Shown here piece after piece: positions 1-26,815 of a stretch of DNA of 26,815 nt. Both the position numbers and the translations under genes were made by a program. Numbering within the stretch: the first letter of the stretch is position 1; every line of letters starts with the position of its first letter. The stretch lies in the NCBI GenBank assembly GCA_025928735.1, contig JAICIW010000001.1, positions 1 to 26,815 on the forward strand, given 5' to 3'. Origin of the DNA: Rhodanobacteraceae bacterium (lineage in GTDB: Bacteria; Pseudomonadota; Gammaproteobacteria; Xanthomonadales; Rhodanobacteraceae). The notes under the pieces are model-generated. The model was not told where the DNA came from and ran no database searches. It worked only from the letters and a program-made list of their open reading frames with translations.

Positions 1-2376
1 CCCGGCACCGACGGCCTGTTGGCAGGCGCGCTGATCCACGAACTGCTGCGCACCGATCGGGTGGATCTCGAATACCTCGTGCGCTACAGCAACGCGCACC
101 ATCTGGTGATCCGCGATCCGGGCGCGACGGACGACGGACTGGTCGCGCGTGACTCGGACGGGAAACCGTTGTGTGCGGTGCGTAGTGGCACGCAAGCACC
201 GGACCCTCACCCCCGCGCTGCGCGCTCAGCGCTACACGCCGCATCTTCCGAGGGGAGCGGGGCTTTTTCCCTTCTCCCTCCGGGAGAAGGTGCCCAAAGG
301 GCGGATGAGGGTTCGGCATCGCCTTGTCGCATCGTACCCGCCGATGCGATCGACATCTCACCGGCCATCGCGGGCGAATACACGCTGCCCGATGGCCGCA
401 ATGCCGTGCCTGCGTTCCAGCTCATCGCCGAACGTTTCCTCGCCGACGACTACGCACCCGACCGCGTCGCCGGACGCTGCGGCGTCGATGCAAAAACCAT
501 CCGACGGCTCGCCGCCGAACTCGCACAGGTCGCGTTCGATGAAACGATCGAGTTGCCGATCGCCTGGACCGACACCTACGGCCGCAAGCACGACTCGATG
601 ATCGGCCGTCCGGTCTCGATGCACGCGATGCGCGGCATCGCCGCGCATGCCAACGGCTTCCATACCTGCCGCACGATCCACCTCCTTCAAATGCTGCTGG
701 GCGCCATCGACACGCCCGGCAGTTTCCGTTACCAGCCGCCATACCCGAAGCCTGCGCCGCCGGGCAACAAGCCGGCGAAAGCGCGCAAAGCCGACGGCAC
801 GCTGACCGGCAATCCGCTGGGCTACCCGCAATCACCCGAAGATTTGTTGGTGGATGAAAACGGCGATCCGCGTCGCATCGACCACGCCTTCAGTTGGGAA
901 TTCCCGCTGGCTGCGCACGGCCTGCTGCAATCGGTGATCCGCAACGCGGTGGACGGCAATCCGACGAAAATCGACACGCTGTTCCTGTTCATGGCCAACA
1001 TGGGCTGGAACTCGGCGATGGATACCGCCGCCACGCGCGAACTGCTGTGCGCGCGCGACGGCAACGGCGACTACAGGATTCCGCACATCATCTACTCGGA
1101 CGCGTACGATTCCGAAACGGTGGCATTCGCCGACTTGGTGCTGCCTGACACCACGTACCTCGAACGCTACGACTGCATCAGCCTGCTGGATCGCCCGATC
1201 AGCGACGCCGAATCCGCGGCCGATGCGATCCGCCAGCCGGTGGTCGCGCCCGATCGCGACGTGCGCCCGTTCCAGGACGTACTGCTGGATCTCGGCGCGC
1301 GCCTGAAGCTACCGAACATGGCCGACGCGGCCGGCAACCCGTTCTACAAGGATTACGCCGACTACATCGTGCGACACGAACGCGCACCGGGCGTCGGCAT
1401 GCTGGCGGGTTGGCGCGGCCCTGGTGGCGCGCAGGCCGGCAAGGGTGCCCCCAACCCTGATCAGCTGCAGCGCTACATCGAACACGGCTGTTTCTTCGAA
1501 GCAAGGATTCCGGAGTCTGGCGCCTACTACCGGATGGCCAACCGCGATTACCTCGCGTGGGCGCAATCGATGGGGTTCGTCGGCTCGACCGAGCCGGTCA
1601 CGATGCAGTTGTATTGCGAGGTACTGCAACGGTTCCGGCTGGCGGCGCAAGGGCACGGGGCGGTGCAGCCACCGGAACGGGAGCGTGCGCGCGTCGCGCG
1701 GTATTTCGATCCGGTGCCGTTTTGGTACTCGTCGCAAAGCGACACTGATTCCCTTCTCCCTTCGGGAGAGGCCGAGCGTAGCGAACGCGCGCGTAGCGCG
1801 AGCGAGCGCAGCGCGCCGGGTGAGGGTCCGAATCTTGCGCAAGCCCCGAACGCTCACCCCAGCGCTGCGCGCTCGGCCTACGGCCGCCTCTCCCGAAGGG
1901 AGAGGGGAGAAAGCTTTCCGCTCTCTGCCATCACCCAGCGTCCGATGTTCATGTATCACGCATGGGGTTCGCAGAACCGCTGGCTGCGCCAGATCGCAGC
2001 GCGCAACGTTTTGTACGTGCATCCGCGCACGCTTGCCGAACATGCCATCGACGATGGCGATTGGGTGTGGATCGCCTCGGAGCGCGCACGCATCCGCGTG
2101 CAGGTGCGCGCGCATGCGGCGACCGCGCCGGGCACCGTGTGGACGTGGAACGCGATCGGCAAGAAACGTGGCGCGTGGAAACTTCGTGCCGGCGCCCCGG
2201 AATTCGTGGACGGATTCCTGCTCAATCACCTGATCGGCGAACGCGCACGCGATGCCCGCTACGGCAACGGCGATCCGGTGACCGGACAGGCCGCATGGTT
2301 CGACCTGAAAGTGCGGCTGGAACACGATCCCGAGCCGCGGGTGCCAGGCCACCGGCTGCAACGGACGGGTGCCTGA
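1..2376 (+). CDS. soeA: Molybdopterin oxidoreductase catalytic subunit, SoeA-type sulfite dehydrogenase (quinone); 5' part lies outside the window
   Basis: Frame is open from base 1 (PGTDGLLAGALIHELL...). Family motifs include VSMHAMRGIAAHANGFHTCR, LFMANMGWNS, DAYDSETVAFADLVLPDTTYLER, QRPMFMYHAWGSQNRWLRQ and GDPVTGQAAWFDLKV. SoeB- and SoeC-like genes lie downstream. Confidence 0.85.
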   Translation, partial: PGTDGLLAGALIHELLRTDRVDLEYLVRYSNAHHLVIRDPGATDDGLVARDSDGKPLCAVRSGTQAPDPHPRAARSALHAASSEGSGAFSLLPPGEGAQRADEGSASPCRIVPADAIDISPAIAGEYTLPDGRNAVPAFQLIAERFLADDYAPDRVAGRCGVDAKTIRRLAAELAQVAFDETIELPIAWTDTYGRKHDSMIGRPVSMHAMRGIAAHANGFHTCRTIHLLQMLLGAIDTPGSFRYQPPYPKPAPPGNKPAKARKADGTLTGNPLGYPQSPEDLLVDENGDPRRIDHAFSWEFPLAAHGLLQSVIRNAVDGNPTKIDTLFLFMANMGWNSAMDTAATRELLCARDGNGDYRIPHIIYSDAYDSETVAFADLVLPDTTYLERYDCISLLDRPISDAESAADAIRQPVVAPDRDVRPFQDVLLDLGARLKLPNMADAAGNPFYKDYADYIVRHERAPGVGMLAGWRGPGGAQAGKGAPNPDQLQRYIEHGCFFEARIPESGAYYRMANRDYLAWAQSMGFVGSTEPVTMQLYCEVLQRFRLAAQGHGAVQPPERERARVARYFDPVPFWYSSQSDTDSLLPSGEAERSERARSASERSAPGEGPNLAQAPNAHPSAARSAYGRLSRRERGESFPLSAITQRPMFMYHAWGSQNRWLRQIAARNVLYVHPRTLAEHAIDDGDWVWIASERARIRVQVRAHAATAPGTVWTWNAIGKKRGAWKLRAGAPEFVDGFLLNHLIGERARDARYGNGDPVTGQAAWFDLKVRLEHDPEPRVPGHRLQRTGA
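199..316. repeat. REP/BIME-like composite palindromic element inserted in frame in soeA (copy 1)
   Basis: Outer inverted repeat ccggaccctcacc (199-211) / gatgagggttcgg (304-316), 11/13 matching. Perfect hairpin ccttctccc-tcc-gggagaagg (270-290) and gccc-aaa-gggc (292-302). Left arm 204-262 aligns with 1854-1908. Confidence 0.8.
1750..1908. repeat. REP/BIME-like composite palindromic element inserted in frame in soeA (copy 2, 159 nt = 53 codons)
   Basis: Terminal inverted repeat tcccttctcccttcgggagaggc (1750-1772) / gcctctcccgaagggagagggga (1886-1908), 22/23 matching. Inner arms gagcgcagcgcgccgggtgag / ctcaccccagcgctgcgcgctc. Central palindrome cttgcgcaag (1834-1843). Confidence 0.85.
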
Positions 2377-2459
2377 GCCTTGCACGCCACGTCGCCGTTT
2401 CATCTGCAGATAACGTCGCGCTTACCCGCTCACGCGAAAACCGCGGCACAATCGGCAGG

Positions 2460-2522
2460 ATGGTGATCTGCGTTCACCACCATACCCACGCTCACGGAAT
2501 TCGGGGGACTCGGGGAAGATGA
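2460..2522 (+). CDS. Possible His-rich leader peptide MVICVHHHTHAHGIRGTRGR (20 aa)
   Basis: Read directly from the sequence. Its stop overlaps the next ATG (ATGA). A CACAAT -10-like hexamer lies at 2447-2452. No homology evidence. Confidence 0.2.
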   Translation: MVICVHHHTHAHGIRGTRGR

Positions 2523-2566
2523 AGGTGCCGCAACCGCTCGCCGCACAGGAACGCCGCCGCCCATGA
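2519..2566 (+). CDS. Possible short coupling peptide MKVPQPLAAQERRRP (15 aa)
   Basis: Preceded by G-rich SD-like gggggactcggggaag. ATGA overlaps at both ends (2519-2522 and 2563-2566). No homology evidence. Confidence 0.2.
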   Translation: MKVPQPLAAQERRRP

Positions 2567-4320
2567 CGTGGCAGGCTTGGGCCACTGCCGCGATCATCGT
2601 GGTCGCGATGGCGATGTTTGCCAGCGAAAAGGTGCGGGTGGACCTGGTCGCCTTGATCACCTTGGGCCTGCTGGTCGCGCTTGGCATCGTCACGCCCGAA
2701 CAGGCGCTGTCGGGTTTCAGCAACGAAGCGACCGTGACGGTGGCCGCGATGTTCGCGCTGGCGGTGGGCATCGAGCGCTCCGGCGCGCTGGACCCGATCA
2801 TCAACCTGCTCTCGCGTATCCGCAATCCATGGCTGTTGTCGTTGGGCACGATGGTCACGATCGCGCCGCTGGGCGCGTTCATCAAGAATACCGCGCTGGT
2901 CGCCACATTCCTGCCGCTGTCGCTGAAGGTATGCCAGCGCACCAATACCTCACCCTCCCGCGTGCTGATGCCGATGGCATTTGCGGCACAGATGGGCGGC
3001 GTGTGCACATTGATCGGCACCTCGTCCAACCTGCTGGTGGATTCGCTGGCGCAAAAGCAGGGACTTGCCGCGTTCGGCATTTTCGAATTCACGCCGCTCG
3101 GCGTGATGCTTGCGATCGCAGGCATCACTTACATGATGGTGATCGGTCGCTGGCTGCTGCCGAAGCACTTCGACAACGCGATTTCGGGGCCACTGCAGGT
3201 CGGCAAGTACGTCACCGAACTGAAGGTAATGTCGGATTCATCGGTGGTCGGACAGACGATCGCCGAAGCGAAGCTGGGCGATCAGGGTGTGTATCCGCTG
3301 GAACTGCTGCGCGGCGACCAGCACATGTGGTCGCCGCGCACCCAGAAGCTCAGCGCCGGTGACGTGCTGCTGGTGCGCGGCGAATGGGACAAGCTGGAAC
3401 AGTTCCGCAAGCACGCGGGGCTGGAGATCAATCCGGAATTCACCCACGCCGAGAACGGCGACAAGGCCAACGTACTGGTGGAAGCCATGGTCGCGCCGGC
3501 CAGCACTGCCGAAGACCGCACGCTGCGCGACCTGGACCTGCAACCCAGCTACGACGCCACCGTGCTCGGCATTCATCGTCGCGGCCACCTGCTGCGCGAC
3601 AAGATCCGCGACGTCGCGTTCCAGACCGGCGACGTGCTGATGATGCTGCTGCCGGCCGATACGGTGAAACGCCTGCGCCGCGATGATCGCTTCGTGGTGC
3701 TGAACGAACGCGACGACGCGCGCCGCCCGCGCTACAAAGCGTTCGTCGCCATCGCGATCATGGCGGCGGTGGTGATCGTTTCCGCGCTGCACTGGCTGCC
3801 GATTCCCATCGCCGCGATCTGCGGCGTGGCCGCAATGGCGCTGACGCGCTGCTTTGGACGCAAGGACGTGTACCAGGGCATGGACTGGAAGATCATCATC
3901 CTGCTCGGCGCGATCCTGCCGCTCGGCATCGCGATGGAGACGACCGGTCTGGCGCACGTGGTGGTAAGCGGCGCGCTCGATGTCGTCGGCAACCACGGCC
4001 CACTCGCGGCACTGGCGATGGTGTACGTGCTCACTGCGCTGCTCACCGAGCTGATGGGCCACAACCCTTCGGTGGTGCTGATGGTCGGCATCGCCGTCAG
4101 TGTCGCGCACGCAGTGCACGCCGATCCGCGTCCGTTCGTGGTGGTGGTCGCGTTCGCCGCGGCGACTTCGTTCGCGACCCCGGTCGGGTATCCGACCAAC
4201 ACGATGGTGTATTACGCTGGCGGCTATCGCTTTCTCGATTTCACCAAGGTCGGCGTGCCGCTGATTGCGCTGTTCTGCGCATTGTCGATGCTCCTGGTTC
4301 CGAAAATCTGGCCATTTTGA
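2563..4320 (+). CDS. SLC13/DASS (CitMHS-like) permease with two central TrkA-C (RCK_C) domains, YfbS/SLT-like
   Basis: 585 aa. Hydrophobic N- and C-terminal helical blocks with ALSGFSNEATVTVAAMF, GGVCTLIGTSSNLLV and SFATPVGYPTNTMVY motifs flank two soluble RCK_C-like repeats. Confidence 0.88.
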   Translation: MTWQAWATAAIIVVAMAMFASEKVRVDLVALITLGLLVALGIVTPEQALSGFSNEATVTVAAMFALAVGIERSGALDPIINLLSRIRNPWLLSLGTMVTIAPLGAFIKNTALVATFLPLSLKVCQRTNTSPSRVLMPMAFAAQMGGVCTLIGTSSNLLVDSLAQKQGLAAFGIFEFTPLGVMLAIAGITYMMVIGRWLLPKHFDNAISGPLQVGKYVTELKVMSDSSVVGQTIAEAKLGDQGVYPLELLRGDQHMWSPRTQKLSAGDVLLVRGEWDKLEQFRKHAGLEINPEFTHAENGDKANVLVEAMVAPASTAEDRTLRDLDLQPSYDATVLGIHRRGHLLRDKIRDVAFQTGDVLMMLLPADTVKRLRRDDRFVVLNERDDARRPRYKAFVAIAIMAAVVIVSALHWLPIPIAAICGVAAMALTRCFGRKDVYQGMDWKIIILLGAILPLGIAMETTGLAHVVVSGALDVVGNHGPLAALAMVYVLTALLTELMGHNPSVVLMVGIAVSVAHAVHADPRPFVVVVAFAAATSFATPVGYPTNTMVYYAGGYRFLDFTKVGVPLIALFCALSMLLVPKIWPF

Positions 4321-4374
4321 CCGTCGTGCCTTCCACACTGACGACTTCCTTGTTTTTTGCCGTCCGCCTCCCGA

Positions 4375-4407
4375 GCGGGCGTGTGACTTTCTCTAGGCCA
4401 TGGATGG
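4375..4407. repeat. Partial, degenerate copy of the ~110-bp intergenic element end
   Basis: aggccatggatgg (4395-4407) is identical to 17201-17213. Upstream gcgggcgtgtg resembles gcggccgttgtg at 17182-17193. Confidence 0.4.
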
Positions 4408-4438
4408 TCGACCGCGAAACCTTCGCGGGAAGGCATCA

Positions 4439-5257
4439 ATGACCTCTCTCCCCCCGCCGGCGAAAAAAAAGCTCGGGTTGGTGATCGACCTTGATATCTG
4501 CGTCGGCTGCCACGCCTGTGCGGTCGCGTGCAAGGAATGGAATGACGGCGGCGCCTTCGGACCGCTGCCGGATGACGATCCGTACGGCGCCGAACCGCAT
4601 GGCGTGTGGTTCAATCGGGTGCATAGCTACGAGGTCACCGCTGATCGCTCGTCCGAAAACGTCAGCGCACCCGTCCCGCAAATGGTGCACTTCCCGCGCT
4701 CGTGTCTGCACTGCGAGACGCCGGATTGCGTGACAGTGTGCCCGACCGGCGCCAGCTACAAGCGCGCCGAGGACGGCATCGTGCTGGTGGACGAGGACAA
4801 GTGCATCGGCTGCCAGTTGTGTGCGTGGGCCTGCCCGTATGGGGCGCGCGAGATCGCGTTGCCGCATCCGAAAATGCCGACTTCCGACGCCGGTCGCAAG
4901 GATTCCAAGCGCGGCACGATGCAGAAGTGCACGCTGTGCGTGGATCGCATCTACAACGAAACGCTGGACGAGCACGACCGCCAGCCGGCCTGCGTGATGG
5001 CGTGTCCGACCCGCGCGCGGATGTTCGGCGACCTGGGCGATCCCGATTCCGACGTGTCGAAGGCGGTTGCCGAACGCGAAGGTTTCGCGTTGATGCCGGA
5101 GTTCGGTTACCAGCCGGTGAATCGTTACCTGCCGCCGCGCCCGCGCCGGGATGGCAGCGGGGCCGCGGCGGCTGCATCGGTTTCCGCTGAAGAAACGCTC
5201 GACACCGCGCAGCTTCCGTCCCTGCTGCGCTGGCTGGACAAGGCGTTGTCGCGATGA
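4439..5257 (+). CDS. soeB: 4x[4Fe-4S] ferredoxin subunit of sulfite dehydrogenase (DmsB/NrfC family), 272 aa
   Basis: MTSLP...KKLGLVIDLDICVGCHACAVAC, CLHCETPDCVTVC, CIGCQLCAWAC and CTLC..C..C Cys motifs. SD-like gggaagg precedes ATG 4439, which is preferred over the ORF-finder start at 4400. Confidence 0.88.
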   Translation: MTSLPPPAKKKLGLVIDLDICVGCHACAVACKEWNDGGAFGPLPDDDPYGAEPHGVWFNRVHSYEVTADRSSENVSAPVPQMVHFPRSCLHCETPDCVTVCPTGASYKRAEDGIVLVDEDKCIGCQLCAWACPYGAREIALPHPKMPTSDAGRKDSKRGTMQKCTLCVDRIYNETLDEHDRQPACVMACPTRARMFGDLGDPDSDVSKAVAEREGFALMPEFGYQPVNRYLPPRPRRDGSGAAAAASVSAEETLDTAQLPSLLRWLDKALSR

Positions 5258-6192
5258 AGCCCGCGCTCTCGGTGATTTTCTTCACGGTGATGAGTGGCGC
5301 GGGCTACGGATTGTGGTGCCTGCTGGGACTCGCACTGGCGGCGGGTATCTACCCGCTTTCCGGAATGGGCGTACTGGTGCCGCTGGGCTTCGGCTTCGTG
5401 CTGGTGAGCGCAGGTCTGCTGGCATCGACGATGCACCTCGGCCGTCCCGGGCGCGCGTGGCGAGCACTGAGCCAATGGCGCTCATCGTGGCTGTCGCGCG
5501 AGGGCATCGCCTCGCTCGTGACGTACCTGCCAATGCTCGCCATGGCGTGGTTTGCATTCATCGGCCACGCCGGGACCGGCTTGCGCGTGGCGGGCGCGTT
5601 GCTGGCGCTGGGCGCGCTCGCGACAATCCTTTGCACCGCCAATATCTATCGTTCGCTGAAAACCATCGCTGCGTGGCGCACCCGGCAGGTGCTGCCGCTT
5701 TATTTCATGTTTGCGCTGTTGTCCGGTGGCCTGTGGTTGTGGACGTGGCTGGCGCTCACCGTCGGGGCGGCGACCAGCCTCGCGTTTCCGCTGGCCCTGC
5801 TGGGGCTCGCCATCATCGCTGCGGTGATCAAGGTCGATCACTGGAAATGCGCCGACGCCCTGCCCGTGAACACGGCCGGCAATGCGACGGGCCTGGCGAT
5901 GCTGGGTCGGGTGCGCGCTTTCGAAGGCCCGGTCACGGAAGAAAGCTACCTCACCCGCGAGATGGCGTTCGTGCTTGCCAGAAAACACGGTGCACGCCTG
6001 CGGCGAATCGCGGTGACGCTGTTCGGATTGGCGCCGGCGCTGGGCATCGCGGTGGCACTGGCTGCGGACGCTGCATGGCTCGCGCCGATTGCGGCGCTCG
6101 CCGCCCTCGCCGGTCTGTTCGTGGAGCGCTGGCTGTTCTTCGCCGAAGCGCGTCATGCGGTGGCGGCGTTCTTTCCGCAAACGCAGGCTTGA
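5254..6192 (+). CDS. soeC: DmsC-family membrane anchor of sulfite dehydrogenase
   Basis: N-terminus MKPALSVIFFTVMSGAGYG, HLGRPGRAWRALSQWRSSWLSREG and C-terminal VERWLFFAEARH. ATGA overlap with soeB. Confidence 0.88.
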   Translation: MKPALSVIFFTVMSGAGYGLWCLLGLALAAGIYPLSGMGVLVPLGFGFVLVSAGLLASTMHLGRPGRAWRALSQWRSSWLSREGIASLVTYLPMLAMAWFAFIGHAGTGLRVAGALLALGALATILCTANIYRSLKTIAAWRTRQVLPLYFMFALLSGGLWLWTWLALTVGAATSLAFPLALLGLAIIAAVIKVDHWKCADALPVNTAGNATGLAMLGRVRAFEGPVTEESYLTREMAFVLARKHGARLRRIAVTLFGLAPALGIAVALAADAAWLAPIAALAALAGLFVERWLFFAEARHAVAAFFPQTQA

Positions 6193-6250
6193 AAGTCCGC
6201 ATCGCGACCCCACTCTTCGTCACACAAATTTAACAGGCATTCAGTGCCCG

Positions 6251-6270
6251 GCCCGCAGCCTTGCGGGTTT
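6251..6270 (+). terminator. Weak intrinsic-terminator-like hairpin after soeC
   Basis: gcccgca-gcct-tgcgggt followed by only a short T run. Confidence 0.25.
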
Positions 6271-6294
6271 CACCAAGCAAGATCGGAGTGATGC

Positions 6295-7134
6295 ATGAAA
6301 TTCTCCCGCATCGCCGCGTTGGCGGCGATTTCCACATTGTGCATTCCCGCCCTGGCATGGGCGGACCCACCCGCCGATGCCTCGAACTGGAGTGGCAGCG
6401 GCGAGTTCGGTCTCGCCAACGCGACCGGCAATACGAAGTCGCTGAACGTGGATGCCAAGTTCAAGATGGCGTACGAGGACGACATCTGGAAGGACGCGTT
6501 CTTTCTCGATGCCAATCGCGCCAAGAGCAACGTCAAGACGCCGATCGTGCAGGACGGCGTGGTGGTGGGACAAACCGCGACTTACCAGACCACCGCCAAT
6601 CATTTCGACATCGGCGGTTCGCTCGGCTACAAGTTCAACCCGCGTTCGTACCTGATCGGCGCCGCGCGCTACGACCACGATGATTTCGCGTCGAACCGCT
6701 GGCAGGAAGTGGCCTCGATCGGGTTCGGTTACATCATGCTGAAGAACGCGCGCAGCGAGTTGTCGTTCGAAGCCGGTCCCGGCTACAAGCGCTACCAGCC
6801 GCAGACCTACACCGTGGTCGATACCAGCGTGACGCCGCCGACCGCGACCGTGGTGAAGCCACCGGTCGAAAACGAGGCGATCGGCCGCGGCCTCGTCAAC
6901 TACAAACTCGCGCTGACCGACAGCGCCAGTTTGCAGGAGACCTTCCTCGCCGAAGTCGGCAGCGAGAACAAGTACTACCAGAACGACATCGGCATCGCGG
7001 TGGCGATGACCAGGACGCTGGCCCTGAAGATCGCGTACGAGAATCGCTACAACTCGAACATCGTGCCCGGCACCAGGCACATGGACAGCCTGTTCACCAC
7101 CAATCTGGTGTACAGCTTCGGGCAGTCTAAATAG
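6295..7134 (+). CDS. DUF481 / YdiY-like outer-membrane beta-barrel protein
   Basis: Signal peptide MKFSRIAALAAISTLCIPALAWA, WSGSGEFGLANATGNTKS, alternating beta-strand pattern and terminal TNLVYSF. SD ggag precedes the start. Confidence 0.8.
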   Translation: MKFSRIAALAAISTLCIPALAWADPPADASNWSGSGEFGLANATGNTKSLNVDAKFKMAYEDDIWKDAFFLDANRAKSNVKTPIVQDGVVVGQTATYQTTANHFDIGGSLGYKFNPRSYLIGAARYDHDDFASNRWQEVASIGFGYIMLKNARSELSFEAGPGYKRYQPQTYTVVDTSVTPPTATVVKPPVENEAIGRGLVNYKLALTDSASLQETFLAEVGSENKYYQNDIGIAVAMTRTLALKIAYENRYNSNIVPGTRHMDSLFTTNLVYSFGQSK

Positions 7135-7148
7135 TTCGGGTTTCGGGA

Positions 7149-8066
7149 TCAGGGGCGCGAACGCAGCAATGCGTCCGCGCCTTTCTGTTTCAGCCGCAGC
7201 GCGACTTCACGGCCCAGCCCGGCCGGATCTTCGCCCGTTGCCTCGGCGCGCAGCACACGGCCATCACGCGCATCGCCCAGCAAGCCGCGCAGACGCAGTG
7301 TTCCGTCCGCGCAGGTTTCGCACCACGCGCCCAACGGCATCGTGCAATCGCCGCCGAGTTCGGCGTTGAGCGCGCGCTCGGCGGCGACAGCGCGGCGCGT
7401 GCCGCCGTCGTCCAACACCTTCACGCATTCGATCACCCGCGCGGCGTCCGCGCGGGTTTCCACCGCGATCGCCGCCTGACCCGGCGCTGGCAACCAGTTC
7501 GGCGGCGCGAGGCGCGAGCGGATGCGTGCATCGAAACCCATCCGTTGCAAACCCGCGACGGCAAGAATGATCGCCGCGTATTCGCCTCGATCCAGCTTTG
7601 CGAGACGCGTGCCGACGTTGCCGCGCAAGTCCGCGATATCGACGTCTGGTCTTCGCGCACGCAGCTGCGCACTGCGCCGCAGCGACGAGGTGCCGACGCG
7701 AGCACGCTGCGGCAGACCTTCCAGCGAAGCGTAATCATTGCTGACGAAGGCGTCCGCGCAATCGGCGCGCTCCAGGATGGCGGCCAGCGTGAATTGCGCA
7801 TCGAGCTGCGCCGGCACGTCCTTCAGCGAATGCACCGCGAGATCGGCGCGACCTTCCGCGAGCGCGACTTCCAGTTCCTTGAGAAACAGCCCCTTGCCGC
7901 CAATCGCCGCCAGCGAACGATCCAGCACTTCGTCACCGCGCGTGGACAGCGGCAGCAATTCCACCGTGAGTCCCGGATGCGCAGCGCGCAAGCGCGCGGC
8001 GACGTGCTCGGTCTGCCACAGGGCCAGCGGGCTCTTGCGGGTGGCGATGCGAAGGGTTTCGGCCAT
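7149..8066 (-). CDS. hemC: Hydroxymethylbilane synthase (porphobilinogen deaminase), 305 aa
   Basis: [51 protein letters not shown] and cofactor-binding Cys in GGDC. Start set at MAETL (8066). Confidence 0.95.
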
Positions 8067-8127
8067 GCTCGTAAAGCGCAATCGGGAACGCAGCAGTATC
8101 GCACCGCGCGCGCCGTGACGCAGCGAT

Positions 8128-9996
8128 TCAGGCCTCGACGCCGCGCAATGCGCGCACCGCTTGTTCCATCTGCTGCGCGTTGGAGGTGCCGTCCATCGGC
8201 GCTCCGGCCGCAAGCTCGATGCGGGCGCGGAAACGCCGCGGCAAGCGCGCCCGGCCCAGCATCGAATCGCGCCGGCTCCACATGCCGTGCCACAACCCGC
8301 GCAGCGCCAGCGGAATGACTGGCACCGGGCGGCGCTCGAGGACCCTCTCGACACCGGGACGGAACGGCGCGATCTCGCCGTCCAGCGTCAAGCCGCCTTC
8401 GGGGAAGATGCAAACGAGTTCGCCCTCGGCCAGCGCCGCGTCGATTTCATCGAACGCGCGCGCCATGAGCTTCGGGTTTTCCTTGCCGCCCGCGATCGGA
8501 ATGGCCTTGGCGGCGCGGAACACGAAGCTCAGCACCGGAACCCGGAAGATCTTGTAGTGCATCACGAAGCGCACCGGGCGGCGCACGCTGCCCATGATGA
8601 TCAACGCGTCCATGAAACTGACGTGGTTGCAGACCAGCAGCGCCGCACCCTCGTCGGGAATCTTGTCGAGCCCCGTTGTGCGTACCCGATACAGCACGCT
8701 GATCAGCAGCCAGTCCACGAAGCGCATCAGGAATTCGGGCACCAGCAGGAAAATCCACAGCGTCACCACGGCATTCAGCAGCGCGGTCACAAGGAACAGC
8801 TGTGGGATCGTCAAACCCGCCGCCAGCATCCCGAACGCGAATACCGCCGCGGCCACCAGGAACACCGCATTGATGATGTTGTTGCCGGCGATCACCCGCG
8901 AAAGTTCGCCCTGCGGCGTACGGCTTTGCACCAGCGCGAACAACGGCACGATGAAGAAACCCGCGAACAGGCCGATCAGGGCCAGGTCCAGCGCAATCCA
9001 GCCGTTGCCCGGCGTGCCGAGGAACGCCAGCCAGTCGATTTCGCCGTAGCCCGGCGCCGTGTGGCGCGCGAAATACAGCAGGATGCCGAACACCGTCATC
9101 CCGAATGCACCCAGCGGCACCAAGCCGATTTCGACCTTGTGCCCCGACAAACGCTCGCACAGCAGCGAGCCGATGCCGACGCCGATCGAAAACAATGCCA
9201 GCACCAGGATCTCCACGCTGGCGCCGCCACCGAGATACAACCGCGTGTAGTTCGGCAATTGCGCGGTCACCACGCCGCCGAAAAACCAGAACCACGAGAT
9301 GCCGAGGATCGAATTGAACACCGCGCGCTGTCTTGCCGCGAGCTTCAGCACGCGGCCGCTTTCGGTGATGAAATTCCAGTTGAATTTCAAGTTCGGCGCC
9401 GCGGCGGGCACCCGCGGAATCGCGAAGCTGGCGATGAGTCCCAGCAATGCAACGCCGATCACCAACGCGGCCGCAGCCATCCAGCCGGAATGCGAAGCCA
9501 TCGCCGCGCCGCCCGCGATCATGCCGACCAGGATCGCAATCGAGGTGCCCGTCTCCACCAGCGCATTGCCGCCCACCAGCTCTTCGCGATGCAACACCTG
9601 CGGCAGGATCGCGTACTTGATCGGCCCGAACACGGTCGAGTGCAGCCCCATCAGGAAGAGCACCACGAACAGCAGTACCGGACTCCTTGCGTAGAAGCCC
9701 CACGCCGCGACGCACATCGCCGCGATCTCGAACACCTTGACCCAACGGATCAGCGCGTGCTTCTCGTATTTCTCGGCAAGCTGGCCCGCGCTCGCCGAAA
9801 ACAGGAAGAATGGCAGGATGAACAACGCCGGTGCGAGGTTCGAATAAAACCCGATCTGGCTGGTCGTCAGGCCCAACTGGAACCCGACCAGCACGATCGT
9901 CGCGTTGCGGAACGCGTTGTCGTTGAACGCCGCCAGCGACTGCACCGCGAAGAACGGCGCGAAACGGCGCTTGCCGAGCAAACGGAACTGGCTCAT
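8128..9996 (-). CDS. MFS transporter (LplT-like) fused to a C-terminal PlsC-type acyltransferase
   Basis: N-terminal multi-TM MFS domain ([17 protein letters not shown]). C-terminal NHVSFMD (HX4D) and IFPEG acyltransferase motifs. Confidence 0.88.
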
Positions 9997-10096
9997 CGGT
10001 CCCCCTCGTGTCGCGATAGCCTACAAGCCGCGAGCCGTACAAGGGCTGCCGCGGACACGAAGCCACAAGCGCTTCCATGCGCCGGGGTGACGCGCC

Positions 10097-11395
10097 TCAG
10101 GAGCGCGCGAGCGCCCGGTGCCCGATGTCGCGGCGGAAGTACGCGCCGTCGAAATGGATCCGATCAACCGCTGCGTAGGCGCGCCCGCGGGCTTGCGGCA
10201 AGTCCTCCCCCAGCGCGCACACGCACAGCACGCGGCCACCGGCCGTGATCGCGTTGCCATCACCGTCGAGTTTCGTGCCGGCGTGGAAGACCTTTACGCC
10301 GGTACCGGAATCGATATCCGCGCCGGAAATCAGATCACCGTTTTTCGGCGTGCCGGGATAGCCCTGCGCCGCGATCACGACCCCGAGCGACGGACGCGGA
10401 TCCCATTCCACCTCGATCTGCTCCAGCCTGCCATCCAATGCCGACTCGATGAGCGTCGCGAAATCCGATTGCAGACGCTGCATGATCGGCTGGGTTTCCG
10501 GATCGCCGAAACGCACGTTGAATTCGATCACCCTGGGCGCACCCGATTTGTCGATCATCAGACCGGCATACAGAAATCCGGTAAATGGCGCGCCTTCTTC
10601 TGCCATGCCGCGGAGCGTCGGCTCGATGATTTGCGCGCGGATGCGCCGCTCGACTTCCGGGGTCACCACCGGCGCCGGCGAATACGCGCCCATGCCGCCC
10701 GTGTTCGGACCGGTGTCGCCCTCGCCGACGCGCTTGTGATCCTGGCTTGACGCCATCGGAAGGTAGTGGACGCCGTCTGCCATCACGATGTAACTGGCTT
10801 CCTCGCCTTCGAGGAAGTCCTCGATCACGACGCGAGCCGATGCGTCGCCGAACGCGTGCGCATCGAGCATGTCGCGCAAGGTGCGCTCGGCTTCCGCCAG
10901 CGTCGTCGCCACCACGACGCCTTTGCCCGCCGCCAGTCCGTCCGCCTTGATCACGATGGGCGCGCCCCCGCTCTGGTCGGTGTGTGCACGCACGTGGTCG
11001 AGCGCAGGCTCCAGCGTGGTGAACACCGCGTAACCCGCCGTGGGGATGTGGTGGCGCGCGAGAAAGTCCTTGGTGAAGGATTTGGAACCTTCAAGTTGCG
11101 CTGCCGCTGCAGTCGGCCCGAAGATGCGAAGACCCGAGCCGCGAAACCGGTCCACCACGCCCGCGACCAGCGGCGCTTCCGGACCGACGACGGTGAAATC
11201 GACGCGCTCGTCCCGTGCGAGTTTCAGCAGCCCATCCAGATCGGTCGCTGAAACATCCGCGTTGCGCATGCGTGGTTCACGCGCGGTGCCGGCGTTGCCG
11301 GGCGCCACGACGACCTCGTCCACGTGCGACGATTGCGCGATTTTCCACGCCAGCGCGTGCTCGCGCCCGCCGGAGCCGATGACCAGAATTTTCAT
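10097..11395 (-). CDS. purD: Phosphoribosylamine--glycine ligase
   Basis: MKILVIGSGGREHALAWK, VIKADGLAAGKGV, DHKRVGEGDTGPNTGGMGAYSP and EFNVRFGDPETQ. Confidence 0.97.
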   Translation of the reverse strand: MKILVIGSGGREHALAWKIAQSSHVDEVVVAPGNAGTAREPRMRNADVSATDLDGLLKLARDERVDFTVVGPEAPLVAGVVDRFRGSGLRIFGPTAAAAQLEGSKSFTKDFLARHHIPTAGYAVFTTLEPALDHVRAHTDQSGGAPIVIKADGLAAGKGVVVATTLAEAERTLRDMLDAHAFGDASARVVIEDFLEGEEASYIVMADGVHYLPMASSQDHKRVGEGDTGPNTGGMGAYSPAPVVTPEVERRIRAQIIEPTLRGMAEEGAPFTGFLYAGLMIDKSGAPRVIEFNVRFGDPETQPIMQRLQSDFATLIESALDGRLEQIEVEWDPRPSLGVVIAAQGYPGTPKNGDLISGADIDSGTGVKVFHAGTKLDGDGNAITAGGRVLCVCALGEDLPQARGRAYAAVDRIHFDGAYFRRDIGHRALARS

Positions 11396-11428
11396 GCTTG
11401 TGATCGCGCAGCCAACCAGCCGCGCATT

Positions 11429-12787
11429 TTAACTGCCCATCGCGGACAGCAACGCCGCGTGCGGCAGCTTGCCCGCTTCGCTGCGCGGCAGCGCATCGAC
11501 CAGCTTCAGGGGGCGCGGCAGGAACACCGGATCGATCTCGCAACGCAACGCATCGAGGATTGCGCAAGCGTCGAGTCCCGGCGCGACCGCCAGCGCGGCG
11601 ATGCGGCGCACGCCCATGCAGTCGGTTTCATCCATCTGGAAGACCACGCCGTCGCGCACGCCGGGTACCGCCAGCAGTTTGTGGGTAAGGTCGCCCAGCG
11701 ATGCACGTTTGCCCGCAATTTCGAGCAGATCGGTATTGCGCCCACGCAGCCGGAAACATCCACCGCCGTCGAGTTCGATGATATCGGCAAGCACCGTCGG
11801 CTGCAGAAGCTGCGGCCCGTCGACGCGGGTGCCATCGGGCTGAGGATGCAACGTCACGCCGCGATAGGGCGTCCACGCGTCGACTTGCGCCGTGCGGCGA
11901 TGCGCGATCACGCAGGTTTCGGTGGACCCGAACACTTCCTGCACGGGTGCGCCGAAGCGCGCTTCGGCGTCACGTGCGAGTTCCGGCGGCAACGGCGCGG
12001 TGGCCGAGACGATGCCTGAAAAGACCGGCAGCGACTGGTTGGCATCGAGCAGCGCACGCAGGTGGACCGGCGTGGTCACCAGTATCCGCGGCTCGGGCAG
12101 GTCCGCCAACGCCGCCGCGATGTCCGCCGCGAAGAACGGCCGGCCGGCGTGGATGGCCGCGTGGCCGAACAGCGGCAACAGCACCGAGAATTCGAGTCCG
12201 TACATGTGTTGCGGCGGCACCGTCGCGACCACGTGGTAATCGCCCCCCGCCAGCGCGCGCAACAACGCGTCATTGTGGCCGCTGGAAATCGCGAGCTTCT
12301 CCCAGTGCTTGGGGTTGGCGCGCGGCACACCGGTCGAACCCGACGTGTAGCCGATCGCCGCCGGCAACTCGCCCGCGATCAGCGCCGGCGCATTGGGGGA
12401 CGAAGTTTCAACATCGGTCGTGAAACGCAGGTATTGCGGCGGCGCCGGATCGAGCGCGGCGTCGCCCAGCGCGTAGCTTCCGGGGTGCGCTGCCAGCACG
12501 GCATCGACCGCGTGCGCCGCGCGCGATGGCGGCAAGAGATTGGTTTGCCCGCGCACAAGCAATGCCGTGAATGCGACCAGGAAGGCGTAGCGATCCTCGC
12601 ACAGATTGACGGCCGCCTGTCCCGTGGGCAGGCGTGCCGCCAACGCGCCGACGTCGGCCAGGAAATGGTCCACCGTCACAGGCGCGGCTCCGCGCCACGC
12701 GATGATGCGCTGCCCCGACGTATTCGCCAGCAGGCTCCGCCGTGCGCCCGGGCTCGGGCTTTGCGGTGATGGATGAACGCTCGACAC
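11429..12787 (-). CDS. AMP-binding (ANL-family) acyl/aryl-CoA or -ACP ligase, resembling xanthomonadin/aryl-polyene cluster ligases
   Basis: YTSGSTGVPRANPK P-loop, ATVPPQHMYGLE, VFGSTET, RGRNTDLLEIAGKR and LPRSEAGK. GTG start with a gggag SD upstream. Confidence 0.8.
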   Translation of the reverse strand: MSSVHPSPQSPSPGARRSLLANTSGQRIIAWRGAAPVTVDHFLADVGALAARLPTGQAAVNLCEDRYAFLVAFTALLVRGQTNLLPPSRAAHAVDAVLAAHPGSYALGDAALDPAPPQYLRFTTDVETSSPNAPALIAGELPAAIGYTSGSTGVPRANPKHWEKLAISSGHNDALLRALAGGDYHVVATVPPQHMYGLEFSVLLPLFGHAAIHAGRPFFAADIAAALADLPEPRILVTTPVHLRALLDANQSLPVFSGIVSATAPLPPELARDAEARFGAPVQEVFGSTETCVIAHRRTAQVDAWTPYRGVTLHPQPDGTRVDGPQLLQPTVLADIIELDGGGCFRLRGRNTDLLEIAGKRASLGDLTHKLLAVPGVRDGVVFQMDETDCMGVRRIAALAVAPGLDACAILDALRCEIDPVFLPRPLKLVDALPRSEAGKLPHAALLSAMGS

Positions 12788-12806
12788 AGGAAACTCCCCA
12801 GTCCCC

Positions 12807-13370
12807 TCAGGCGCGAATGATAGCGCCGGTCACGGCATCCGTGATCGGCGTGGGTTTGTCGAGGCCACCCAGCGGCGCGTCCAGCACACCATCGGGTTCG
12901 TCGCCGAAGATCGCGCGGATGTCTGCGGCGCTTCGCGCCGGCGGCTCGCCATGGCGATTGGCGCTGGTGGAAACGATCGGGCCACCGAAGGCTCGACAAA
13001 GTGCCGCCGATGGCGCATGCGCGGTGACGCGCAACGCGATGCCGGCATGACCGCCTGCCACCCATTCCGGCACGCGCGGCGAGCGCGGAAAGATGAAGGT
13101 GTGCGCGCCGGGCCAGATCGCACCGGCGCGCGCGAAGGCGGATTCCGAAGCGTCGCCGATCCACGCGCGCACCTGCGCGAAATCGGCGGCGATCAACAAC
13201 ACGCCCTGCTCGGGTGGCCGCCGTTTCATCGCGAAGATGCGCTCGAACGCCTCGCGGTTGTCCGGATCGCAACCCAACCCGTACACGCCTTCCGTCGGAT
13301 ACGCCAGCACGCCGCCTTCGCGCAGCAGAGCCGCGGCGGCTTCGGCTTCATCGGCATTGAAAACACGCAT
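12807..13370 (-). CDS. tsaC: L-threonylcarbamoyladenylate synthase (Sua5/YrdC family)
   Basis: AYPTEGVYGLGC, KRRPPEQG and VSTSAN motifs. Conserved position after topA. Confidence 0.93.
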   Translation of the reverse strand: MRVFNADEAEAAAALLREGGVLAYPTEGVYGLGCDPDNREAFERIFAMKRRPPEQGVLLIAADFAQVRAWIGDASESAFARAGAIWPGAHTFIFPRSPRVPEWVAGGHAGIALRVTAHAPSAALCRAFGGPIVSTSANRHGEPPARSAADIRAIFGDEPDGVLDAPLGGLDKPTPITDAVTGAIIRA

Positions 13371-13373
13371 GGA

Positions 13374-15881
13374 TCAGAGGTCGAATGGCGGCATGTCGCC
13401 CGCCGGCGCATCTGCCGCGGGCTTTGCTCGCGATCGCTTTTTCGCGGCTGTTTTTTTGACCGCGGTTTTCTTCGCGGCAGATTTCTTTGCCGCCGATTTC
13501 GTGGTCGTCGCTTTCTTCGTGGCGGATTTTTTCGCCGGAGCCTTCTTCGGCGCTGCCTTTTTCGCCGCCGCCTTCTTGAACGCGCCGCGCCCGCGCCGCA
13601 CCGGCGCGGCTTCGATCAGCGCCTTGCACTCGTCGTGGGTCAGCGATTTGGGTTCGCGGTCCTTGGGGATCTTCGCGTTCTTTTCGCCATCGGTGATGTA
13701 CGGGCCATAGCGACCGTTCAGCACCTGGATGCCATCGCCGAAATCGGTGATGACGCGGTTGGCGATCAACTCCTGCTTTTCGCGGATCAGCTCGCGCGCA
13801 CGCTCCAGCGTGATCGTGTAGGCGCTTTCGTCGCCCTTGATCGACGCGTACAGCGTACCTTTTTTGACGAACGGTCCGAAGCGGCCGATGCCGGCCGAGA
13901 TAGCCTCGCCGTCGCCATCCTTGCCGAGTTCACGCGGCAGCTTGAACAGCTCCAGCGCTTCTTCCAGCGTGATGGTGTGCATGCTCTGGCCGGGCAGCAG
14001 CGATGCGAATTTCAGTTTTTCCTCATCCTTGTCCTTGTCGCCCAGCGCGGCATACGGCCCGTAGCGACCGAGCCTCACCGACACCGGCTTGCCGGTTTTC
14101 GGATCGTCGCCCAGGAGGCGCGCGCCGGTGGCCTCGGAGCGATCGACGGTTTCCATCTTGTCGTCGACCAGCGCCTTGAACGGTTTCCAGAACCCCGCCA
14201 TCAAAGGCCGCCATTCCTCTTCGCCGCGGCTGACCGCGTCGAGTTCGTCCTCGAGCTTCGCGGTGAAGTCGTAGTCGACGTATTGCGTGAAATGCGCGGT
14301 CAGGAACTTGGCCACCGCGCGGCCCACGTCGGTGGGCTTGAAGCGCCGCGAATCCAGGATCACGTACTCGCGCGACAGCAATGTCTGGATGATGCTGGCG
14401 TAGGTCGACGGCCGACCGATGCCGTATTCTTCCAGGGTCTTGACCAGTGAAGCCTCGGAATAGCGCGGCGGCGGTTCGGTGAAGTGCTGGTCGGTGGCGA
14501 TGTCGGTGAGCGGCACCACCTCGCCCTTGTCCAACGCCGGCAGCTTGCGCGATTCCTCGTCCTCGGCGGACTTCTGGTCGCGGCCTTCCTCGTACACCGC
14601 GAGAAAACCGGGATCGACCACGGTGGTGCCGGTGGCGCGAAAGCCGGCGTCGCCACCGCACGGAAATTCCACGGAAACGGTATTGAGCGTCGCCGGTTTC
14701 ATCTGGCAGGCGACCGCGCGCTTCCAGACCAGGTCGTAGAGTTTCAACTGGTCGGGCGTGAGATAGGCCGCGACGGATTTTGGCGTGCGCAACGCCGAGG
14801 TCGGACGGACCGCCTCGTGCGCTTCCTGCGCGTTCTTGGACTTGGTCTTGTAGACCATCGCGTGTTCGGGCAGGCCCTGCCTGCCGAACTCGCGTTCGAT
14901 CGTCTGCCGCAGCTCAGCCGTAGCTTCGCCCGAAAGGTGCGTGGAGTCGGTACGCATGTAGGTGATCAGGCCGACGTTGCCCTCCCCGCCCAGCGACACG
15001 CCTTCGTACAGGCCCTGCGCGATGCGCATGGTGCGGGAGGTCGCCATGCCCAGCTTGCGCGCCGCTTCCTGCTGCAGCGTGGACGTGGTGAACGGCGCGG
15101 CCGGCCGCCGCTGGCGCTGTTTCGACTGGATGTCGCCGACGGTCAGTTGGCCGCCCGCGGCCTTCAGCAACGCGTCGCGTGCGGCGTGCGCGTCGTTGCC
15201 GTTGGTGAGGTCGAACTGTTCGAACTTCTTGCCGTTGAGCTTGACCAGCCGCGCGCTGAACTCGCCGTCCCGGTGGGCGAGCTTCGCCTCGACCGTCCAG
15301 TATTCGCGCGGCACGAAGGCCTCGATCTCCTCCTCGCGCTCGACGATCATGCGCAGCGCCGGCGACTGCACGCGTCCGGCCGACAGCCCTCGCTGAACCT
15401 TGCGCCACAGCACCGGCGACAGGTTGAAGCCGACCAGGTAATCCAGCGCGCGGCGCGCCTGCTGGGCGTCGACCATGTGGTGCGACAGCTTGCGCGGGTG
15501 CGCCACGGCCTCCTTGATCGCGCGCGGGGTGATTTCGGAAAACACCACGCGATGGGTTTCCTTGTCCTTGAGCAGTCCGCGCTGTTTCAGGATCTCGCTG
15601 ATGTGCCAGCTGATCGCCTCGCCTTCGCGATCCAGGTCGGTTGCGAGGTAAATCGATTCGGCCACCTTGGCCGCCTTGGCGATTTCATCGACGTGCTTGA
15701 TGTTCTTGTCGATCAGCGCGTAGTCCATCGCGAAATCGTGGTCGGGATCGACCGCGCCTTCTTTCGGCTTGAGGTCGCGGACGTGCCCGTAGGAGGCCAG
15801 CACCTTGAAGTCGGTGCCGAGGTATTTGTTGATCGTCTTGGCCTTGGCGGGCGACTCGACGATGAGGAGATTCTTGGCCAT
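13374..15881 (-). CDS. topA: DNA topoisomerase I with Topo_C repeats and a lysine-rich tail, 835 aa
   Basis: MAKNLLIVESPAKAKTINKYLG, ATDLDREGEAI, SAGRVQSPAL, catalytic ITYMRTDS, GIGRPSTYA and C-terminal GRYGPY repeats without Zn-finger Cys motifs. Confidence 0.97.
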   Translation of the reverse strand: MAKNLLIVESPAKAKTINKYLGTDFKVLASYGHVRDLKPKEGAVDPDHDFAMDYALIDKNIKHVDEIAKAAKVAESIYLATDLDREGEAISWHISEILKQRGLLKDKETHRVVFSEITPRAIKEAVAHPRKLSHHMVDAQQARRALDYLVGFNLSPVLWRKVQRGLSAGRVQSPALRMIVEREEEIEAFVPREYWTVEAKLAHRDGEFSARLVKLNGKKFEQFDLTNGNDAHAARDALLKAAGGQLTVGDIQSKQRQRRPAAPFTTSTLQQEAARKLGMATSRTMRIAQGLYEGVSLGGEGNVGLITYMRTDSTHLSGEATAELRQTIEREFGRQGLPEHAMVYKTKSKNAQEAHEAVRPTSALRTPKSVAAYLTPDQLKLYDLVWKRAVACQMKPATLNTVSVEFPCGGDAGFRATGTTVVDPGFLAVYEEGRDQKSAEDEESRKLPALDKGEVVPLTDIATDQHFTEPPPRYSEASLVKTLEEYGIGRPSTYASIIQTLLSREYVILDSRRFKPTDVGRAVAKFLTAHFTQYVDYDFTAKLEDELDAVSRGEEEWRPLMAGFWKPFKALVDDKMETVDRSEATGARLLGDDPKTGKPVSVRLGRYGPYAALGDKDKDEEKLKFASLLPGQSMHTITLEEALELFKLPRELGKDGDGEAISAGIGRFGPFVKKGTLYASIKGDESAYTITLERARELIREKQELIANRVITDFGDGIQVLNGRYGPYITDGEKNAKIPKDREPKSLTHDECKALIEAAPVRRGRGAFKKAAAKKAAPKKAPAKKSATKKATTTKSAAKKSAAKKTAVKKTAAKKRSRAKPAADAPAGDMPPFDL
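13437..13571 (-). repeat. Nine degenerate 15-bp units encoding xAxKK pentapeptides in the TopA tail
   Basis: AAAKK AAPKK APAKK SATKK ATTTK SAAKK SAAKK TAVKK TAAKK, read directly from the sequence. Confidence 0.85.
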
Positions 15882-15952
15882 GTCTTGAACAAAATCCATG
15901 GGCGGCGGGGCCGCCCCCTATATATAGTGAACGCATGCGCAGGGTGGGCGTG

Positions 15953-17095
15953 TCAAGCCTGACCGGCCGCAAGCCGCTGCCAGCGGCCGTTCAGGGCCGG
16001 CGCCACCACGCCTTCCAGCTCCAGCAAAAGCAGCATCGAAGAGAGGGCCGCCGGAGCAAGACCGGTGCGGTTCGCCAACTCATCCAGCGAGGCCGGTCCG
16101 TCACCCAGACTGGCGAGAAGTGATGCGTAATCAGGGTCTTGCGTCCTCGCTGGTGAATCATGATCCGGTTCGGCTGCGGCGGTTTCCAGCCGCGCCCGCA
16201 ACCCGGCGCCCTGAGCCAGCGCGGCCGGCCCAAGCGCCTCGATCACCTCGGCCGCGGTCTCGACCAACCGGGCGCCGTCCCGGATCAGTCGATGGCAGCC
16301 CTTGGCCAGCGGATTGTGGATGGAACCCGGCAATGCGAACACTTCGCGGCCGGCTTCCGCTGCCAGACGTGCCGTGATCAGCGACCCCGATTGCAGTCCC
16401 GCCTCGACCACCAGCGTGCCCAGTGCCAGTCCGGCAATCAGCCGGTTGCGGCGCGGGAAATGATCCGGCCGGGCTTCGGTACCGGGCGGAAACTCGCTGA
16501 CGACGGCGCCATGCTGCTCGATCCGGGCCGCAAGCTCGCGATGCTTGCGCGGATAAACCAGATCCGGACCCGTCCCGACCACCGCCACGGTGAGCGCACC
16601 GCATTCCAGCGCGGCGGCATGCGCCGCGCCATCGATGCCATCGGCCATGCCACTGGTGATGGCCAAGCCCGCGCGGCCGAGGGTGCGGGCAAAATCCCGC
16701 GCATTGGCGAGCCCCTGCGCGCTGGCGCTGCGCGCGCCCACGATGGCAATCTGGGGCGCCAGCAGGGTTGCGGGGTCGCCCGCGACGAACAAGGCGGCGG
16801 GCGGCGAGGGCGTGGTTTCCAGTTGCGGCGAAAAGTCGTCCTCGTTGCAGCGAAGCAGGCGGTGCCCCGGCTGCGCCAGCCATGCAAGATCGGCCTCCAA
16901 ACGTGCGGCATCCGGTCGTTCGATCCATTCGATCGCGGGCTGATCCGGAGCTGCGGCATGGCGAAGCCTGCGGATGTCGCGGCAAATCGCGCGCGCCGAC
17001 CCCGCTTGCTGCAGCAACGCGCGAATGCCGGCCGCTCCCAGGCCGGGCGCGCGCAACAAGGTCAGCCATGCCAGCAGTTCGTCGAGGTCATCCAT
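15953..17095 (-). CDS. dprA: DNA-processing protein DprA (Smf)
   Basis: IAIVGARSAS, ITSGMADGIDGAAH, FPRRNRLIAGL, VVEAGLQSGSLITA and a C-terminal winged-helix segment. Confidence 0.95.
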   Translation of the reverse strand: MDDLDELLAWLTLLRAPGLGAAGIRALLQQAGSARAICRDIRRLRHAAAPDQPAIEWIERPDAARLEADLAWLAQPGHRLLRCNEDDFSPQLETTPSPPAALFVAGDPATLLAPQIAIVGARSASAQGLANARDFARTLGRAGLAITSGMADGIDGAAHAAALECGALTVAVVGTGPDLVYPRKHRELAARIEQHGAVVSEFPPGTEARPDHFPRRNRLIAGLALGTLVVEAGLQSGSLITARLAAEAGREVFALPGSIHNPLAKGCHRLIRDGARLVETAAEVIEALGPAALAQGAGLRARLETAAAEPDHDSPARTQDPDYASLLASLGDGPASLDELANRTGLAPAALSSMLLLLELEGVVAPALNGRWQRLAAGQA

Positions 17096-17101
17096 CCAGC
17101 A

Positions 17102-17107
17102 AGTGTA
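17102..17107 (-). promoter_or_regulatory. Candidate -10 (TACACT) for a leaderless dprA transcript
   Basis: The hexamer ends 6 nt before the A of the dprA ATG. There is no SD and no good -35. Confidence 0.3.
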
Positions 17108-17117
17108 CGGTGGCCGT

Positions 17118-17149
17118 CAAACGAAAACGGCGCGGACAAGCCGCGCCGT
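17118..17149 (-). terminator. Intrinsic terminator downstream of the LysM/tsaP gene
   Basis: Minus strand acggcgcgg-cttgt-ccgcgccgt is a perfect 9-bp stem, followed by tttcgttt. Confidence 0.75.
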
Positions 17150-17180
17150 CGTGTAGGAAATTCCCCAATTTTCCGCTCAG

Positions 17181-17290
17181 GGCGGCCGTTGTGGAAAGTC
17201 AGGCCATGGATGGCCGCTCTGGTGCCGACAAACTGCTCAAAGCTATACGCGCGTGCTAGTTCCATGATGCAGCGATCATGAACGATCGCA
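17181..17290 (-). repeat. ~110-bp intergenic element, copy A (begins 3 nt after the tsaP stop)
   Basis: First 27 nt match 21365-21391 at 22/27. Last 41 nt match 21433-21473 at 33/41. Hairpin gcgatc-N6-gatcgc. Confidence 0.7.
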
Positions 17291-17293
17291 AAA

Positions 17294-18412
17294 TTATTGC
17301 GGTGCTTGCACCGTGTCGCGTACCTTCACCGGACGGATACCGTCCATCACCAGCCCGTAACTCACGTGGGTGAAGGTGCGGAACACCATCACGTGACCCA
17401 CGAACTCGGCCGGCAGCTTGACCTTCGGCCCGAAGTCGCGACGGTCGGTATGCCCCGTCACCAAGTCGGGCACGGTATCGCCCGGCTGGTAGATCGCGAA
17501 GGTAGTGCCGTTGTCGACGCCGTCGTCGCTGCCGACGTTCAGCGCGACGACATCCATCGGGCCCTGCACCGAACTGCCGTCGTAGCCATTGGACAGCGCC
17601 ATGACGTAGGCATTGGCGGGCGCAGCCTGCGGCGGGTGCGGGTAGAAGGTGTAATCGTACGGCGTGTCGTTGACCGGCATCAGGCGATCGCCGGCGCGGA
17701 TTTCCATACTGGCGTTGGTGAGCAGCAAGGTTGCCGGATCGCCGTTCTTCAGCACCTCGGCGGTTCCGATCACGCGCACCTCGGTGCCGATTTCGTTGCC
17801 GCGACCGAAGTGACCGTCGTTGCGGAAATCTTCCTGCCACGGGCCGGGCACCAGGTCGACGTTGCTGTTGACCAGATGCGCGACCTCGTCGCCCCTGCCG
17901 CCGTCGCCGAATTCACGGAACACGTGGCTGGGACGCACCACCGCGAACCGCTGGCCGACGCTCGCCGCCGGCAGGTTGCGCACGTACAGGTTCATGCCCT
18001 CGGTGGCGCGCGGCGCGTTTTCTTCCACCGCCACCACGTAGGGCGTCCGGTTGAGTTCGGCCGCGGCAAGGACCCGATAGTCCTTGAGGAAGGGCTCGAT
18101 GGCCGACAGTGGAATGGTCGGGATCGGATTGGCCTCGACGCTGGCGCGCTTGGCCACGTGCAGGCCATTCACGTCCAGGTCCAGCACATCACCCGGGTAA
18201 ATGCGATGCGGGTTGTAGACCTGCTGGTTGACGTCCCAGATTTCCGGCCACAGCCACGGCTTCTGGAGGAAGCGCGCGGAAATGCTCCACAGCGTGTCGC
18301 CCTTCTTCACCACGTAGGTGTGCGGGTGATCGGCGCGCAGTCCGGCACCGGCTGCATAGGCGGCGAACGTGATCAGCAGGCCCGCGATAAGCGCAAGCAG
18401 TTTCTTAACCAT
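17294..18412 (-). CDS. tsaP: LysM peptidoglycan-binding exported protein, probable type IV pilus secretin-associated TsaP, 372 aa
   Basis: Signal peptide MVKKLLALIAGLLITFAAYA and LysM YVVKKGDTLWSISARFLQKPWLWPEIW...NPHRIYPGD. Position between def and dprA matches the known tsaP locus, so the symbol rests on synteny. Confidence 0.8.
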   Translation of the reverse strand: MVKKLLALIAGLLITFAAYAAGAGLRADHPHTYVVKKGDTLWSISARFLQKPWLWPEIWDVNQQVYNPHRIYPGDVLDLDVNGLHVAKRASVEANPIPTIPLSAIEPFLKDYRVLAAAELNRTPYVVAVEENAPRATEGMNLYVRNLPAASVGQRFAVVRPSHVFREFGDGGRGDEVAHLVNSNVDLVPGPWQEDFRNDGHFGRGNEIGTEVRVIGTAEVLKNGDPATLLLTNASMEIRAGDRLMPVNDTPYDYTFYPHPPQAAPANAYVMALSNGYDGSSVQGPMDVVALNVGSDDGVDNGTTFAIYQPGDTVPDLVTGHTDRRDFGPKVKLPAEFVGHVMVFRTFTHVSYGLVMDGIRPVKVRDTVQAPQ

Positions 18413-18449
18413 GACCGGCAATCCCCCGATCCCCCGCAAGTTTCGGCCG

Positions 18450-18477
18450 AGTGTACCCGAATGCTCGGCCGCGGCAA
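18450..18477 (-). promoter_or_regulatory. Candidate sigma70 promoter for tsaP (TTGCCG-N16-TACACT)
   Basis: -35 at 18477-18472 and -10 at 18455-18450, with an AT-rich tract upstream. An 8-bp inverted repeat cggccgag/ctcggccg (18444-18451, 18464-18471) overlaps it. Confidence 0.4.
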
Positions 18478-18615
18478 GCACATATTTCACATTTGGTGAT
18501 GGACTGAACACTGCGGGTCGACATTGGTCTCCTGCTACGCTATCCGGGGCGTGAAAATGGCCAGCGGCGGCCCCATTTCCCCATGCCGAAACCTGATTCC
18601 CGTGCTTTTTGAGCC

Positions 18616-19119
18616 ATGGCCAAACTCGACATCCTCGAATTTCCCGACCCGCGCCTGCGACTAGTCGCGCAACCGGTCGAAACCTTCGACGCCGACCTGA
18701 AGCGGCTCGCCGACGACATGCTGGCCACCATGTACGACGCGCCCGGCATCGGTCTGGCCGCGACCCAGGTCGACGTCCAGAAGCGCCTGCTGGTGCTGGA
18801 TATTTCCGAAACGCATGACGACCCGCAGGTGTTCATCAACCCCGAAATCCTGGAAAGCCGTGGCACCGAAGTGTGCCAGGAAGGGTGTCTGTCCTTTCCG
18901 GGCGTGTACGCCGACGTCGAGCGCAGGGACTGGATTCGCGTGAAGGCGCAAGATGTCACCGGCAAGGCATTCGAATTCGAAACCGACGGGCTGCTGGCGG
19001 TGTGCATCCAGCACGAGATGGATCATCTGGTCGGCAAGGTGTTCGTCGATTACCTGTCGCCGCTGAAACGCTCGTTGCTGCTGCGCAAGCTGGAGAAGCA
19101 GCGGCGCCACGCGGGCTGA
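18616..19119 (+). CDS. def: Peptide deformylase
   Basis: [14 protein letters not shown] and QHEMDHL motifs. Confidence 0.97.
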
Positions 19120-19126
19120 GCGGCCG

Positions 19127-20068
19127 GTGCAACGGCCGAAACTGGTATTCGCCGGCACACCGGACTTCGCGGTGCCGGGATTGCGTGCGTGCATCGAAGA
19201 GGGTGATGTCGTCGCGGTCTACACCCAACCCGACCGCCCGGCTGGCCGCGGCCGCAAGCTGACGCCCAGCCCGATCAAGCAGGCGGCATTGACCACGGAC
19301 ATTCCCGTCGAGCAACCGGAATCGCTGAAGTCAGCGGAAGCTCGACAGCGTCTGCGCCACTACGCGCCCGACCTGATGGTGGTGATCGCCTACGGCTTGA
19401 TCCTGCCGCGCAGGGTGCTGGCAATTCCGCGCCTCGGCTGCTGGAACGTGCACGCCTCGCTGCTGCCGCGCTGGCGTGGCGCCGCACCCATCCAGCGCGC
19501 GATCCTGGCGGGCGATGCCGAAACCGGCGTGTGCCTGATGCAGATGGACGCGGGACTCGACACCGGCCCGGTGTTGCTGTCGGAATCGACGCCGATCGAC
19601 GCCGCCGACACCGGCGGTTCCCTGCACGACCGGCTGGCGGACATCGGTGCGCACGTACTGGCGGATGGCTTGCGGCGCGTCATCATGGGTGAGGTTCTGC
19701 GCGCAACGCCGCAGCCTGAAACCGGTGCGACCTACGCCAACAAACTCGACAAGGCCGAGGCGAAGCTGGACTTCGCGCGACCCGCAATCGAACTTGAACG
19801 CAACGTGCGCGCGTTCGACCCGTGGCCAGTGGCGGAAGCGGTGGTGGCGGGCGAGCGTGTGCGGGTTTGGCAAGCTGAAGCAAGGGACCGTGGTCCAGGG
19901 GTCGAGGATGGGACGAAACCGGGAGCGATTGTCGCGGCTTCGAAACACGGCATCGACGTCGCCTGCGGCGAGGGCGTGTTGCGCATCCTGAAGCTGCAAC
20001 GCGCCGGCGGCCGGGTAATCGACGCGGCGGATTATCTGAACGCACGCGCCGGGTTGCGCACCGCATGA
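19127..20068 (+). CDS. fmt: Methionyl-tRNA formyltransferase
   Basis: [21 protein letters not shown] and [23 protein letters not shown] start. Confidence 0.96.
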
Positions 20069-21360
20069 CCGATACCCGTGCACTGGCGGCCCAAGTGCTG
20101 GCGGACGTCGCGCTGCGTGGTGCATCGCTGCGCGAGCACCTGCAGCCGGCACAATCGAAGCTGGTCGATGCACGCGACCGCGCATTCCTGACCGCGCTGT
20201 GCAACGAAGGCGCGCGCTGGTGGCTGCGCTTCGACAAGGCGCTGGATGGGCTGTTGCAGCAGCCGCTGCGCAAACGCGAACCCACACTGCACGCCTTGCT
20301 GGTACTGGGGCTGGTGCAACTCGAAGTCCTGCACCTGCCGCCGCACGCGGCGGTGGCGGCGACGGTGGAAGCGACGCGTGCGTTGCAGCGCGGTGGTTTC
20401 TCGAAACTCGTCAACGCGGTGCTGCGGCGCTGGCTGCGCGAGCGCGAAGGGTTGAATGCAATACTCGATCGCGAGCAGTCGACACGCTTCGCGCATCCGC
20501 GCTGGATGGTGGAGGCACTCGCGCACGATTGGCCGGACCACGTCGACGACATCCTCGCCAAAAACAACCAGCCTTCGCCGCCGATGCTGCGGGTCAATTC
20601 CCGCCGCGCGACACGTGAAGCGGCGGTGCTGGAACTCGCCGAAGCCGGCATTCTCGCCAAGTCGCACGCATGGCTGCGCGACGCCTTGCAACTCGATGGG
20701 CACGCCGACATTGCACGCCTGCCGGGTTTCGCAAAAGGACATTTCTCCGTGCAGGATGGCGCCGCGCAATGCACGGCCAATCTCATGGATCTGCATGACG
20801 GCATGCGCGTTCTGGACGCCTGTGCCGCACCGGGCGGCAAGGCGTGCCACATGCTCGAGCACGCAGATTTGGAACTATTGGCGCTCGAGCGTGACCCCGC
20901 ACGCGCGAATTCCATCCGCTCCAATCTCGAACGCCTGCATCTGGCGTGCGAACTTCGAAACGGCGATGCCGGCAATCCGGGGGCATGGTGGGACAGAAAA
21001 CCGTTCGATCGCATCCTGCTGGACGCGCCGTGCTCGGCCACCGGCGTGATTCGCCGCCATCCCGACATCAAACTGCATCGACGCGCGAGCGATATCCCGC
21101 AACTCGCGCGCGAACAGGCGCGCCTGCTGGAAGCATTGTGGCCGCTGCTGGCGCGACATGGACGACTCGTGTATGCAACGTGCTCGGTGCTGCACGAGGA
21201 AAACGAACGTGTCGTCGCCGGGTTTCTCGATGCGCACCCGGACGCGCAGCCCGAACGGTGCGATTTGCCCGTCGGGCGCGCGGCCGGCGCGGGCTGGCAG
21301 ATCCTGCCAGGCGAAGGCGGGCTCGATGGCATGTATTACGCTGTGATCGCGAAGGCATAA
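20065..21360 (+). CDS. rsmB: 16S rRNA m5C967 methyltransferase
   Basis: NusB-like N-terminus, [21 protein letters not shown] and VYATCS. ATGA overlap with fmt. Confidence 0.96.
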
Positions 21361-21364
21361 TTCG

Positions 21365-21473
21365 TGCGATCGTCCCTGATCGCCGTACCATCCCGTCCAT
21401 TTCGAAGCCGAGCTCATCGCTCTTGGGAAGATCAGAACGGACCTCCGTGGCCTGACTTTTCACGACAGCCGCT
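21365..21473 (+). repeat. ~110-bp intergenic element, copy B (begins 4 nt after the rsmB stop)
   Basis: 109 nt versus 110 nt for copy A, with matching ends and a divergent middle. Hairpin gcgatc-gtccct-gatcgc. Confidence 0.7.
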
Positions 21474-21500
21474 GTGAACCGATCGGTAATGGATCACACG

Positions 21501-21506
21501 TACAAT
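21501..21506 (+). promoter_or_regulatory. Candidate -10 (TACAAT) for the glycosyltransferase operon
   Basis: Near-consensus hexamer 17 nt before ATG 21524. No convincing -35. Confidence 0.35.
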
Positions 21507-21523
21507 CGCGGCAACTTCGCGCC

Positions 21524-23284
21524 ATGACGACCATGCCGCCTGCCCACAACTCCCGCCGCTGGTTCGAAGACGAACGCGTGCAGCTTGTGTTGCTGTTCGT
21601 GTTCGCGCTGTTGTTGCTGGGTCTCGGCATCGGCCTGCGCGATCCATGGCCGTCGGACGAGCCGCGCTTCGCGCTGGTTGCGCGCGAAATGCTGGCCAGC
21701 GGGCAGTGGCTGTTTCCGCATCGCGGTGTGGAGCTTTATTCCGACAAGCCACCGATGTTCATGTGGCTGGAAGCCTGCGCGTACGCGATCACCGGCGGCT
21801 GGCGCGGCTGGTTCCTGCTGCCTTCGTTGCTTGCCGGACTCGGCAGCATTGCGCTGGTGTACGACTTCGTGCGTCGGCAATGGAATCATCGCGCCGGATT
21901 GCTTGCCGCCGCCGCGGTACTCGTCAGCTTCGATTTCACGTTCCAGATGCGCGGCGCCCAGATCGACGGCGTGGAAACGTTCTGGATCACGCTGGCAATG
22001 TACGGCTTGTTGCGGCACTTGCTGCTCGGTCCCGCGTGGCGCTGGTACGCGCTGGGTTTTCTTGCAGCCGGCCTCGGCGTCATCACCAAGGGCGTCGGCG
22101 TGATCGCGCTGCTGGTGTTCGTGCCATTCTGGTTCGTGCGCTGGCGCGGCTGGAATGGCGCGCTGCCGACGCAGGGCTGGAATGCGCGCTGGTGGCTCGC
22201 GCTGCTGTTCCTGGTTCCGATCCTGGGTTGGGCGTTGCCGATGCTGTGGTCGGCGCTGCACGTGCACGCGGGCGATCCGGCTTACGCGCGCTACGCGCAC
22301 GACATCCTGCTCGGCCAGACTGTGTCCCGCTACGCCGAACCCGCGCATCACATCCACCCGTGGTGGTTTTACCTGTCGGTGATCGCGTTCGAATGGCTGC
22401 CGCTGTCGCTGGCGATTCCTTGGGCGATCCCCGGCTGGTCGCGCGCGCTGCGCGCGAAAGATGCACGCACGCTGCTGCCGCTCGCTTGGGTGGTGCTGGT
22501 GGTGATCTTCTTTTCGTTGAGCGGCGGCAAGCGCGACGTATACATCCTGCCCGCGCTGCCGGTCACCGCGATCGCGCTCGCGCCACTGTTGCCCGATGTC
22601 CTCCGGCGCGCGTCGTTTCGCTGGGCGTTGTGGGCGCTGACGTTGGCCTTGGCGCTGGTGCTGTTGATCGCCGGATTGGGCATGCATACCGGCCATCTGC
22701 ACAAGCTTGTAACGTTGGCGTCCTCGGCGCTGGACGGTTCACCGCAACCGCTCACCGCCATGATTCTTGGTATCGGCAGCGCGGGCGTGCTGATCGCCCT
22801 GATCGGACGGCCGCGGCATGCGCCGTGGGGCTGGTGTGCGTTCGCATTGGTGGCATGGGGCTCCTGGGGCCTGGTTGCCTACCCATTGCTCAACGGCTAT
22901 TCGTCGTCGCGCGCGGTGATGGCGCGCACCGCCAGCCTCGTGCCTGCGGGCGATACGATCGGACTGGTGGCCTGGAAGGAACAGAATCTGCTGATGCTGG
23001 ACATGCTCGACCGCAAGACAGCCAACTTCGGTTTCAAGCTGGCTTGGCATGAACAGTTGCGACAAGCGCTCGCGTGGCAGGCCGCCGATCCTGCGCACCG
23101 CTGGATTTTCGCGTACGGCAATACACTGACGCCGTGCGTGCGCGAAGCGGATGCCATCCACGTCGGCCACGCCAATCGCCGCGAGTGGTATCTCTTCAAC
23201 CGTCGTGCTGTGGTTCCGGGCTGCATCCCACCGAAGGCCGACGATGCGGGACAATTCGGCGCGTATGAACCCGACGACGACTGA
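21524..23284 (+). CDS. ArnT/PMT_2-like GT-C integral membrane glycosyltransferase
   Basis: PSDEPRFALVAREM, YSDKPPMF, VITKG, HIHPWWFY and KRDVYILP motifs. Many TM segments and a soluble C-terminal domain. Confidence 0.88.
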   Translation: MTTMPPAHNSRRWFEDERVQLVLLFVFALLLLGLGIGLRDPWPSDEPRFALVAREMLASGQWLFPHRGVELYSDKPPMFMWLEACAYAITGGWRGWFLLPSLLAGLGSIALVYDFVRRQWNHRAGLLAAAAVLVSFDFTFQMRGAQIDGVETFWITLAMYGLLRHLLLGPAWRWYALGFLAAGLGVITKGVGVIALLVFVPFWFVRWRGWNGALPTQGWNARWWLALLFLVPILGWALPMLWSALHVHAGDPAYARYAHDILLGQTVSRYAEPAHHIHPWWFYLSVIAFEWLPLSLAIPWAIPGWSRALRAKDARTLLPLAWVVLVVIFFSLSGGKRDVYILPALPVTAIALAPLLPDVLRRASFRWALWALTLALALVLLIAGLGMHTGHLHKLVTLASSALDGSPQPLTAMILGIGSAGVLIALIGRPRHAPWGWCAFALVAWGSWGLVAYPLLNGYSSSRAVMARTASLVPAGDTIGLVAWKEQNLLMLDMLDRKTANFGFKLAWHEQLRQALAWQAADPAHRWIFAYGNTLTPCVREADAIHVGHANRREWYLFNRRAVVPGCIPPKADDAGQFGAYEPDDD

Positions 23285-24290
23285 TGCCGGTTCCGTACAT
23301 CTGCTCGGCTTCGACAATGGCGTCGGGCTGTCGCGCGACCTGCGCCTGCTCGCCGAAACCCTGCGCGCACGCGGCTACCGCGTGCAGCTCACCGACACCC
23401 GCCGACGCGGCGGGCTGCCGGGTTTGATCCAGCGCACGCGAGGCAAATGGCACGCGGCACGGCTCGCGAGCAGGCAGCGCCATGGCCGGTCCCCGCCGTT
23501 CGATTTCGTGCTGATGGAAGAACACATCGCGCCGGCCTTCCTGGACGATGCACCGCGCCGCGTATTGCTGCCGCACCCGGAATGGTTTTTGCCGCGCGAC
23601 ATGGAGCTGCTGCATCGCATCGACCTCGTGCTCGCGAAAACGCGGGAAGCGCAACGCATCTTTGCCGACAGAGGTTGTCGCGCCCTCTGCATCGGCTTCA
23701 CCAGCGAGGATCGGCACGACGCATCGGTGCCGCGGGAACGCGCGTTTTTCCATCTGGCGGGCTCAAGCCGCACCAAAAACACCGGGCCGCTGCTGGCGTT
23801 GTGGCGTCGGCACCCCGAATGGCCGCGATTGACCGCGGTGCAGCACCCGAAGGAAGCGAACGGCGGAGCGCCGGCGGCGAACATCGAGCACCGCATCGGC
23901 TACCTCGATGATGCGGAACTGAAACGCTTGCAGAACGCGCATCGCTTCCACCTGTGCCCGTCGGCCACCGAAGGCTTCGGTCATTACATCGTCGAGGCGA
24001 TGAGTGTCGGCGCGGTCGTGATCACGCTGGACGCCCCGCCGATGAACGAGATGATCACGCCCGACCGCGGGTTACTGGTGCCATGGTCCCACAGCCGCAC
24101 CCAGCACCTCGCTACCACGTTTCACTTCGAAGACGCGGCGATGGAACGGGCGATCGAACACGCGCTCGCCATGGATGATGCACGCTGCGATGCCGTGGGT
24201 GCCGCCTCCCGCGCGTGGTACGAAGCCGAGCGCGCGGCGTTGCCGGACCGATTGGATGCCGCGCTGCGCGGCATGCTGGCGCATACATGA
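23265..24290 (+). CDS. GT-B (GT4-like) glycosyltransferase, paralog 1, 341 aa
   Basis: EGFGHYIVE (EX7E) and TLDAPPMNE. Start chosen at ATG 23265, overlapping the upstream gene's end. Confidence 0.82.
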   Translation: MNPTTTDAGSVHLLGFDNGVGLSRDLRLLAETLRARGYRVQLTDTRRRGGLPGLIQRTRGKWHAARLASRQRHGRSPPFDFVLMEEHIAPAFLDDAPRRVLLPHPEWFLPRDMELLHRIDLVLAKTREAQRIFADRGCRALCIGFTSEDRHDASVPRERAFFHLAGSSRTKNTGPLLALWRRHPEWPRLTAVQHPKEANGGAPAANIEHRIGYLDDAELKRLQNAHRFHLCPSATEGFGHYIVEAMSVGAVVITLDAPPMNEMITPDRGLLVPWSHSRTQHLATTFHFEDAAMERAIEHALAMDDARCDAVGAASRAWYEAERAALPDRLDAALRGMLAHT

Positions 24291-25276
24291 TCCGGGTCAA
24301 CCTGATTGCGCGCGACAACGGCTTCGGGCTCAGCCGCAATCTGCACCTGCTGCACGACGCGCTGGCTGCCGCGGGTTTCGACGTCACCCTCAGCGGCATC
24401 CGCCGCGGCGCGCTGCGCAAGGTTGTGCACCCCGTGCGACTGCGCGCCCAAACGCTCGCGCGCCGGGTCGCCGGCCGCGGCGCGCAACGCTGGGACGTCA
24501 ACCTGATGCTGGAACGCGTGCGACCCGAATACCTCGCCACCGCGCATCGCAACGTGCTGCTGCCGCATCCGGAATGGTTCGACGAACGCGACCGCCAATG
24601 GCTGTCGTGCCTCGATCGCGCGTTCGTGCTGACGCGCCATGCCATTCCGATTTTCGAGTTACTCGGTTTGAAGACCGAATACACCGGATTCACCAGCGAG
24701 GATCGCCGCGATCCGTCGGTGCCCCGCGAACGCGCGTTCTTTCATCTTGCCGGACGCAGCGCCAACAAGGGCACGGACACGCTGCTCGCGACGTGGCGCA
24801 AGCATCCCGAATGGCCACGCCTCACCATGCTGCAGAGTCCGCGCGCCGCGCGCGAAGTCGTGCACGCGCCGAACATCGTGCACCGGGTTGATTACATTCT
24901 TGACGACGAACTGAAGCGCATCCAGAACGCGCACCGCTTCCATCTCTGTCCGTCCGAAACCGAGGGCTTCGGCCACTACCTCGTGGAAGCGATGGGCGTG
25001 GGCGCGGTAGTCGTGACGCTGGACGCGCCGCCGATGAATGAAATGGTGACGCGCGAACGCGGCGCACTGATCATGCCTTCGCGGACCGGCACGCAGAGCC
25101 TCGCCACCACGTACTTCTACGACGAAGCCGCGCTGGAGCGCGCCGTCGAACGCCTGCTGGCAACGTCCGAGGTTGAACTCGAACGCATGGGCACGGCCGC
25201 GCGAGCCTGGTTCGAGGACAACGACCAGGCCTTCCGAACGCGGATCGCTGAAGCCGTTCGCGCGCTCGTCACCTGA
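24287..25276 (+). CDS. GT-B (GT4-like) glycosyltransferase, paralog 2, 329 aa
   Basis: EGFGHYLVE (EX7E). ATGA overlap with paralog 1 and clear colinear similarity to it. Confidence 0.85.
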   Translation: MIRVNLIARDNGFGLSRNLHLLHDALAAAGFDVTLSGIRRGALRKVVHPVRLRAQTLARRVAGRGAQRWDVNLMLERVRPEYLATAHRNVLLPHPEWFDERDRQWLSCLDRAFVLTRHAIPIFELLGLKTEYTGFTSEDRRDPSVPRERAFFHLAGRSANKGTDTLLATWRKHPEWPRLTMLQSPRAAREVVHAPNIVHRVDYILDDELKRIQNAHRFHLCPSETEGFGHYLVEAMGVGAVVVTLDAPPMNEMVTRERGALIMPSRTGTQSLATTYFYDEAALERAVERLLATSEVELERMGTAARAWFEDNDQAFRTRIAEAVRALVT

Positions 25277-25277
25277 A

Positions 25278-26815
<1,538 letters not shown>

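What the first reader, a model, noticed from the sequence alone, without database searches (positions are those of the whole stretch)
1750..1908. Complete 159-nt palindromic element inserted exactly in frame (53 codons) into SoeA
Seen: a nested inverted repeat (22/23-nt termini, inner arms, central 10-bp palindrome) starts on a codon boundary, is exactly 53 codons long, and reads without a stop as SLLPSGEA...LSRRERG. Removing it gives YFDPVPFWYSSQSDTD-ESFPLSAITQRP. From my recollection of SoeA-family sequences, that is about the usual linker length before the C-terminal molybdopterin-binding domain. Known precedent: Rickettsia palindromic elements insert in frame into proteins. Inference: this is a tolerated selfish-repeat insertion in an interdomain loop. 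It may be an empty non-autonomous version of the ccctcacc...ctctccc/gggagagg elements that I recall flanking DUF559 endonuclease genes.
Basis: partly seen in the sequence, partly recalled or inferred. Interest (0 to 1): 0.7.

Follow-up and report, generated by a model that had tools for sequence, protein, structure and literature searches.

The report
BoxC-type repeat read inside SoeA
A 159-base folded DNA repeat of the long-known but unexplained BoxC ("triplex motif") family sits in frame inside a working molybdenum enzyme gene of a soil bacterium, where it is most likely read as a floppy extra loop. Its gene-carrying relatives hold a small DUF559 nuclease that may be what spreads such repeats.

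Summary
Window 1750-1908 is a 159-nt nested palindrome (DNA fold z = -7.3) that starts on a codon boundary of an intact, 5'-truncated MopB/SoeA-like gene and adds 53 stop-free codons.

It is not a one-off. It is an inverted pair of BoxC/PIT/TMECO units, a repeat family described in print by Holder et al. 2015. The family is dispersed in this genome, and at least 11 copies lie in frame in 9 genes, including valS, metH, hrpB, lhr and ctaA.

Insert-free orthologues exist, with a 10-12 aa linker. Related species carry other inserts at the same two hot spots. The insert is old and orthologous in at least five species. It shows no codon periodicity, yet its third codon positions diverge about half as much as those of the flanks. 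AlphaFold gives a confident MopB core with low confidence only at the two inserts.

The genome's only DUF559 gene lies exactly in the central loop of such an element. About 20 of 30 DUF559 loci in the genus and about 18 of 30 across the phylum are bracketed in the same way.

Whether DUF559 moves the repeats is inferred, not shown. This scan has noted the same BoxC-DUF559 and in-frame patterns before on other genomes.

The parts
1..2376 (+). Host gene: the 5'-truncated catalytic subunit of a MopB (DMSO-reductase superfamily) molybdoenzyme, called SoeA by some annotators. It carries both in-frame inserts.
   Evidence: The frame is open from 1 to 2376. Pfam finds Molybdopterin and Molydop_binding. 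The AlphaFold model (pLDDT 79.9) matches Arr, Pcr, Psr and Fdh catalytic subunits. Flank dN/dS is 0.09-0.17.
1750..1908 (+). The 159-nt element: two BoxC/TMECO-type units facing each other around a central loop, read as 53 codons (residues 584-636 of the partial protein).
1751..1771 (+). Left terminal hairpin: C-rich block CCCTTCTCCC, loop TTC, G-rich block GGGAGAGG.
   Evidence: Read from the sequence. It fits the family consensus CCCTCTCCC-N3-6-GGGAGAGGG.
1772..1817 (+). Left spacer (an expanded 'second loop'), partly complementary to 1860-1885. A close relative has 15 nt fewer here.
   Evidence: Inverted repeats I2 and I5. The same spacer type occurs in copies on contigs C148 and C390.
1818..1826 (+). 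Third block GGGTGAGGG of the left unit (read as GEG).
   Evidence: It fits the TMECO pattern of PMC4666352.
1827..1850 (+). Locus-specific central loop with the perfect palindrome CTTGCGCAAG (1834-1843). In gene-carrying relatives the DUF559 ORF occupies this position.
   Evidence: The loop is conserved at this locus in five species but differs between loci within a genome. The DUF559 position is shown.
1851..1859 (+). CGCTCACCC, a one-mismatch complement of the GGGTGAGGG block (the relative L080 has CCCTCACCC).
1860..1885 (+). Right spacer. Together with the blocks on either side it is 93% identical over 61 nt to an arm of the genome's DUF559-bearing copy.
   Evidence: blastn: element positions 97-157 against C9:1545-1485.
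1886..1907 (+). Right terminal hairpin: GCCTCTCCC, loop GAA, GGGAGAGGGG.
199..316 (+). Second in-frame composite of the same family in the same gene. Two units lie back to back: CCCTCACCC...GGAGCGGGG, then CCTTCTCCC-TCC-GGGAGAAGG...GGATGAGGG. They are partly decayed.
   Evidence: Orthologues are empty here or carry other repeats. A 72-nt in-frame indel against L080 is. pLDDT is 41-65 over residues 61-110.
2563..6192 (+). Operon context: CitMHS/TrkA_C permease (2563-4320), 4Fe-4S subunit (4400-5257) and DmsC-type membrane anchor (5254-6192).
   Evidence: Pfam. The gene order is the same on the related contig L080.

Best explanation
The 159 nt are a gene-less copy of a BoxC/PIT/TMECO-type palindromic repeat. 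The element is two inverted units, each CCCTCTCCC-loop-GGGAGAGGG plus a GGGTGAGGG block, around a central loop.

It entered a short, permissive linker just before the C-terminal molybdopterin-dinucleotide-binding domain of a SoeA-like MopB enzyme. It has stayed there, in frame, since before several species of this Rhodanobacteraceae genus split.

It is transcribed with the gene and most likely translated as a roughly 53-residue Ala/Ser/Arg/Glu/Pro/Gly-rich, probably disordered loop that the enzyme tolerates. Selection on the host gene keeps only lengths that are multiples of three and free of stops. Hairpin-prone DNA makes the insert grow and shrink by in-frame indels.

The peptide itself is not under selection. 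The DNA motifs are conserved, as they are in the whole repeat family.

The family's gene-carrying form holds a DUF559 (Vsr-like PD-(D/E)XK) nuclease ORF in the central loop. I take that nuclease to be the most likely agent that spreads or maintains the repeats, which would make this copy a non-autonomous relative.

Shown: family membership, in-frame position, empty and differently filled orthologous sites, age, lack of codon periodicity, and the DUF559 bracket.
Inferred: translation into a loop, tolerance, and above all any role of DUF559 in mobility.
For: Anatomy and fold:
-.

Family:
- Partial and full copies lie on about 25 contigs, with 36 motif clusters of shared architecture.
- There are 15 TM units, of which 8 are nearly identical to E. 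coli TMECO (against the table).
- Holder et al. found the pattern 3610 times in 262 proteobacterial genomes (PMC4666352).

In-frame copies with Pfam domains on both sides:
- CtaA, UbiB/ABC1, ValS, Lhr (two copies), MetH, multicopper oxidase, HrpB and a Mur ligase.
- valS is likewise variable across the genus.

Empty and variable sites:
-.
- A gene tree shows sister taxa differing in insert state.

Age:
- A contig whose flanks are 97-99% identical has the same element, with a 15-nt in-frame indel.
- Five species share the locus-specific central loop.

Selection:
- Flank dN/dS is 0.09-0.17; in the insert it is about 1.
- Flank p-distance is 0.35 at third positions and 0.08 at first and second positions. 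In the insert the values are 0.18 and 0.15.

Structure:
- The AlphaFold model has pLDDT 79.9 and pTM 0.84. Long low-confidence stretches fall at the two inserts (means 41-65 over residues 61-110 and 38-65 over 581-640; below 50 at 72-102, 584-588 and 607-631), with shorter dips in the C-terminal domain. Most flanking blocks score 90-98.
- The fold matches MopB enzymes.
- The Molydop_binding domain starts at residue 643.

RNA:
- Contigs from two metatranscriptome libraries cross the left junction (1391-1830 and 1395-1780).
- No joint removes 1750-1908.

DUF559:
- (H+ to H- distance 352-373 nt).
- E. coli ycjD ends ...CCCTCTCCC-TGA next to a TMECO copy.
- A full cassette lies in frame inside a Type ISP enzyme of the same genus.
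- Hairpin number rises with DUF559 number across 57 genomes (rho 0.53; medians 24 against 12.5).
- The Vsr-like clade includes a homing endonuclease (PMC3424549).
Against: - No nuclease activity, cut site or target-site duplication is known, and I could not define a target duplication here.
- Copies within the genome share arms but not loops, unlike typical MITE bursts.
- Only 5 of 11 gene-less loops resemble the ends of DUF559 interiors better than 97% of shuffles, so descent by internal deletion is not established.
- Genomes with no DUF559 found still hold up to 46 hairpins, and the correlation is not corrected for relatedness or assembly quality.
- The genome's own DUF559 copy is frameshifted, so nothing here can be active now.
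- The RNA-library contigs may derive from DNA in the libraries and do not span the whole element.
- Translation and surface exposure are not shown.
- The aligned part of the insert is biased towards its conserved arms, which inflates the apparent nucleotide conservation.
Confidence: 0.72

Rival explanations
1. DUF559 is a passenger. It would be a homing-type selfish gene that targets the centre of existing BoxC pairs, while the repeats themselves spread or arise by another route: host replication or repair slippage at triplex or hairpin DNA, or an unknown enzyme. The in-frame copy in SoeA would then owe nothing to DUF559.
For: - Gene-less copies far outnumber gene-carrying ones: 36 clusters against 1 in this genome.
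- Genomes with no DUF559 found still hold up to 46 hairpins.
- Loops of gene-less copies mostly show no significant likeness to DUF559 ends.
- Relatives of the fold act as homing endonucleases (PMC3424549).
- Holder et al. found no link to mobile elements and favoured structure-driven instability.
Against: - The bracket is very regular (H+ to H- distance 352-373 nt), with the ORF starting a few bases after one arm and reading through the other. That looks like one unit rather than repeated independent captures.
- The arms of the DUF559 copy and of the window's element belong to the same subfamily, spacer included (93% over 61 nt).
- Hairpin number rises with DUF559 number.
Confidence: 0.3
2. 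The insert has been taken over by the host. Its conserved DNA or RNA palindrome, or the extra loop, would now serve the gene. Possible roles are a translational pause before the last domain folds or the cofactor is loaded, an mRNA stability element, or a contact surface.
For: - Third-position divergence in the insert is about half that of the flanks, and the locus-specific central loop is conserved in five species.
- Strong hairpins persist in several orthologues (z -6 to -9.5).
- The site lies at a domain boundary.
Against: - Insert-free orthologues exist inside and outside the genus.
- Sister taxa carry unrelated inserts or short remnants at the same site.
- The hairpin has decayed in L003, L007 and L011.
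- dN/dS is about 1.
- The same motifs are conserved in intergenic copies from E. coli to this genus, so the conservation belongs to the family, not to this gene.
Confidence: 0.1
3. The stretch is removed before the mature protein is made (an intron-like, bypassing or intein-like event), or it is excised from the DNA in part of the population.
For: A strongly folded insert at a domain boundary could in principle be skipped. Contigs drop rare variants, so a minority form could be missed.
Against: - RNA-library contigs run from the gene into the element.
- No joint joins 1749 to 1909 in two RNA and two DNA runs.
- No Rfam family (intron or other) matches.
- No intein or Hint domain is found.
- The frame and the multiple-of-three indels are maintained across species, which only matters if the insert is translated.
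Confidence: 0.03
4. The insert arose in place as a low-complexity expansion and is not a copy of a dispersed element.
For: The linker is a hot spot for length change.
Against: The arms and spacers match copies on many other contigs at 90-96%. They share a full architecture with copies in unrelated genes and with E. coli BoxC.
Confidence: 0.01

Closest known systems
BoxC / PIT elements / TMECO intrastrand triplex motifs (Holder et al. 2015, PMC4666352, and earlier E. coli work cited there)
   Same: The blocks are the same: CCCTCNCCC - N3-6 - GGGNGAGGG - loop - GGGNGAGGG. Eight units in this genome are almost letter for letter like E. coli TMECO type B. Inverted 'palindromic' pairs occur in both, as does local instability by small deletions that keep a hairpin.
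   Different: In E. coli all copies are intergenic and were reported not to be linked to mobile elements. Here about a third lie in frame inside genes. The second loop is often expanded into a stem of 13-46 nt, and the pair brackets a DUF559 gene in its full form.
Rickettsia palindromic elements (RPE)
   Same: Palindromic repeats of about 100-150 bp inserted in frame in many unrelated housekeeping genes, read as extra peptide segments compatible with the fold (PMC10969869).
   Different: There is no sequence relation, and the host lineage differs (free-living, high-G+C soil Gammaproteobacteria). RPE families encode a conserved peptide. Here all three frames are used (PLPxGEG, PSPxGRG, LSxRER) and the peptide is not conserved. 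RPEs have no known associated nuclease gene.
REP/REPIN-RAYT systems
   Same: Short palindromic repeats, often in inverted pairs, with a single-copy gene bracketed by the same repeats as the candidate mobilising enzyme.
   Different: The enzyme is a Vsr-like PD-(D/E)XK nuclease fold, not a Y1 (HUH) transposase. No Y1_Tnp was found in this 73% complete genome. REPINs are extragenic.
MITEs with in-frame or intragenic copies (ERIC, Coxiella QMITE)
   Same: Non-autonomous elements with terminal inverted repeats that occasionally fuse in frame to host ORFs (PMC10969869, PMC5896051).
   Different: No target-site duplication and no IS-type parent were found. Copies share arms but not interiors.
Vsr-like homing endonucleases (I-Bth0305I type)
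   Same: The same fold clade as DUF559, and proven selfish DNA-cutting activity (PMC3424549).
   Different: Those enzymes sit in group I introns of phage genes. Here the gene sits between hairpin repeats and, when inside a gene, is read through in frame.

Membership tests
BoxC / PIT / TMECO triplex-motif repeats | A C-rich 9-nt block CCCTCNCCC, a 3-6 nt loop and a complementary G-rich block GGGNGAGGG | tested here: met
   The right unit, GCCTCTCCC-GAA-GGGAGAGGG (1886-1906), meets it. The left unit, CCCTTCTCCC-TTC-GGGAGAGG (1751-1771), has one extra T. The genome holds 20 strict hairpins.
BoxC / PIT / TMECO triplex-motif repeats | A third block GGGNGAGGG after the hairpin | tested here: met
   GGGTGAGGG lies at 1818-1826. 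Its partner CGCTCACCC at 1851-1859 matches 8/9, and the close relative L080 matches 9/9.
BoxC / PIT / TMECO triplex-motif repeats | A short second loop (3 nt in the published pattern), so that an intrastrand triplex can form | tested here: not met
   In this copy the second loops are 46 and 26 nt and fold as stems. Other copies in the genome have 4-5 nt (8 units) or 13-30 nt (7 units). This copy is therefore an expanded variant. Triplex formation was not tested.
BoxC / PIT / TMECO triplex-motif repeats | A dispersed multi-copy family, often in inverted pairs | tested here: met
MITE (non-autonomous transposon) | Terminal inverted repeats | tested here: met
   23-nt termini, 22/23 complementary. 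Each terminus is itself a hairpin, so the two ends are also direct repeats of each other (repeat D3).
MITE (non-autonomous transposon) | A target-site duplication at the ends | tested here: inconclusive
   The flanks of about 19 copies show only a T-rich/A-rich tendency (TTTYC...GRAAA) that may belong to the element. No closely related filled and empty pair was available.
MITE (non-autonomous transposon) | Derivation from an autonomous parent that shares the ends | tested here: inconclusive
   The ends are shared with DUF559 cassettes. Interior remnants are only weakly supported, and DUF559 is not a proven transposase.
REP/REPIN-RAYT | An associated Y1 (RAYT) transposase | tested here: not met
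   PF01797 was not found in G000 (73% complete), while the control genomes gave hits.
Rickettsia palindromic elements | Sequence membership of an RPE family | not tested
   No RPE sequences were compared. The likeness is in behaviour only. Rfam gave no match.
SoeA (sulfite dehydrogenase, quinone, catalytic subunit) | A MopB catalytic subunit with 4Fe-4S and membrane-anchor partners in one operon | tested here: met
   Pfam domains, MopB fold, and Fer4_11 and DmsC genes downstream, separated from it by a permease gene.
SoeA (sulfite dehydrogenase, quinone, catalytic subunit) | Orthology to the characterised SoeA, and sulfite-oxidising activity | not tested
   Only the names given by some sources support it. 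No NCBIfam equivalog reached its cut-off.

The most novel reading that the evidence does not exclude
BoxC/PIT/TMECO repeats, unexplained for some thirty years and reported as unlinked to mobile elements, would be the ends and gene-less derivatives of a compact mobile cassette of about 450 bp. Its only gene is a DUF559 (Vsr-like) nuclease.

The cassette and its derivatives would enter permissive loops of housekeeping proteins, be read through in frame, and be kept at the nucleotide level by the nuclease-driven copying process. That would make them a general source of protein-loop variation in free-living bacteria. The SoeA copy would be one such derivative.
Probability: 0.28. Interest if true: 0.85.

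Novelty: new variant of a known kind. Interest (0 to 1): 0.58.

Why it matters
The repeat family is in print, but only as an intergenic curiosity with no partner protein and no known means of spread. In-frame palindromic inserts are in print mainly for Rickettsia.

This window shows both together in a free-living soil lineage with 57 sequenced species. The same family sits in frame in at least nine genes. Two loops of one enzyme have been colonised repeatedly by several repeat families. The full form of the element carries a DUF559 nuclease.

That gives a concrete, testable candidate for the missing enzyme of BoxC-type repeats. It also gives a natural series of filled, empty and differently filled sites for studying how enzymes tolerate such loops.

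It matters for annotation too. These inserts inflate protein lengths (920-1080 aa for this enzyme) and seed spurious homology between unrelated proteins (weak hits).

The scan has reported the BoxC-DUF559 link and in-frame BoxC copies before on other genomes. This case is therefore a well-documented further instance that adds selection, population and structural data, not a first sighting.

Tried and rejected
- First AlphaFold run, on the 1004-aa close relative with 47 near-identical sequences: mean pLDDT 44, unusable. It was replaced by a run on a deeper alignment.
- Rfam, at gathering thresholds and at permissive E-values: nothing real. The only hit was a plant miRNA hairpin far below its threshold.
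- RAYT/Y1 transposase: not found in this 73% complete genome.
- DUF559 hits in long open frames upstream of hemW (L034, L041, L043): these are read-through from an element placed just before the gene, not inserts inside a protein.
- Test for internal-deletion remnants of DUF559 in gene-less loops: 5 of 11 loops scored at or below 3/100 shuffles and the rest were not significant. I count this as suggestive only.
- Target-site duplication: not resolved from flank consensus or from valS orthologues, whose 'empty' state already holds another short repeat-like stretch.
- Reads: no contig joins 1749 to 1909. The 1770-to-1881 and 292-to-18xx joints come from other copies of the repeat in the community. 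Depth spikes over both inserts reflect the repeat family, not expression. A part without cover, or a missing joint in contigs, proves nothing.
- Literature searches for DUF559 with repeats, and for ycjD and boxC, found no paper linking the nuclease to the repeats. The library lacks most subscription journals.
- Stop-freeness as evidence in its own right: rejected, because 40% of shuffles are open.
Full report
**What is there.** Window 1750-1908 is a 159-nt nested palindrome.
- Its 23-nt termini are 22/23 complementary. There are inner arms and a perfect central 10-bp palindrome, CTTGCGCAAG, at 1834-1843.
- As single-stranded DNA it folds at -64.3 kcal/mol, 7.3 standard deviations below its shuffles.
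- It begins on a codon boundary of the open frame 1..2376 and adds 53 stop-free codons, SLLPSGEA...LSRRERG.
- Stop-freeness alone is not remarkable, since 40% of shuffles are open. The palindrome and its family membership are.

**The host gene.**
- The frame encodes the catalytic subunit of a MopB/DMSO-reductase-type molybdoenzyme, cut at its 5' end by the contig end.
- Pfam finds Molybdopterin and Molydop_binding.
- An AlphaFold model on a deep alignment (pLDDT 79.9, pTM 0.84) matches arsenate, perchlorate, polysulfide and formate enzymes.
- Downstream lie a CitMHS/TrkA_C permease, a 4Fe-4S subunit and a DmsC-type anchor, in the same order as on a related contig.
- Some sources name relatives SoeA. 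That label was not tested further.
- Names in the protein database place the organism among uncultured Rhodanobacteraceae. The public runs that hold this DNA are soil and rhizosphere metagenomes.

**It is a copy of a dispersed, published repeat family.**
- Arms of the element recur on about 25 contigs of this 2.5-Mb, 73%-complete assembly at 88-96% identity.
- Thirty-six motif clusters share one architecture: a hairpin CCCTCTCCC-N4-GGGAGAGGG, a variable spacer, GGTGAGGG(TTCGG), a variable loop of 25-40 nt, (CCGAA)CCCTCACC, a spacer, and a second hairpin.
- This is an inverted pair of the unit that Holder et al. (PMC4666352) call TMECO, also known as BoxC or PIT motifs: CCCTCNCCC-N3-6-GGGNGAGGG-N3-GGGNGAGGG.
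- That paper found the unit 3610 times in 262 proteobacterial genomes. In E. coli it was always intergenic, sometimes in palindromic pairs, tied to local instability, and 'not associated' with mobile elements.
- Eight units here are nearly identical to E. coli type B units.
- The window's copy departs from the pattern in its long second loops (46 and 26 nt), which themselves form stems.

**In-frame copies are common in this genome.**
- Pfam domains on both sides of the repeat show real intragenic inserts in CtaA/COX15, UbiB/ABC1, ValS, Lhr (two), MetH, a multicopper oxidase, HrpB and a Mur ligase.
- With the two copies in the SoeA-like gene, that makes at least 11 copies in 9 genes, roughly a third of those seen.
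- All three reading frames of the hairpin occur (PLPxGEG, PSPxGRG, LSxRER).
- In valS the same linker varies across the genus, and a second hot spot exists near residue 240.

**Empty and differently filled sites.**
- Among 29 orthologous loci, two species of the genus and all six from other genera have only 10-12 residues between FDPxPxWY and (F/Y)PLxAxTQRP.
- In 47 database homologues this segment, measured from the FDPVPFWY motif to AITQRP, runs from 25 to 130 residues. The first hot spot, after PLCAVR, runs from 41 to 149 residues.
- The fillings belong to at least three repeat kinds: BoxC type, a classical REP-like 'RHSGESRNP...RRNDE' type, and an 'ALSPNS..GGEGWVRG...PSPQPSPP' type.
- On a gene tree built without the inserts, sister taxa differ in state. 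Examples are 60 aa against 11 aa, a 15-aa remnant nested in a filled clade, and BoxC type against REP type at site 1.
- Both loops are therefore sites of repeated gain, loss and replacement.

**Age and mode of evolution of this copy.**
- A metagenomic contig whose flanks are 97-99% identical carries the same element with six substitutions and a 15-nt in-frame deletion. At site 1 it differs by a 72-nt in-frame indel. There are no indels in about 1,800 nt of compared flanking coding sequence.
- Five species share the locus-specific central loop, so the insertion predates their split.
- Between those species the flanks show dN/dS of 0.09-0.17 with dS of 0.6-0.87. The insert shows dN/dS near 1 with much lower dS.
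- Mean p-distances are 0.35 (third positions) and 0.08 (first and second positions) in the flanks, against 0.18 and 0.15 in the insert.
- The peptide is thus unconstrained, while the DNA is conserved independently of codon position. The aligned columns do favour the conserved arms.
- Several orthologous inserts still fold strongly (z -6 to -9.5). Others have decayed.

**Structure and expression.**
- The deep-alignment model is confident except mainly at residues 61-110 and 581-640 (block means 38-65), plus shorter dips in the C-terminal domain. These two stretches are the inserts. A weakly supported helix is predicted at 589-601.
- The Molydop_binding domain starts seven residues after the insert.
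- DNA contigs from independent soil samples contain the element unchanged.
- Contigs from two rhizosphere RNA libraries run from the gene 31 and 81 nt into it.
- No contig joins 1749 to 1909.
- These libraries can contain DNA, so this is weak support for transcription and gives no evidence of removal.

**The DUF559 link.**
- The genome has one DUF559 gene (C9:1590-1891, frameshifted). It lies exactly between GGTGAGGG and CCCTCACC, with hairpins outside them.
- One of its arms, spacer included, is 93% identical over 61 nt to the right arm of the window's element.
- In the genus, 36 of 57 genomes have DUF559, and about 20 of 30 fetched loci show the full bracket. The inner distance is 352-373 nt. 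The ORF starts a few bases after one arm and reads through the other, giving ...PHPNPLPxxGEG tails.
- In a sample of 201 genomes of the phylum, 62 have DUF559, and about 18 of 30 loci carry such arms or flanking inverted repeats of at least 12 nt.
- E. coli ycjD ends ...CCCTCTCCC-TGA, with a TMECO copy and a duplicated 3' remnant nearby.
- One species of the genus has a whole cassette read in frame inside the specificity domain of a Type ISP restriction enzyme.
- Hairpin counts rise with DUF559 counts (Spearman 0.53; medians 24 against 12.5). Relatedness and assembly quality are uncorrected, and genomes with no DUF559 found keep up to 46 hairpins.
- I found no paper that makes this link.
- The fold clade includes a proven homing endonuclease.

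**Reading.**
- The finding is a real, old, tolerated in-frame insert of a BoxC-type repeat in a permissive linker.
- The step from 'bracketed by' to 'moved by' DUF559 remains an inference. A passenger role for the nuclease is a serious rival.
- Earlier notes of this scan report the same BoxC-DUF559 pairing and in-frame BoxC copies in many other genomes, and later checks priced the bold reading at about one in four. I reached the family assignment from the literature search before reading those notes, and my odds are similar.

Noticed in passing
window 199-316 (and L080:741-3755): The second in-frame composite has its two units back to back, the opposite of the 1750-1908 copy. The close relative L080 carries 72 extra in-frame bases inside the small GTGCCC...GGGC hairpin of this composite. 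A very similar 66-72-nt module sits at the same relative place in another copy of this genome (G000:C390:2186-2351). It may be a nested smaller element or a subfamily with a long second loop.
   Followed up: partly
orthologues and homologues of window 1-2376: The same two loops also hold other repeat kinds in related species: a classical REP-like one read as RHSGESRNP...RRNDE, and one read as ALSPNS..GGEGWVRG...PSPQPSPP. Several unrelated selfish repeats therefore use the same permissive sites.
   Followed up: partly
L112 (G044:C100:8000-14500), minus strand 2231-6331: A 1367-aa Type ISP restriction-modification enzyme of the same genus has a complete DUF559 domain (aa 1033-1140) read in frame inside its C-terminal specificity domain. 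It is flanked by CCCTCCCCC/GGGGGAGGG hairpins.
   Followed up: partly
L034, L041, L043: In three species a DUF559 cassette lies immediately upstream of the hemW-like radical SAM gene with no stop in between. Open frames of 560-725 aa therefore appear, although they are probably not real fusions.
   Followed up: partly
L111 (E. coli K-12 1349800-1352200): ycjD (DUF559) ends in a CCCTCTCCC block. About 100 nt downstream lies a second, degenerate copy of its last 35 or so bases, followed by a TMECO/BoxC unit.
   Followed up: partly
G000:C9:1590-1891: The only DUF559 gene found in this genome is split between two frames near codon 67, by a frameshift or an assembly error.
   Followed up: yes
L113-L142 (valS of the genus): valS has a second site near residue 240 where many species' sequences split from the query. 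That suggests another insert hot spot that is empty in this genome.
   Followed up: no
window 2563-4320: A CitMHS/TrkA_C permease gene lies between the catalytic and FeS subunit genes. The arrangement is conserved on the related contig L080.
   Followed up: partly
L090 (G207:C62), L095 (G101:C2) and G256:C40:3257-3571: Further DUF559 hits in other families of the phylum lie in open frames of 728-1358 aa. They may be more cases of cassettes read in frame inside host genes.
   Followed up: no
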